This document shows positions 1 through 64,000 of a stretch of 64,000 nt of DNA, piece after piece. How positions within the stretch are numbered: position 1 is the stretch's first letter; every line of letters begins with the position of its first letter. The notes under the pieces were generated by a model. That model did not search any database. It was given only the letters and a program-made list of their open reading frames with translations, and was not told the DNA's origin. The position numbers were made by a program, and so were the translations under genes. The DNA comes from an uncultured Acidobacteriota bacterium. Lineage in GTDB: Bacteria > Acidobacteriota > Thermoanaerobaculia > UBA5066 > Gp7-AA6. The stretch covers positions 116,655 to 180,654 of the forward strand of contig CAVXTP010000013.1 in the NCBI GenBank assembly GCA_963764715.1. The letters run 5' to 3'.

Positions 1-23
1 GGCCGCGGTGCCAGGGAAAAGGG

Positions 24-2423
24 CTACGGCAGGCGGAACGTCTTCACGATAAACACGGCCATCTGACCCCGCGTATTCGCGTTGGCCGGGCAGTAGTTCC
101 CGCCGCCGCAGCCGCCCGTGATCCCCTCCGCGGCGAGCTGCTCGATCCATCCGGCGAAAGTCGAGGGACAGGGGACGTCGGCGAACGTGCCCGAGCAGTC
201 GGGAGGGACGTAGGACGCCCCGTGCTCCGCCTTGAGGAGGAAGACCGCCATCTGGTCCCGGCGCACCGGATTGGTGGGGCAGTAGTTCCCGCCGCCGCAG
301 CCGCCGGTGATGCCCTCGGCGGCCAGGCCCTCGATCCAGGCCGCAAACGTGGACGGGCACGGGACGTCGGGGAAGGTGCCGGCGCAGGGCGGCGGCACGT
401 AACAGAGCCCGTGGCGCGCCTTGAGGAGGAAAACCGCCATCTGCTGGCGCAGCGTCGGCTGGTCCACGCCGTAGAGGCCGCCGCCGACTCCGACGGTGAT
501 CGCATTGGACACCAGGGTCGTCACGTACGAGTGGAACTGGTGGATCTGGGGCACGTCGAGGAAGTCCGCGACCCAACCCTTGATCAGGGCGCCGGTGGTG
601 CCGTCCGGCGTCGTCGCGACGATGTCGTTGACGGTTCCGGGCGCGAGCGCCGGCGACGTCGTGTAGAGCTGGTGATCGTTCACGAAGGTGATCGGCACCG
701 CCGGGCCGCCGATCGCGATGGCGGTGGGGTTCGCGAAGTCGGTCCCGTTGATGGTCAGCGTCGTCCCGCCGGCCGCCGGTCCGGACGCCGGCGACATGGT
801 GAAGATGATCCGCTGCGAGAACTCCGACGTGTTGCCGGACGGGTCCGTGGCGGTCACCCCGATCCGGGCGCCGTTTTCCACGACCACGGGCAGGGTGACG
901 TCGAAATCGAAGTGCCCGGCGCCGTCGGTCGTGATCTGCGAGGAACCCAGGTAGGTCTCGCCCTCGTTGAAGTCCCTCGGGAAACGGGTGCACGCCGCGT
1001 TGGCGTAGAAGTCGAAGGTGTACTGCGTCGACGGGACGCTGTTGAACTTGCCGAGGACCTCCACGTCGGACGCGCCGTAGACGACCGACTGGACGATCGG
1101 GAAGTTCTGATAGTTGTTCGGGCTCACGTCCGCGTCGAGCGGATCGTTCGGCGTGGGGCCGTCGCCGTTCAGGTCGATGCCGAGCTGCTCGTTGTCGTGG
1201 ATCGAGTTTCCGCGGATCGTGACCTGGTTCGCCGAGGACTGGACGAGCACGCCGACGGGGACGCTGAAGAGCAGCACGCCGCTGTTGTAGGCGATGACGT
1301 TGCCCTGGCCGGGTCCGGTTCCTCCGATGACGACGCCGGTGACGTTGGCGGTCGAGATCCCCGTGACGTTCGGCAGCGGCAACGCACCGGTGACGTCGGT
1401 CCCGATCTTGTTTCCGTAGATCGTCGTGTTGGTGGCGAAGTTGTACACGTAGATGCCCATCTGCGTGTTGCCGGAGATGACGTTGCCCTCGCCGGCGCCC
1501 GCGCCGCCGATCTCCACGTCGCCGCCCCCCGAGTCGTTGATGCCGAGCGACTGGTGGCCGAGGGAGAACGTGCCGGTCACGTCCGTGCCGATGAGATTCC
1601 CCCGGATGATGATTCCGGACCCGCCGCTCATGCCGATTCCCCCGCCGAGGTTTCCCGAGATGACGTTCCCCGCGCCCGCGAAGCTTCCGCCGATCGCTGC
1701 GCTGTCGCACCCCGAGAGGCTGATCCCGGTCCCGTTGGGAATCGAGACCGTTCCGGTGACGTCGGTGCCGATCAGGTTGCCCTGGACGACGAGGCCCTGA
1801 GAGATCTCGCAACCGATTCCTCCGGCGTCGTTGCCCGAGATCAGGTTGCGGTCCGCGGCCGTCAGCCCGCCGATCGTGTTGTTGGGCGAGGTAATCAGCC
1901 GGATCCCCTGGCCGCCCGTGGACGCGTCGGCGGTGCCCGCCGCGTCGGTGCCGATGTAGCAGCCCTCGACGACGTTGCCGCCGGCGCTGGTGAAGAGAAT
2001 CGCCGTGGAGAAGCCGTTCAGCACCAGGGCTCGGAGCGTGCTGCTGCCGGCGGAGATCGAGAGCCCCGAGGTCTGGCTCCCGTGAACCTCGATCAGCGGT
2101 GCTCCCGCGTACCCCGGCTGCGTGGTCCCGTCGATCGTCACGGGCGAGGTGACCGTCGGCAGCGACGTGAGTGAGACGTTGATCGTCTGCACGCCCGCGC
2201 CGGGGATGTTGAACGCGATCGTGTCGGGCCCCGCGTTGGCGTTGGCGTCGAGGATCGCCTGGCGAAGCGACCCGGCGCCGCTGTCGGCGGTGTTCGTCAC
2301 GGTGTACGTCGCCGCCTGCACGCCCGTGCTGCCGAGCGCGAGGAACAGCGCGGCCAGGAACCCGGCCTGGTGGATGGCTCCGCGCGGGCCCCAGGGTCGA
2401 CCTCCGGTGGCTTGCGTGTCCAT
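24..2423 (-). CDS. Secreted right-handed beta-helix protein with IPT/TIG domain and C-terminal triple SLH (S-layer homology) repeats
   Basis: ATG at 2423 follows GGAGGG. Signal peptide, [20 protein letters not shown] start, repeated GNxIGTDVTG beta-helix units, IPT ([19 protein letters not shown]) and three GIT(G/V)GxGGGxY..RxQMAVF repeats. Confidence 0.85.
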
Positions 2424-2590
2424 TTGTCCCTCCTGCCTCTTCCTCGATTTACGAAGGCGGGGGTCGCGGGTTCCGGACGGGGCCCCGGCCATCGTTCGGA
2501 CACGCGCAGGAGCCAGAAAGACAGGCTCAACGGGGGGGCGGGGGCGTGTTCCCGCTGTGATGTAATTCGCCCCAAAGGACTTCCGAGCCG

Positions 2591-3151
2591 ATGGCGGATC
2601 CGACCGAGCCGGACGTGACAGCCCTGCTCAAGGAGTGGAGCGGAGGGGATCGGAGAGCGCTCGAACGCCTGATGCCGCTCGTGTACGACGAGCTGCGCAA
2701 GCTCGCCGCCTCCTACCTGCGCGAGGAACGGCCGGACCACACCCTGCAGCCGACCGCGCTGGTCCACGAGGCCTACATCCGCCTGACGAACCAGCGGGAC
2801 GTCGTCTGGCAGAACCGGGCCCACTTCTTCGGCATCGCCGCCCAGATGATGCGGCGCATCCTGGTCGATCATGCCCGCAAGCGCCAGGCCGCCAAGCGGG
2901 ACGCCGCCGCCTGGCGCGTCGCGACCGACGTCGACGACGCGGCCGACCGGGCGCCGGAGCTGCTCGCCCTCGACCGGGCCCTCTCGAGCCTCGAGGAGAT
3001 GGACCCGCAGCAGGCGAAGGTCGTGGAGCTGCGCTTCTTCGGAGGACTCACGGTCGAGGAGACGGCGGAGGTCGCGGGGGTCTCGCCCGCCACCGTCAAG
3101 CGCGAGTGGCGCACGGCGAAGGCCTGGCTTCGCCGCGAGATCGGCGCCTAG
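2591..3151 (+). CDS. ECF sigma-70 factor, TIGR02999-like (kinase-associated)
   Basis: Hallmark motifs [64 protein letters not shown]. Confidence 0.92.
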
Positions 3152-3159
3152 CGTCGGTC

Positions 3160-5688
3160 ATGGCGAGCCGCGTGCCCCCGGAGGCGTGGCCGAGAGTCAA
3201 GGAGATCCTGGACGCGGCCCTGGACGTCCCGACCGGGGAGCGGGGCGCCTTCATCGCCTCCCGCTGCGCGGGGGACGAGGCCCTGCGCCGCGAGGTCGAG
3301 TCGCTGGCCTCCGTCTCGGAATCGGGCTGGAGCTTCATCGAAAGCCCCGCGGGCGGCCGCGTCGCCGCGCTCTTCGAGGATTGGGTGCCGCCGTCGCGGG
3401 TCGGGGAGCGCATCGGCGCCTACCAGGTCCTCTCCGAGCTCGGCCACGGCGGCATGGGGATGGTCTATCTCGCCCGACGCGCGGACGACGAGTTCCAGAA
3501 GACGGTCGCGATCAAGCTCATCCGGCCCGGCATGGCGAGCGACTTCGCGCTGCAGCGCTTCCGGAGCGAGCGGCAGATCTCGGCCTCCCTCGAGCACCCC
3601 AACATCGCGCGGCTCCTCGACGGCGGCGCCACTCCGGGCGGCGAGCCGTACTTCGTCCTCGAATACATCGAAGGGGAGCCGCTGATCGAATACTGCGACC
3701 GGCGCCGGCTGACCGTCGCGGACCGCCTGCGGCTCTTCGACGACGTGTGCGCCGCGGTCCAGTACGCGCACCAGAACCTCGTCGTCCACCGCGACATCAA
3801 GCCCAGCAACATCCTGGTGACCTCGGAGGGCGTGCCGAAGCTCATGGACTTCGGGATCGCCAAGCTCCTCCAGCCCGACGGCGCGCCCGCGGCCGACGGG
3901 GAGACGGGCACGTTCCTCCGGATGATGACCCCCGACTATGCGAGTCCCGAGCAGATCCGGGGCGAGCGCATCACGACCTCGAGCGACGTCTACGCGCTCG
4001 GGGTCGTACTCTACGAGCTGCTCGTGGGCCGCAAGCCCTACCACGTGACGGGGCCGGAGCCGGCGGAGCTGCTTCGCGTCGTCTGCGAGCGCGACCCGGA
4101 GAAGCCGAGCGTCGCCTCGGGGTCCCGGGAGCTGCGGGGCGACCTCGACGCCATCGTCCTCAAGGCGATGCGCAAGGAGCCGGAGCACCGGTACGCCTCC
4201 GTCGGCGAGCTCGCCGCCGACCTTCGCCGCTACCGGACCGGCGCACCGGTGCTGGCGCGCCGCGGCACCTTCTCCTACCGCGCGGCCAAGTTCGCGCGCC
4301 GCCACCGCGTCGCGCTGGCCGGAGTCGCCCTGCTCGCGCTCGTCCTGGCGGGGGGCGTCCTGGCGACGCTGCGCGAGGCCCGCCGCGCCCGGGCGGCCGA
4401 GGCGCGCGCGCAGCGCCGGTTCGACGATGTGCGCCGTCTCGCGAGCTCGTTCCTCTTCGAGTTCCACGACGCGATCCGGGACCTGCCCGGCTCGACCCCG
4501 GCGCGCGCCCTCATCGTGAAGCGGGCGCTCGAGTACCTCGACGACCTCGCGCGCGAGTCGGCCGGCGACCGCGCGCTGCGGCGCGAGCTCGCGGGGGCGT
4601 ATCTCAAGGTCGGCGACGTGCAGGGCAACGCCTTCATGGCGAACCTCGGAGACGTCCCGGGCGCCTTGCAGAGCTACGGCAAGGCGATCGCGCTGCTCGA
4701 GCCCGTCGTGGCCGCGGGCGGCGCCACGGACGCCGAGCAGGCGACCCTCGCGACCGCGTATCTGACCGGGGGCGGCATCCGGCTCGTGGCGGGCGACGCA
4801 CGCGAAGCCGTGGCGATGGCGGAAAAGGGGCTGCCGCTGCGGAAGGGCCTCGCCGCTCGCCATCCCGGAGATCCCGCGGCCGCCCGGGACCTCGCGCAGG
4901 CCTGGCAGTTCTACGGCTTCTACCTGACGGCGGCCGAGCGCCCGGACGAGGCCTTCGAGGCCCTGGGGAAGCAGGCGGAGATCCTGCGGGCGCGCCTCGC
5001 GGCCGCTCCGAAGGACCGCGCGGCGCGGCGCAGTCTCGGCCAGAATCTCTACCTCACGGGCGAGGCCCTGCGGAGCCGCGGCGACGCCGAGGGCGCGCTC
5101 AAGGCGTTCGACGAGGCGGTCGTTCTCGGAGAGGGCCTCCGGAAGGAAGACCCGTCGAGCATCCAGCTCCAGCGGGACCTCGCGTACACGTACACCGCGG
5201 TCGGAGGCTTCTACGAGGCGCGGAGCGATCACCCGGCCGCCCTCGAGAACTTCCAGAAGGCGCTCGGCCTCTTCGAGTCCATGGCCGCGGCGGACGCGAA
5301 GAGCGTGGACGGCCGGCTCGGAGTGGCCATGACGCGGCACAACATCGGTCTCCAGCGGGCCGGTCTTCACGATGCGTCCGGGGCCCTGAAGGAGTACGAG
5401 GAGGCCCGCCGTCTCTACGAGCCGATGGTCGCGGCCGATCCGAGCAACGCCTGGGTCGAGGGGTCGCTTGCCGACCTCTACCTCGCCATCGGGAAGGCGC
5501 TCGAGGAGCTCGGCCGGGACCCGGGCGACGAGCCGTGCGCCCTCTTTCTGAGGTCGAACGGGATCTACGAACGGCTGCGCGCCGCCGGCCGGCTCAGCTC
5601 TCTGAGCGCCGAGGGATCCGCGGAGGCGGCCGCCGCGGCCAGGCGCTGCCGGGGAAGCGCGGCGCAATCCTCTTTGCCGGGACGCTGA
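3160..5688 (+). CDS. Membrane-anchored Ser/Thr protein kinase with C-terminal TPR-like region
   Basis: GHGGMGMVY, VAIK, HRDIKPSN, DFG and YASPEQ motifs; TM helix VALAGVALLALVLAGGVLA; helical repeats. ATG lies 8 nt after the sigma stop. Confidence 0.92.
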   Translation: MASRVPPEAWPRVKEILDAALDVPTGERGAFIASRCAGDEALRREVESLASVSESGWSFIESPAGGRVAALFEDWVPPSRVGERIGAYQVLSELGHGGMGMVYLARRADDEFQKTVAIKLIRPGMASDFALQRFRSERQISASLEHPNIARLLDGGATPGGEPYFVLEYIEGEPLIEYCDRRRLTVADRLRLFDDVCAAVQYAHQNLVVHRDIKPSNILVTSEGVPKLMDFGIAKLLQPDGAPAADGETGTFLRMMTPDYASPEQIRGERITTSSDVYALGVVLYELLVGRKPYHVTGPEPAELLRVVCERDPEKPSVASGSRELRGDLDAIVLKAMRKEPEHRYASVGELAADLRRYRTGAPVLARRGTFSYRAAKFARRHRVALAGVALLALVLAGGVLATLREARRARAAEARAQRRFDDVRRLASSFLFEFHDAIRDLPGSTPARALIVKRALEYLDDLARESAGDRALRRELAGAYLKVGDVQGNAFMANLGDVPGALQSYGKAIALLEPVVAAGGATDAEQATLATAYLTGGGIRLVAGDAREAVAMAEKGLPLRKGLAARHPGDPAAARDLAQAWQFYGFYLTAAERPDEAFEALGKQAEILRARLAAAPKDRAARRSLGQNLYLTGEALRSRGDAEGALKAFDEAVVLGEGLRKEDPSSIQLQRDLAYTYTAVGGFYEARSDHPAALENFQKALGLFESMAAADAKSVDGRLGVAMTRHNIGLQRAGLHDASGALKEYEEARRLYEPMVAADPSNAWVEGSLADLYLAIGKALEELGRDPGDEPCALFLRSNGIYERLRAAGRLSSLSAEGSAEAAAAARRCRGSAAQSSLPGR

Positions 5689-5729
5689 CCGCACCCCGCC
5701 GGTATGATCCGGCCGCTCGAGGAGGCCCC

Positions 5730-6227
5730 ATGAAGTGTCTCGGCGGTCCCGGAGTCTGGCTCGTCGCAGCGGCTCTGTCCGCGCAGTCGGCCGACGGCGT
5801 CTTCGCGCAGGGCGCGGTCGGGGCGGTGCTGGACGCCTGGCACGGGGCGGCCGCGGCCGCCGACGAGGAGAAGTACTTCTCGTACTTCACGCCGGACGCC
5901 GTCTTCCTCGGCACCGACGCGACGGAGCGCTGGACGCGGGACGAATTCCGGAAATGGGCGCATCCCTACTTCGCGAAGGGAAAGGCCTGGAATTTCCGGA
6001 CCGTCGAGCGGTGGATCTCCTTTTCCCCCGACCGGAGCGTGGCCTGGTTCGACGAGAGGCTCGACACGCCCAACATGGGGCCCTGCCGCGGCTCCGGGGT
6101 CCTCGTGCGCGTGGGCGACGGATGGAAGATCGCGCAGTACAACCTGTCGATCCCGATTCCCAACGACCTCGCCGACGGCATCGTGAAGCAGATCGCCGCG
6201 GAGGCGGGCTCGAAGAAAGGCCGATGA
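5730..6227 (+). CDS. SnoaL/NTF2-like family protein
   Basis: GGAGG RBS before ATG 5730; LDAWHGAAAAADEEKYF, FLGTDATERW, AWFDERL, RGSGVL, WKIAQYNLS. Confidence 0.8.
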   Translation: MKCLGGPGVWLVAAALSAQSADGVFAQGAVGAVLDAWHGAAAAADEEKYFSYFTPDAVFLGTDATERWTRDEFRKWAHPYFAKGKAWNFRTVERWISFSPDRSVAWFDERLDTPNMGPCRGSGVLVRVGDGWKIAQYNLSIPIPNDLADGIVKQIAAEAGSKKGR

Positions 6228-7963
6228 CGATGCGACGCCGAATGGTCCGGGTCATGCTCGCCGCGCTCGGGGCCGCCGTCGTGGCGGCCGCCTCGCCGGC
6301 GCCCCCTCCCGCGGACCTCGTGATCCGGGGCGGCGCCGTCTACACCGTCGACGACGCCCGGAGCTGGGCCGAGGCCGTGGCGGTCTCGGGCGGGAAGATC
6401 GTCTTCGTCGGCACCGACGCCGGGGCGAAGGGGTGGATCGGGCCGAAGACGCGGGTCCTCGATGCCTCCGGAAAGATGGTCCTTCCCGCCTTCCACGACT
6501 CCCACGTCCACCCCGTGTCGGGAGGCGTCGAGGCGCTCGAGTGCGATCTGAACGGCGCGCCGACGCCGGCCGCGGTCCTCGAGAAGGTCAAGGCCTACGC
6601 GGCCGCGCACCCGTCGTTGCCGTGGATCCGCGGGGGAGGCTGGGAGCTGACGCTCTTTCCCGACGGCAACCCGTCCAGGTCGCTCCTCGACGCGATCGTG
6701 CCCGATCGGCCCGTTTACCTGTCGGCGACCGACGGCCATTCGGTCTGGGTCAACTCGAGAGCGCTCGAGCTCGCGGGCGTCACGAAGGCGACGGCGGATC
6801 CGCCCTACGGCCGGATCGAACGGGACCCGGCGACGGGCGAGCCGACCGGGACGCTCCGCGAGGACGCCGCCGACCTGGTTTCGAAGCTCTTCCCGAAGCG
6901 CACCGCGAAGGAATACGCCGACGGGCTCCGGGAGGGCCTGCGGATCGCGAACCGGTTCGGGCTGACGTCCCTCGTCGAAGCGAGCGCGTCGGAGGAGGAC
7001 CTCGAGGCGTACCGGACCCTCGAGTCCCGCGGCGAGCTCTCGGCGCGCGTCGTGGCGTCGCTCCACTGCGACACGGACCGGGGCCTTGCGGAGGTGCCGC
7101 GCCTCGTCGCCCTGCGCAAGAAGTACGCCGGCCGGCGGCTGCGGACGAACGCGGTCAAGATCTTCGCCGACGGCGTCCTCGAGACGCGCACGGCTGCCGT
7201 CCTCGAGCCCTACCTCGGGTTCCCGGGCGACCGCGGCAAGGCGAACCTCGAGCCGGCGGCGTTTGACGCGCTGGCGACGGCCCTCGACCGCGAAGGTTTC
7301 CAGATCCACGTCCACGCCATCGGCGACCGCGCGGTCCGGATGTCGCTCGACGCCGTCGAGGCCGCGCGCCGCGCCAACGGGGCCCGGGACGCGCGGCACC
7401 ACCTCGCGCACATCGAGCTCATCGACCCGGCGGACGTCCCGCGCTTCCGGCGTCTCGGCGTCATCGCGAACTTCCAGCCCTTCTGGGCCAACGGCGACAA
7501 GTACCTGACCGAGCTCACCGAGCCGAAGCTCGGGCCGGAGCGGTCGCGCTGGCTCTACCCGATCCAGAGCGTCGTCGCCTCCGGCGCGGTCGTCGCGTTC
7601 GGCAGCGACTGGAGCGTTTCCTCGATGAACCCCCTCGACGGGATCGAGGTCGCGGTGACGCACCTCCAGCCGGCCGAGGGGCCGGGCCCGGCCTGGCTCC
7701 CCGAGGAGCGGATCGGGCTCCCCGACGCGATCGCGGGCTACACGATCCGCGCCGCGTACCTCGACTTCTCCGAGAAGGAGACCGGCTCGATCGAGGCCGG
7801 CAAGGCGGCCGATCTCATCGTCCTCGACCGCAACCTCTTCGAGATCCCGCCCTCCCAGATCCACGAGGCAAAAGTCCTGCTGACCCTCCTCGACGGCCGA
7901 GAGGTTTACCGGGGGTCAGGTCTTCAAATTTCGGTTTCTAGACTGCAATCATCCGAAAAATGA
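6224..7963 (+). CDS. Amidohydrolase family 3 (YtcJ-like), probably exported
   Basis: ATGA overlap with the previous gene; PAFHDSHVH, KIFADG, HVHAIGDRA, HIEL, FGSDW, GSIEAGKAADL. Confidence 0.9.
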   Translation: MTMRRRMVRVMLAALGAAVVAAASPAPPPADLVIRGGAVYTVDDARSWAEAVAVSGGKIVFVGTDAGAKGWIGPKTRVLDASGKMVLPAFHDSHVHPVSGGVEALECDLNGAPTPAAVLEKVKAYAAAHPSLPWIRGGGWELTLFPDGNPSRSLLDAIVPDRPVYLSATDGHSVWVNSRALELAGVTKATADPPYGRIERDPATGEPTGTLREDAADLVSKLFPKRTAKEYADGLREGLRIANRFGLTSLVEASASEEDLEAYRTLESRGELSARVVASLHCDTDRGLAEVPRLVALRKKYAGRRLRTNAVKIFADGVLETRTAAVLEPYLGFPGDRGKANLEPAAFDALATALDREGFQIHVHAIGDRAVRMSLDAVEAARRANGARDARHHLAHIELIDPADVPRFRRLGVIANFQPFWANGDKYLTELTEPKLGPERSRWLYPIQSVVASGAVVAFGSDWSVSSMNPLDGIEVAVTHLQPAEGPGPAWLPEERIGLPDAIAGYTIRAAYLDFSEKETGSIEAGKAADLIVLDRNLFEIPPSQIHEAKVLLTLLDGREVYRGSGLQISVSRLQSSEK

Positions 7964-7975
7964 AGACCTGACCCC
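7912..7975. repeat. REP/REPIN-like inverted repeat (GGGGTCAGGTCTTCA...TGAAGACCTGACCCC) between convergent genes
   Basis: Perfect 15-bp arms at 7912-7926 and 7961-7975, extra TTTCGG/CCGAAA pairing, AT-rich interior. It supplies the last codons and stop of the amidohydrolase. Confidence 0.75.
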
Positions 7976-7979
7976 GGTC

Positions 7980-8495
7980 TCATTTGACCCGGGTGTAGGT
8001 GAAGGTGCCGACGTGGTCCTGGCCCTTCGCACGGGAGGTCCAGGCCTGGGAGAAGTGGTCGGCGTCCTGAAACGTGACGACGAGGCCCCGCATGAGCTCG
8101 CCGTCGGGGTCCTTCACGTTGGTCGCGTCGAGGAAGGAGAAGGCGAGCGTCCGGCCGCCGTCGCCGAGGGCCGTCGCGGCCATCCGCGGCTGGTTGCCCA
8201 TGGCGCAATAGTGGGTCGCCATGATGCGCGCGCCGTCGGGGTGGTAGATCGTGACCATGCTCATGTCGTGCCCGCTGTCGAGCGTCTCCATGAGGCTCGT
8301 GCCGTTGGAGACGAGCTTGTAGGAGACGCGCACGTCGCCACCCCCTCCGGCGTCGGCCCCGGAGTAGGTGCCCTTCCAGTCGCCGACGAGCGTCTGGAGC
8401 TTCGTCCAGGCGGGGTTCGGCGCGTCCGCGGCCGGAAGGGTCGCCGCGAGCGCCAGGAATGCGAAAGTGGCCGCGATCGATCTGTTCTGCTTCAT
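7980..8495 (-). CDS. Secreted conserved hypothetical protein (beta-barrel-like, THYCAMGNQPRM motif)
   Basis: ATG 8495 overlaps the SRPBCC stop and follows GGAGGAGGG; signal peptide MKQNRSIAATFAFLALAA. Confidence 0.75.
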   Translation of the reverse strand: MKQNRSIAATFAFLALAATLPAADAPNPAWTKLQTLVGDWKGTYSGADAGGGGDVRVSYKLVSNGTSLMETLDSGHDMSMVTIYHPDGARIMATHYCAMGNQPRMAATALGDGGRTLAFSFLDATNVKDPDGELMRGLVVTFQDADHFSQAWTSRAKGQDHVGTFTYTRVK

Positions 8496-8971
8496 CACCG
8501 TCCCTCCTCCACCAGGCCGCCCAGACGATCCAGGCAGCCGATCCATCCTGCCGCATGGTCCGCGCGCGCTCGCTCGGTCGCGAGGCGCTCGTGCGTCACG
8601 ACGACCTCGGTTTCGGCGCCGCGCTCCAGGAACTCCACGGTCACGAGCGTGTCCCGCCCGACCTTGTCGCCGAGGCTCGGGTCGTTGTCCCAGCTCCACG
8701 TGTAGACGAGCTTCGAGGGCGATGCGACCTCGAGGTAGCGGCCCTCGATGCGCCAGGCCTTGCCGCGTTCGCGGCCCTCGAGCAGGTAGCGGCCGCCCGT
8801 CCGCAGGTCGAGCTCGCGGACCTGCATCTCGCCGCCCGGCTCGATGAACCAGCGCATCAGGAGCTCCGGGTCCGTCCACGCCCGGTAGACCCGTTGGCGC
8901 GAGGCTTTGATCGTGCGCGAGACGCGGACCGCCGGCGGCGCGTCGCTCGCCCGGGGCGTCGGCTCAACCAT
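8495..8971 (-). CDS. SRPBCC/AHSA1 (START-like) domain protein
   Basis: RVYRAWTDPELLMRWF, DLRTGGRY, TLVTVEF, HAAGWIGCLDRL; strong RBS. Confidence 0.88.
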   Translation of the reverse strand: MVEPTPRASDAPPAVRVSRTIKASRQRVYRAWTDPELLMRWFIEPGGEMQVRELDLRTGGRYLLEGRERGKAWRIEGRYLEVASPSKLVYTWSWDNDPSLGDKVGRDTLVTVEFLERGAETEVVVTHERLATERARADHAAGWIGCLDRLGGLVEEGR

Positions 8972-9336
8972 GACTCATCCTCCTCCTTCTCGTCCTTTGC
9001 GGGGGACTCCTCGAGGTAACGCTTCAGGGCGTCGAGGCGCTCCTGCCAGAAGGCCTCGTAGTGCGCGATCCAGTCGGCGGCCGTGCGCATGGGCCCCGGC
9101 ACAAACCGGCAGTGGTGGACGCGTCCCTCGCGCCGGCGAGCGAGCAGGCCCGCGTCCTCGAGCACCCGAAGGTGCTTCGAGATCGCGGGCGGCGACATCG
9201 CGAAGGGCCGCGCCAGCTCGCCGACCGAGGCGTCCGGCGTTTCCGCCAGCCGGGACAGGATCGCGCGGCGCGTGGGGTCGGCGAGGGCGCCGAAGGTCGC
9301 GTCGAGCGCCGAGGCGGCGGCCGAATGGTTAACCAT
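8857..9336 (-). CDS. ArsR/SmtB family transcriptional regulator
   Basis: LDATFGALADPTRRAIL, SPPAISKHLRVLEDAGL, GRVHHCR. The C-terminal tail overlaps SRPBCC by 115 nt. Confidence 0.9.
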   Translation of the reverse strand: MVNHSAAASALDATFGALADPTRRAILSRLAETPDASVGELARPFAMSPPAISKHLRVLEDAGLLARRREGRVHHCRFVPGPMRTAADWIAHYEAFWQERLDALKRYLEESPAKDEKEEDESWLSRRPGRATRRRRSASRARSKPRANGSTGRGRTRSS

Positions 9337-9372
9337 ATGGTTAACTATATCGCCGTGGCACCGAGCTGTCAA
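9325..9372 (-). promoter_or_regulatory. Sigma70 promoter with palindromic operator over the ArsR start codon
   Basis: Minus strand TTGACA(9372-9367)-N17-TATAGT(9349-9344)-N7-ATG; perfect 18-bp palindrome GTTAACCATATGGTTAAC at 9328-9345. Confidence 0.85.
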
Positions 9373-9392
9373 CGGTGCGACGCGTTTTTTCG

Positions 9393-11612
9393 TTAGAACC
9401 CGAACGCCTTGACCAGGAACACCATCATCTGCCCCCGGGTGTTGGGATTGGAGGGGCAGTACAAGAGCGGCACCGCCTGGCAGCCACCCGTCACGCCCTC
9501 CGCGTAGAGCCGTTCGATCCAGGGAGCGAACGGGTCGCCGACGGGAACGTCCCCGAAGACCCCCGTCGCCGGCGGGGGCACGTACGCGCTCCCGTACCTG
9601 GTTTTGAGCAGGAACGCCGCCATCTGCCGGCGTGTGACCGGACTGTCGGGACAGTAGTTTCCGCCCCCGCAGCCCCCGGTGACGCCGAGCCCCGCGAGCT
9701 CCTCGATCCACGGGGCGTAGGGGCTCGACGCCGGGACGTCGGCGAAAACCGTTCCGGTGGCGGGCGGCGGCACGTGGTCCGCGCCGAGCTCGCTCCGCAG
9801 GAGCAGGACCGGCATCTGCTTGCGCGGGAGCGCGAGGTCGCGGCAGAAGTTGCCGAGGTGGCACCCCGCGGTGATCCCGGCGCGGAACAGCGTCTCGATG
9901 AACGGGTGGAACGGGTCCCCCTGCGGCACGTCGAGAAAGTCGGCGAACCATCCCTTCGGAAGGGTCGACTCGCTCGTGTCCGGGTTCGTCACGACGACGT
10001 CGTTGAGCGTTCCCGGCGACAGCGGCGGAGTCGACGCCGTGACGAGCGCCGCGCTCGAGACCGAGACGCCGGTCGCCGGCACTCCGCCGATCGAAACCGC
10101 CGCGCCCGGCTGGAAGCCCGCGCCCGTGATCGCGACCCCGGTCCCTCCCGCCGCCGGACCGGAGGACGGAGCGATCGCCAGGTCCGCCGCCGCCCCGGCC
10201 TCGTAGGCCCCGAGGTCGGGCGAGGCGTCCCGCGGGCGGCCGAGGATGTCGTCCGGAGGCATCGAAGCGGGATCGGCCTGGCCGACCGCCGGACTCCCGG
10301 CGCCGATCGAGCCGTAGGTGGCCACGAGGCGCTCGAACTCCTGCCGGATCGTGGCGCTGCCGCTCACAAACGCCGTCCCGTTCCAGCGCGGGAGCACGAT
10401 GCCGGCCTGGCCCGGCAGCTGCGGGTCGGCGACCACGGCGTGCGCGTCGTCGACGAGCGGGCTCACGAGATCGCCCCCCGGGATCGCGGCGCCGCCGTTC
10501 CAGTAGAGGTTGCGGTCGAGGACAAGGCCCGTGACCTCGGCGGGCGTCCCGTCGGAGAACTCGTTGGTCCCGCCCGCGGCCTCCGCCCCCATCGTCCCGG
10601 TGGGGTCCGACCACACGTTGTTCCGGAAGGCCACGTTCTCGTTGACGGGGTTGGAGCCTTCGCGGTTCACCCGGCAGGCGTACGCGAGCGAAGGCAGGTC
10701 GCCGACGACGGTGTTGGCGCGGAACGTGACGTCCCGTCCGCCCTTGACGCCGAACGCGGCGCGCATGTCGTTGGCGGAGTTGCCGAGCATCAGGTTGTTC
10801 TCGACGAGGATCGACCGGCCCTCGAAGTAGGGCATCCCGTCCTCGCCGACGAGGGCGAAGTTGGAGCCGCTCGAGCCCTCCCAGTTCAGGAAGACGTTGC
10901 GCCGGACGGTGATGCGCTCGTCGCCGATCTGACCGTCGTCGCCGGCGTTGGAGTCCTTCATGACGATGAAGGAGCTCGTGTCGTTGGCGTTGGACCGCCC
11001 GCTGCCGGCGAAGTCGTTGAAGAAGATGTTGTCCTGCACGAGCACGTCGGTCACGCTGTTGATGTCGATGTGCTCGTCGGAGCCGGCCTGGTTGTAGAAG
11101 ACGTTGTTCTCCACGGTCACGAAGCGGGCGCCGTTGTTGATCTTGAGCAGGTCGTTGTTCCAGGAGTCGTGGAACACGTTGTCCCGGATCGTGACGTTTT
11201 CGGCCCAGAGCCCTCCGGCCTGCTGCACCTGCATGACGAGGGCGCCGGCCCCCGCCCCCGTGTGGCGGAGCTCGAAGCCCTCGAGGACCACGTTCTTCGA
11301 ACCGAAGAGCTTGACGACGGTGCCGGAGTACTGGAGGACCGCGCGGTAGCGGTTGGCGGCGCGGAAGGTCGTCGGGGTCTGGAAGCGCTCGTAGAGGCTG
11401 TTTGTCCCGGTGTAGACGCCGTCCTGGAAGTAGACGGTGCACGTGTCGTCGGGAACGGCGGCGGACGCGTGGTCGAGCGTCGCCCAGGGGGATCCGATCG
11501 TCCCCGGATTCACGTCGCTGCCGGCGGGCGAGGGCGCCACCCACCGCTCGCACGGCTGGGCGAGGGCGCCGGCCGCCGGGAGGAGCGCGAGCAGCACGGC
11601 GCGGCGAAGCAT
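9393..11612 (-). CDS. Secreted parallel beta-helix (pectin-lyase-fold) protein with IPT domain and triple SLH repeats
   Basis: Signal peptide, [16 protein letters not shown] start, repeated xxNNVFxN strands, PDLGAYE, IPT, three SLH repeats. Confidence 0.85.
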
Positions 11613-11679
11613 CGCGTCGATTCTCCGCCGGCCGGGCGCGGCGGGCCCGTGACCGCGCGCACAGTCCCCGGGGCGCGAG

Positions 11680-11820
11680 CTACTCGAGCCCGAACGTCTT
11701 CACCAGGAACACGGCCATCTGCGCGCGCGTCACGGAAGTCGCCGGGCAGTACATCAGGGGCGACGCCTGGCAGCCCCCGGTGACGCCGCGGTTGTAGAGG
11801 TCCTCGATCCAGGCGGCGGC
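11680..11820 (-). pseudogene. Orphan duplicate of the last 46 codons plus stop (third SLH repeat) of the 11906-17137 gene
   Basis: Hand alignment with 11906-12046 gives 132/141 identical nt; encodes [46 protein letters not shown]; no start codon. Confidence 0.88.
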
Positions 11821-11858
11821 GAGCCGACCACCAGAGGCAGACCCCCGGCAGTAGGCAA

Positions 11859-11877
11859 CGCCGTGCGAAGCACGGCG
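11859..11877. other. GC-rich hairpin CGCCGTGC-GAA-GCACGGCG in the 85-bp spacer between the duplicated SLH ends
   Basis: 8-bp perfect stem; could be a terminator or a mobile-element end. Confidence 0.55.
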
Positions 11878-11905
11878 GTAACTGGAATGCTTCTCGAAGC
11901 GCCAG

Positions 11906-14900
11906 CTACTCGAGCCCGAACGCCTTCACCAGGAACACGGCCATCTGCCCGCGCGTAACCGGCGTCGCCGGACAGTACATCAGGGGCGACGCCTGGCAGC
12001 CCCCGGTGACGCCGCGGTTGTAGAGATCCTCGATCCAGGCGGCCGCAAACGCGTCGGCAGCCACGTCTCCGAATAGCGTTCCCGTCGGCGCCGGCGGCGC
12101 GTAGTCGAAGCCGAGCAGGGCCTTCAGCAGCACGACCGCCATCTGCGCACGCGTGACCGGCGCCGTCGGGCAGAAGTTCCCGCCGCCGCAGCCGGCGGTG
12201 ATCTGGAGCGAGGCCGCCTCTTCGATCCACGGCGCGAACGGGTCCGTCGGGGGAACGTCGGCGAAGAGGCCCACCGCCTCCGGCGGAACGTGGTCCTCCC
12301 CGAGCTTGCTCTTGAGGACGAACACGACCATCTGGGCGCGCGTGTTGGAGGCGTCGGGGCAGAAATTGCCTCCGCCGCAGCCGGCCGTCACGCCGTTCGA
12401 CGCGATCGTGTCGACGAAGTCGTGGAAGGGGTGCGCCGGAGGAACGTCCAGGAAATCGACCTGGACCCGGCGGGCCGAGGCGGGAGAGACGCAGCCCGCG
12501 TCGGTCTCGACGACCGCGAGCTTCATGGTCGTTCCCGGCACGCCGGCGTCGAACGTGATCGAGGCCGTGCCCTGTCCCGAGACGATCGAGCCCCCGACGA
12601 GCGTCCAATCATAGGTCGAGCCGTCGTGCGCGGGAACGGACGCCGAGAGGCCGGTCGCGCCGACTCCGGCCGAAGGAGGCGCCGTGATGGCCGGCGGCTC
12701 GACCGGAGGCCGGACCACGATCTCGGCCGAGCCCGTTCCGGCGGAGGAACAGTGGGCGTCGGTCACGGAGGCCACCGCGTAGACCGTCGTCGAATCCGGG
12801 TTGACCTTGCGGACGGCCGGCGAGGCGGGAGCATCCTGAGCGAAGCCGTCCGACCAGAGAAGCGCCCAGGGCCCCGCGCCCGTGAGCGCCACGGTCAGCT
12901 CCGTCGAGCCGCCGGAGCAGATGGTCGCCGAGCCCGCCACGGCGGCGGTCGGGAGCGGCCGGACGAGGACGGTCGTCGTCGCCGCCGCGGACTCGCAGCC
13001 ATCGAGCGAGACGGTGACGGAATAGACCCCCGACGCCGCCTCCGTCGCGCCCGGGATCGACGGGTTCGGAAGGCTGGACGTGAACCCGTTCGGCCCGGTC
13101 CAGCCGTAGGTCGCGCCGGGAGCGCCGCTCGCCGAGAGCTGCAGCGCCTGGCCCGCGCACACGGGGCCGTTGTTCGATGCGGTCGGCGTCGGCGGCGTCG
13201 GGTTGACCGTGACCGTCACCGACGGCGCGTTGGTCGAGACGCAACCCTCGGCGCTCGTGACCGTGAGCGTGTAGACGGTGGTCGCCGAGGGCGCGGCCGT
13301 GGGCGTGCAGCTCGACGCGTTCGAGAGGCCGGTCGCCGGCGCCCACTGGCAGGATGCTCCGCCCGATCCGGAGAGCGGAGCCGAGCCGCCGGGACAGATC
13401 GAGGCCGAGCCGGAGGCCGCCGCGGTCGGCTTCGGCCGGACCGTCACGGTCACGGCCGGCGCGTTGTTCGAGACGCAGCCGCTGGCGTCGGTGACCGTGA
13501 GCGTGTAGGTCGTGGTGGCCGAAGGCGCCGCGCTCGGCGTGCAGCTCGACGAATTGGAAAGCCCGGTCGCCGGCGCCCAGGAGCACGAGACGCCACCCGA
13601 GCCTGTGAGCGGCGTCGAGCCCCCGGCGCAGATTTCGGCCGTCCCGCCGGCGACCGCCGTCGGCCGCGGGTTGACCGTGACGAGCGCGCCGCCCGTGCCG
13701 GCGCTCCCGGCGCAGTGCGCGTCCGAGACGGAAGTCACGACGTAGGTCGTCGTGGCCGAGGGACTGACCAGCCGCATGGCGGGCGAGACGGCGATTCCGT
13801 CCTGCGGGACGCCGTCGGACCACACCAGGCTCCACGGACCCGTCCCCGTCAGCGCGGCCTGGACCTGGACGGCGCCGCCGGCGCACACGAGGCCGCCGCC
13901 CGAGACGGCGGCCGTCGGCAGTGGATGGACGGTCGCGACCGTCGTCCCCGCGCCGGACACGCAGGAGGCGACGCTCACCGTCACGGAGTAGGTGCCGGCC
14001 GCGGCGAGCGTCACGCTGGAGATGGTCGGATTCTGGTCGGACGACGTAAAGCCGTTCGGACCGGTCCAGGAATAGGTCGCGCCCGCCACCGTCGCCGCCG
14101 TCAGCTGCAGCGTTCCGTCGACGCACACGGCGCCGCCGTTGCCGGCGGCCGGAGGCGCCGGCACCGCGTTGACGGTCGTCGACGCGGCGGAGGAGTCGTT
14201 GCCGGCGGAGGGATCGACGACGCCGGAGGAGACGGCCGCCGTGTTCGTCGCGGTGCCCGACGAGACGGGGGCGGCGATCGTGATGGTGACGGGCGGCGCC
14301 GCGCCGACCGCGAGCGAGGCGCGCGTGCACGTCACGGTGGCGGTGCCGCTGCAGGCCCAGCCGGCGCCCGAAGCCGACACGAGCGTCCCGCCGGCCGGCA
14401 GCGTGTCGGCGAGCGACACGGAGGCCGCCGTCGAGGGGCCGGCGTTCGAGACGTTGAGCGTGTAGGTCATCGGCTGTCCCCCGCAGATCGAAGCAGGCGC
14501 CCCGCTCTGCGACACCGCGAGGTCCGCGCGCGCGAAGACCCCCGTGCTCGTCGACGCCGAATTGTTGGCGGCCGCCGCGTCGGCCGTCGCCGACGTCACG
14601 GAGGCCGTGGCGCCGATTGAGCCGGCCTCCGCCGGCGCCGTCGCGACGATGCTGATCGGGGCCGCCGCGCCGATTCCGAGCGACGCCAGCGTGCAGGTGA
14701 CGGGTCCCGTTCCCGAGCAGGACCAGCCCGTCCCGCCGGCGGAGACGAAGGACGAGCCCGCGGGAAGCGTGACGCCGACGGAGAGCGAGCTCGCCTGCGA
14801 GGGCCCCGCGTTGGCCACGCCCACGGTGTACGTCAGGTTCGCCGCGGCGCCCACGGGGTCCGGCGCCGCGCCGAGGCTGATCGAGAGGTCGGCGTGCCGA

Positions 14901-17137
14901 ACGTAGGTCGCGGTGAACGTCGCCGCCCCCGCCGCCGTGATCGAGTGCTGCTCGGCGCCGGCGTCCGACCAGGAGGCGAAGTCCCAGACGTCGGGGAAGG
15001 CGCCCTGCGGCGCCAGCGCGTCGACGCCGTTCGTCGAGTTCCGGATGACCGTGCGCGTGAAGGGGGCGGTCCCGGTGAAGGTCCCGAAGGAGAGCTGCCG
15101 GCCGGCCGGCACGGTCTGGAAGCTCAGGTCGACCGTCTGCGGCTGGATGCTCACGCTCGTCTGGTGCGTGAGATTCCCGGCGTCCGTCGCGGTCAGCCGG
15201 ATCTCGAGATACGCCGGGTACTCGTGGTCGGGAGCGGGGAACGAGCCCGAGGCGACGCCGTCGAAGGTCTGATAGACGTGGGAGTGGCAGTTCGAGGGGC
15301 AGTGCTGGATCAGCACCGTCCAGGAGAGAGCGCTCGCGGGAAGGGTGCCCTGCTGCGGATCGGTGGCGTGCCCGGAGAAGGAGATGGTGTCGTTGACCTG
15401 CCAGGTCAGCGAGGCGAGCGGCGTGTCGATGAAGGCGGTCGGCGCCGTGTTGCCGGCGCTGACCGTCAGAGGGCTCGACACGTTCGACGCGCCGTGGTTG
15501 TCGGTGACCTTCAGCCGCACGGTGTAGTTGCCGGGATCGGTGTAGACGAAGCTCGGGCTCGCGAGGGTCGAGTCGTCGAACTCGCCGTCGCCGTCGAGGT
15601 CCCAGGCATAGGTGATCGTGTCGCCCGCCTGCGCGGGGGCGGAGCCGGCGCTGGAGAAGTCGACCGTCAGGGGCGCGACGCCCGAGAGCGGGCTTCCGGA
15701 CGCGGCCGCGACCGGGCCGTATTCGACGCGGATGATGCGGCCGCCGTCGAAGTCGGCGTAGTAGAGATTTCCGTCGGGCCCGATCTGGAGGTCCACGGGC
15801 CCCTGCGCCGTGGCGGCGAACGCCGCGCGGTTGGCCGGATCGGGATCGCCCCCGGATCCGGGGAACATCACCCAGAGGCACTTGCGGGAGTAGTCCGAGA
15901 AGAAGAGCGCGCCGTCGTAGCCCGCCGGATAGTTGCTGCCGCCCTGGTAGAAGGCCATGCCGGCGACCGAGGAGCTCCCGGTCGTGCAGCCGTCGCCCGC
16001 CACGACCGAGGCGCTGTGGTTGTAGGTGTAGAAGGGCGCCGTCGTCTGGCCGATGGACGACGGGCAGATGGTGAGGCCGGTGTACTGCGTTGCGTTGCCC
16101 TCGTAGCACGGCCAGCCGAAGTTGCGGACGGCGGAGACGTCCGGAAGGCGGTTGATCTCCTCCCACGTGTTCCAGCCGACGTCGGCGATCCAGACGTCGC
16201 TCGTTCCGGGCTTGACGATCATGCGGAAGGGATTGCGCAGGCCGTAGCCGACGATCCGCCGCTCGTTGAGGTCGGAGGAGGAGGCGAGCGGGTTGTCCGG
16301 AGCCGCCAGGCCGGTCGCGGGATCGACCCGCAGGAGCGCGCCGTTGAGGACGCGCGGCTCGCCCGCCGTGCGGCGGGGGCTCTGGCTGCGGAGAGCGCCG
16401 CCTTCGGCCGTGGGCTTGGTCTGCGCCGTCCCGAGCGGGAAGGGCGGGTCGCCGCAGGGATTGGCGGGCGTCGGGCTGCCCGCGCTGCCGCCGAGCTGCC
16501 CCCAGTCGGAGGTGTTGAAGCTCGCGCCGTCGCCGCCGGTCACGTAGAGGTAGCCGTCCGCGCCGAACGCGAGCGACCCCGTCGAGTGACTCGGATACTG
16601 CTGGCACCAGTCCTCGATCAGCACCTGCTCGCTCGCCGTCCAGCTCGCTCCGGTCGCCGTGAGGCGCGAAAGGTGGCCGCTGATCACGCAGCCGTCGCCG
16701 GTCGCACCCGGGGGCGTGGGGCAGGGGTCGGAGGTGGCTCCCGGCGTTCCCCAGCGCGGCGCGGTGCCGCCGATGGACGCATCGTGCGCATACAGGACGT
16801 AGATGAAGTTGTTCGTCGCGAAGTTCGGGTCGACCGCGAGGCCGAGGAGGCCGCGGTCCCAGAAGTTGTGGACCTTCGTCCGCAGGTCGGCGACGACCGT
16901 CGGCGAGGGGTCGGTCAGGCTGTCGAAGAGCTTGATGAGCCCGCTCTTCTCCGCGACGACGACGCGGCCGTCCGGAAGGAACCGCACGACGGCGGGGTTC
17001 GTGAGGCCGCTGAAGACGACGGTCTCGTGAAAGGACGGCTGCTTGTAGGACGTCGCCGCGCGGGCGGCCGGAGCGCCGGCGAGCAGTGCGACGGCGAGGC
17101 CGACTCGGGCCGCGCGCCCTACGCATGTGGAAACCAA
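11906..17137 (-). CDS. Large surface protein: glucose/sorbosone dehydrogenase-like beta-propeller, PKD, two DUF11, Ig-like repeats, triple SLH
   Basis: DRGLLGLAVDPNF, FGADGYLYVTGGDG, YGLRNPFR, WEEIN; YAWDLDGDG PKD; ADLSIS/ADLAVS DUF11; TYSWTGPNGFTS repeats; SLH. The TTG start is uncertain. Confidence 0.87.
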   Translation of the reverse strand: MVSTCVGRAARVGLAVALLAGAPAARAATSYKQPSFHETVVFSGLTNPAVVRFLPDGRVVVAEKSGLIKLFDSLTDPSPTVVADLRTKVHNFWDRGLLGLAVDPNFATNNFIYVLYAHDASIGGTAPRWGTPGATSDPCPTPPGATGDGCVISGHLSRLTATGASWTASEQVLIEDWCQQYPSHSTGSLAFGADGYLYVTGGDGASFNTSDWGQLGGSAGSPTPANPCGDPPFPLGTAQTKPTAEGGALRSQSPRRTAGEPRVLNGALLRVDPATGLAAPDNPLASSSDLNERRIVGYGLRNPFRMIVKPGTSDVWIADVGWNTWEEINRLPDVSAVRNFGWPCYEGNATQYTGLTICPSSIGQTTAPFYTYNHSASVVAGDGCTTGSSSVAGMAFYQGGSNYPAGYDGALFFSDYSRKCLWVMFPGSGGDPDPANRAAFAATAQGPVDLQIGPDGNLYYADFDGGRIIRVEYGPVAAASGSPLSGVAPLTVDFSSAGSAPAQAGDTITYAWDLDGDGEFDDSTLASPSFVYTDPGNYTVRLKVTDNHGASNVSSPLTVSAGNTAPTAFIDTPLASLTWQVNDTISFSGHATDPQQGTLPASALSWTVLIQHCPSNCHSHVYQTFDGVASGSFPAPDHEYPAYLEIRLTATDAGNLTHQTSVSIQPQTVDLSFQTVPAGRQLSFGTFTGTAPFTRTVIRNSTNGVDALAPQGAFPDVWDFASWSDAGAEQHSITAAGAATFTATYVRHADLSISLGAAPDPVGAAANLTYTVGVANAGPSQASSLSVGVTLPAGSSFVSAGGTGWSCSGTGPVTCTLASLGIGAAAPISIVATAPAEAGSIGATASVTSATADAAAANNSASTSTGVFARADLAVSQSGAPASICGGQPMTYTLNVSNAGPSTAASVSLADTLPAGGTLVSASGAGWACSGTATVTCTRASLAVGAAPPVTITIAAPVSSGTATNTAAVSSGVVDPSAGNDSSAASTTVNAVPAPPAAGNGGAVCVDGTLQLTAATVAGATYSWTGPNGFTSSDQNPTISSVTLAAAGTYSVTVSVASCVSGAGTTVATVHPLPTAAVSGGGLVCAGGAVQVQAALTGTGPWSLVWSDGVPQDGIAVSPAMRLVSPSATTTYVVTSVSDAHCAGSAGTGGALVTVNPRPTAVAGGTAEICAGGSTPLTGSGGVSCSWAPATGLSNSSSCTPSAAPSATTTYTLTVTDASGCVSNNAPAVTVTVRPKPTAAASGSASICPGGSAPLSGSGGASCQWAPATGLSNASSCTPTAAPSATTVYTLTVTSAEGCVSTNAPSVTVTVNPTPPTPTASNNGPVCAGQALQLSASGAPGATYGWTGPNGFTSSLPNPSIPGATEAASGVYSVTVSLDGCESAAATTTVLVRPLPTAAVAGSATICSGGSTELTVALTGAGPWALLWSDGFAQDAPASPAVRKVNPDSTTVYAVASVTDAHCSSAGTGSAEIVVRPPVEPPAITAPPSAGVGATGLSASVPAHDGSTYDWTLVGGSIVSGQGTASITFDAGVPGTTMKLAVVETDAGCVSPASARRVQVDFLDVPPAHPFHDFVDTIASNGVTAGCGGGNFCPDASNTRAQMVVFVLKSKLGEDHVPPEAVGLFADVPPTDPFAPWIEEAASLQITAGCGGGNFCPTAPVTRAQMAVVLLKALLGFDYAPPAPTGTLFGDVAADAFAAAWIEDLYNRGVTGGCQASPLMYCPATPVTRGQMAVFLVKAFGLE

Positions 17138-17276
17138 GCTCGCCCCCTTGCCGGCAGCTCAGCCCGGAAATTCGGTGGATTTGAAGGCGAAAGTATCGCG
17201 CCGACCTGACCTTCGGGTCAAGGAGAACCTGTCCTCGAGGCCAGTGTGAGGTTCGTCACATCGGAGTCGAAGGCGT

Positions 17277-17294
17277 GCCGGGCTTTCGCCCGGC
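17277..17294 (-). terminator. Hairpin GCCGGGC-GAAA-GCCCGGC just downstream of the S8 peptidase stop
   Basis: 7-bp stem with a GNRA loop, 7 nt after the stop; no U-tract. Confidence 0.45.
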
Positions 17295-17301
17295 GGTCAC
17301 G

Positions 17302-19929
17302 TCACTGCAGCTGGAACGTCTTGGTCAGGAACACCGCCATCTGCCCGCGCGTGTTGGCGTTGCCGGGACAGTAGAGGAGCGGCGACGCGCTGCAGCCTCC
17401 GGTGACCGAGCGCTGATAGATCTCCTCGATCCAGTCCGCGCCAAACGCGCCCGGCGGCACGTCGCCGAAGACTCCCGTCGCGGGTGGCGGAACGTAGGAC
17501 GAGCCCTCTTTGGTCTTGAGCAGGAACACCGCCATCTGCGCGCGCGTCACGGCGCCGTCGGGACAGTAGTTGCCGCCGCCACAGCCCCCCGTGACGCCGA
17601 GCGAGGCCAGCTCCTCGATCCAGCCGGCGGCGAACGAGTCCGCGGCGACGTCGGAAAAGACCGCGCCGGTCGCGTCGGGCGGCACATGCGCGGACCCGTA
17701 CTTGCTCTTCAGAAGGAAGACCGCCATCTGCGCGCGCGTGACGGGTCCGTCCGGACAGTAGATGCCGGCGCCGCAGCCACCCGTGATGCCGTTGCGCGCG
17801 ACCGTGTTGATGGCATCGTGAAAGAGGTTCGAGGGAGGAACATCCGTGAAGTCGACGGAGATCGACACGGGTGTGGACGCGACTTCGCAGGCACCGAGCG
17901 AGTCCAGGAGCTCGAGACGCATCGTGGTTCCGGGATCTCCCGATTGGAACGTGACCGTGCTCGTTCCCTGGCCGCCCGTGACGGCGCCCCCATCCAGCGT
18001 CCACTGGTTGGCGTGTCCGGCTCCCGAGTCGGACGAGGCCGTGAGACCGCCGGTCGCGGGAGGCACCGAGACCGGGGCCGTGATCGTCGGTGCGGCGTAC
18101 GGGCAGGTCACGACCGCCGTCGTCTCGGTCGAGGAGTCGTTGGCCAGGACGGGATCGGGCGACGTGGCCGAGACGGTGGCCGCGCTCGTGAGGGTTCCGA
18201 TCGACGTCGGATTGACGGTCACGAGGACCGACGTCGTCGATCCGGCCGGCAGCGGCCCGAGATCGCAGGTCACGGCGTGGGCGAGGAGGGTGCAGGAGCC
18301 CTGGTTCGGGACGGCCGAGAGGATCGTCGCCGCGAGCGAAAGGGTGTCGTCGAGGTGAACGCCGGAGGCCGACGCGGGGCCCAGATTCTCGACGGTGAGC
18401 TTGTAGGCGACCGGGATGCCGACGAGCGCCGGCTCGGGCGAGTCCGACTGCGTCAGCGCCAGGTCGGCGGACGAAGCCTCGACGGCGGCGAGCGCGTCCA
18501 CGCGGCCCCATCCGTAGGTGTTGTTGGGGACATCGCCGCCGGGCACGCCGCCACAGGTCTGCGCGCTCGTGCGCGGGACCGCCGCCGAGGTGACGATCGC
18601 TTCGATCGCATCCGGGTCCCCGACCAGGGTGGGATTCGCCGACAGCAGCAGCGCGACGAGCCCCGCGACGTGCGGTCCGGCCATGCTCGTCCCGTCGAGG
18701 AGCGCATACCCGCCGCCCGGCACGCTCGAGCGGACGCCGACCCCGGGCGCGCTGACGTCGGGTTTCATGCGGCCGCTGCCGTCGATCGTGACGGGCCCGC
18801 GGCTCGAGAAACCCGCGATCGTGTCCGAGGGCGAGCTGCTCGTCGCCCCGACCGAGAACGCCGCATCGTAGATCGCCGGAGGGTCGGAGACGGTCGAGCA
18901 GTCGCTGCCGCTGTTGCCGGCCGACACCACGACCTCGATGCCGGCGGCGCGCGTGTTCTCGACGACGGTCTGGAGCACGGTCGGGTCGGTGCACCCTTCC
19001 TCCGGGGGGCAGCCCCAGGAGTTGTTGATCACGTGCGGCGCCTTCGCCGGATTCGGGTTCGCGTTCTGGAGATCCGTCGGGGCGATGAACCACTCGAAGC
19101 ACTCGCTGTAGCTCGCCGGCGTGCCCGCGCCCTGGTCCATGTTGCGGCAGCCGATCCACTTCGCTCCCGGCGCGACGCCGATCTGGTTCGATCCTCCGTC
19201 GTCCCCGACCATGGTTCCCATGGTGTGCGTGCCGTGGAAGTGGTCGTCGCACGGGACGGCGGAGTCCGCGCCGCAGACGCCGCCTCCCGAGTGGATGGCG
19301 TCGTGCCAGTTGTAGTTGTGGTTCGCGATCAGGCCCGTCCAGCCGCGGTACCTCGCTTTGAGCGCCGGATGATTCCACTGGTAGCCCGTGTCCTGCCCCC
19401 CGACGACGATTCCCTGGCCGGTATGGCCGAGGGCCCAGACCTCGGGCGCGTGGACCCGGGCTACTCCCCACTCGATCGCCTCGGGGGCGTCGGGTCCGGC
19501 GTCCCTGCGTGCGACCGGTCCGTCGAAATGGACGCTCGGGTTGGCGTACAGGTGGTAGACGTCTTCGCGCGCCGCGATCTCCTCGACGAGGGCCCGGTCA
19601 CCGCGGACCAGGATCATGTTGGCGATCCAGAAGACGCGGTGCGGAACGCGACGCTGCTCCAGAAATCGCCGGAGGGGAGCCTGCGTCGCCTCGGCGTGGG
19701 CGCGGAGGGTGTCCGCGACGAAGGCGCCCTTCTCCGCCCGGACGGCGAGCGACCGTGCGCCCCGCAGGTCCGCCTGGTCCCGGAGCATGACGAGAAACTC
19801 GGCCTCGCCGCCCGACGCGTTCTCGAGAACCCACGGGTCGATTTTCTGGGACAGCGTCTCCGCGCGTCCCGGAGTCCCCGGGACGGATGCGAGGGCGAGC
19901 GTGCAGACCAGGATCAATCGGAAGCGCAT
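17302..19929 (-). CDS. S8 subtilase (bacillopeptidase F-like) with DUF11 and triple SLH repeats
   Basis: Catalytic motifs DTG, HGTHTMGT, GTSMAGPHVAG; SAGNSG; signal/propeptide; SLH. Confidence 0.92.
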   Translation of the reverse strand: MRFRLILVCTLALASVPGTPGRAETLSQKIDPWVLENASGGEAEFLVMLRDQADLRGARSLAVRAEKGAFVADTLRAHAEATQAPLRRFLEQRRVPHRVFWIANMILVRGDRALVEEIAAREDVYHLYANPSVHFDGPVARRDAGPDAPEAIEWGVARVHAPEVWALGHTGQGIVVGGQDTGYQWNHPALKARYRGWTGLIANHNYNWHDAIHSGGGVCGADSAVPCDDHFHGTHTMGTMVGDDGGSNQIGVAPGAKWIGCRNMDQGAGTPASYSECFEWFIAPTDLQNANPNPAKAPHVINNSWGCPPEEGCTDPTVLQTVVENTRAAGIEVVVSAGNSGSDCSTVSDPPAIYDAAFSVGATSSSPSDTIAGFSSRGPVTIDGSGRMKPDVSAPGVGVRSSVPGGGYALLDGTSMAGPHVAGLVALLLSANPTLVGDPDAIEAIVTSAAVPRTSAQTCGGVPGGDVPNNTYGWGRVDALAAVEASSADLALTQSDSPEPALVGIPVAYKLTVENLGPASASGVHLDDTLSLAATILSAVPNQGSCTLLAHAVTCDLGPLPAGSTTSVLVTVNPTSIGTLTSAATVSATSPDPVLANDSSTETTAVVTCPYAAPTITAPVSVPPATGGLTASSDSGAGHANQWTLDGGAVTGGQGTSTVTFQSGDPGTTMRLELLDSLGACEVASTPVSISVDFTDVPPSNLFHDAINTVARNGITGGCGAGIYCPDGPVTRAQMAVFLLKSKYGSAHVPPDATGAVFSDVAADSFAAGWIEELASLGVTGGCGGGNYCPDGAVTRAQMAVFLLKTKEGSSYVPPPATGVFGDVPPGAFGADWIEEIYQRSVTGGCSASPLLYCPGNANTRGQMAVFLTKTFQLQ

Positions 19930-20052
19930 GGATGGGCCTCTCCTTGGCTCGGGATCGGCGGATTATGCCCGATCGGCGAGCTCTCGCAACCCGGAGAACA
20001 ACCGCCCGAGCGCGCCCTCACACCGAGGCGCCGGTGCGAGCCCCGCCCGCCG

Positions 20053-22608
20053 CTACTGCAGCTGGAACGTCTTCGTCAGGAACACCGCCATCTGCTGCCG
20101 GACGTTCGTCGTGTTCGGGCAGTAGCGAAGCGGGTTCGTGATGCAGCCGCCGGTGATGTTGCGCGAGTAGAGGTCCTCGATCCACGCGGCCGCGAAGGCG
20201 CCCGCCGGAACGTCGGCGAAGATCGTTCCGGTCGCGGGCGGAGGGTTGTACGTCGAATCGTTCAGGGCCTTCAGGAGGAAGATCGCCATCTGCGCGCGCG
20301 TCACGGGGTTCGCGGGGCAGTAGTTGGTTCCGCCGCAGCCGCCGGTGACGCCGAGCGCCGCGAGGCTTTCGATCCACGCGGCGGCGAAGGCGTTGGCGGG
20401 GACGTCGGTGAAGACGGTTCCGGTCGCCGGCGGTGGCGCATACGTGGACCCGTACTTCGCCTTCAGCAGGAAGACGGCCATCTGTGCGCGGGTGATCGGC
20501 AGGGTCGGGCAGAAGTTGCCGAAGCCGCAGCCGGCGGTGACGCCGTTGCGGGCGACCTTGACGACGTAGTCGTGGAACAGGTTGGGCGGCGGGACGTCGA
20601 GGAAGTCGACCTGGATGTTGGTCGAGGCCTCGGGCGAGTCGCAGCTCGCCGCGCTCTCGACGACGGTGCACTGCATGGTCGTTCCGGGAGGGGCCGCGTC
20701 GAAGACGATCTGCCGCGAGCCCTGGCCCGCGGTGATCACGCCGCCCGAGAGCGTCCAGGTCCAGGTCGAGCCCGGGTGGTTGACGGCGCTCGCCGAGGCG
20801 CCCGACGCGCCGACCGGGACCGAGATCGGCGCGGTGATGACGGGCTGGCCCGGCGTGACGTTGACGGTCACCGTCGCGGTGGAGGTGTTGGTCGAGGCGC
20901 AGCCGTTGGCGCCCACGACGGTGAGCGAGTACGTCGTCGTCGACGCGGGATTCGCGGTGGGCGTGCAGCTCGACGCGTTGGAGAGACCCGTCACGGGGAG
21001 CCAGGAGCAGGAGACGCCGCCCGAGCCGATCAGGCCGACCGATCCGCCCGTGCAGACCGTTCCGCCGCCGGACGCGGCGGCCGTCGGTCGGCCGTTGATC
21101 GTCAGCACGGCCTGGTTCGAGGCGATCGTCTGGCCGAAGCCGTCCGTGACGACGACGTCGTAGTTGCCCGAGTCGCCCGTGGCCGTCGGGTTGATCGTCA
21201 GCGTGTCGGTCGTGACGCCCGAGATCGTTCCGCCGTTGTTGAGGTTGACGCCGCCCTTTCTCCAGCGGTACGTCAGCGTCGGCTGGCCGGTCGCGGTGAC
21301 CGTGAAGACGGCCGAGGAGCCCGAGCAGAGCGTCTGGTTCGAAATCGTCGTGACGGTGATCGGGATCCGCTCGTAGGCGCCCATGTCGACATAGGGGGGC
21401 GTCAGTCCCGCTCCCGTGTCCGGAACGTCCGGGTCGTCGAAGAAGCGGGGGAGGCCGACGACGTCGACCGTCACGCCGCCGGGAACGGCCGAGTTGTTGC
21501 CCGCGTCGACGACCGGCGAGAGCGGGCCCGGGCGCAGGTCCGAGGGCGCGTTGAGGAACAGGGGATCGGCGTCGATGTTGCCGGTGCCCCCGATGCCGCC
21601 GCCCTGGATGTCGGTGTAGGTCACCGTCGCGGATCCGGTGCAAGGAGCGCCGAGGCAGAGCTGTCCGGTCGAGTTGCCCCAGAAGATCGAGTTGGCGATG
21701 GAGTTGCCGGTGCTCGAGAGGAACGCCGCGCCATAGACGGAGTTCGCCGTGAAGGTCGAGTTGTCGATCACGCTGCCGTTGGCCGAGGCGACCTGGAGGC
21801 CGTTGGGGCTGTTCTGCGCGACGATGGAGTTGATGAGGGTGACCGTGCCGCCGTTGGTCTCGATCCCGCCGCCGCCCGTCGAGGCGCTCGAGATCGTGTT
21901 CGACCGAAAGACGCAGCCCTGGGCGGTGATGGAGCTCGCGGCTCCTCCGTAAACGCCTCCTCCATGGCCCCCGAATCCGACCGAGTTGCCCTGGAAGGTG
22001 CTGCTCAGGATGATGGGCGCGCCGCCGGAGACCCGGAGTGCGCCGCCCTCACCTTGCGCGAAATTGCCCGAGAACGTGAGCTGGGCGAGCGTCGGCGAGC
22101 CGCCGTTGTTCCACATGCCCGCGCCGCGGTCGTTGAAGGCGGCCGGCGCGCCGTCCGCCTGGCCCGCCGTGATCGTGAACCCGTCGAGAACGCCGGACCC
22201 GGTGACCGACGCGGCCGCGGTGACGACGTGGTAACTGTTGTCGATCGAGGAGGTCGGCGTTCCGATGTCGCCGGAGAGGATCGTGACGTGGGCCTTGGGA
22301 TCGCGCTGCGTGCGCTGCGTCTCGGTGCCCACGAAGCCGCCGTAGATCCCGACCCCGTTCTCCATCGCGAACGAAGCCGTGCGGTCGGAGGCGTCCGGCT
22401 TGTATGTTCCGGCGGCGACCCAGATCTCATCGGGCGAATTCGCCGCGCCGAGCGCGGTCTGGAGGCTGGTGTAGGCGTTGGCCCAGCTCGATCCGTTGTT
22501 CGAGCCCGTCGCGGCGGCATTGACGTAAATCACGGCGGCAAAAGCGGTTGTGGTCCCGGCCGCGCAGAAGATGCCCATGGCAGCCATGAGCCGCGAAGCG
22601 AAACGCAT
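20053..22608 (-). CDS. Secreted beta-helix (Pmp-like GGA repeats) protein with Ig domains and triple SLH repeats
   Basis: GGAGG RBS then ATG 22608; VIYVNAAATGSNNGSSWANAY, GGAL/GGGV repeats, DMGAYE, LTYRWRKGG Ig domain, SLH. Confidence 0.85.
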   Translation of the reverse strand: MRFASRLMAAMGIFCAAGTTTAFAAVIYVNAAATGSNNGSSWANAYTSLQTALGAANSPDEIWVAAGTYKPDASDRTASFAMENGVGIYGGFVGTETQRTQRDPKAHVTILSGDIGTPTSSIDNSYHVVTAAASVTGSGVLDGFTITAGQADGAPAAFNDRGAGMWNNGGSPTLAQLTFSGNFAQGEGGALRVSGGAPIILSSTFQGNSVGFGGHGGGVYGGAASSITAQGCVFRSNTISSASTGGGGIETNGGTVTLINSIVAQNSPNGLQVASANGSVIDNSTFTANSVYGAAFLSSTGNSIANSIFWGNSTGQLCLGAPCTGSATVTYTDIQGGGIGGTGNIDADPLFLNAPSDLRPGPLSPVVDAGNNSAVPGGVTVDVVGLPRFFDDPDVPDTGAGLTPPYVDMGAYERIPITVTTISNQTLCSGSSAVFTVTATGQPTLTYRWRKGGVNLNNGGTISGVTTDTLTINPTATGDSGNYDVVVTDGFGQTIASNQAVLTINGRPTAAASGGGTVCTGGSVGLIGSGGVSCSWLPVTGLSNASSCTPTANPASTTTYSLTVVGANGCASTNTSTATVTVNVTPGQPVITAPISVPVGASGASASAVNHPGSTWTWTLSGGVITAGQGSRQIVFDAAPPGTTMQCTVVESAASCDSPEASTNIQVDFLDVPPPNLFHDYVVKVARNGVTAGCGFGNFCPTLPITRAQMAVFLLKAKYGSTYAPPPATGTVFTDVPANAFAAAWIESLAALGVTGGCGGTNYCPANPVTRAQMAIFLLKALNDSTYNPPPATGTIFADVPAGAFAAAWIEDLYSRNITGGCITNPLRYCPNTTNVRQQMAVFLTKTFQLQ

Positions 22609-22709
22609 GGAATGTCCTCCGTCGATTGTCGACACTTCTGGCTCATTGTCGCGCGTTCTGGCCATGAAGTCAGCCGTCCATCCGGACAGGCAATGGGCCA
22701 GCGGCCGAC

Positions 22710-22762
22710 AAGTCAGAAATGCAGGTCAGACCCCAAAAGTCAGAAATGCAGGGCTGACCCCA
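22710..22762. repeat. Two tandem ~26-bp units AAGTCAGAAATGCAGG(TCA/GCT)GACCCCA, related to the 7912 element
   Basis: Units at 22710-22735 and 22737-22762; the reverse complement starts GGGGTC(T/A)G. The repeat supplies the C-terminus and stop of the M20 peptidase. Confidence 0.7.
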
Positions 22763-23863
22763 CGAGGGCGGCGGCGAGGGCGGCGCGTTCGGGAAGGGAA
22801 GAGAGGAGGACGTGCTCGTCGATGGCGTGCGCGCCGTCGCCGTCGGCGCCGAGGCCGTCGAGCGTCGGGATTCCGAGGGCGGCGGCGAACGACGCTTCCG
22901 ACGCGCCGCCGGTCTCGACCTCCTCGAGCGGGGGCAGGCCCAGTCCGGCCGCGGCCTCGCGCGCGGCGCGGTAGGCGGCCTCGACGTGGGGACCGCGCTC
23001 GAGCGGCGGGTAGAAGGCGGACTCCTCGAGCTCGAGCGCGACGCGCGGGTCCGAGCTCCGGAGCGCCTCGAGCGCGGCGCGCGCGATCTCGCCGTCGGCG
23101 AGGGCGCGGAAGCGGACGTCGAGCGTGGCCTCGGCGAGCTCGGGCACGACGTTCGGCCGCGAGCCGCCGCGGACGGTCCCGACGTTGACGGTGACGCCGC
23201 GTTCGAGGTCCGTCAACGCCGCGGCGTCGAGGAGACGGCCCGACAGCTCGAGAATGGCGTTGGCGCCCCGCTCGAAATCCGCGCCGGCGTGGGCCGCGAC
23301 GCCGCGCGCGCGCAGCGTGTACGTCGCCATTCCCTTGCGGCGCGTCTTCACGGCGCCGCCCGGCCAGGCCGGCTCGAAGTCGAGGACCGCGCGGCTGCGG
23401 CGCATCTCGGACTCCATGACGCCGCGATAGAGCGCGCCGCCGACTTCCTCGAGGGGCGTCAGGAAGACGGTGACCGAAGGGATCTCCCCGAGCGCGCGAA
23501 GCGCCTTCAGCGCGAAGACGAGGACCACGAGCCCGCCCTTCATGTCGTAGGAGCCGGGGCCGGAAAGACGGTCGCCCTCGATGCGCACGGGCCGGCGCGC
23601 GAGTGTGCCGAGCTCCCAGACCGTGTCGAGATGGCCGAGGAGCATCACGGGCCGCTCGCCCAAGCGGGCGCGCAGGATGGGGCCGGCGCCGTCGACCGGG
23701 ACGAGCTCCCCGTGAAGGCCGAGCTGGGAGAGCTCCTGCTCGATCCGCCGGGCGACGGCCGCGACGCCCGCGGGATCCGAGGACGGCGACTCGATGGCGG
23801 TGATCTCCGCCAGGAGCCGCGTCATCTCCTCCTGGCGCTCGCGGCACCAGCCGAGGAGGTTGC

Positions 23864-23867
<4 letters not shown>
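22740..23867 (-). CDS. M20 family metallopeptidase (glutamate carboxypeptidase-like)
   Basis: LLGHLDTVW, GPGSYDMKGG, EE, DFEP, AHAG, PTLDGLGADGDGAHAIDEH. ATG overlaps the kinase stop. Confidence 0.9.
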
Positions 23868-27310
<3,443 letters not shown>

Positions 27311-27408
27311 GGGCGGCGGGGCGGGGCTTTAGAGAAACCGACGACTTCGCCGGATGGGCGCCCGCGCGGCGCGTCCTGGGGATCACGCCCTGAATCCTAC
27401 CGGAGCGT

Positions 27409-28995
27409 CTAGAGGACGCGCGTGTACTCGCTCTGGTCCTGCTTCCACACCACGACGCCGCAGAACCGCTCGCCCTCCGGGCACACCGGCCGCACTCCCG
27501 CGTGGTGGCGCAGCGTGCACGGCGGCAGCAGCCAGGGCCCGATGCGCGGGTTGACGTCGCGGATCTGCAGGGCCTCGTCGAGGGACGCGCGCCAGATCTC
27601 CTCCTGCGCGTTGTAGCAGAGGCGCATCGCGAACTTGTGGTGGAGGTTCAGGAGGTCCGCCGACTCGGTGAAGCGGATCGCGACGGCGTTCGGCAGCAGG
27701 TAGGCCGCGAACTCGTCGGAGACGCCGCGCGAGCGGAGCTCGCCGATCGCGCGCCAGGTCTCCTCCATCGTCTCGCGGTAGAGCGCCGCGGCCTCGGGCA
27801 CGTCGTCGACGAGCATCGGGACGACGTAGTCGGGCTCCTCGGACAGGTAGGCCGGCAGGGCCGGGCGCGAGGCCGGCGTCATGCGGTGGCGCTGGTCCTG
27901 GCTGTCGGCCGTGTGCGAGAGCTTCTTGCGGAAGGTGTAGGACGGGTGGAAGAGCGCGCGCGAGAGCTTGTCGTGCGTCGTCAGCGTCAGCGTTTCGCCG
28001 AGGACGCGGTTCTTCGACGGATCGAGGACCATCCGGATCGCATCGTCGTCGGAGAGCGCGGCCCGGGGGACGCCGAGGATCTCGCGCACGGCCGAGGCGA
28101 GGATCTCCTCGTTGTTGGCCTTCCAGTCGACGAGGCGCGAGACGCGCGGCCCGAGCTCCGCGTCGAACTCTCGCCGGAACTCGCGGGACGCGCCGCGGAC
28201 GCGCGGAAGCGCCCGGAACGCCGCGTACTCGGGCGTCTCCTCGAGCGGCAGCGGGTCCTGCAGGACGGTCGCGTAGAGCGGGTCGTGCCGGAGGACCTCC
28301 TCGACCATCTGCCCGACGATCTCCCGCTGCTCCGCCGGCGCGTCCATGGTTTCGCAGAGGCGCCAGTACCGGAAGAGCGTCACGCCCGAGACCGTGTGGT
28401 ACAGGTACGAGAACGTCGCGACCGGGAGCACGTACCGCGCGATCTCCTGCGCCCGCTTCTTGACCGCGCCCGAGAACCGCGTCCGCCCGTCTCCGCGCGT
28501 GCGGCCCGGGAAGAGACCGAAGTAGCGCTCGCCCGCCATCGGCGTCAGGAGCTCGGTCAGCCGGGCGTAGGCCTCCTGCTGGCGGCGCGCGGCCCGCTCG
28601 TAGATGTCCCGCTCGGGCGCGCCCATCGGGGGCACGGCGTAGTTGCCGCGGCTGACCTCGACGTAGCGCTGGGAGACCTGCTCGGAGTTGTAGAACGGGT
28701 GCGAGTGGAGAAACGTCCAGAGGAACTGGCGCGAGACGTTCTCCAGCGCGAACTGGAAGTGCGCGTGCTGGAAGGTCGTGTGGTGCCCGGCCTCGTAGAT
28801 CGACTTCGCGATCGCGTCGCGCCGGTCGGGGCGCGCCGAGGCCTGGTCCTCGGTGACGATCCCCTTGGCCGAGTAGCACGTCCGGGCGGTCGCGACGACG
28901 TTCTCGTAGGCGCGGTCGAAGGCGTGGACGAGGCGGACCTTCGGCGGCGCGGAGGAGAAGGCAAAGCCGCTCTTGGGAAGGGGAAGGCTCGACAT
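27409..28995 (-). CDS. thyX: FAD-dependent thymidylate synthase ThyX-like, tandem two-domain form
   Basis: Domain 1: GHHTTFQHAHFQFALENVSR...SQRYV, ARYVLP. Domain 2: QDQRHR, AAYLLPNA, RLCYNAQEEI. About twice normal ThyX length. Start is 28995 or 29007. Confidence 0.8.
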   Translation of the reverse strand: MSSLPLPKSGFAFSSAPPKVRLVHAFDRAYENVVATARTCYSAKGIVTEDQASARPDRRDAIAKSIYEAGHHTTFQHAHFQFALENVSRQFLWTFLHSHPFYNSEQVSQRYVEVSRGNYAVPPMGAPERDIYERAARRQQEAYARLTELLTPMAGERYFGLFPGRTRGDGRTRFSGAVKKRAQEIARYVLPVATFSYLYHTVSGVTLFRYWRLCETMDAPAEQREIVGQMVEEVLRHDPLYATVLQDPLPLEETPEYAAFRALPRVRGASREFRREFDAELGPRVSRLVDWKANNEEILASAVREILGVPRAALSDDDAIRMVLDPSKNRVLGETLTLTTHDKLSRALFHPSYTFRKKLSHTADSQDQRHRMTPASRPALPAYLSEEPDYVVPMLVDDVPEAAALYRETMEETWRAIGELRSRGVSDEFAAYLLPNAVAIRFTESADLLNLHHKFAMRLCYNAQEEIWRASLDEALQIRDVNPRIGPWLLPPCTLRHHAGVRPVCPEGERFCGVVVWKQDQSEYTRVL

Positions 28996-29045
28996 CGAAT
29001 CTGCCATTCTAGCCCTCGCGCGAGGTCCGATAGCATCGGGTACGG

Positions 29046-29885
29046 ATGGACAGCCGGACCGACGCGGAGCTGCTCGAGGCCGCCCGGCGCGGCGACGCGG
29101 GGTCGCTCGAAGACCTCCTCGAGCGCCACCAGGCGCAGGTCTACCGCTTCGGCATGAAGATGTGCCGCGACCCGGAGGACGCCCGCGACGTCCTGCAGGA
29201 CACGCTGCTCGCGATGGCGAGGGGCGTCCGCGACTTCCGCGGCGCGTCCTCGATCTCGACGTGGCTCTACACGATCGCCCGGAGCTTCTGCATCAAGAAG
29301 CGCCGGCGCAGCAAGTTCGCGCCGGAGCCGGAGCGTTCCCTCGAGAGCGACGCCTCGCCCGAAGCGGCGGACCTGCCGGATCCGGGCCGCACCCCCGACG
29401 AGGTCCTCGCGTCGAAGCAGGTGCACGACGCGCTGGAGCAGGCGATCGGGGCCCTCGAGCCGATGTACCGGGAAGTCCTTCTGCTGCGGGACGTGGAGGG
29501 CCTGTCGGCGGCCGAGGTCGCCGAGGTCCTCGGCGTCGGCGTGCCGGCCGTCAAGAGCCGCCTGCACCGCGCCCGCCTGTCCGTGCGCGCGCACGTCGCG
29601 CCGCTCCTGGGGATCTCGCCGCCGGAGCCCGCGGCCGCCCCATCGAAGTCGTCCTGCCCGGACGTGCTCGAGCTCTTCTCCCGCCACCTCGAGGACGAGA
29701 TCAGCGCGGATGTCTGTCTCGAGATGGAGCGCCACCTCGCCGGGTGCGCCCGTTGCCGCGCCACCTGCGATTCCCTGAAGCGCACGCTCGCCCTCTGCCG
29801 CACGAGCCCTTCGGTCCCCGTGCCGAAAGCCCTCCAGGATTCGGTCCGCGTCGCGGTCCGGAATTTCCTCGGGGCGCCGTCCTGA
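29046..29885 (+). CDS. ECF sigma factor with fused C-terminal zinc-finger anti-sigma (ZAS, HxxxCxxC) domain
   Basis: DARDVLQDT, STWLYTIAR, REVLLLRDVEGLS, VKSRLHRAR; C-terminus CPDVLELFSRHLEDE..HLAGCARCRATC. Confidence 0.9.
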   Translation: MDSRTDAELLEAARRGDAGSLEDLLERHQAQVYRFGMKMCRDPEDARDVLQDTLLAMARGVRDFRGASSISTWLYTIARSFCIKKRRRSKFAPEPERSLESDASPEAADLPDPGRTPDEVLASKQVHDALEQAIGALEPMYREVLLLRDVEGLSAAEVAEVLGVGVPAVKSRLHRARLSVRAHVAPLLGISPPEPAAAPSKSSCPDVLELFSRHLEDEISADVCLEMERHLAGCARCRATCDSLKRTLALCRTSPSVPVPKALQDSVRVAVRNFLGAPS

Positions 29886-29913
29886 ACCCTTTTCGCGGCG
29901 GCCGGCTCTCACC
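29884..29913 (+). promoter_or_regulatory. Putative ECF promoter copy 1 (GAACCCTT-N12-GGCTCTCAC) upstream of thioredoxin
   Basis: The same motif and spacing recur at 31546 and 33565. Confidence 0.7.
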
Positions 29914-29928
29914 GGGCGTGGAGGGCCG

Positions 29929-30315
29929 ATGGCGACCGTACAGGTGACGGAGGAGAGCTTCGAAGCGACGATCAAGTCGGGAATCGTGATTCTCGACTTC
30001 TGGGCCGGCTGGTGCGGGCCCTGCCACATGTTCGCCCCGGTCTTCGAGGCCGCCGCGGAGCGCCACCCGGACGTGGTCTTCGGCAAAGTCGACACCGAGG
30101 CCGAGGCGGGGCTGGCGGCCGCCTTCGACATCCGTGCGATCCCGACGTTGATGGTGCTTCGCGACGGCGTCCTCCTCGCGTCCCAGCCCGGGGCGCTGCC
30201 CGCCTCGGGGCTCGACGCCCTCGTCGAGAAGGTGCGATCCCTCGACATGGACGAGGTGCGGCGGAGCATCGATGCCGCCGCGGCGGACGCGGCCCGCGGC
30301 GCGGAGAACGCCTGA
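29929..30315 (+). CDS. trxA: Thioredoxin
   Basis: LDFWAGWCGPC, FGKVDTE, IRAIPTLM; GGAGG RBS. Confidence 0.92.
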   Translation: MATVQVTEESFEATIKSGIVILDFWAGWCGPCHMFAPVFEAAAERHPDVVFGKVDTEAEAGLAAAFDIRAIPTLMVLRDGVLLASQPGALPASGLDALVEKVRSLDMDEVRRSIDAAAADAARGAENA

Positions 30316-30509
30316 TGTGCCGGCGCGCGACCTGCCCGCGGTGCGGGCTCGCGACGTTCGCCGGCTGCGGCGCCCACGTCGAACAGGTTCTCGGAAACGT
30401 GCCGCCGGCGGAGCGGTGCCGGTGCGGCGGGGAGTCCCGGGACGACGCGCAAGCCGCCGGGACGAGCCGTTCGCGAGGCTGGTTTTTCGGCCGGCGCGGA
30501 AAGGCGTAG
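30315..30509 (+). CDS. Small Cys-rich protein (64 aa), probably metal binding
   Basis: TGATG coupling to thioredoxin; MCRRATCPRCGLATFAGCGAHVEQVLGNVPPAERCRC. Confidence 0.75.
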   Translation: MCRRATCPRCGLATFAGCGAHVEQVLGNVPPAERCRCGGESRDDAQAAGTSRSRGWFFGRRGKA

Positions 30510-30515
30510 GCGATC

Positions 30516-30683
30516 ATGGACTCGTGGATCGAGCTCGCCGCTCTCCTCGTAGGCTGGATTCTTCTCCAGTACTGGATATTGCCCAGGCTCGGAATCGGGA
30601 CCTGAGCGGTGCCGACGCCGCGCCGGTCGGCGCGGGGGAAGCACCGGGCGGACGCCGCCGATCGAAAGGACGATTGCCCCTGA
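30516..30683 (+). CDS. Candidate small membrane selenoprotein (29 aa if TGA 30603-30605 is a stop; 55 aa with Sec)
   Basis: MDSWIELAALLVGWILLQYWILPRLGIGT-TGA-AVPTPRRSARGKHRADAADRKDDCP*; one TM helix; SECIS-like hairpin directly after the TGA. Confidence 0.6.
30608..30645 (+). promoter_or_regulatory. Bacterial SECIS-like stem-loop
   Basis: Lower stem GGTGC/GCACC, upper stem CCGCGCC/GGCGCGG, apical loop GGTC starting 19 nt after the TGA. Confidence 0.55.
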
Positions 30684-30702
30684 CGGGTCCGGCCGAGGTC
30701 CC

Positions 30703-31443
30703 TTGATCGGCTGGATCCTCGGATTCGGCCTGCTCGCGAGCGTCGCCAGCGTCGGGCTCGCCGCCGTGATCCTCCTGCTGCCCGCCGCAACTCGCTCGAC
30801 CCTCGTCACGACCCTCGTCAGCTACGCCGTCGGGACTCTGCTCGGAGCGGCGTTTCTGGGGCTTCTGCCCAACGCCCTCGCCCAGGCGGGCCACCGGCCG
30901 GTCCTGGCCGCGACGCTCGGCGGCATCCTCCTCTTCTTCGTGCTCGAGAAGGTCGTCCTGTGGCGGCACTGCCACGCCGGCGAGTGCGAGATCCACGGAC
31001 GCCCGGCGGCTGCGCTGATCCTGGCGGGCGACGCGCTCCACAACTTCGTGGACGGCGTGGCGGTGGCCGCGGCCTTCGAGGTCTCCGTCCCGGTCGGCGT
31101 CGCGGCCGGGTTGGCGATCATCGCCCACGAGGTACCGCAGGAGCTGGGTGACTTCGCCGTCCTGCTGGAGGGAGGCTTCTCCCGGGTTCGCGCACTGATC
31201 TGGAACGGGTTGTCCAGCCTGACGACGCTGGCGGGAGCTCTGCTCGGGTACTTCTCGCTCGAGACCCTTCGTCCGGCGCTGCCGTTCGTGCTGGCCGTTT
31301 CCGCCGCGGGCTTCGTCTACGTCGCGGCCGCCGACCTCATCCCCTCCCTTCATCGAAGAGCCCGGGGCGCCGCCGGACTGGGACAGTTCGCGCTCGTCCT
31401 GGCCGGCGTCGCGACGATCGCCCTGCTGCACTCGGATCACTGA
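30703..31443 (+). CDS. ZIP family metal (zinc) transporter
   Basis: GTLLGAAFLGLLP, HCHAGECEIH loop, GDALHNFVDG, HEVPQELGDF, YVAAADLIP; TTG start. Confidence 0.9.
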   Translation: MIGWILGFGLLASVASVGLAAVILLLPAATRSTLVTTLVSYAVGTLLGAAFLGLLPNALAQAGHRPVLAATLGGILLFFVLEKVVLWRHCHAGECEIHGRPAAALILAGDALHNFVDGVAVAAAFEVSVPVGVAAGLAIIAHEVPQELGDFAVLLEGGFSRVRALIWNGLSSLTTLAGALLGYFSLETLRPALPFVLAVSAAGFVYVAAADLIPSLHRRARGAAGLGQFALVLAGVATIALLHSDH

Positions 31444-31545
31444 GTCCGCCCCGCCGCGCGGAACGCATCGATCCCTTTCGGGAAGGCTCAGCCGCAGCCG
31501 TCCGAGAGGTTTCGCCGACGCCTCCCGGGGAGCGTCTCCGCGGGT

Positions 31546-31575
31546 GAACCCTTCGGGCCCGCCTCGGCTCTCACC
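31546..31575 (+). promoter_or_regulatory. Putative ECF promoter copy 2, upstream of osmC
   Basis: GAACCCTTCGGGCCCGCCTCGGCTCTCACC. Confidence 0.68.
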
Positions 31576-31720
31576 CATCGGGCGCCGCGGCCGGAGCGGG
31601 GTCCCGAACAACCCGGAGGGGATGAAGATGCTCAACGTCGTCCCGCACGCCGCTCGCCGGGGAGATTCGGGCTCGCCGCCGATCCCGACGCCAGGGCGGC
31701 CGAACTGAACGGGAGCACGC

Positions 31721-32227
31721 ATGTCCGAAATCCACAGCACCTACCCCTTCTCGATTCGATGGCAGGATGGCAAGCGCGGTCTGGCCAGCGCCCCGGATGG
31801 GCTCCCGGATCTCGAGATCGCCTCGCCGCCGCAGTTCGGCGGGCCGGGCGGCCGCTGGACGCCGGAGCACCTCTTCGTCGGCGCCGCGACGAGCTGCTGG
31901 TTGACCACGTTCCTCGCGATCGCCGAGCTGTCGAAGCTCGATTTCGTGGCGGTCGAAGCGGCGGGGGAGGGGTTTCTCGAGCGCGGCGACGACCGGCGCT
32001 TCTCGATCACGCGGATCGTTCTGCGCCCCCGCGTGACGGTGCGCCGCGAGGAGGACCGCGACCGGGCGCTGCGGATCGTCCGCAAGGCCGAAGAGTCCTG
32101 CCTCGTCGCCCGCTCCATGCGGACCGCGATCGCACTCGAGCCGGTGGTCTCGGTCGGCGAGGCCGGGGCGCGGGCCGCGGGCGCCGGCCCCTCGTCGGAG
32201 CCTCCCGCGATCTCCCCGCCGTCCTGA
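31721..32227 (+). CDS. OsmC/Ohr family peroxiredoxin-like protein
   Basis: PPQFGGPGGRWTPEHLFVGAATSC and KAEESCLVARS, giving two conserved Cys. Confidence 0.88.
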   Translation: MSEIHSTYPFSIRWQDGKRGLASAPDGLPDLEIASPPQFGGPGGRWTPEHLFVGAATSCWLTTFLAIAELSKLDFVAVEAAGEGFLERGDDRRFSITRIVLRPRVTVRREEDRDRALRIVRKAEESCLVARSMRTAIALEPVVSVGEAGARAAGAGPSSEPPAISPPS

Positions 32228-32318
32228 GGGCGGCGATCCCTTCGTCCGCGCCGTCCGACCGCCCCGCCGTTCGGCGCGACGGGCCGTCGCCGCCGGGACG
32301 GGGGATACTGACTCCGCG

Positions 32319-33149
32319 ATGCTGACCTTCACGCTCGCCGTCGGGGCGGGCTCGCTCGTCGCGGGCTTCCTCGGCGCGCTCACGGGGCTGGGTGGGGGCG
32401 TCGTCGTCGTTCCGCTGCTGACGATCGCGTTCGGCGTCGACATCCGTTACGCGATCGGGGCGTCGCTGATCTCGGTGATCGCGACCTCCTCGGGCGCGGC
32501 CGCGGCCTACGTGAAGGAGGGGTTTTCGAACCTGCGGATCGGGATCTTTCTCGAGATCGCCACGACGACCGGGGCCCTGGCGGGCGCCGGACTGGCCTCG
32601 CGCACCTCGACCTCCGCGATCTCCGTCGCGTTCGGTCTCGTGTTGATCGCGTCGGCGTTTCTCACGCTGCGCTCCCGTGGCGACCGGTCCGCGCCGGAAG
32701 CGCCGGGAGGATGGGGCCGGCGACTGCGCCTGAACGGCCTGGAGCCGACGGCGGCCGGACCGAGACCGTACGAGGCCCGCAACGTGCCGGCGGGGTTCGG
32801 CGTCATGTTCGTCGCGGGGGGTCTCTCCGGCCTGCTCGGAATCGGGTCAGGCGCGGTCAAGGTGCTCGCGTTGGACGGGGCGATGGGGCTGCCCTTCAAG
32901 GTCGCCACCACGACGTCCAACTTCATGATCGGAGTGACCGCCGCGGCCAGCGCCGGCGTCTACCTCAACCGCGGGTACATCGATCCCGGCATCGCGCTGC
33001 CGGTCATGCTGGGGGTCCTCGTGGGATCGCTCGCGGGCGCGCGCCTGCTGGCCCGGGCCGAAACCGCGCGGCTCCGGCTCGTCTTCGTCGTCGTGATCCT
33101 CGCCCTCGCGGTCGAGATGATCCGCAGCGGCATCACCGGGAGCATCTGA
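32319..33149 (+). CDS. Sulfite exporter TauE/SafE (TSUP) family permease
   Basis: GALTGLGGGVVVVP, SGLLGIGSG, ATTTSNFMIGVTA; multiple TM helices. Confidence 0.88.
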   Translation: MLTFTLAVGAGSLVAGFLGALTGLGGGVVVVPLLTIAFGVDIRYAIGASLISVIATSSGAAAAYVKEGFSNLRIGIFLEIATTTGALAGAGLASRTSTSAISVAFGLVLIASAFLTLRSRGDRSAPEAPGGWGRRLRLNGLEPTAAGPRPYEARNVPAGFGVMFVAGGLSGLLGIGSGAVKVLALDGAMGLPFKVATTTSNFMIGVTAAASAGVYLNRGYIDPGIALPVMLGVLVGSLAGARLLARAETARLRLVFVVVILALAVEMIRSGITGSI

Positions 33150-33532
33150 TGGCCACCCGCGCGTGGACCGACCGGAAAGTCGAGCAGCTCGTCGGCAACC
33201 TCCTGCGGGCGGGCGTCGTCCTCGCGGGCGCCGTCGTTCTCGCGGGCGGCCTGATCGAGATCTCGCGGCACGGCTCCGCGCCGCCCGCCTACCGCGTCTT
33301 CCACGGCGAGCCCGCGGACCTGCGGGGCGTCGGAGGGATCCTGCGCGACGCGTCCTCGCTCGAGGGCCGGGGGCTGATCCAGCTCGGGCTGCTGCTCCTT
33401 CTCGCGACCCCCGTCGCGCGGGTCGCCCTGCTGATGTTCGCCTTCGCCCGGCAGGGCGACCGGCTGTACGTCGGAGTCACCCTGGTCGTTCTGGCCGTCC
33501 TGCTCTACAGCCTCCTCGCCGCCGGGCGCTGA
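33149..33532 (+). CDS. DUF1634-like membrane protein (TSUP partner)
   Basis: TGATG coupling; GNLLRAGV, IQLGLLLLLATPVARV, DRLYV. Confidence 0.82.
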   Translation: MATRAWTDRKVEQLVGNLLRAGVVLAGAVVLAGGLIEISRHGSAPPAYRVFHGEPADLRGVGGILRDASSLEGRGLIQLGLLLLLATPVARVALLMFAFARQGDRLYVGVTLVVLAVLLYSLLAAGR

Positions 33533-33564
33533 CCGGCCCCCCGGGGGGCCGCGAGCCCTCCCCC

Positions 33565-33594
33565 GAACCCTTTTTCGTCGGGCGGGCTCATACG
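33565..33594 (+). promoter_or_regulatory. Putative ECF promoter copy 3, upstream of the DUF2892-TolC-MFP-RND operon
   Basis: GAACCCTTTTTCGTCGGGCGGGCTCATACG, followed by GGAGGG-ATG as in copy 1. Confidence 0.68.
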
Positions 33595-33608
33595 GGCTGG
33601 AGGGCCGC

Positions 33609-33806
33609 ATGCAAACCAACGAAGCCGACTGGGATCGCGGGGTCCGGGTCGCGGTCGGGCTCGGTCTCCTCTCGATCACGGTCGTCTGGCCGCACACCCT
33701 GTGGGGCCTGGCAGGGTTTGCGCCGATTGCGACCGGCCTCTGGGGCTTTTGCCCCCTCTATCGCTTGAGCGGCCTGAGCACCTGTCCCGCGCAGGGGCGG
33801 TGCTGA
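33609..33806 (+). CDS. DUF2892 (YgaP-like) small membrane protein
   Basis: NEADWDRGVRVAVG...TGLWGFCPLYRLSGLSTC. Confidence 0.85.
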   Translation: MQTNEADWDRGVRVAVGLGLLSITVVWPHTLWGLAGFAPIATGLWGFCPLYRLSGLSTCPAQGRC

Positions 33807-33828
33807 CGGCCACGGGACGGATTCGCCC

Positions 33829-35121
33829 ATGAAACTCGCACTGCTTCTCGCCGTTCTCGCGGCCCCGGAGCCGCTCACCCTCCAGCAGGCCGCGTCCCTG
33901 GCCGCGGGCGGCGCGCCCGTGGTCGAGCGCGCGAAGGCCGAGACCGACCGGGCGCGGGCCTCGGAGTCCTCGGCGAAGTCGGCCCTGGGCCCGACGCTCT
34001 TCGGCGACGTCGGCTTCCTCACGTCCAACAACCCCGTGACCGTCTTCTCGCTCGCGCTGGAGCAGCAGCGCTTCTCGGCGCAGGAATTCTTCCTCTCCGA
34101 CCCCAACGATCCGCCGTTCACCCAGGACTGGAACGCGGCCGTGGCCGCCGCCTGGGCGGTCGACCTCTTCGGCTCGGCGCGGGCCGCCGCGCGCGCGGCG
34201 GGAAGCGCGGCCGAGGCGGCCGAGCGCGCCGCTCGGCGGACCGGAGACGGGGCGGCGCTGGAGGCGATCGCCGCCTTCGTCGAGGCGCGGCGCGCCGAGG
34301 ACACGCTGGCGATCCTGGCGGAGCGGCAGTCGGACGCGGACCGGGACGAGGCGCTGGCCCGCGCGCTCTACGAAGAGGGCGTCGCGACGTCGGCCGATCC
34401 CGCGCGGGCCCTCGCCGTCGCCGCCGAGGTCCGCGCCGACACCGCGGCGTTTCGCGCCGCCGCGTCGACCGCGCGCGCGACTCTCGCGGGCCTGATCGGC
34501 GAGGAGGCCGCCGCGAGGCCGCTCGCGCCGCTCCCGGAGCCGACGTCCGTCGACGCGCCTCCCTCGGGCACGCGCGACGACATCGCCGCGGCCGAGCTCT
34601 CGCTCGAGTCCGCGAAGCAGGCGGCCCGCTCGGCGGATGCGTCCCGGTGGCCGTCGCTCGTCGTGAGCGGGCGATGGGAATTTCACTCGCCGACCGCGGG
34701 CGGCCGGTACGGCGATTCCGGCACGGCCTTCGCCGGGGTCCGGGTCCCGATCTTCGAGTCCGGCGCCGTGACCGCGCGCGTGGCCGAGGCACGGGCGTCG
34801 GCGCGGGCGGCCGAGGCCGCGCTCTCCGAGCGCCGGCGCGCGGCGCAGAGCGAGACCGTCTCGGCGCGGGCGCGCGCGGAAGCGGCGGCCTCGCGTCTGG
34901 TCTCGTTCGAGGACGCGCGGACGGCGGCCGCCCGCGCGCGTGAGATCCAGCAAGCCCGATACGAGGAGGGGGCCGCGCGCCTCTCGGACCTGCTGGAGGC
35001 CCGCTCGGCGGAGCTGCGCGCGCGGATGGGCGCCGTGGGCGCCGCGGCCGATCGCGTGCTCGCCGAAGCCAACCTGCGCATGGCCCTGGGCCTGGCGCCC
35101 GAGGGGGAGGGAGCGCGATGA
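33829..35121 (+). CDS. TolC family outer-membrane efflux protein
   Basis: LTLQQAA start, RWPSL, VRVPIFESG, RYEEG..LSDLLEA; first gene of a tripartite operon. Confidence 0.85.
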   Translation: MKLALLLAVLAAPEPLTLQQAASLAAGGAPVVERAKAETDRARASESSAKSALGPTLFGDVGFLTSNNPVTVFSLALEQQRFSAQEFFLSDPNDPPFTQDWNAAVAAAWAVDLFGSARAAARAAGSAAEAAERAARRTGDGAALEAIAAFVEARRAEDTLAILAERQSDADRDEALARALYEEGVATSADPARALAVAAEVRADTAAFRAAASTARATLAGLIGEEAAARPLAPLPEPTSVDAPPSGTRDDIAAAELSLESAKQAARSADASRWPSLVVSGRWEFHSPTAGGRYGDSGTAFAGVRVPIFESGAVTARVAEARASARAAEAALSERRRAAQSETVSARARAEAAASRLVSFEDARTAAARAREIQQARYEEGAARLSDLLEARSAELRARMGAVGAAADRVLAEANLRMALGLAPEGEGAR

Positions 35122-36170
35122 AGCGAATTCCGGGTCTCGTGGCGCTGGCGGTCCTCGCCTTCGCCGGCTGCGCGAAGAAGCCTGCCCCCGAAGCGGCCTC
35201 CGGCGCGAACCGGAAGCTCGCGACGGCGAAAGTCGAGAGGAGCGATGCCGCGGCGACCGTCGAGGTCGACGGAACCGTCGTGGGAGTGACCGAAGCGATC
35301 CTCTCGAGCCGCCTCGCAGCGCCGGTCGTCGAGGTGCTCGCGGTTCCCGGCCAGACCGTCCGCGCCGGCGCGGTCCTCGTCCGATTGGCGGACCGCGAAT
35401 CCGAAAGCGCGCTCGAGGGCGCCCGCGCCGCGGTGGCGGCCGCACGCTCGACGTCGGAGATCGCGACCCGCAATCGGATGCGGTTCGAGCGGCTCGAGGG
35501 GCGCGGCGCGGCCGCCGCGGTCGAGATCGAGCGGACCCGGCAGGAGGAGTCCTCGGCGGTCTCGGCCCTGGCGCTCGCGCAGGCCGCGCTGGCGCGCGCC
35601 GAGACGGACCGGGAGCAGTCGGTGCTCGTCGCGCCGTTCGACGCGGTCGTCGTCGAGAAGATGGTTTCCGTCGGAGACCTCACGGCCCCTGGGCGGCCCC
35701 TCGTCCGGCTCTCCTCGGCGAAGGGGCGGCGCGTCGAGGCGGCGCCGGGCGAAGAAGCGGCCTCACGGCTCGCCGTCGGCGACGTGGTGCCCGTCGCCCT
35801 CGGCGATCGGGTCGTCGAGGGCCGGATCGTGGAAATCGTGGGCGCGGTCGATCCGGAAACGCGCCGCCGCCTCGTCCGCGTGGGCCTTCCCGCGGACGTC
35901 GATCCGCCGGTCGGCACCTTCGTGCGCCTGCGCTTCCCGGGGCCGGCCGCGTCGAGGCTCCTGGTGCCCGCGCGCGCGATCGCGGCCCGGGGCGGCCTCG
36001 AGATCGCCTGGGCGGTCGGGCGGGACGACCGGGTGTCTCTGCGGTACGTCCGCACCGGCGGGCCCGCCGGCGCCGGCCTGGTGGAGGTCCGGTCCGGGCT
36101 CGAAGCGGGAGAGCGGGTCGTGCTCGATCCGCCGGCGGACCTGGCGGCCGGGACGCGGGCGGTCTCGTGA
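35118..36170 (+). CDS. RND membrane fusion (periplasmic adaptor) lipoprotein
   Basis: Lipobox LAFAGC, APFDAVV, VDPETR, VRSGLEAGERVV. Confidence 0.9.
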   Translation: MKRIPGLVALAVLAFAGCAKKPAPEAASGANRKLATAKVERSDAAATVEVDGTVVGVTEAILSSRLAAPVVEVLAVPGQTVRAGAVLVRLADRESESALEGARAAVAAARSTSEIATRNRMRFERLEGRGAAAAVEIERTRQEESSAVSALALAQAALARAETDREQSVLVAPFDAVVVEKMVSVGDLTAPGRPLVRLSSAKGRRVEAAPGEEAASRLAVGDVVPVALGDRVVEGRIVEIVGAVDPETRRRLVRVGLPADVDPPVGTFVRLRFPGPAASRLLVPARAIAARGGLEIAWAVGRDDRVSLRYVRTGGPAGAGLVEVRSGLEAGERVVLDPPADLAAGTRAVS

Positions 36171-39100
36171 CGCTCGACCCGCGGGTGCGGCTCGTGCAGG
36201 AGCGCGAACGCCTCGGCCTCGCCGGACGCCTCGCCTCCGCGTTCATCGAGTCGAAGCTGACGCCTTTGCTCGTCTTTTTCGCCCTGGCGCTCGGAGCCCT
36301 CGCCATCGCCGTGACGCCGCGCGAAGAAGAGCCCCAGATCAAGGTCCCGATGGTCGACGTCTTCGCGTCGCTTCCGGGCCGCGGCTCGGTCGAGGTCGAG
36401 CGGGAGATCTCGTCTCCCCTCGAGAAAGCCTTCTGGTCCATCCCCGGGGTCGAGTACGTCTACTCGACCTCGTCGCCGGGCTCGGCGTTCGTGGTCGTGC
36501 GCTTTCGCGTGGGGGAGGACCCCGACCGCGCCTTGGTGCGGGTCCGCTCCAAGATCGACGCGCTCGCCGACGCCTGGCCGCGGGACGTGCCGCCGCCGGT
36601 CGTCAAGCCCCGTTCGATCGACGACGTGCCGATCTGGGCCCTGACGTTCTGGAGCCCGACGCAGGATCCGGCGACGCTCCGGCAGATCGCGGCGGAGGTC
36701 GAGAACGAGATCAAGAGCATCCCGGAAGTCTCGGACACCGCCCTCATCGGCGGCTTGCGGCGCGAGTTCCGGGTGGAGCTCGACCCGGCGCGGCTCGCGG
36801 CGCGCGGGCTCGCGGCCGGCCCGGTCATCGCGGCGATCGAGGCCGGCAACCGCCGCACCGTGGCGGGCGAGATGGTCGCCTCCGACCGGGGCGTCGTGGT
36901 CGAGGCCGGCGGCTTCCTCGAGTCCGCGAGCGAGCTCGGCTCGGTCGTCGTCGCCGAGCGCGGCGGACGCCCGGTGCGGCTCTCCGACGTCGCGACCGTC
37001 GTCGACGGACCGGAGCGCCCCGCGACCTACGTGACGCACGGGGAGCCCGGCCGTGCCGGGCGCTTCGCCGCGGTCACGCTCGCCGTCAGCAAGCGGCGCG
37101 GCGCCAACGCGATCTCGGTCGTGCACGCGATCGAGCGCCGGCTCGACGCCGTGGAGCCGCGCCTTCTCGCCGCGGACGTGCGCACGACGGTGACGCGCGA
37201 CTACGGCGAGACCTCTTCGGAGAAGTCGAACGAGCTGCTCAAGCACATGGCCCTCGCGACCCTGTCGGTCGCGCTGCTCATGGCGCTCGCGCTGGGCCGG
37301 CGGGAGGCGGGCGTGGTGCTGCTCGCGGTGCCGGTCACGCTGGCGCTCACGCTCTTCGTCTTCATGCTCTTCGGCTACACGCTCAACCGGATCACGCTCT
37401 TCGCCCTCATCTTCTCGATCGGCATCCTCGTCGACGACGCGATCGTCGTCGTCGAGAACATCGTCCGCCACCTCCGGCTGCCGTCCGCGCACGGACGCCC
37501 GCTCGCCCGGATCGCGGTGGAGGCGACCGACGAGGTCGGCAACCCCACGATCCTCGCCACGTTCGCGGTCATCGCGGCGATCGTGCCGATGGGTTTCGTC
37601 GGCGGGCTGATGGGACCGTACATGCGCCCGATCCCGGTCGGGGCTTCGGCGGCCATGCTCTTCTCGCTGCTCGTGGCCTTCGCGATCTCGCCCTGGGCGG
37701 CGCGCCGGCTGTTTCGCGGGACGCCCGCCGGGGCGGCCGGCCACGGCGAGGGCGAGCGCAGCCGGCTCGCGCAGCTCTACCGCCGCGCGATGACGCCGCT
37801 CGTCTCGGACGGCGGCCGGCGCTCGCGCGCGATCTTCTTCGGCGTCATCGCGGTGCTGCTCCTCGGAGCAATGGCGCTCGTGCCGCTGGGCGTCGTGACC
37901 GTGAAAATGCTGCCCTTCGACAACAAGAACGAGTTCCAGGTCGTGGTGGACCTTCCCGACGGAACGACGCTCGAGACCACGCACCGCGTGCTCTCGGAGA
38001 TGGCGGACGCCCTCGCGCCGCTGCCGGAAGTGACGGGAACCGAGGTCTACGCCGGCACGGCCGCGCCCTACAACTTCAACGGCCTCGTGCGGCACTACTT
38101 CCTGCGCTCGGCGCCGCACCAGGGAGACGTCCAGGTGTCGCTGGCGCCGAAGGGGAAGCGCTCCCGCTCCTCGCACGCCATCGCCCGCGCCGCCCGCGGG
38201 CTCCTCGAGCCGATCGCCCGGCGCTACGACGCCCGCGTCAAGGTCGCCGAGGTGCCGCCGGGTCCCCCGGTGCTGCAGACCCTCGTCGCCGAGATCTACG
38301 GCCCGGACGACGCGGGCCGCCGGGAGGTGGCGCGGCAGGTGCGCGACGTGTTCCGGAAGACCGAGGGAGTCGTCGACGTCGACTGGTACCTGGAGACCCC
38401 GCGCGACAAGGAGGTCTACCGGCTCGACCGCGAGAAGGCGGGCCTCTCGGGGATCCGCGAGTCCGACGTCGCGGCGACCCTGCGCCTGGCGCTCTCGTCC
38501 GATGCGGCCGGCGAGATCCACCTTCCCGGGATCCGCGAGCGGATTCCGCTGCGGTTCACGCTGCCCGAGGAGCGCCGCCACGACCTCTCCGCGCTCGGCG
38601 CGCTCTCGGTCGCGGACGCGTCGGGCCGCCTCGTCCCGCTCTCCGAGATCGGGCGCTTCGAGCGCGTGCCGGCCGACACCTCGATCTACCACAAGAACTT
38701 GAAGCCGGTCGTGTACGTCACCGCCGACGTCGCCGGGCGCCGCGAGGCCCCGGTCTACGCGATCGGGGCGCTCGAGAAGGGCATCGCGTCGATCCCGGTG
38801 CCGGGCGGGTACCGCATCCAGACGCGCACGGCGACCGCGCCGTTCGACACGGCGCGCTTCGGGCTCAAGTGGGACGGCGAGTGGCACGTGACCTACGAGG
38901 TCTTCCGCGACCTCGGCCTCGCCTTCGCGGCGGTCCTCGTCCTGATCTACGTCCTCGTCGTCGGCTGGTTCAAGAGCTTTACGGTGCCGCTCGTCATCAT
39001 GGCGCCGATCCCGTTGACGCTCGTCGGGATCCTCCCGGCGCACGGTCTCTTCGGCGTGTTCTTCACCGCGACCTCGATGATCGGCTTCATCGCCGGCGCC

Positions 39101-39439
39101 GGCATCATCGTGCGCAACTCGATCATCCTCGTCGACTTCATCGAGCTGCGCCGCCGGGAGGGCATGGAGCTCTCCGAAGCGGTGCTCGACGCGGGGGAGG
39201 TGCGCTTCCGCCCGATGCTCCTGACGGCGGCCGCGGTCGTCGTGGGCTCCGCGGTGATGCTGCTCGATCCGATCTTCCAGGGACTCGCGGTCTCGATGAT
39301 GGCGGGGGAGGTGGCGGCGACGCTCCTGTCGCGCGCCGCCGTGCCGGTCCTCTATTACATGCTCAAACGCGCGGAGGAGAAGCGGGCGCACCCCTCGCCG
39401 GCCACCTCGTCCGTCGCGACGGAAAGGAGCCTCGCATGA
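36167..39439 (+). CDS. RND efflux permease (AcrB/CzcA superfamily)
   Basis: PREEEPQIKVP, SIGILVDDAIVVVENI, IIVRNSIILVDF, RFRPMLLT; GTG overlapping the MFP stop. Confidence 0.93.
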   Translation: MTLDPRVRLVQERERLGLAGRLASAFIESKLTPLLVFFALALGALAIAVTPREEEPQIKVPMVDVFASLPGRGSVEVEREISSPLEKAFWSIPGVEYVYSTSSPGSAFVVVRFRVGEDPDRALVRVRSKIDALADAWPRDVPPPVVKPRSIDDVPIWALTFWSPTQDPATLRQIAAEVENEIKSIPEVSDTALIGGLRREFRVELDPARLAARGLAAGPVIAAIEAGNRRTVAGEMVASDRGVVVEAGGFLESASELGSVVVAERGGRPVRLSDVATVVDGPERPATYVTHGEPGRAGRFAAVTLAVSKRRGANAISVVHAIERRLDAVEPRLLAADVRTTVTRDYGETSSEKSNELLKHMALATLSVALLMALALGRREAGVVLLAVPVTLALTLFVFMLFGYTLNRITLFALIFSIGILVDDAIVVVENIVRHLRLPSAHGRPLARIAVEATDEVGNPTILATFAVIAAIVPMGFVGGLMGPYMRPIPVGASAAMLFSLLVAFAISPWAARRLFRGTPAGAAGHGEGERSRLAQLYRRAMTPLVSDGGRRSRAIFFGVIAVLLLGAMALVPLGVVTVKMLPFDNKNEFQVVVDLPDGTTLETTHRVLSEMADALAPLPEVTGTEVYAGTAAPYNFNGLVRHYFLRSAPHQGDVQVSLAPKGKRSRSSHAIARAARGLLEPIARRYDARVKVAEVPPGPPVLQTLVAEIYGPDDAGRREVARQVRDVFRKTEGVVDVDWYLETPRDKEVYRLDREKAGLSGIRESDVAATLRLALSSDAAGEIHLPGIRERIPLRFTLPEERRHDLSALGALSVADASGRLVPLSEIGRFERVPADTSIYHKNLKPVVYVTADVAGRREAPVYAIGALEKGIASIPVPGGYRIQTRTATAPFDTARFGLKWDGEWHVTYEVFRDLGLAFAAVLVLIYVLVVGWFKSFTVPLVIMAPIPLTLVGILPAHGLFGVFFTATSMIGFIAGAGIIVRNSIILVDFIELRRREGMELSEAVLDAGEVRFRPMLLTAAAVVVGSAVMLLDPIFQGLAVSMMAGEVAATLLSRAAVPVLYYMLKRAEEKRAHPSPATSSVATERSLA

Positions 39440-39645
39440 GACGGTCCGTGGACGACTGGCTGCGCGGGATCGCGGGAACCTTCGTTCTCGCGTCGCTCGC
39501 CCTCGGGTGGTTCGTCCACCCGGGGTTCTTTCTCTTCACCGCGTTCGTCGGCGCCAACCTGCTGCAATCCGCTTTCACCGGGACGTGTCCGATGATGTGG
39601 CTCTTGAAGCGGCTCCGCGTTGGCGCGGCCGCGGCGCAGCCGTGA
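39436..39645 (+). CDS. DUF2892 (YgaP-like) small membrane protein
   Basis: AAGGAG RBS; IAGTFVLASL, FTAFVGANLLQSAFTGTCPM. Confidence 0.85.
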   Translation: MRRSVDDWLRGIAGTFVLASLALGWFVHPGFFLFTAFVGANLLQSAFTGTCPMMWLLKRLRVGAAAAQP

Positions 39646-39929
39646 AGCTGCTGCTCGCCGTCGTTGCCCGGGAGGCGCGCGACGACGCGGAGGCCGCGCT
39701 CGAGGCGGCCGCGGGCGCGGGTTTCACGGAAATACCGGGCGTTTACGGCGAAGGGAGCACCGGACCTCGCTTTGGCTCCCGCCAGGCGCCCGGCGTTTCG
39801 GACCTCGTCTTCGCCGCGATTGCCGACGAGAAGCTTCCGGCCGCCCGGGAGGCGCTCGCGACGGCCGGTGCGCGGCACGGGAAGCCCATTCGCGCGTTCG
39901 TGCTCCCCGTCGAGGAAGCCTGGAGCTGA
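39642..39929 (+). CDS. P-II-fold transporter-associated protein (PG0541-like)
   Basis: GTG overlap; GFTEIPGVYGEGSTGPRFGS, IRAFVLPVEE. Confidence 0.7.
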   Translation: MKLLLAVVAREARDDAEAALEAAAGAGFTEIPGVYGEGSTGPRFGSRQAPGVSDLVFAAIADEKLPAAREALATAGARHGKPIRAFVLPVEEAWS

Positions 39930-39942
39930 GGGCTGTCGGGTC

Positions 39943-41118
39943 CTAACCCCAGCGCGGCGGCTCGTCGAGGTTGATGCCGAGCGCCGTCTTGGCCACGACC
40001 TCGTGCGTCAGGGCGGAGTTGGCCGGGTGGAAGCGCCCCGCGCGGGCGTCGCGGAAGAGCCTCTCGAGCTCGTTGCGCTTGAACATCCCGGCGCCGCCCG
40101 AGAGCTCCATGGCGGTGTCGACGACCTTCCAGACGCCCTCGGCCGTGCGGTACTTCGTCGCCATGATCTTCGACGGCCAGAGCGCGCCGTGGCCGATCCC
40201 CGCGGACCACTCCCCGGTCGTCCGGTCGATCAGCGGCTCGAGCGCTTCGAGCTCCATCACCATCTCGGCCACGCCGTGCTGCATGGCCGGGTGATGGGCC
40301 ATGGAGCCCGAGACCGCGAGCGAGGTCCGCTTCTTCAGCGACTCGACGGTCAGGTCGAGCACGCGGCGGCCGAGCGCGTAGTAAATGTGGGCGAAACCGA
40401 TCAGGGCCCACGCGAAGATCGACAGCACAAAGACGTCGATGCCGGCCGCGCCCGCCGGCACGACCCGGCTGATGCGGTCGTCGGGGATGAAGACGCCCTC
40501 GAGAATCGTGTCGTCGCTGCGGGTCGCGCGCATCCCGAGGACGTCCCAGGTCGGCTCGATGCGGTAGCCCTCTGCGTCGCGCTTGAGGAAGGCGTGCACG
40601 ATTTTCGGCGCCTTCGGATCGCTCGCATCCATTCCATGGAGGCCGAGGAGGGTCCAGACGGGCGTGAGGCTGCCGAAGGCCTTGTGGCCGGTGAAGCGGT
40701 AGCCGCCGGCGACGCGTTCCGCGCGCGTCGTGGAGAGCAGCACGGGGAGGTCGTGGCCGAGCTCGGCGTGGCCGGCGGCGAAGACCGCGCCCTGCCCGGC
40801 GGCTTCGAGGATCCAGTCGCAGGAGGAGTCGCCCGATTGCCGGACCTGCGACGCCACGCCGCACCAGTAGGTGTGCATGTTCGTGCCGAGCGCGGTCGCC
40901 GGCGCCCAGTAGGCGAGGCGCCGGGTCTCGCGCATGCAGTCGGCGAAGGAGAGCCCGAGGCCTCCGAGCTCGCGCGGGACGGCCATCTTCAGGTAGCCGG
41001 CGCGGCGCAGGTCCTCGAAGTCCTCGCTGAAGAACCGGTTCTCGCGGTCGTACGCGGGCGCCCGGCCGTGGAAGGTCCGCAGCATCTCATCCGACAGGAT
41101 CGGCCGGGAGTCGCTCAT
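39943..41118 (-). CDS. Acyl-CoA dehydrogenase / flavin-dependent monooxygenase family protein
   Basis: GGAG RBS before ATG 41118; VPRELGGLG, GHKAFGSL, WDVLGMRATRS, LERLFRDARAG. Confidence 0.88.
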   Translation of the reverse strand: MSDSRPILSDEMLRTFHGRAPAYDRENRFFSEDFEDLRRAGYLKMAVPRELGGLGLSFADCMRETRRLAYWAPATALGTNMHTYWCGVASQVRQSGDSSCDWILEAAGQGAVFAAGHAELGHDLPVLLSTTRAERVAGGYRFTGHKAFGSLTPVWTLLGLHGMDASDPKAPKIVHAFLKRDAEGYRIEPTWDVLGMRATRSDDTILEGVFIPDDRISRVVPAGAAGIDVFVLSIFAWALIGFAHIYYALGRRVLDLTVESLKKRTSLAVSGSMAHHPAMQHGVAEMVMELEALEPLIDRTTGEWSAGIGHGALWPSKIMATKYRTAEGVWKVVDTAMELSGGAGMFKRNELERLFRDARAGRFHPANSALTHEVVAKTALGINLDEPPRWG

Positions 41119-41209
41119 GGCGAAGGCTCCTTCCTCGAAGATCCCGGGATATATGACGATGCGCCCGCAGATACAAGGGGCCTGGGGACCCCGATAGAAT
41201 AGGCGGCCC

Positions 41210-42424
41210 ATGCAGCTGCCGATCTACCTCGATTTCCACGCCACGACGCCCGTCGATCCGCGTGTCCTGGAGGCGATGACGCCGTACTTCACGCGCGTCT
41301 TCGGGAACCCGGCCTCGCGCGGACACGTCTTCGGCTGGGAGGCGGAGGCCGCCGTCGACGCGGCGCGCGACCAGGTGGCGCGGGCGATGAACGCCGCGGC
41401 GAAGGAGATCGTCTTCACCTCCGGCGCGACGGAGTCGGACAACCTCGCGATCCTCGGCGTGGCGCGCCTCTTCAAGGCGAAGGGCGGCCACGTGATCACG
41501 GCGCCGACCGAGCACTCGGCCGTCCTCGACGCCTGCCGGGAGCTCGAGCGCGAAGGATTCGCCGTCACGTACCTCCAGCCCGAGACGACCGGCGAGATCC
41601 CGCCCGAGCGCGTGCGGGAGGCCATCACGGAGAAGACCGTCCTCGTCTCGCTGATGCTCGCCAACAACGAGATCGGAACGATCCAGCGCATTGCCGAGAT
41701 CGGCGCGATCTGCCGCGAGAAGGGGGTCTACTTCCACACCGACGCCGTGCAGGGATTCGGCAAGATCCCGTTCGACGTCGAGGCGATGAACGTCGACCTC
41801 GCCTCGATCTCCGCGCACAAGATCTACGGCCCCAAGGGCGTCGGGGCCCTCTACGTGCGATCCCGCAACCCGCGCGTGCGGCTCGAGCCGATCGTGTTCG
41901 GCGGCGGGCACGAGCGCGGAATGCGCTCGGGCACCCTCAACGTGCCCGGCATCGTGGGGCTCGGCAAGGCCGCGGAGCTCGCGGTCGGGGAGATGCCGCA
42001 GGAAACCCCGCGGATGCGCCGGCTGCGCGGCCGGCTCCACGACGCGATCGTGTCGCGGGTGGCGGACGCGACGTTGAACGGCGCGCCGCTGCCTGCGATC
42101 GGGCCGGACGGCGCGCTCGCGCCCGGAGCCGTCGAGCGGCGGCTCCCGGCCAACCTCAATCTCTCTTTCGCCGGCGTCGAGGGCGAGGCCCTCCTCGTCA
42201 GCATGAAGGACGTCGCGGTCTCCTCGGGCTCGGCGTGCACGTCGGCGTCCCTCGAGCCGTCGCACGTCCTGACGGCGATCGGCGTGCCGCCGGAGCTGGC
42301 CCACGCCTCGATCCGGTTCGGCGTGGGTCGCTGGACCACCGAGGAGGAAGTGGACTACGCCGCGGGCGTGACCGTCGGGGCCGTCTCGCGCCTTCGGGAG
42401 AAGTCGCCGCTCGCCCGCGCGTAG
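41210..42424 (+). CDS. iscS: Cysteine desulfurase, IscS/NifS type
   Basis: [35 protein letters not shown] (PLP Lys), SSGSACTS. Confidence 0.93.
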
Positions 42425-42438
42425 CCTTCGACTTCGGT

Positions 42439-45400
42439 TTGACCCGGTTGTTCACGGACCTCGTCCGCGGTGTCCCGTCGTACACCGGCCTCCTCGAGAG
42501 GGTCCGGCGGGGGGAAGACCGTCTCGTCGTCGCGGGCGGGGTCGGGGCGCTGCCGGCGGCGGTCGTCGCGGCGCTCTCCGGGGACCTCGGCCGGTCGGTG
42601 GCCGTCGTGGTCGCGACCGAGCGGGACGCCGAGCAGTGGCTCGGCGACCTCGCTGCGGCGGGCCTCGAGCGCGTCTTCCACGCCCCGGCGCCGACCCTGA
42701 CGCCGTACCAGCGCATCCCGGCATCGCTGAAGTCCCGGCGCGACGAGTTTTCCCTTTTGACCGCCCTCGCGGCGGGCGGGCCGCCGATCGGCGCCGTCCT
42801 GCCGGCGCGCGCTCTCTTCACCCGGCTGCCGGACCCCGCCCGCTTTTACGGGCTCTTCCTGCGCATCCGCGAAGGCGAGGAGCTCTCCCTCGCGAAGACC
42901 GTCGAGCGGCTCGTGCGGCTCGGCTACCGGCGCTCGGACCTGGTCGTCGAGACCGGCGACCTCGCCGTGCGGGGCGGCCTGTTCGACGTCTTCCCGCCCG
43001 ACCGGGATCTGGCCGTGCGCGTCGAGCTCGACGGCGACACCGTCGCGTCGCTGCGGCTCTTCGACCCCGACACCCAGCGCTCGCGCGAGAAGATCGCGGA
43101 GGTCGCGCTCGCGCCCTTCGCCGCGTCGGAGGAGTCCGAGGAGGCGCGGCGGCTCATGACCGAACGGATCGGACGCCTTCCCTCGGAGGCCGAGCGCCTC
43201 GTCTTCGCGCCGGCCGTCTCGGCGATGCCGGCGGGCTGGCTCGAGCACGCGGCGGCGGCGCTCACGATCGTCGTCGAGCCGGCGTCGGTCGAAGAGGAGC
43301 TCGCGGGCTTCGCCGGGCGCCTGGAGGCGGACCGCGATCCGGACCGGGATGCGTTTTCCCCCGAGGAGCTGATGCATCCGGCCGACCGGATCCGCGAGCG
43401 CCTCGAGGCGGCGGGCCTCCGGTTCGACCGGCTCGGGGCCGGCGCGCCGAGCGACCGGACGATCCGCCTGCCCGCCGAGGCGATCGCCGGCCATGACGGC
43501 CGGGCCGCGGAGGCCGCCGCCGACCTGACCCGGGCGCTCGCCTCGGGCGAGGAGGTCTTCGTCGCGACGCGTCCGACCGGAGGCGCGGAGAAGCTCCGGC
43601 GGCTGGCGATCGAGTACGGGTTCCACGTCTCGTCCGAGCGCCGCGAGGGCGTCGTCGTCTCGATCGCGGCGGAGATCTCGGCCGGCTTCCGCCTGCGCGA
43701 GCCGCGCCTCGCCCTCTACTCCGAGGAGGAGATCTTCGGCGAGGAGCGGCGCTCGGCGACCGCGCGCCGCCGGCCCGCGGAGGCGTTCCTCTCCGACCTG
43801 CGGGACCTGAAGCTCGGCGACGCCGTCGTCCACGCCGACTACGGCATCGGCCTCTTCCGGGGCCTGAAGCGATTCCCGGTCGAGGGCGAGGAGCGCGAGT
43901 TCATGGAGATCGAGTACGCCGACCAGAAGACGCTCCTGCTGCCGGTCGAGCGGTTCGACCTCGTCCAGAAGTACTCGGGCGTCGAGGACGTCGAGCCCGT
44001 TCTCGACAAGCTCGGCGGCGCCGGCTGGGGCCGGCGCAAGGCGTCCGTGCGCAAGGCGATGCGCGACATGACCGACCAGCTCCTGAAGCTCTACGCGCGC
44101 CGCAGCACCGCCGAGGGCTTCGCCTTCTCGAAGGACTCGCCGTGGCAGAAGGAGTTCGAGGACGCCTTCGAGCACGTCGAAACGCCCGACCAGGCCCAGG
44201 CGATCGCCGACGTCAAGCGCGACATGCAGTCGTCCAAGCCCATGGACCGGCTGCTGTGCGGCGACGTGGGCTACGGCAAGACCGAGGTCGCCATGCGGGC
44301 GGCGATGAAGGCGGTCCTCGACGGCAAGCAGGTCGCGCTGCTCGCGCCGACGACGATCCTGGCCGACCAGCACTTCCGGACGTTCCAGCGGCGCTTCTCG
44401 GCGTTCCCCGTCGTCATCGAGCTGCTCTCGCGTTTCCGGACGCGGCAGGAGCAGAAGGAGGTCGTGGCGAAGGTCGCCGACGGCTCGGTCGACATCCTCA
44501 TCGCCACGCACCGGATGCTCGGCAAGGACCTCGCATTCCGCGACCTCGGCCTCCTCATCGTCGACGAGGAGCAGCGGTTCGGGGTCGCGCAGAAGGAGCG
44601 GATCAAGGAGTGGAAGGCCTCGATCGACGTGCTCGCGATGTCGGCCACGCCGATCCCGCGCTCGCTGCACCTTTCGCTCTCGGGGCTGCGGGACCTCTCG
44701 ATCATCGAGACGCCGCCGCGCGACCGGCTGGCGATCGAGACGCAGGTCGTGCCGTCGAAGCCCGACATCATCCGCGAGGCGATCGAGGCGGAGCTCGAGC
44801 GGGGCGGCCAGGTCTTCTTCGTCCACAACCGGATCGAGTCGATCGGGCGGGTCAAGCAGATGCTCGAGGAGCTGCTGCCCTCGGTCCGCATCGCGGTCGC
44901 CCACGGACAGATGCCGGAGACCGAGCTCGAGAAGGCGATGGTCCGGTTCTTCACGCGGGCGGCCGACGTGCTGCTCGCCACCGCGATCGTCGAGAACGGG
45001 CTCGACATTCCGTCGGCGAACACGATCCTGATCGACCGGGCCGACACCTTCGGCCTCGCCCAGCTCTACCAGCTCCGGGGCCGCGTCGGCCGGAGCGACA
45101 AGCCGGCCTACGCCTACCTGCTCGTCGAGCCCACCGCCGCGCTCTCGGACGTCGCGCGCCGCCGGCTCGCCTCGATCCAGGAGTTCTGCGACCTCGGCGC
45201 GGGCTTCCGCATCGCCGCCAAGGACCTCGAGATCCGCGGCTCCGGCAACATCCTGGGCGGCGAGCAGTCCGGCCACATCGCCGCCGTCGGGTTCGAGACG
45301 TACCTCTCGCTGCTCGAGGAGGCGATCCGGGAGATGCGCGGGGAGGAGGCGCTGCCGGAGCGTTCCCTGACGATGTCGCTCGGGCTCGACCTCGCGATCC

Positions 45401-45798
45401 CGCACGACTACGTGCCCGACGAGAGCTGGCGGATGATGATCTACAAGAAGGTGGCGCGCGCCTCCGACGACGCGGCCCTCGAGGAGGCGCGCCGGGAGAT
45501 CGCCGACCGGTTCGGCGAGCCGCCGGCCGCGGTCGGGCGTCTCATCGCCTATGCGCGGCTGCGCGCCGCCGCCGAACGCCTGGGTGTCACGTCGCTGACG
45601 CGTCAGGCCGGCCGGGTGCACGTCCGGTTCGCCGAGAATGCGCCGGTCGATCCCGGCCGGCTTCTCGCGTTCGTCCGGGAGCGGCCCGGGGCGAGCTTCT
45701 CGCCGGCCCGCGTCCTGACACTTCCGGCCCCGGAGGGGGACACTCTGCTGCCGGCCCTGAACGATCTCCTCCCGCGCTTCGGCGCGGTTCCCGCGTAG
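42439..45798 (+). CDS. mfd: Transcription-repair coupling factor
   Basis: RGGLFDVFP, CGDVGYGKTEVA, DEEQRFG, SATPIPR, QLRGRVGRS, DLEIRGSGNILG. The TTG start is approximate. Confidence 0.95.
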   Translation: MTRLFTDLVRGVPSYTGLLERVRRGEDRLVVAGGVGALPAAVVAALSGDLGRSVAVVVATERDAEQWLGDLAAAGLERVFHAPAPTLTPYQRIPASLKSRRDEFSLLTALAAGGPPIGAVLPARALFTRLPDPARFYGLFLRIREGEELSLAKTVERLVRLGYRRSDLVVETGDLAVRGGLFDVFPPDRDLAVRVELDGDTVASLRLFDPDTQRSREKIAEVALAPFAASEESEEARRLMTERIGRLPSEAERLVFAPAVSAMPAGWLEHAAAALTIVVEPASVEEELAGFAGRLEADRDPDRDAFSPEELMHPADRIRERLEAAGLRFDRLGAGAPSDRTIRLPAEAIAGHDGRAAEAAADLTRALASGEEVFVATRPTGGAEKLRRLAIEYGFHVSSERREGVVVSIAAEISAGFRLREPRLALYSEEEIFGEERRSATARRRPAEAFLSDLRDLKLGDAVVHADYGIGLFRGLKRFPVEGEEREFMEIEYADQKTLLLPVERFDLVQKYSGVEDVEPVLDKLGGAGWGRRKASVRKAMRDMTDQLLKLYARRSTAEGFAFSKDSPWQKEFEDAFEHVETPDQAQAIADVKRDMQSSKPMDRLLCGDVGYGKTEVAMRAAMKAVLDGKQVALLAPTTILADQHFRTFQRRFSAFPVVIELLSRFRTRQEQKEVVAKVADGSVDILIATHRMLGKDLAFRDLGLLIVDEEQRFGVAQKERIKEWKASIDVLAMSATPIPRSLHLSLSGLRDLSIIETPPRDRLAIETQVVPSKPDIIREAIEAELERGGQVFFVHNRIESIGRVKQMLEELLPSVRIAVAHGQMPETELEKAMVRFFTRAADVLLATAIVENGLDIPSANTILIDRADTFGLAQLYQLRGRVGRSDKPAYAYLLVEPTAALSDVARRRLASIQEFCDLGAGFRIAAKDLEIRGSGNILGGEQSGHIAAVGFETYLSLLEEAIREMRGEEALPERSLTMSLGLDLAIPHDYVPDESWRMMIYKKVARASDDAALEEARREIADRFGEPPAAVGRLIAYARLRAAAERLGVTSLTRQAGRVHVRFAENAPVDPGRLLAFVRERPGASFSPARVLTLPAPEGDTLLPALNDLLPRFGAVPA

Positions 45799-45836
45799 CC
45801 GGGCTTTCGGGGAAATTCCGGCCGGAGGGCTGTGTT

Positions 45837-46841
45837 ATGAAGGGCCGCATGAAGCGGACGTTCCTCCTGCTCGCGGCCTTCGGCGCGGCCCTGGCCGTGC
45901 CCGCGGCCGAGCTCGTCGAGCGGATCGTGGCCCGCGTCAACGACCGGCTCATCACCCAGTCCGAGTACGACCGGCGCCTCGCCGTGGCCCTCAAGTCGGC
46001 CCGGGCCACGACCGACCAGGCGCAGCTGCGGACCCAGATCCTGGAGGACATGATCCGGGAGAAGCTGCTCGACGAGCGAGCCAAGGAGATGGCGGTCCAG
46101 GCCACCGACGAGGAGGTCGAGGCGGCGGTGCAGCGCGTCAAGGCGCAGTACAACCTCAAGACCGACGCCGAGTTCGACGCGGCGCTCGCCGATTCGGGCA
46201 TGAACCGCGACGACCTCCGGCGCCAGATGCGCGAGACGATCACGCTCCAGAAGGTCATCGGGCGCGACGTCGCCTCGCGGATGGACCTCTCCGACGACGC
46301 CCTCCGCGTCGAGTACGAGCGGCGCAAAGAGCAGTTTTACGCCGTTCCCGCGTCGGCGCACGTGGCCGAGATCGTCATCCGCTACTCGCCCGGCGACACG
46401 GCGGGGCAGGCGAGTGCCGCGATCAAGGTCGAGGAGATCCGCGAAAAGATCAAGACCGGGACGTCCTTCGCCGATCTCGCGAAGGACTCGTCGGAGGGAA
46501 ACACCCGCGACAAGGGCGGGGACCTCGGGACGGTCGCCAAGGGCGAGCTCGTCGAGGTGCTCGACGTCGCGATCTTCTCGAACAACGACGAGTACCCGGC
46601 GCCCGTGCTGATGCCGGACGCGATCCACCTCTTCCGCGTGACCGAGCGGAAGTCCGCGGGGTTCAAGCCGTTCGGCGAGGTCAAGGACGACCTGCGCAAG
46701 CGGATCTCCGACGAGCTCTACGAGAAGCGGTTCACCGAGTACATGGACAAGCTGCGGCGCGAGGCCTTCGTCAAGATCTACGACCCCGAGCTCGCGAAGC
46801 TCGACGAGAAGGCCAAGCTCGAAGAGAAGAAGGCATCCTAG
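45837..46841 (+). CDS. SurA/PrsA-like peptidyl-prolyl isomerase (SurA N-terminal plus PpiC domain)
   Basis: Signal peptide, VERIVARVND, SFADLAKDSS, KGGDLG; usual position after mfd. Confidence 0.88.
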   Translation: MKGRMKRTFLLLAAFGAALAVPAAELVERIVARVNDRLITQSEYDRRLAVALKSARATTDQAQLRTQILEDMIREKLLDERAKEMAVQATDEEVEAAVQRVKAQYNLKTDAEFDAALADSGMNRDDLRRQMRETITLQKVIGRDVASRMDLSDDALRVEYERRKEQFYAVPASAHVAEIVIRYSPGDTAGQASAAIKVEEIREKIKTGTSFADLAKDSSEGNTRDKGGDLGTVAKGELVEVLDVAIFSNNDEYPAPVLMPDAIHLFRVTERKSAGFKPFGEVKDDLRKRISDELYEKRFTEYMDKLRREAFVKIYDPELAKLDEKAKLEEKKAS

Positions 46842-46842
46842 G

Positions 46843-47697
46843 CTGGCCCTCCGGCTCTCCCTTCCCCCGAACTTCTCCTTCGACGCGGTCGTGCGCTCGC
46901 ACGGCTGGTACGACCTCCCGCCCTTCGCGTACGACCGCGGCGCCGGCACGCTCTCGACGCGGATCGAGGCCGGCGAGATCGTCTTCCGCGCCCGCCGCGG
47001 AGCGCTCGAGGCGTCGGGACCGGCCGGGAGGGCGGAGGCCGTGCGCATCGCGCGGCGGGTCTTCTCGCTCGACCTCGACCTCTCCGCCTTCGGCGCCTCG
47101 CTCGAGCCGGGCTCGCCGCTCGCCCGCGGGCTCGAGCGCGGCGGAGGCCGGATGCTCCGCGCGCCCGGGCTCTTCGAGGACGCGGTCAAGATGCTCCTGA
47201 CGACGAACTGCTCGTGGGAGGCGACGCGCGGCATGGTGGTCCGGCTCGTCGCGCTCGCCGGCCGCGACGGCGCCTTTCCCGGCGCCGAAGCGATCGCGCG
47301 GTTTCCGCCGGCGACGCTCAAGAGCCGCGTGCGCTGCGGGTACCGCGCCGTCGCCCTGTCGCGATTCGCGCGCCGCGTCGCGTCGGGCCGGCTCGACCTC
47401 TCGGCCTGGGAGAATCCCGCGACGGCCTCCGGGGAGGTCCGTGAAGCGATCCTCGCCGAGCACGGCTTCGGGCCGTACGCGGCGGAAGGCCTGCTCCGGA
47501 TCCTCGGCCGCCACGACTTCCTGGCGATCGACTCGTGGGTGAGAAAGAAGTACCGCCAGCTCCACCGCGGCCCGGCCAAGACGGTCGACGGCGCGATCGC
47601 GCGCCGGTACGCGAAGTTCGGCGCGTATCGCGGCCTCGCGTTGTGGCTGGAGCTGACCAACGACTGGCACGAAGGCCGCGAAACCGTATGGCCCTGA
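46843..47697 (+). CDS. HhH-GPD superfamily DNA glycosylase (AlkA/OGG-like)
   Basis: LFEDAVKMLLTTNCSW, CGYRA, GFGPYAAE, LAIDSWV. Start uncertain: CTG 46843 or GTG 46891. Confidence 0.8.
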   Translation: MALRLSLPPNFSFDAVVRSHGWYDLPPFAYDRGAGTLSTRIEAGEIVFRARRGALEASGPAGRAEAVRIARRVFSLDLDLSAFGASLEPGSPLARGLERGGGRMLRAPGLFEDAVKMLLTTNCSWEATRGMVVRLVALAGRDGAFPGAEAIARFPPATLKSRVRCGYRAVALSRFARRVASGRLDLSAWENPATASGEVREAILAEHGFGPYAAEGLLRILGRHDFLAIDSWVRKKYRQLHRGPAKTVDGAIARRYAKFGAYRGLALWLELTNDWHEGRETVWP

Positions 47698-47731
47698 ACT
47701 CTCAACGACAGGTAAGGCGCGGCCCCGGGTC

Positions 47732-47757
47732 GTAGGGGCGGGGCTTGTCCCCGCCCT
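47732..47757 (+). repeat. GTAG-type REP-like palindrome
   Basis: GTAG followed by GGGCGGGG-CTTGT-CCCCGCCC, downstream of the glycosylase. Confidence 0.6.
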
Positions 47758-47905
47758 CCCGGCCGTCGCTCCACGGCGAGAAACACCACGCTTGGGAGAT
47801 TCGGCGAGCGCGATGCACAACCACTTGTGCGACGCCGCTCCGACGCTCGATGCGTCGGCTTACGCCCGTTTAGCGCTCCGAATTTTTTAAGGCAAACGAC
47901 TTCCC

Positions 47906-47976
47906 TTGACTAATAAAGCTTGGCGCTCCTAACATCCGCGCAGTGGCCAATTCTGGTTAAAAGTGGGAGAAAGTGG
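47906..47976 (+). promoter_or_regulatory. dcw promoter with MraZ-binding direct repeats
   Basis: TTGACT(47906)-N18-TAACAT(47930); (G/C)TGG boxes at 47943, 47953, 47963 and 47973 with exact 10-bp period. Confidence 0.8.
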
Positions 47977-48006
47977 TCCCGGAGCGCCGACGGGATCCCA
48001 AATTGA

Positions 48007-48453
48007 ATGGATCGCTTTCGAGGAAGCGCGCCGGCCCGTCTCGACGAGAAGGGTCGGCTGAAGGTGCCGAATCTTTTTCGGCAGCAGATCGAAGAGGCCT
48101 TCGGGCGCGATCTCTTCGTGACCTCGATCCACGGGCGCAACTTCCTTCTCTATCCGCTCCCGATCTGGCGGCAGCTCGAAGAGAAGCTCGCCGAGCTTCC
48201 GGCGATCCATCGCGCGAAGAACAAGTTTCTCGAGCGCGTCAACTACTTCGGCCAGGACGCCGCGATCGACGCGCAGGGGCGCGTCCTGGTCCCGCAGATC
48301 CTGCGCGACTCGGCGAAGCTCGCGCCCGACGTCGTCGTGACGGGGAACATCGATCACCTCGTCGTCTCCGACCGCGGCGCGCTCGCCAAGCGGCTTTCGA
48401 CCGAGGAGTTCGGGCCCGAGGACTACGACGAGCTCTCGAAGCTCCTTTTGTGA
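48007..48453 (+). CDS. mraZ: Division/cell wall cluster transcriptional repressor MraZ
   Basis: Two DxxGR motifs (LDEKGRLKVP, IDAQGRVLVP); heads the dcw cluster. Confidence 0.93.
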   Translation: MDRFRGSAPARLDEKGRLKVPNLFRQQIEEAFGRDLFVTSIHGRNFLLYPLPIWRQLEEKLAELPAIHRAKNKFLERVNYFGQDAAIDAQGRVLVPQILRDSAKLAPDVVVTGNIDHLVVSDRGALAKRLSTEEFGPEDYDELSKLLL

Positions 48454-48468
48454 ACGGGAGACGAAGCC

Positions 48469-49422
48469 ATTGAACCGCCGCCGCTCCACACGCCGGTCCT
48501 TCTCGAGGAGGTCGTGGAGTGGCTCGCGCCCGGGCGCGGCGGGTTCTTCGTCGACGCGACGCTCGGCGCGGGCGGCCACGCGGAGGCCCTTCTCGACCGC
48601 GGGCCCGCGATCCGGCTTCTCGGCATCGACCGGGACCCCGACGCGCTCGCGCGCGCTGGGGAACGGCTGGCGCGGTTTTCCGGCCGCGTGCGTCTCGTCG
48701 AGGCCGACTTCGGCGACCTCGACGAGGTGCTCGAAGGCTCGCCCGCGCCCGACGGGATCCTCGCGGACCTCGGCGTCTCTTCGATGCAGCTCGATCAGGG
48801 CGAACGCGGCTTCTCGTTCCGGCGGGACGGGCCGCTCGACATGCGCATGGGAAGAAGCGGCCGGAGCGCGGCCGACATCGTGGCCACGGCTTCGGTCGAG
48901 GAACTGACACGGATTTTCCGTGATTTTGGGGAGGAGCGAATGGCGGCAAAGATCGCGCGGGGTATCGTGGCGGAGCGGACTCGAGGCCCCATCCAGACGA
49001 CCCGGCAGCTCGCCCGCATCGTGGCGGGAGCGAAGGGGACGCGGGAGAAGATCGATCCGGCCACGCGCGTCTTCCAGGCGCTGCGGATCGAGGTCAACCA
49101 GGAGCTCGTCGCGCTCGCCCGGTTTCTCGCCGCCGCCTCGGCGCGCCTGAATCAGGGGGGGCGCCTCGCCGTCATCTCGTATCACTCGCTCGAGGACCGG
49201 ATCGTCAAGGACGTGTTCCGCCGCGAATCGGGCGTGTGCCTGTGCCCGCCGAAGCTGCCGGCCTGCGTCTGCGGGGCGCGGACGGCGCTCAAGGTCCTGA
49301 CGCGCCGGCCGATCCGGCCCGGCGACGCCGAGGTCGCCCGCAACCCGCGCTCCCGGAGCGCGCGCCTGCGCGTCGCCGAGAAGGTCGCGGACCCGGCCGA
49401 AATCCTGGCGCAGGTGGTGTGA
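48469..49422 (+). CDS. rsmH: 16S rRNA m4C1402 methyltransferase; probable ATT start
   Basis: HTPVLLEEV, DATLGAGGHA, DLGVSSMQLD, GPLDMRM, HSLEDRIVK, NPRSRSARLR. Confidence 0.93.
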   Translation: MEPPPLHTPVLLEEVVEWLAPGRGGFFVDATLGAGGHAEALLDRGPAIRLLGIDRDPDALARAGERLARFSGRVRLVEADFGDLDEVLEGSPAPDGILADLGVSSMQLDQGERGFSFRRDGPLDMRMGRSGRSAADIVATASVEELTRIFRDFGEERMAAKIARGIVAERTRGPIQTTRQLARIVAGAKGTREKIDPATRVFQALRIEVNQELVALARFLAAASARLNQGGRLAVISYHSLEDRIVKDVFRRESGVCLCPPKLPACVCGARTALKVLTRRPIRPGDAEVARNPRSRSARLRVAEKVADPAEILAQVV

Positions 49423-49432
49423 CACCGCGACC

Positions 49433-49793
49433 ATGAGCACCGTCTACGCCCAGACGAAGCGCGTCGAAAACCTGCACCTGACGCGCGAGCGCGACCGCCG
49501 CCGCGGGCGGGAGCTCGCGACGCTGCTGCTCGCCGGGCTGCCGATCGCGTGCGCGCTGCTCGCCTACGCGGCCCTCCACATCGAGACGGTGCGCGTCGGG
49601 TTACATCCGCGAGGCGCGGCAGAAGCAGGTCGCGGTCGCAAACGAGGAGAACCGGCGGCTGCGCGCCGAGCTCGCGCAGGCCTCCTCGCCCGAGCGGGTC
49701 GCGGACGTCGCCCGTCGCAAGGGGCTGCGGCCGCCGCATCCCGGGCAGGTCCAGGTCGTCGAGGCGCCCGTCGGCGGAGGCGCCGCGCGATGA
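49433..49793 (+). CDS. ftsL: Cell division protein FtsL, interrupted by an apparent 1-nt insertion near 49598-49601
   Basis: Frame 1 gives the cytoplasmic tail and TM up to ...VRVG. The +1 frame continues YIREARQKQ...ENRRLRAELAQASSPERVADVARRKGL to TGA 49791-49793. Confidence 0.8.
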
Positions 49794-51828
49794 ACGGCGT
49801 CCGGCGGGGCCGCACGCGCCTCTTCGCGCTGATCCTCGCGATCTGGGGCGCGGTCGTCGTCGGCCGGCTCGTCCAGATCCAGATCGCCGAGGGCTCGCGC
49901 TACCGCGCCCGCGCGCAGCGGCAGCAGGAGCGGCGGATCGAGATCCCCGGCCAGCGCGGCTCGATCCTGGACCGCGAGGGGCGCGAGCTCGCCGTGTCCG
50001 TCGAGTCGGCGTCCATCTACGCGATCCCCGACGACGTCCAGGATCCGGCGGCGGCGGCGGAGCGCCTGGCCCCGGTCCTCGGCCTGTCCACGCACGAGGT
50101 GCTCGAGAAGCTCCGGAGCGACCGCGGCTTCGTCTGGATTCGCCGGCAGCTCGACCCGGATGCGACCGACCGCATCCGCGCGTTCAAGCTGCCCGGCATT
50201 CACTTCGTGGCCGAGCCCAGGCGCTTCTATCCGAAGGGCCGCCTCGCCGGCGCCGTGCTCGGGTTCGTCGGGACCGACGCCGTGGGTCTCGCGGGGCTCG
50301 AGCACTACTACGACGGCGCGATCCGCGGAAAGCCCGGCGAGCTCGTGGCTCTGACCGACGCGCGCCGCAGCCGGTACGGCGAGGCCGAGGCGGCCAACAG
50401 CCGCCCGGCCGAGGAAGGCGCGACGCTCGTCCTCTCGCTCGACTCAGGCGTGCAGTTTGCGGCCGAGCGCGAGCTCGCCGACGCCATGCGCGAGCACCGC
50501 GCCCGCTCGGGCTGCATCGTCGTCATGGACCCCGAGAACGGCGAGGTGCTGGCGATGGCCTCGGCGCCGGACTTCGACCCCAACGCCTACGGCAAGTTCT
50601 CCCCGGAGACGTGGCGCAATCGCGCGATCGCGGATTCCTACGAGCCCGGCTCGACCTTCAAGATCGTGACGGGCGCCCTCGGCCTCGATCGGGGCGTGGT
50701 CTCGCTCGACGAGATCATCGACACGGGCGACGGGACCATCCGGGTCGCCAGCACGACGATCCAGGAGGACAAGAACCATCACTACGGCGCGCTGACGCTC
50801 GCCGGAGTCTTCGAGAAGTCGTCGAACATCGGCATCATCCGGGTCGGCCTGCGGCTCGGCGCGCGGCCCCTGTACGAGGGCGCCTCGGCATTCGGCGTCG
50901 GCCGGCCGACGGGCGTCGACCTGCCGGGCGAGAACCCCGGGATCTTCCGTCCCGTCGCCCGGTGGTCGGGCCTCTCGACCGCCTCGATCTCGATGGGGCA
51001 GGAGGTCTCCCTCAACGCGCTCCAGCTCGCGCGGGTCACGGCGGTCGTCGCCAACGGCGGATTCCTCGTCCAGCCGCACCTGGTGACCCGCATCGTCGAG
51101 CCGGGCGGCCGCGAGCGCGCCCTGCCGCCCGCCGAGCGCGTGCGGGTCCTGTCGCCCCGGACCGCCGAGTCGATCTCGAAGATCCTCGTCGGCGTCGTCG
51201 AGCACGGCACCGGCACCCGGGCCGCGATCCCGGGCTTCGCCGTGGCCGGAAAGACCGGAACCGCGCAGAAGGCGGGCGTCGGCGGCTACCAGGCCGGGCG
51301 CCACGTGCCGAACTTCGCCGGCTTCGCTCCCGCGGACAATCCGCGCTGCGTCGCGGTCGTCGTCCTCGAGGAGCCCCAGGGCAAGTACTACGCGGCGGAA
51401 GTCGCCGCGCCGCTCTTCGCGCGCGTCGTGGCGCAGACGCTCGGGATCCTGCGCGTCGCGCCGCGCGAGCAGCGCGTTCCCGAGACGATGCTCGCGCAGG
51501 CGCCCCCGCCCGTGCGCTACCAGGCCGGCGTCGTGCCCGCGGCGGCCCGGCGCGGCGGATCGGCGTCCTTCGCCGGCCCGGCCGACGCGCCCGACCGCAC
51601 GCCGAGCGTCCTCGGCCTCTCGGCGCGCGAGGCCGTCGCCATCTTCGCCCGGACGGGCCTGCTCGCCCGGCTCCAGGGAAGCGGCTTCGTCGTGGCCCAG
51701 GATCCGCCGCCCGGATCGCCCGTGCGGACCGGGTCCGTTCAGACGCTCTTTCTCGCCGACAGCGCGGAAGCGCCGGCCCCGGCGGCCGGCCGCCGTGCGG
51801 AGGAGACGGTCCCGCCTCCTTCGGCCCC

Positions 51829-51832
<4 letters not shown>
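49790..51832 (+). CDS. ftsI: Penicillin-binding protein 3 with PASTA-like C-terminus
   Basis: RGSILDREG, EPGSTFK (SxxK), SSNIG (SxN), GKTGTAQ (KTG). Confidence 0.93.
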
Positions 51833-53288
<1,456 letters not shown>

Positions 53289-53292
<4 letters not shown>

Positions 53293-54659
53293 AGTTCACG
53301 CTGGCGGACCTCGCGGCGGCGGCCGGAACGCATGCCGAGGGCGCGGCCACGCTCACGGGCGTCGCCGTCGATTCGCGGCGCGTCCGGCCGGGAGACCTCT
53401 TCGTCGCGATCCGGGGCGCGCGCGTCGACGGGCACGACTACGCGCGCGAGGCTTTCGCGCGGGGGGCCGGAGCGCTTCTCGCCGAGCGCCGGCCGGCGGA
53501 CCTTCCCGGGGACACGCCGGCCGTCCTCGTCGGGGCGCCGGTCGAGGCGCTCCAGAAGCTCGCCGCGGCCCTGAAGCGCGCCGCGGGTTTCAAGCTCGCG
53601 GCGATCACGGGGTCGGCCGGCAAGACGACGACCAAGGACTTCGCCGCGGCCATGCTCGCCCGGCGGTACGAGGTCGAAAAGACGCCGGGCAACCAGAACA
53701 GCCAGATCGGCTTCGCGATGTCGGTCGTGAACCTGCCGCGGACGCCGGTGTGGATGGTGGGGGAGATGGGGCTGTCGGAACCGGGGGATCTCTCGCGCCT
53801 CTCGCGGGCGTTCGAGCCGGACGTCGCGGCGATCCTCCTCGTCGCGGCGGCCCACCTCCAGTCCTTCCTCTCGATCGACGCGATCGCCGAGGCCAAGGCC
53901 GAGATCCTCGAGGGCCTCAAGCCGGGCGGCGTGTTCGTCGCCAACGCCGACGACCCGCGCGTCGCGGCGATCGCGGCGCGCCACCGCGGCCGCGTCGTGC
54001 GCTTCGGCCGCTCGGACGCCGCGGAGGTGACCGCGCGCGACGTCGCGGGGGAGCCCGAGGGGAGCCGCTTCGTCCTGTCGACGCCGGCGGGCGAGGCCCC
54101 GGTGCGCCTGCCCCTGCCCGGGCCCCACCAGGTCGTGAACTTCCTCGCCGCCGCGGCGATCGCCTTCGTCGTCGGCGTTTCGCCGGCCGACTGCGCCCGG
54201 GCCGCCGCGGAGCTCCGCCCGGCGGCGCACCGCGGGGAGTGGAAGCGGCACGCCTCGGGCGCGCGGCTGTACGACGACAGCTACAACGCGAACCCTTCCT
54301 CGATGCGGGCGGCCCTCGAGACGCTCGCGGGGGTGCCCGCGAGGCGCCGGATCGCGGTCCTGGGCGACATGCTCGAGCTCGGGCCCGAGGAGGAGCGCTT
54401 TCACCTCGAGGCGGGCCGCGCCGTCCCCGGCCGCGCCGACCTGCTCGTCTGCGTCGGTCCCCGCGCCCGCCTGCTCGGCGAGGGCGCCGCCGGGGCGGGG
54501 CTCACGCGCTCGGCGATCGTCTACGCGGCGTCGGCCGAAGAAGCGGCGCGGATGCTGGAAGGGATCCTGGCCGACGGCGACGTGGTGCTCTTCAAGGCCT
54601 CGCGCGGCATCGGCCTCGACCGGTCGGTCGACGCCCTGGCCTCGGCGGAGAAGGCCTGA
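53289..54659 (+). CDS. murF: UDP-MurNAc-pentapeptide synthetase
   Basis: ITGSAGKTTTK, DDSYNANP, LGDMLELG, KASRG. Confidence 0.95.
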
Positions 54660-54660
54660 C

Positions 54661-55746
54661 GTGCTGTACTGGCTGCTCTTCCCGCTCGCGAGCCGCATTC
54701 CCGCGCTCAACGTCTTCCGTTACATCACGTTCCGGACGGCGATGGCGGCGGTGACGGCGCTCGTGATCTCGCTCGTGCTCGGCCCCGTCACGATCCGGAT
54801 GCTGAAGCGCTTCCAGATCGCCCAGTCGATCCGGGCGGAAGGGCCGAAGACCCACCTCGCGAAGGCCGGCACGCCGACGATGGGGGGCATCCTGATCCTC
54901 TTCGCCGTCGTCATGGCCACGGTCCTGTGGATGGACCTGCCGAACCGCTTCGTCTGGATCGCCCTCGGGACGCTGGCGGGCGTCGGCGCGGTCGGGTTCG
55001 CGGACGACTTCGTGAAGGTCACGCGGCGGCGCAGCCTCGGGCTGACCGGACGGGGCAAGCTCCTGCCGCAGTTCCTGATGGCGTTCATCGTCGCGTACGC
55101 GATCGAGCACTGGGCGGGGCACGCGACGTTCTCGACGGTCGTGACGTTCCCGTTCCTGAAGAAGCTCCTCGTGGACCTCGGCATCTTCTATATTCCCTTC
55201 GTGGCGGTCGTGGTGGTGGGAGCGTCGAACGCGGTGAACCTGACGGACGGTCTGGACGGCCTCGCCATCGGGGCCGTCGGGATCGCGGCCGGGACCTACG
55301 GCATCCTCGCGTACGTCACGGGCAACGCGGTCGCCGCGCGCTACCTGCAGATCCCGTACATCCCGCAGTCGGGCGAGCTCGCCGTCTTCTGCGGCGCCCT
55401 CGTGGGCGCCTCGCTCGGCTTCCTCTGGTTCAACTGCCACCCGGCCGAGGTCATGATGGGCGACGTCGGCGCGCTCTCGCTCGGCGCGGCCATCGCCGCG
55501 GTGGCCGTCATGACGAAGCAGGAGACGCTGCTCGCGATCGTCGGCGGACTCTTCGTGCTCGAGGCGCTCTCGGTCATCATCCAGGTGGCCTCGTTCAAGA
55601 CGACGGGCAAGCGCGTCTTCAAGATGGCGCCGCTCCACCACCACTTCGAGCTTCTGGGCTGGGCCGAGTCGCGCGTCATCATCCGGTTCTGGATCCTCGC
55701 CATCCTCTTCGCCGTCGTGGGCCTCTCGACCCTGAAGCTGCGATGA
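54661..55746 (+). CDS. mraY: Phospho-MurNAc-pentapeptide transferase
   Basis: GTPTMGG, NAVNLTDGLDGLA, MGDVGAL, MAPLHHHFE. Confidence 0.97.
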   Translation: MLYWLLFPLASRIPALNVFRYITFRTAMAAVTALVISLVLGPVTIRMLKRFQIAQSIRAEGPKTHLAKAGTPTMGGILILFAVVMATVLWMDLPNRFVWIALGTLAGVGAVGFADDFVKVTRRRSLGLTGRGKLLPQFLMAFIVAYAIEHWAGHATFSTVVTFPFLKKLLVDLGIFYIPFVAVVVVGASNAVNLTDGLDGLAIGAVGIAAGTYGILAYVTGNAVAARYLQIPYIPQSGELAVFCGALVGASLGFLWFNCHPAEVMMGDVGALSLGAAIAAVAVMTKQETLLAIVGGLFVLEALSVIIQVASFKTTGKRVFKMAPLHHHFELLGWAESRVIIRFWILAILFAVVGLSTLKLR

Positions 55747-57155
55747 GCGCGCTGCCGATGAGCCACCGCGACGCTGCTCCGCCCGCGTTTCTCCCGAAGC
55801 GGATCGCCGTGCTGGGCCTGGCGCGGAGCGGCCGCGCGCTGACCGAGGCGCTGCTCGAGCGGGGCGTGTCCGTCGCCGCCGGGGACGCCCGCTCCGCCGC
55901 CGAGCTCGAGGGCGCCGGGGCGCTCCCGGGCCGCGCGGATCTCTTCCTCGGCGGCCCGGGGGAAGGCTTCCTCGAAGGCGCCGGCTGGCTGGCGATCTCG
56001 CCCGGCGTCCGGCTCGACGCGCCCCCGGTCGTGGCGGCCCGCGCCCGGGGGATCCCGGTCTACGCCGAGATCGAGGTCGCCTACCGCATCGCCGAGGCCG
56101 AGTCGCCCGGCGCGCACCGCTGGATCGCGATCACCGGCACCAACGGAAAGTCGACGACGACGACGTGGATCGCGGAGATCCTGCGCCGGGCCGGCCGGCC
56201 GGTCGCGCTCGCCGGGAACATCGGCGCGCCGCTCTCGGGCTTCCTCCGGGAGCCGGGGGGACGCGACTTCGTCTGCGAGATGTCCTCGTTCCAGCTCGAG
56301 GCGATCGAGCGCTTCCGCGCCCACGTCGCGGTGCTCACGAACATCACGCCGGACCATCTCGACCGCTACCCGGATTTCGCGGCCTACGCCGAGGCCAAGG
56401 CCCGCGTCTTCCTTCGGCAGGAGCCTGCGGATTTCGCCGTCCTCAACGCCGACGATCCCGCCTCGGCCGGGATACCCACCCGCGCGCGGGCCGTCGCGTT
56501 CTCGCGCCGCCGCCGGCCCGCGTCGGGCGTCTGGGTCGAGTCGGAACGGATCATGTCGAACATCGGCGGCGCGGCCCGCGCCGTCGTGGAGGTCGAGCGC
56601 CTCGCGCTGCCCGGCGCCCACAACCTCGAGAACGCGCTGGCAGCGGCGGCGGCGGCCGAGTGCCTGGGCGTGCCGTCCGCGGTGCTCGTCGACGCCCTGA
56701 CGCGCTTCGACGGCCTGCCCCACCGGACCGAGTTCGTGGTCGAGGCCCGAGGCGTCCGGTGGGTCGACGACTCCAAGGGCACCAACGTGGACGCGACGGC
56801 GAAAGCCCTCGAAGGGTTCGCCGACGGCACCGTGATCCTGATCCTCGGGGGCCGCGACAAGCAAGGCGACTTCGCGGCGCTCGGGCCTCTCGTTTCGCGC
56901 CGGGCCAGGGCCGTCCTCACGATCGGCGAGGCCGCGGAGACGATCGAGCGGTCGCTTTCGGCCGCGGTCCCGATCGAGCGGTGCGGCGCGATGCCGGCGG
57001 CGGTCGCCCGCGCGGCCGAGCTCGCCCGCCCCGGGGACACCGTCCTTCTGTCGCCGGCCTGCGCTTCGCTCGACCAGTACCGGAACTTCGAAGAGCGCGG
57101 CCGGCACTTCGCCGGGCTGGCGCGCGCGGCCGCCGGGAGCTCCCATGGCCCGTAA
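55743..57155 (+). CDS. murD: UDP-MurNAc-L-Ala:D-Glu ligase
   Basis: SPGV, ITGTNGKST, SSFQLE, DHLDRY, DSKGTN, LSPACAS. Confidence 0.95.
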   Translation: MSALPMSHRDAAPPAFLPKRIAVLGLARSGRALTEALLERGVSVAAGDARSAAELEGAGALPGRADLFLGGPGEGFLEGAGWLAISPGVRLDAPPVVAARARGIPVYAEIEVAYRIAEAESPGAHRWIAITGTNGKSTTTTWIAEILRRAGRPVALAGNIGAPLSGFLREPGGRDFVCEMSSFQLEAIERFRAHVAVLTNITPDHLDRYPDFAAYAEAKARVFLRQEPADFAVLNADDPASAGIPTRARAVAFSRRRRPASGVWVESERIMSNIGGAARAVVEVERLALPGAHNLENALAAAAAAECLGVPSAVLVDALTRFDGLPHRTEFVVEARGVRWVDDSKGTNVDATAKALEGFADGTVILILGGRDKQGDFAALGPLVSRRARAVLTIGEAAETIERSLSAAVPIERCGAMPAAVARAAELARPGDTVLLSPACASLDQYRNFEERGRHFAGLARAAAGSSHGP

Positions 57156-58248
57156 GCTCGCCTCGGACAAGGTCCTGTTCGCGACCCTCGTCGCGCTCTC
57201 GCTCTTCGGCTGCGTCATGATCTACAGCGCGTCGGCCGTCTCGGCGGGGGAGACGTCGGGCAACCCCTACCGCTTCCTCCTCAAGCAGATCGCGGCCCTC
57301 GCGCTCGGCGGCGTCGCGGCGTTCCTCGTGTACCGGATCGACTACCGCCGGTTCGCGAAGCCGTGGGTCGTCTACGGAGCGTACGGCGTGTGCCTCGCCG
57401 CGGCCGGATTCGCGCTGCTGCGGCCGCCGATCAACGGCGCGCGGCGGTGGATTCCGCTCGGGGTCACGATGCTGCAGCCCTCCGAGCTCCTGAAGGTCGC
57501 GCTCGTGCTGCTGCTCGCGTACCAGCTCTCGCGCAAGACCGCGAAGACCGGCAACCCGGAGCGCGCGCTCATCCCCGCGCTCGTCTTCTCGCTGGCCGCG
57601 GCCGGCGTCGTCGTCCTCCAGCCGGACCTGGGGACCGCCGCCTGCTACGTGATGCTCTGCGCGGTGCTGCTGTGGCTCGCCGGAGCGAGGGCCCGCTGGT
57701 TCCTCTTCGGCGCCCTGGCGATGCTCCCGGCGCTGGCGGCGCTGATGCTCTCGGCCGACTACCGGCGCGCGCGGCTGCTCGCGTTCCTCAATCCCGAGGC
57801 CGATCCGCTCGGCGCCGGCTTCCAGGCCATCCAGTCGCTGATCGCCGTCGGGGCGGGCGGGTGGTTCGGCAACGGCCTCGGGGGCAGCCGGCAGAAGCTC
57901 TTCTTCCTGCCGTTCCCGCACACGGACTTCATCTTCGCGATCGTGGGCGAGGAGCTCGGGTTCATCGGCGCGAGCGCGCTCGTTCTCTGCTTCGGGATCG
58001 TGGCCTGGCGCGGGCTGCGGGCCGCGCGGCGCGCCCCCGACGCCTTCGCGGCCTTCCTCGCGGCCGGAGCCACGGCGATGATCGTGGTCCAGGCCGCGAT
58101 CAACCTTTCGGTCGTGCTGGCCCTCGTCCCGACCAAGGGCATCCCGCTTCCGTTCGTGTCCTACGGCGGGTCCTCGCTCGTCGCCTCGTGGATCGCGGGC
58201 GGGCTGATCCTCAACGTCTCCCAGCACGAGGTCGCGGAGTCTTCGTGA
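57145..58248 (+). CDS. ftsW: SEDS peptidoglycan polymerase
   Basis: NGARRW, QPSELLK, QPDLGT, HTDFIF, GIPLPFVSYGGSS. Confidence 0.95.
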   Translation: MARKLASDKVLFATLVALSLFGCVMIYSASAVSAGETSGNPYRFLLKQIAALALGGVAAFLVYRIDYRRFAKPWVVYGAYGVCLAAAGFALLRPPINGARRWIPLGVTMLQPSELLKVALVLLLAYQLSRKTAKTGNPERALIPALVFSLAAAGVVVLQPDLGTAACYVMLCAVLLWLAGARARWFLFGALAMLPALAALMLSADYRRARLLAFLNPEADPLGAGFQAIQSLIAVGAGGWFGNGLGGSRQKLFFLPFPHTDFIFAIVGEELGFIGASALVLCFGIVAWRGLRAARRAPDAFAAFLAAGATAMIVVQAAINLSVVLALVPTKGIPLPFVSYGGSSLVASWIAGGLILNVSQHEVAESS

Positions 58249-59327
58249 GCGACCTCGGCGCCTTCGTCGTCGCCGCCGGCGGCACGGGCGGCCACATTCT
58301 TCCGGGGGTGGCCGTCGCCCAGGAGATCGTGGCCCAGAAGGCCGGGGCGACCGTCGTCTTCGTCGGCACGGCCCAGGGCCTCGAGGGCAAGATCGTCCCC
58401 GCGGCGGGGTTTGCGCTGGAGCTCGTGGACGCCTCGGGGTTCGTCGGCAAGACCTTCGGCCGCCAGATCGCGTCGCTGTCGAAGCTCCCGAAGGGGTTCC
58501 TCGAGGCGCGCGCGCTCCTGAAGAAGCACCGGGCCCGCGTCGTCATCGGCGTCGGCGGCTACGTGACGGTGCCGGTCCTCACCGCGGCCCGCTCCCTCGG
58601 CATCCCGACCCTCATCCACGAATCGAACGCGGTGCCCGGCGCGGCCAACCGCTTCCTGAACCGCTTCGCCACCCGGACCGCCGTGGGGCTCGCCGCCGCG
58701 AACACCCACTTCCGCAAGCCCGGCGTCGTCACCGGGACGCCGGTGCGGCCCGAGTTCTTCGCGATCCCGCCCCTCGACCCGGCCGCGACGACGAAGCGGC
58801 TGCTCGTCTTCGGCGGAAGCCAGGGCTCGCGCGTCATGAACCGCGCCCTGGCGCGCGCGGCGGTGCTCCTCGAGAAGTCGGGCATCGAAGTGATCCACCA
58901 GACCGGCGACAAGGACCTCGTGGCCACGCGCCAGCGCTACCCGCGCATCCCGGCGAACTGGAAGCTCGTGCCGTTCCTGCCGAAGCTCCACGAGGAAATG
59001 GCCTGGGCCGACCTGGTGCTGTGCCGCGCGGGCGCCATGACGGTCTCGGAGCTCGCCGCGGCGGGCCGGCCCGCGATCCTCGTCCCGTTCGGCGCCGCCG
59101 CCGCCGGTCACCAGATGCAGAACGCCCGCGCCCTGTACCGGGCGGGCGCCGCCGCCGTGATGGAAGAGAAGGACCTGACGGCCGAGAACCTCGCGGGCGC
59201 GCTGTCCGCCCAGCTGAAGGACCGGGAGAAGCTCGTCGCGATGGGCCAGAAGGCCCGGACGCTCGCCCGGCCCGAAGCGGTCAAGGACATCGTGAAGCTG
59301 GTCTTCGAGCTCGAGGGGCGCCGGTGA
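58245..59327 (+). CDS. murG: Lipid II GlcNAc transferase
   Basis: GGTGGHI, GGYV, HESN, GGSQG, RAGAMTVSE, HQMQNA. Confidence 0.95.
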   Translation: MSDLGAFVVAAGGTGGHILPGVAVAQEIVAQKAGATVVFVGTAQGLEGKIVPAAGFALELVDASGFVGKTFGRQIASLSKLPKGFLEARALLKKHRARVVIGVGGYVTVPVLTAARSLGIPTLIHESNAVPGAANRFLNRFATRTAVGLAAANTHFRKPGVVTGTPVRPEFFAIPPLDPAATTKRLLVFGGSQGSRVMNRALARAAVLLEKSGIEVIHQTGDKDLVATRQRYPRIPANWKLVPFLPKLHEEMAWADLVLCRAGAMTVSELAAAGRPAILVPFGAAAAGHQMQNARALYRAGAAAVMEEKDLTAENLAGALSAQLKDREKLVAMGQKARTLARPEAVKDIVKLVFELEGRR

Positions 59328-60712
59328 GGTTCCTCCGCCTGCGGCGCCTCCACTTCGTCGGGGCGGGGGGCGTCGGCATGAGCGGGATCGCCGAGATCCT
59401 CCTGCAGTCGACGCCGCTCGAGATCTCGGGCTGCGACATGGCGCGGTCGGAGGGCACCGCCCGCCTCGAAGCCCTGGGTGCGAAGATCGCGATCGGCCAC
59501 GATCCGTCCCACGTCGAGGGCGCGGACCTGCTCGTCATCTCCTCGGCCGTCGGGGAGTCGAACCCCGAGGTCGAGGCCGCGCGGGCGAAGGGCGTGCCCG
59601 TGATCCGCCGGGCCGAGATGCTCGGGGAGCTGATGCGCATCAAGCAGGGCATCGGCGTGGCGGGAACCCACGGCAAGACGACGACGACCTCGCTGACGGG
59701 AATGGTCCTGACGGAGGCCGGGTTCGACCCGACGATCGTCGTCGGCGGGCAGGTCCACATCCTCGGGACCAATGCCCGCCTGGGAAAGGGCGAGTATCTC
59801 GTGGCCGAGGCCGACGAGTACGACCGGTCCTTCCTCGAGCTGACGCCCGTCGTCGCGGTCATCACCAACGTCGAGGCCGATCACCTCGACACCTACCGCG
59901 ACCTTCCCGACATCCTCGACGCCTTCGCGGCGTTCGCCAACCGCGTTCCGTTCTACGGCTCGGTGGTCCTCTGTGCCGACGATCCCGGCGCGCGGAGCCT
60001 CGTCCCCCGGATCAAGCGCCGCGTGGTCACTTACGGCCAGTCGGCCGAGGCGAGCCTCGCCGCCCGGGACGTCCGCCTCGAGGCCGGCGGCACGAGCTTC
60101 GAGGTCGTCGACGCGGCGCAGGGCGGTCTCGGGACGGCGCGCCTCCGGCTCGCGGGCCGGCACAACGTCGCCAACGCGCTGGCGGCGATCGCCGTCGGCC
60201 GGGAGCTGTCGATCCCGTTTTCGACGATCGCGCGGGCGCTCGAGGCGTTCACCGGCGTGGTGCGGCGATTCGAGCGCAAGGGCGAGCGCGCCGGCGTGCT
60301 CGTCGTGGACGACTACGCCCACCATCCCACCGAGATCGCGGCGACCCTCGCGGCCGCGCGCCAGGTCTACCCCGACCGGCGCCTCGTCGCCCTCTTCCAG
60401 CCCCATCTCTTCACCCGGACCCGCGACTTTTGCGAGGAGTTCGGACGGGCCCTCGCGGCCGCCGACTCCGCGATCGTCATGGACGTTTACCCCTCCCGCG
60501 AGCGGCCGATCGCGGGCATCACCGGGGCCCTCGTCGCCGACGCAGCGCGCCGGGCCGCCGGGGGCCGCACGGTCTCGTATGTGCCTGAAAAGAAAGCCGT
60601 TGTGGACTGGCTGGAGAGCACCCTCGTCTCCGGTGACCTGCTCGTGACTATGGGGGCGGGGGACGTCGTGAAGTTCGGAGAGGAGTACCTCGAGCGTGGC
60701 GCCGCGCGATAA
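59324..60712 (+). CDS. murC: UDP-MurNAc:L-Ala ligase
   Basis: GAGGVGMS, GTHGKTTTT, EADEYD, DDYAHHPTE, FQPH. Confidence 0.95.
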   Translation: MRFLRLRRLHFVGAGGVGMSGIAEILLQSTPLEISGCDMARSEGTARLEALGAKIAIGHDPSHVEGADLLVISSAVGESNPEVEAARAKGVPVIRRAEMLGELMRIKQGIGVAGTHGKTTTTSLTGMVLTEAGFDPTIVVGGQVHILGTNARLGKGEYLVAEADEYDRSFLELTPVVAVITNVEADHLDTYRDLPDILDAFAAFANRVPFYGSVVLCADDPGARSLVPRIKRRVVTYGQSAEASLAARDVRLEAGGTSFEVVDAAQGGLGTARLRLAGRHNVANALAAIAVGRELSIPFSTIARALEAFTGVVRRFERKGERAGVLVVDDYAHHPTEIAATLAAARQVYPDRRLVALFQPHLFTRTRDFCEEFGRALAAADSAIVMDVYPSRERPIAGITGALVADAARRAAGGRTVSYVPEKKAVVDWLESTLVSGDLLVTMGAGDVVKFGEEYLERGAAR

Positions 60713-61472
60713 AGAGCCCCCCTTCCTGCGGCGGCCCCAGACCGTGCCGCGAAAGCGCAAGCGCCCGGGCGCGCTGCGCCTGGTGATCGTCGGCGCGCTC
60801 GCGCTCGGCGCCTCCATCGGCCTGGCGGAATTCCTGGGCGGGCCGCGCTTCGCGCTCGCGCGCTTTTCCGTTTCGGGGAACACGCGGGCTCGCACCGAAG
60901 ACATTCTCGGAGCGCTCGCCCCGTGGAACGGCCGCAACGTCGTCGCGCTCGACCTCGCGCCTCTCGCCGCGCGGCTCGCCGAGCAGCCCTGGATCGAGCG
61001 GGTCACTCTCGCGAAGCGGTTCCCGGACGGACTCGCCATCCGCGTCTCGGAGCGCCGCGCGATCGCGCTCTATCGTGACGGCGAGCGCTTCTGGTGGGTC
61101 GGCGTCGGCGGTCGGCTCATCGCGACCTACGATCCGCGGCGCGACCGGACCGAGTACGTCATCCTGAGCGGCGATCGCCGCGCGCTTCCCGAGGCCGTGA
61201 GCCTGCTCGAGGATCTGCGCGCCGCGCGGCCCGAGTATTTCTCGGCGCTCTCGGAAATCGCCTCGCTCCCGGACGGCGGATTCGGTATGATGGACGGGAT
61301 CTTTCGCAGGCCGGTTCGCGTTCTACGGGACGACGCCCCGGAGAAGATTCGCGCGCTGCTCGAAGCGCGCAGTTTCATTGAGAGCCGCGGCTGGGGGGCA
61401 GGGGCCATCGACCTTCGTTTTGCCGATCGGGTCGTTCTCGTCGGCGCCTACGGCGCAGGGAATAGTCTCTGA
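60696..61472 (+). CDS. ftsQ: Cell division protein FtsQ/DivIB
   Basis: TM, POTRA (PWIERVTLAKRFPD), IDLRF; position before ftsA. Confidence 0.85.
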   Translation: MAPRDKEPPFLRRPQTVPRKRKRPGALRLVIVGALALGASIGLAEFLGGPRFALARFSVSGNTRARTEDILGALAPWNGRNVVALDLAPLAARLAEQPWIERVTLAKRFPDGLAIRVSERRAIALYRDGERFWWVGVGGRLIATYDPRRDRTEYVILSGDRRALPEAVSLLEDLRAARPEYFSALSEIASLPDGGFGMMDGIFRRPVRVLRDDAPEKIRALLEARSFIESRGWGAGAIDLRFADRVVLVGAYGAGNSL

Positions 61473-61475
61473 TGT

Positions 61476-61564
61476 CGGACCGCGGACGGCGGACCGCAGA
61501 CCGCACTCCGGAATTCCCGATTTCCGCCCCAGGCCATCTGCCGACTGCCGTCTGCCGTCTGGTC
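61476..61564. repeat. Two oppositely oriented heptamer tandem arrays between ftsQ and ftsA
   Basis: CGGACCG CGGACGG CGGACCG CAGACCG (61476-61503) and TCTGCCG ACTGCCG TCTGCCG TCTGGTC (61537-61564). Confidence 0.65.
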
Positions 61565-61569
61565 ATCTG

Positions 61570-62793
61570 ATGTCCAAACCCGAATCCTTCCTCGTCGCCT
61601 GCGACATCGGCACCTCCAAGATCTGCGTCCTCATCGGCGAGCAGAACGCCGCCGGGTCCCTCGACGTGATCGGGAAGGGCGCCGCCGCCAACCGGGGGAC
61701 GCGCAAGGGCAACATCATCAACGTCGACGCCACGATCGAGGCGATCAAGCGCGCCGCCGAAGAGGCCGAGATCATGGCCGGCGTCCAGATCTCGCGGTCC
61801 TGGGTGGGGGTCTCGGGGTCCCACGTCCGGTCCTTCAACAGCCGGGGGGTGGTGGCCGTCGCCGGCAAGGACCGGGAGATCTCCAAGGAGGACGTGGCCC
61901 GGGTCATCGACGCGGCCCGCGGAGTGCAAATCCCTCAGGATCATGAAGTTATCCACGTCGTGCCCCGGGACTTCGCGGTCGACGGCCAGGACGGCGTGGC
62001 CGACCCGGTCGGCATGATCGGCAGCCGGCTCGAAGTCGACGTCCACGTCGTGACGGCGCCGGTGGCCGTGACCCAGAACGTGGTCACCTGCATGAACAAG
62101 GCCGGCATCGAGGTCGTCCAGCTCGTCCTCGAGCAGTTCGCGGCGGCCGAGGCGGTCCTGACGCCCGACGAGAAGGAGCTCGGCATCTGCCTGATCGACA
62201 TCGGCGGCGGAACGACCGAGGTCGCGGTCTACCAGAAGGGCACGATCGTGCACACGGCCGTGGTCCCGATCGGCGGCGACCACTTCACCAACGACCTCGC
62301 CGTGGTCCTGCGCGCCCCGATCACCGACGCCGAACGCCTCAAGAAGAAGCATGGCTGCGCCCTCCGGAGCGCTGTCTCCGAGGACGAGATGGTCGAGGTC
62401 CCGATGGTCGGGGGACGGGCGCCCAAGCTCTGCCCCCGGTCGACCCTGTCCGACATCCTCCAGCCCCGGGCCGAGGAGCTCCTGGGCCTCGTGCACGAGG
62501 ACATCAAGCGCCTCGGCCTCGACAAGGAGATCCGCTCGGGCGTCGTCCTGACCGGCGGCGGCTCGGAGCTCGAGGGGGTCGTCGAGATCGCCGAGGCGAT
62601 TTTCGACGGGCCCGTCCGGCGCGGGATCCCGTCGGGGGTCGGGGGCCTCGTCGACGTCGTTTCCCGGCCGGAGTGGGCGACGGCGACGGGTCTTCTCTTA
62701 TATGGTCACCGTTACAAGCCGTCGCGGCGACGGGCAAAGGCGTTCTTCCAGGCGGCGAATTCCGTGTCTCGTTTCATAAGGGACTTTTTCTGA
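61570..62793 (+). CDS. ftsA: Cell division protein FtsA
   Basis: [31 protein letters not shown]. Confidence 0.96.
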
Positions 62794-62831
62794 TGCCACC
62801 AAAACGCCCATCGCGACGGAGGGAAGGTCCG

Positions 62832-64000
62832 ATGATCGAGTTCCTCGAAGACGACAAGGACGGGCTCTCGATCGAGCTCGACGGCGGCGATGCCTCGCCG
62901 GCCACGATCCGCGTCATCGGCGTGGGCGGCGGCGGCTCGAACGCGGTCAACCGGATGATCGCCGCCGGCGTCAAGGGCGTCGAGTACTTCGCCTGCAACA
63001 CGGATCTCCAGGCCCTGCGCAAGTGCGCGGCGCCGAACAAGCTCCAGATCGGCGGCCGGCTGACCAAGGGCCTCGGCGCGGGCGCGGACCCCGACGTCGG
63101 GCGCAACGCCGCGCTCGAGGACCAGGACCGACTCGCCCAGGCCGTTTCCGGCGCGGACATGGTGTTTCTGGCCATGGGGCTCGGCGGCGGGACGGGCTCG
63201 GGGGCCGGTCCGATCATCGCCAAGCTCGCGGCCGAAGCCGGGGCGCTCGCGGTCGCCGTCGTGACCAAGCCGTTCGAGTTCGAGGGCAAGAAGCGGATGC
63301 GCCAGGCCGAGCGCGCCTCGCGGGAGCTCCGCGACCACGTCGACACGCTGATCACGATCCCGAACCAGCGCCTCCTCGCATTCGTCGAGCGCAACACGCC
63401 GCTCAACGAGTCGTTCAAGATCGCCGACGACGTCCTGCGGCAGGCGATCCAGGGCATCTCGGACCTCATCAACTGCCCGGGCGAGATCAACCTCGACTTC
63501 GCCGACGTGCGCAAGATCATGTCGGACATGGGCCGGGCCCTCATGGGGACGGCCGTCGCCGACGGCGAGAACCGCGCGATCCATGCGGCTCAGGCCGCGA
63601 TCTCCTCGCCGCTTCTCGAGGACGCCTCGATCGAGGGTGCGCGCGGGGTCCTCATCAACATCACGGGCGGCCACGACCTGACGCTCTTCGAGGTCACCGA
63701 GGCCGCGCAGATCATTCAGCAGGCGGCGGACCCGGAGGCCGAGATCCTCTTCGGCTGCGTGCACGACGAGAAGATGGCGGGCCTCGTCAAGGTCACCGTC
63801 ATCGCCACGGGCTTCGATCGCCTCGAGCGCGACCTCGCCGATATCGATCGCGAGGAGGAGGCCAAGCCGATGACGGTCGGCTCGAAGCCCCTGCGCGCGC
63901 CCTTCCTGCGCGGGGACGACTCCGGCGGCTTCGGGCCGAATGCGTCGGCGTCGAGGGACGATTTCGACATTCCGACGGTGTTTCGCCGACAAATGGATTA
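62832..64000 (+). CDS. ftsZ: Cell division protein FtsZ (stop codon cut by the window edge; absent from the ORF track)
   Basis: Translated by hand from ATG 62832: [41 protein letters not shown]-terminal [14 protein letters not shown], then 'TA' at 63999-64000. Confidence 0.96.

Follow-up and report, generated by a model that had tools for sequence, protein, structure and literature searches.

A very probable selenoprotein gene encoding a predicted membrane micro-protein in an uncultured Acidobacteriota bacterium, and its large unnamed Sec/Cys family

In a stretch of 64,000 nucleotides from an uncultured Acidobacteriota bacterium (referred to here as the window), we identified a short open reading frame (ORF) that is very probably a real selenoprotein gene, in which selenocysteine (Sec) is inserted at the UGA of codon 30, assisted by a SECIS hairpin. 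The predicted product is a 55-residue single-pass membrane micro-protein. Judged by its sequence, it is a member of a large unnamed family in which a transmembrane helix is followed by W-x-L-P-x-L-G-(V/I)-x-T-(U/C), and this family probably helps cells to handle reactive sulfur. A preliminary description of the window had drawn attention to the ORF, its in-frame TGA and a downstream hairpin with a GGUC loop. When their coordinates were re-derived, all were correct (Table 1).

Table 1. Features of the small gene, its predicted product and the neighboring genes (positions within the window).
Feature	Position	Strand	Description and evidence
Putative small selenoprotein ORF	30516..30683	+	Start ATG at 30516; 55 codons M1...U30...C54-P55, then terminal TGA at 30681-30683; frame and in-frame TGA common to homologues
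Predicted single transmembrane helix, residues 3-25	30522..30590	+	AF2 model on family alignment; charge pattern
Family motif L-P-R-L-G-I-G-T, directly before Sec	30579..30602	+	P23, G26 and T29 invariant (two homologue alignments)
UGA very probably read as selenocysteine, U30	30603..30605	+	TGA fixed; Cys-aligned homologues; selA co-occurrence
SECIS-like hairpin core	30618..30635	+	Stem CCGCGCC 30618-30624 / GGCGCGG 30629-30635; loop GGUC (GGTC) 30625-30628
Cys54 (TGC), candidate resolving cysteine near C-terminus	30675..30677	+	Terminal Cys recurs among relatives
ECF sigma factor with fused zf-HC2 (ZAS)	29046..29885	+	Pfam Sigma70_r2, Sigma70_r4_2, zf-HC2
Thioredoxin, first of tight trx / Cys-rich / small-ORF string	29929..30315	+	Pfam Thioredoxin, 85.9 bits
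Cys-rich 64-aa ORF, no known family	30315..30509	+	Start overlaps trx stop; Cys pattern kept in four genus members
ZIP metal transporter	30703..31443	+	Pfam Zip, 113.5 bits; 19 nt past small ORF
OsmC-like protein	31721..32227	+	Pfam OsmC; directly after small gene in G023
TauE/SafE-type anion (sulfite) exporter	32319..33149	+	Pfam TauE, 164 bits; TauE recurs beside family members

Twenty-nine sense codons, ending in ILPRLGIGT, precede the in-frame TGA, and 25 further sense codons, ending in DDCP, separate it from a second TGA that closes the extended frame. In the AF2 model, the helix has a pLDDT of about 90 and all other residues are disordered. The charge pattern, with an acidic N-terminus and K/R residues flanking the Sec, is compatible with an N-out/C-in orientation. 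The 3-residue acidic N-terminus would then lie outside and the disordered charged tail in the cytoplasm, and the Sec would be located five residues beyond the inner end of the helix. Although the tail varies in length among relatives, a Cys occurs within the last three residues in 12 of 24 metagenome members of the window's subtype and in three of four members of the genus, which speaks for translation of the tail; the tail Cys is absent in the congener G016 and in nine of the 24 metagenome members. No RNA sequencing runs containing the stretch were listed.

The codon at position 30 was compared among homologues at several taxonomic depths. It was TGA in all 68 strong matches (E ≤ 2.6e-8; nine weak rows with E > 9e-4 were left out of the count), which came from 65 of the 175 genomes of the order, in 90/90 matches from 89 of 301 genomes drawn phylum-wide, and in 26/26 metagenome loci of the window's subtype. 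The site was also read from DNA in 79 loci from other phyla, where the codon was TGA in 45, TGC in 23 and TGT in 11; L115 was left out for want of the motif. From a separate homologue search, rows L035 (G032), L039, L040 and L043 were excluded because their translations lacked the family motif. Neither TAA nor TAG was found at this column among the non-Cys sites of the four samples (45 + 68 + 90 + 26). The true terminal stops of the same 79 loci were TGA in 35, TAA in 24 and TAG in 20, so that the chance of 45 all-TGA sites is 0.443^45 = 1e-16 if the sites are treated as independent draws. Sec and Cys have replaced each other frequently: a rough tree of the 79 loci shows at least 13 such changes.

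The sequence beyond the site is also conserved. A Cys at +5, within the motif MSGxC, followed the site in 44 of the 45 TGA forms and in all 34 Cys forms, giving the pattern (U/C)-x4-C. This Cys was found in 0/33 members of the order and 0/24 metagenome members of the window's subtype, and the window itself has Pro35. In the window's subtype, the peptide AVPxPRRSAR and the terminal Cys recur after the TGA, i.e., conservation continues past the UGA. On these alignments, the window's lineage is a divergent subfamily in which the +5 Cys of most phyla is replaced by Pro and a Cys is often found at the C-terminus. We rejected the idea that the window's tail was produced by deletion of MSGxC, because in both types the distance to the start of the hairpin is the same (nt 16), which indicates substitution of Pro for Cys. 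At the DNA level, no Cys codon was found at the site within the window's own subtype (0/30) or phylum (0/90). Cys-type members of this subtype (P0003, P0004, P0009 and P0017) are known solely as protein records.

The source genome contains tRNA-Sec (66.4 bits, anticodon tca), selB (311 bits), selA (460 bits) and selD (378 bits), each over the cut-off, together with an fdhA gene (fdhF-type; 1036 bits) that has one in-frame TGA. Across phyla, selA was present in 43 of the 45 genomes with a TGA form vs 9 of 33 genomes with a Cys form (Fisher p = 1.1e-10). In the remaining two TGA-form genomes, G204 and G235, neither selA nor tRNA-Sec was found, and selB was not found above the cut-off; the small gene of G235 lies on a 2.57-Mb contig, so its mis-binning is unlikely. 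Within the order, selB was present in 155 of the 175 genomes and therefore does not discriminate carriers from non-carriers. Twelve carriers in the order had no selB at E ≤ 1e-60; eight of these genomes are under 90% complete, and G129, G133, G162 and G171 are 90–92% complete. Based on these comparisons, we infer that Sec is inserted at codon 30, presumably by SelB. The preliminary description had expected that homologues of a true selenoprotein would carry TGA or an aligned Cys at this codon, not TAA or TAG, and that the Sec machinery would be found in the genome. Both expectations agree with the data above, and its selenoprotein reading is supported. It had also stated, correctly, that no selA, selB, selC or selD lies in the window, which is moot because the genome holds tRNA-Sec, selA, selB and selD.

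The hairpin that follows the UGA has an inner GC stem of 7 bp, which starts 12 nt past the UGA, with 19 nt between the TGA and the loop. A two-part hairpin had been proposed, and an outer GGTGC/GCACC stem is indeed present in the window; this outer stem is not kept by three congeners, and only the inner stem is conserved. As a single sequence, the window's hairpin (71 nt) gave a non-significant folding energy (z = -0.65), and 50 of 200 shuffles folded equally well. Perfect stems of ≥ 7 bp starting 9–16 nt after the triplet were found at 6 of the 945 TGA triplets in the window, and those of ≥ 6 bp at 23. Taken alone, the window's hairpin thus exceeds chance weakly, and the decisive support is comparative. 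In family f2, eight stem pairs were 97.3% paired, and four pairs had changed on both sides (compensatory changes); this was matched by 0/500 shuffles, and slid controls were 35–68% paired. In the window's subtype, codons 35–39 are identical in 29 of 30 sequences and the single change retains a G.U pair, in contrast to codons 31–33, which show all four third bases. The structure is also related to the codon at the site: the mean local MFE of nt 13–42 was -10.7 after TGA (n = 44) vs -7.3 after Cys codons (n = 34) at similar GC (one-sided MWU p = 2e-6). This local 30-nt test was adopted in place of a comparison of whole 63-nt fold z-scores, which separated the two forms weakly (p = 0.06). No U-tract terminator was found, and Rfam covariance models gave three chance matches elsewhere and none at 30606-30640.

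Searches of family databases returned no name for the protein. At E ≤ 1, the window protein (P0002) matched 0 Pfam and 0 NCBIfam families, and for 12 homologues Pfam gave chance matches only and NCBIfam nothing relevant. There was no HMM match to the Pfam candidates FeoB-associated Cys-rich membrane protein, SelK and SelS, or to the NCBIfam selenoprotein models TsoA, hypothetical proteins DG/DW/DF and UXX-star. A PDB profile search with the small protein gave chance transmembrane matches only, and the best atlas match (0.87) was an unnamed Planctomycetota cluster. In Table S9 of a previous study (PMC4807772), a “hypothetical” candidate selenoprotein of a Planctomycete appears, for which a Cys homologue but no sequence is given; it could be a member of this family. 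The family is widely distributed. Carriers accounted for about 30% of the 301-genome phylum draw (89 genomes, in 58 of 185 genera), and at least 577 loci were confirmed in species-representative genomes of Planctomycetota, Acidobacteriota, Myxococcota, Thermodesulfobacteriota, Spirochaetota and others. Members were found in many soil and water bacteria, and two cultured strains carry TGA forms.

We also analyzed the genes around the family members. In the window, the small ORF starts after a 6-nt gap behind the Cys-rich ORF. The proposal of the preliminary description that it is co-transcribed with thioredoxin fits this layout, i.e., the overlap at the trx stop, the 6-nt gap and the lack of a detected terminator. 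The ECF-ZAS fusion is likely the regulator of this putative operon. Thioredoxin was upstream of the small gene in all three congeners examined (G023, G013 and G016), and the adjacency of ZIP was not conserved: an OsmC or DUF442-like gene takes its place in these genomes. In other phyla, the upstream neighbors (74 examined) included zf-HC2 (9), persulfide dioxygenase-rhodanese (9), Trx (6) and DUF302 (3), and the downstream neighbors (77 examined) included HlyD (8), TauE (6), YgaP-like transmembrane proteins (6, two of these with rhodanese), DsbD_TM-Trx (5) and DsrE (3). No family was assigned to 30 of the 77 downstream neighbors, and others were unrelated (porin, beta-lactamase, kinases). Of 26 loci of the window's subtype, 10 had DUF442 upstream and 9 had DUF302 downstream. 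The recurrence of thioredoxin, ZAS/ECF, ArsR, DUF442, rhodanese, persulfide dioxygenase, TauE and DUF302 points to thiol and sulfane-sulfur stress. The role had been described earlier as either redox or metal-binding, and these neighborhoods favor thiol and sulfane-sulfur redox.

The selenoprotein reading has to be weighed against the simplest alternative, in which translation simply stops at the TGA and yields a membrane peptide of 29 residues, and the hairpin is another RNA element or a chance structure. Gene callers do end the protein at this point, and many database representatives are 29–30 aa long and end at the Sec column; among stops, TGA predominates in these GC-rich genomes (30 of the 33 true terminal stops in the order), and the single-sequence z-score and the two TGA-form genomes without Sec machinery are also as expected of a stop. 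However, an ordinary stop does not agree with Cys codons at the same column in 34 of the 79 loci, the occurrence of MSGxC after both forms, the lack of TAA and TAG in all four samples, the co-occurrence of selA with TGA forms (p = 1e-10), a hairpin that co-varies and is specific to TGA forms, and the recurrence of a C-terminal Cys at the end of the extended frame. We consider this alternative very improbable.

Two other possibilities retain Sec decoding and differ in the role of the protein. The membrane-anchored (U/C)-x4-C might bind a soft-metal ion (Zn, Cd, Cu or Hg) and exchange it with transporters such as ZIP. The ZIP gene of the window, together with the HlyD/CusB-type membrane-fusion genes downstream in 8 of the 77 loci, could point to metals, the common motif C-M-S-G-x-C offers two thiolates and a Met, and a MerT-like protein and a Cu/Zn efflux transporter are among the selenoproteins of a 2026 inventory (PMC13188914, Table 1). 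Metal handling is nevertheless unlikely, given that ZIP is missing from this place in all three congeners and was not seen among the 77 + 74 + 94 neighbor ORFs scanned, that sulfur-transfer and thiol-redox neighbors are far commoner, and that the second ligand at +5 is lost in the window's subtype. Alternatively, the same gene might encode a redox sensor or membrane tether, not a catalyst, whose Sec/Cys oxidation signals to ZAS anti-sigma/ECF or ArsR-type regulators. A sigma-ZAS fusion opens the window's gene string, the zf-HC2 proteins in 9 of the 74 loci are short and directly adjoin the family member on its upstream side, ECF sigma genes are downstream in 3 of the 77 loci, and ArsR is upstream in 4 of 16 relatives' loci scanned in the order. 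Most loci, however, have no adjoining regulator, and being the target of such regulators accounts equally well for the adjacency, so that a signaling role seems quite unlikely.

We return to thiol and sulfane-sulfur redox by a membrane-bound Sec, a mechanism that, taken as a whole, we propose tentatively, as plausible and somewhat short of probable. In this scheme, disulfides or sulfane sulfur (persulfide, polysulfide) would be attacked by the selenolate on the inner side of the membrane, with formation of an Se-S intermediate. Either the nearby Cys would then resolve this intermediate, or thioredoxin, whose gene lies two genes upstream, would do so directly. Under thiol stress, the ZAS-fused ECF sigma factor at the head of the gene string would switch on the small gene, whose product would serve sulfide and thiol-stress modules as an accessory membrane element for redox or sulfur relay.

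The closest known proteins are the Cys forms, which are “hypothetical proteins” of 45–80 aa with LPxLG(V/I)PT-C-MSGxC (e.g., P0012, P0013 and P0029). They share the N-terminal helix and the W-x-LP-x-LG-x-x-T signature with the window protein and are homologous to it (profile E-values down to 1e-14), with U30 aligned with their first Cys; the window's subtype differs from them in Pro at +5, its own hairpin-encoded peptide AVPxPRRSAR and, often, the C-terminal Cys. In the SECIS of the E. coli fdhF type, the coding frame itself contains, immediately 3' of the UGA, a hairpin with a small apical loop. The window's hairpin is likewise 3' of the UGA, in frame and provided with a small loop, which reads GGUC, a sequence that the preliminary description also gives for the fdhF loop. 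This candidate SECIS differs in that its stem is unrelated in sequence and shows no evident bulged U, and the loops of other family members read UGUCA, UGGAU and others. Among eukaryotes, SELENOK and SELENOS are small single-pass membrane proteins with a disordered cytosolic tail that carries Sec. The window protein, with its single pass and predicted disordered cytosolic tail containing Sec, resembles them in outline, but it is not homologous to them (no Pfam match at E ≤ 1), its Sec is beside the membrane and not C-terminal, and its SECIS would be of the bacterial in-frame type. The 2026 inventory also contains TsoA (NF045695, LULAxC motif) and other small motif-defined families, as well as TsoB, a rhodanese/DsbD fusion (PMC13188914, Table 1). 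The window's family is similar to TsoA in being short and motif-defined, with a U...C pair and sulfur-related neighborhoods, but its motif is PT-U-x4-C, not L-U-LAx-C, and no NCBIfam model matched.

The gene sets around the family can be compared with the bigR operon, in which an ArsR-type repressor, a DUF442 or rhodanese sulfurtransferase, a persulfide dioxygenase and a TauE-like sulfite exporter are described in the available part of the source (PMC5823870). ArsR, DUF442/rhodanese, dioxygenase and TauE are likewise the neighbor set of the family, as in bigR / cst-type sulfide-detoxification operons. In contrast, that part of the source mentions no small membrane (seleno)protein, and the gene order in the window's string is sigma-ZAS / trx / Cys-rich / small / ZIP, followed farther downstream by OsmC and TauE. 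Possibly, though rather improbably, this family supplies the membrane component that is missing from bacterial sulfide/persulfide detoxification modules. The protein would then accept sulfane sulfur or sulfite from the DUF442/rhodanese-dioxygenase enzymes as an Se-S adduct and deliver it to exporters such as TauE, and thioredoxin would recycle the protein.

Annotation has missed this gene: gene callers cut it to 29–30 residues or overlook it entirely. The family appears to be unlisted in the 2026 inventory of 119 prokaryotic selenoprotein families (PMC13188914), to which a very small membrane-anchored family would be an addition. It also suggests that a component has been overlooked in the well-studied operons for sulfide and thiol stress; if the family is indeed part of the detoxification modules, this component would be a bacterial working counterpart of eukaryotic SELENOK/SELENOS.

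In the window, the small open reading frame (ORF) runs for 29 codons (MDSWIELAALLVGWILLQYWILPRLGIGT) to an in-frame TGA, the proposed selenocysteine (Sec) codon, and continues for 25 codons (AVPTPRRSARGKHRADAADRKDDCP) to a second TGA; its coordinates, both codon runs and both TGAs agreed with the preliminary description, which had proposed a membrane micro-selenoprotein. On comparison of sequences, this ORF is very probably a genuine selenoprotein gene, and it is assigned to a widespread, unnamed family of (U/C)-x4-C membrane micro-proteins as a divergent member. The stop codon of the thioredoxin gene overlaps the beginning of a Cys-rich ORF of 64 aa, only 6 nt separate this ORF from the small one, the distance from the second TGA to the ZIP gene is 19 nt, and no terminator-like site was found between the genes of this compact layout. 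The string is headed, 43 nt from the thioredoxin gene, by a gene for an ECF sigma factor. The thioredoxin has no evident signal peptide at its start, as read by eye from the sequence rather than from tool output. The Cys-rich ORF keeps the pattern MCRRxxCxRCGxxTFxGCGAHxExVL...RCRC in all four genus members and matched no Pfam or NCBIfam family. As a separate observation, a 532-aa ORF of the window contains two Thy1 (ThyX) stretches and has roughly double the length expected of a flavin-dependent thymidylate synthase.

Coordinates of the features in the window and of two loci elsewhere in its genome (G000)
Feature	Position	Strand	Remark
ORF with two Thy1 (ThyX) stretches	27409-29007	-
ECF sigma factor	29046-29885	+	zf-HC2 (ZAS, thiol-sensing type) fused C-terminally
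Cys-rich 64-aa ORF	30315-30509	+	between thioredoxin and small gene
Small ORF, start ATG	30516	+
In-frame TGA	30603-30605	+
Hairpin, 5' arm	30618-30624	+	CCGCGCC
Hairpin, loop	30625-30628	+	GGTC
Hairpin, 3' arm	30629-30635	+	GGCGCGG
Second TGA	30681-30683	+
Palindromic hairpin	about 37032-37076		GCCCGGC/GCCGGGC
fdhA	G000:C18:37407-40418		same contig as selB
Partial molybdopterin-type match	G000:C11:67503-68066

The Sec machinery that this reading calls for was all present in the genome of the window, which is 96.8% complete: tRNA-Sec (66.4 bits; anticodon tca by ARAGORN), selA (460 bits), selB (311 bits) and selD (378 bits) each scored above the curated cut-off, and an fdhA gene with one in-frame TGA was detected at 1036 bits. 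Therefore, the organism decodes UGA as Sec. There is likewise a single in-frame TGA in another, partial molybdopterin-type match (86.6 bits).

When six-frame translations of 41 genomes were searched with the 55-aa read-through product, 13 genomes, among them that of the window, proved to carry the gene, and each had TGA at the corresponding position behind LP(R/K)LG(V/I)(P/G)T; four loci (L035, L039, L040 and L043) were dropped from this search because the motif was absent. With a profile built from the 13 sequences (alignment A1), 68 strong matches (E ≤ 2.6e-8; 9 weaker rows left out) were found in 65 of the 175 genomes of the order, all with the in-frame TGA. Of 301 genomes drawn evenly across the phylum, 89, representing 58 of 185 genera, contained the family, and all 90 matches carried TGA. 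Within the order, selB was detected in 155 of 175 genomes, and in 86 of the 89 that are of high quality, and therefore does not separate carriers from non-carriers; the unpublished genomes G030, G067, G094, G095 and G120 lack the small gene and count in this selB tally only.

Among 1.84 billion representatives searched by profile, 574 proteins matched at E ≤ 1e-3, comprising proteins of 29–30 aa that stop at the TGA column and longer proteins with C at that column; the W or G found in some of the latter is taken to reflect genes called with other genetic codes. These longer homologues, typically LPxLG(I/V)PT-C-MSGxC, fall in neither a Pfam nor an NCBIfam family and are recorded as "hypothetical protein," and the nearest Atlas cluster is likewise without a name. 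The Cys-form alignment (A3) gave at least 577 confirmed loci in species-representative genomes; 80 were kept, and the 79 showing the motif were used for codon counts. Read from the DNA, the U/C column was TGA in 45, TGC in 23 and TGT in 11, and Cys at +5 was present in 44 of 45 TGA forms and in all 34 Cys forms. Codon 30, which the preliminary description had suggested checking, is TGA in all matches counted from the order and phylum searches and aligns with a Cys codon in 34 of these 79 loci; this is a classical Sec/Cys pair, conserved on both sides. By phylum, as given in record titles, Sec and Cys forms numbered 20 and 24 in Planctomycetota, 5 and 2 in Acidobacteriota, 7 and 0 in Thermodesulfobacteriota, 3 and 8 in Myxococcota, 4 and 0 in Spirochaetota, and 6 and 0 in other phyla; a rapidly built tree of the sequences, which are short, gave at least 13 Sec/Cys changes, a rough figure. 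The site is unlike a plain stop, because these 79 genes use all three codons as their true terminal stops (TGA 35, TAA 24, TAG 20) and the site was TGA in 45 of 45, which a plain stop would give by chance at 1e-16 if the draws were independent, and their independence is not full.

selA was found in 43 of 45 genomes with the TGA form versus 9 of 33 with the Cys form (Fisher p = 1.1e-10). The two exceptions, G204 (locus L104, 2.7-kb contig) and G235 (L136, 2.57-Mb contig), also yielded neither selB over the cut-off nor tRNA-Sec, and may represent incomplete assemblies or decaying copies. In L110 (genome G210), close kin of L136, the codon is TGC, selA is absent and the hairpin is still kept; this pair looks like a lineage in the course of losing the Sec trait.

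The SECIS-like hairpin lies 12 nt past the first TGA. Taken alone, the window's hairpin is weak evidence: its 71-nt fold had z = -0.65, with 50 of 200 shuffles as good, a perfect stem of 7 bp or longer occurred 9–16 nt past 6 of the 945 TGA triplets of the window (23 for 6 bp or longer), and Rfam gave no match at the site. Both stems of the two-part hairpin originally described form in the window's sequence, but the outer GGUGC/GCACC stem is not retained in the congeners. Among the TGA forms, common type and window alike, the hairpin starts at nt 16–17 after the U of UGA, with the loop from about nt 23, and the stems vary widely (GCGCGG/CCGCGC, GUUCGG/CCGAAC, GUUCUG/CAGAAC, GACGUCGAG/CUCGACGUC and CUUCC/GGAAG). 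The mean local folding energy of nt 13–42 was -10.7 kcal/mol in 44 TGA forms (GC 0.64) versus -7.3 kcal/mol in 34 Cys forms (GC 0.67; one-sided MWU p = 2e-6). In family f2 (28 sequences), an 8-pair helix was 97.3% paired, with both sides changed in 4 pairs; none of 500 shuffles reached this covariation, and slid controls were 35–68% paired. In the window's subtype (30 sequences), codons 35–39 (CCG CGC CGG TCG GCG) were identical in 29, the sole change leaving a G.U pair, beside codons 31–33, which use all four third bases; this indicates a constraint at the RNA level. Elsewhere in the window, a palindromic hairpin with TGA flanking it on each strand probably serves as a terminator between convergent genes.

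Scanning metagenomes with the subtype peptide AVPxPRRSAR yielded 26 loci, every one carrying TGA. Pro replaces the +5 Cys in all members of this subtype (none of 33 members from the order and none of 24 from metagenomes has Cys there); among the 24 metagenome members, 12 have a Cys as one of their final three residues (...RKEC stop), as do three of the four members of the genus (DDCP, DGCD, DGCP), with none in G016. Cys-type members of the subtype are known at the level of protein records (P0003, P0004, P0009 and P0017). AF2 on alignment A5 predicted a helix at residues 3–25 (pLDDT about 90) and disorder in the remainder, with a mean pLDDT of 68 for the whole model, and a profile search of the PDB found no related solved structure. 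Residues 1–6 are acidic on balance and K/R residues are concentrated around the Sec site, which by the positive-inside rule suggests an N-out/C-in topology, and Sec would therefore lie at the cytoplasmic face.

The family appears to be missing from the known selenoprotein families listed so far. Table 1 of a 2026 review (PMC13188914) lists 119 prokaryotic families, none with a U-x4-C motif and none a single-pass micro-protein; "UxxxxC" was not found by text search, and the small protein and its homologues matched none of the Pfam or NCBIfam ids available for its families. No family of this kind was found in the portions of the selenoprotein literature consulted, including PMC12013277 (deep-Sep), PMC1794560, PMC4807772 and the Haft and Gwadz preprint. 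Table S9 of PMC4807772 includes, without its sequence, a single Planctomycete candidate labelled "hypothetical" that has a Cys homologue and may be of the same family.

We also analyzed the gene neighbourhoods. The thioredoxin gene and Cys-rich ORF lie upstream in all three congeners, and the downstream gene varies within the genus (ZIP in the window, OsmC in G023, DUF442-like in G013). Family f2 has a Cys/Met-metabolism PLP enzyme or ArsR-type regulator upstream, and downstream either a methyltransferase-DUF6125 gene or DUF302 together with a Zn-ribbon gene. In genus g2 and its kin (L032, L036-L038, L053, L054, L057, L060, L061, L063 and L067), the PLP enzyme directly precedes the small gene and the methyltransferase-DUF6125 gene follows it, a conserved context distinct from that of the window. 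At three f2 loci (L030, L072 and L074), an FmdB-family Zn_ribbon_8 gene lies just 3' of the small gene, before DUF302; PMC13188914 enters FmdB as a UxxU selenoprotein family. The 26 subtype metagenome loci had DUF442 upstream in 10, DUF302 downstream in 9 and Trx upstream in 2. In other phyla, the upstream genes (of 74) were zf-HC2 (9), persulfide dioxygenase-rhodanese (9), Trx (6), DUF302 (3), Usp (3) and TauE (2), and the downstream genes (of 77) were HlyD-type (8), TauE (6), YgaP-like TM (6, two with rhodanese), DsbD_TM-Trx (5), cytochrome bd-I-like (4), DsrE (3), ECF sigma (3) and Trx (2), with no family for 30.

ArsR, DUF442, dioxygenase and TauE among these neighbours form the gene set of the bigR sulfide-detoxification operon (PMC5823870). 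Because of the neighbour set, including these bigR-like genes, we tentatively propose a role in thiol and sulfane-sulfur redox or relay, a possibility drawn solely from the neighbourhoods; the small protein may instead handle metals or act as a sensor. Under the thiol and sulfane-sulfur proposal, the small protein would take part in redox or relay reactions with thioredoxin recycling, and its gene would be induced via the ZAS-fused ECF sigma factor.
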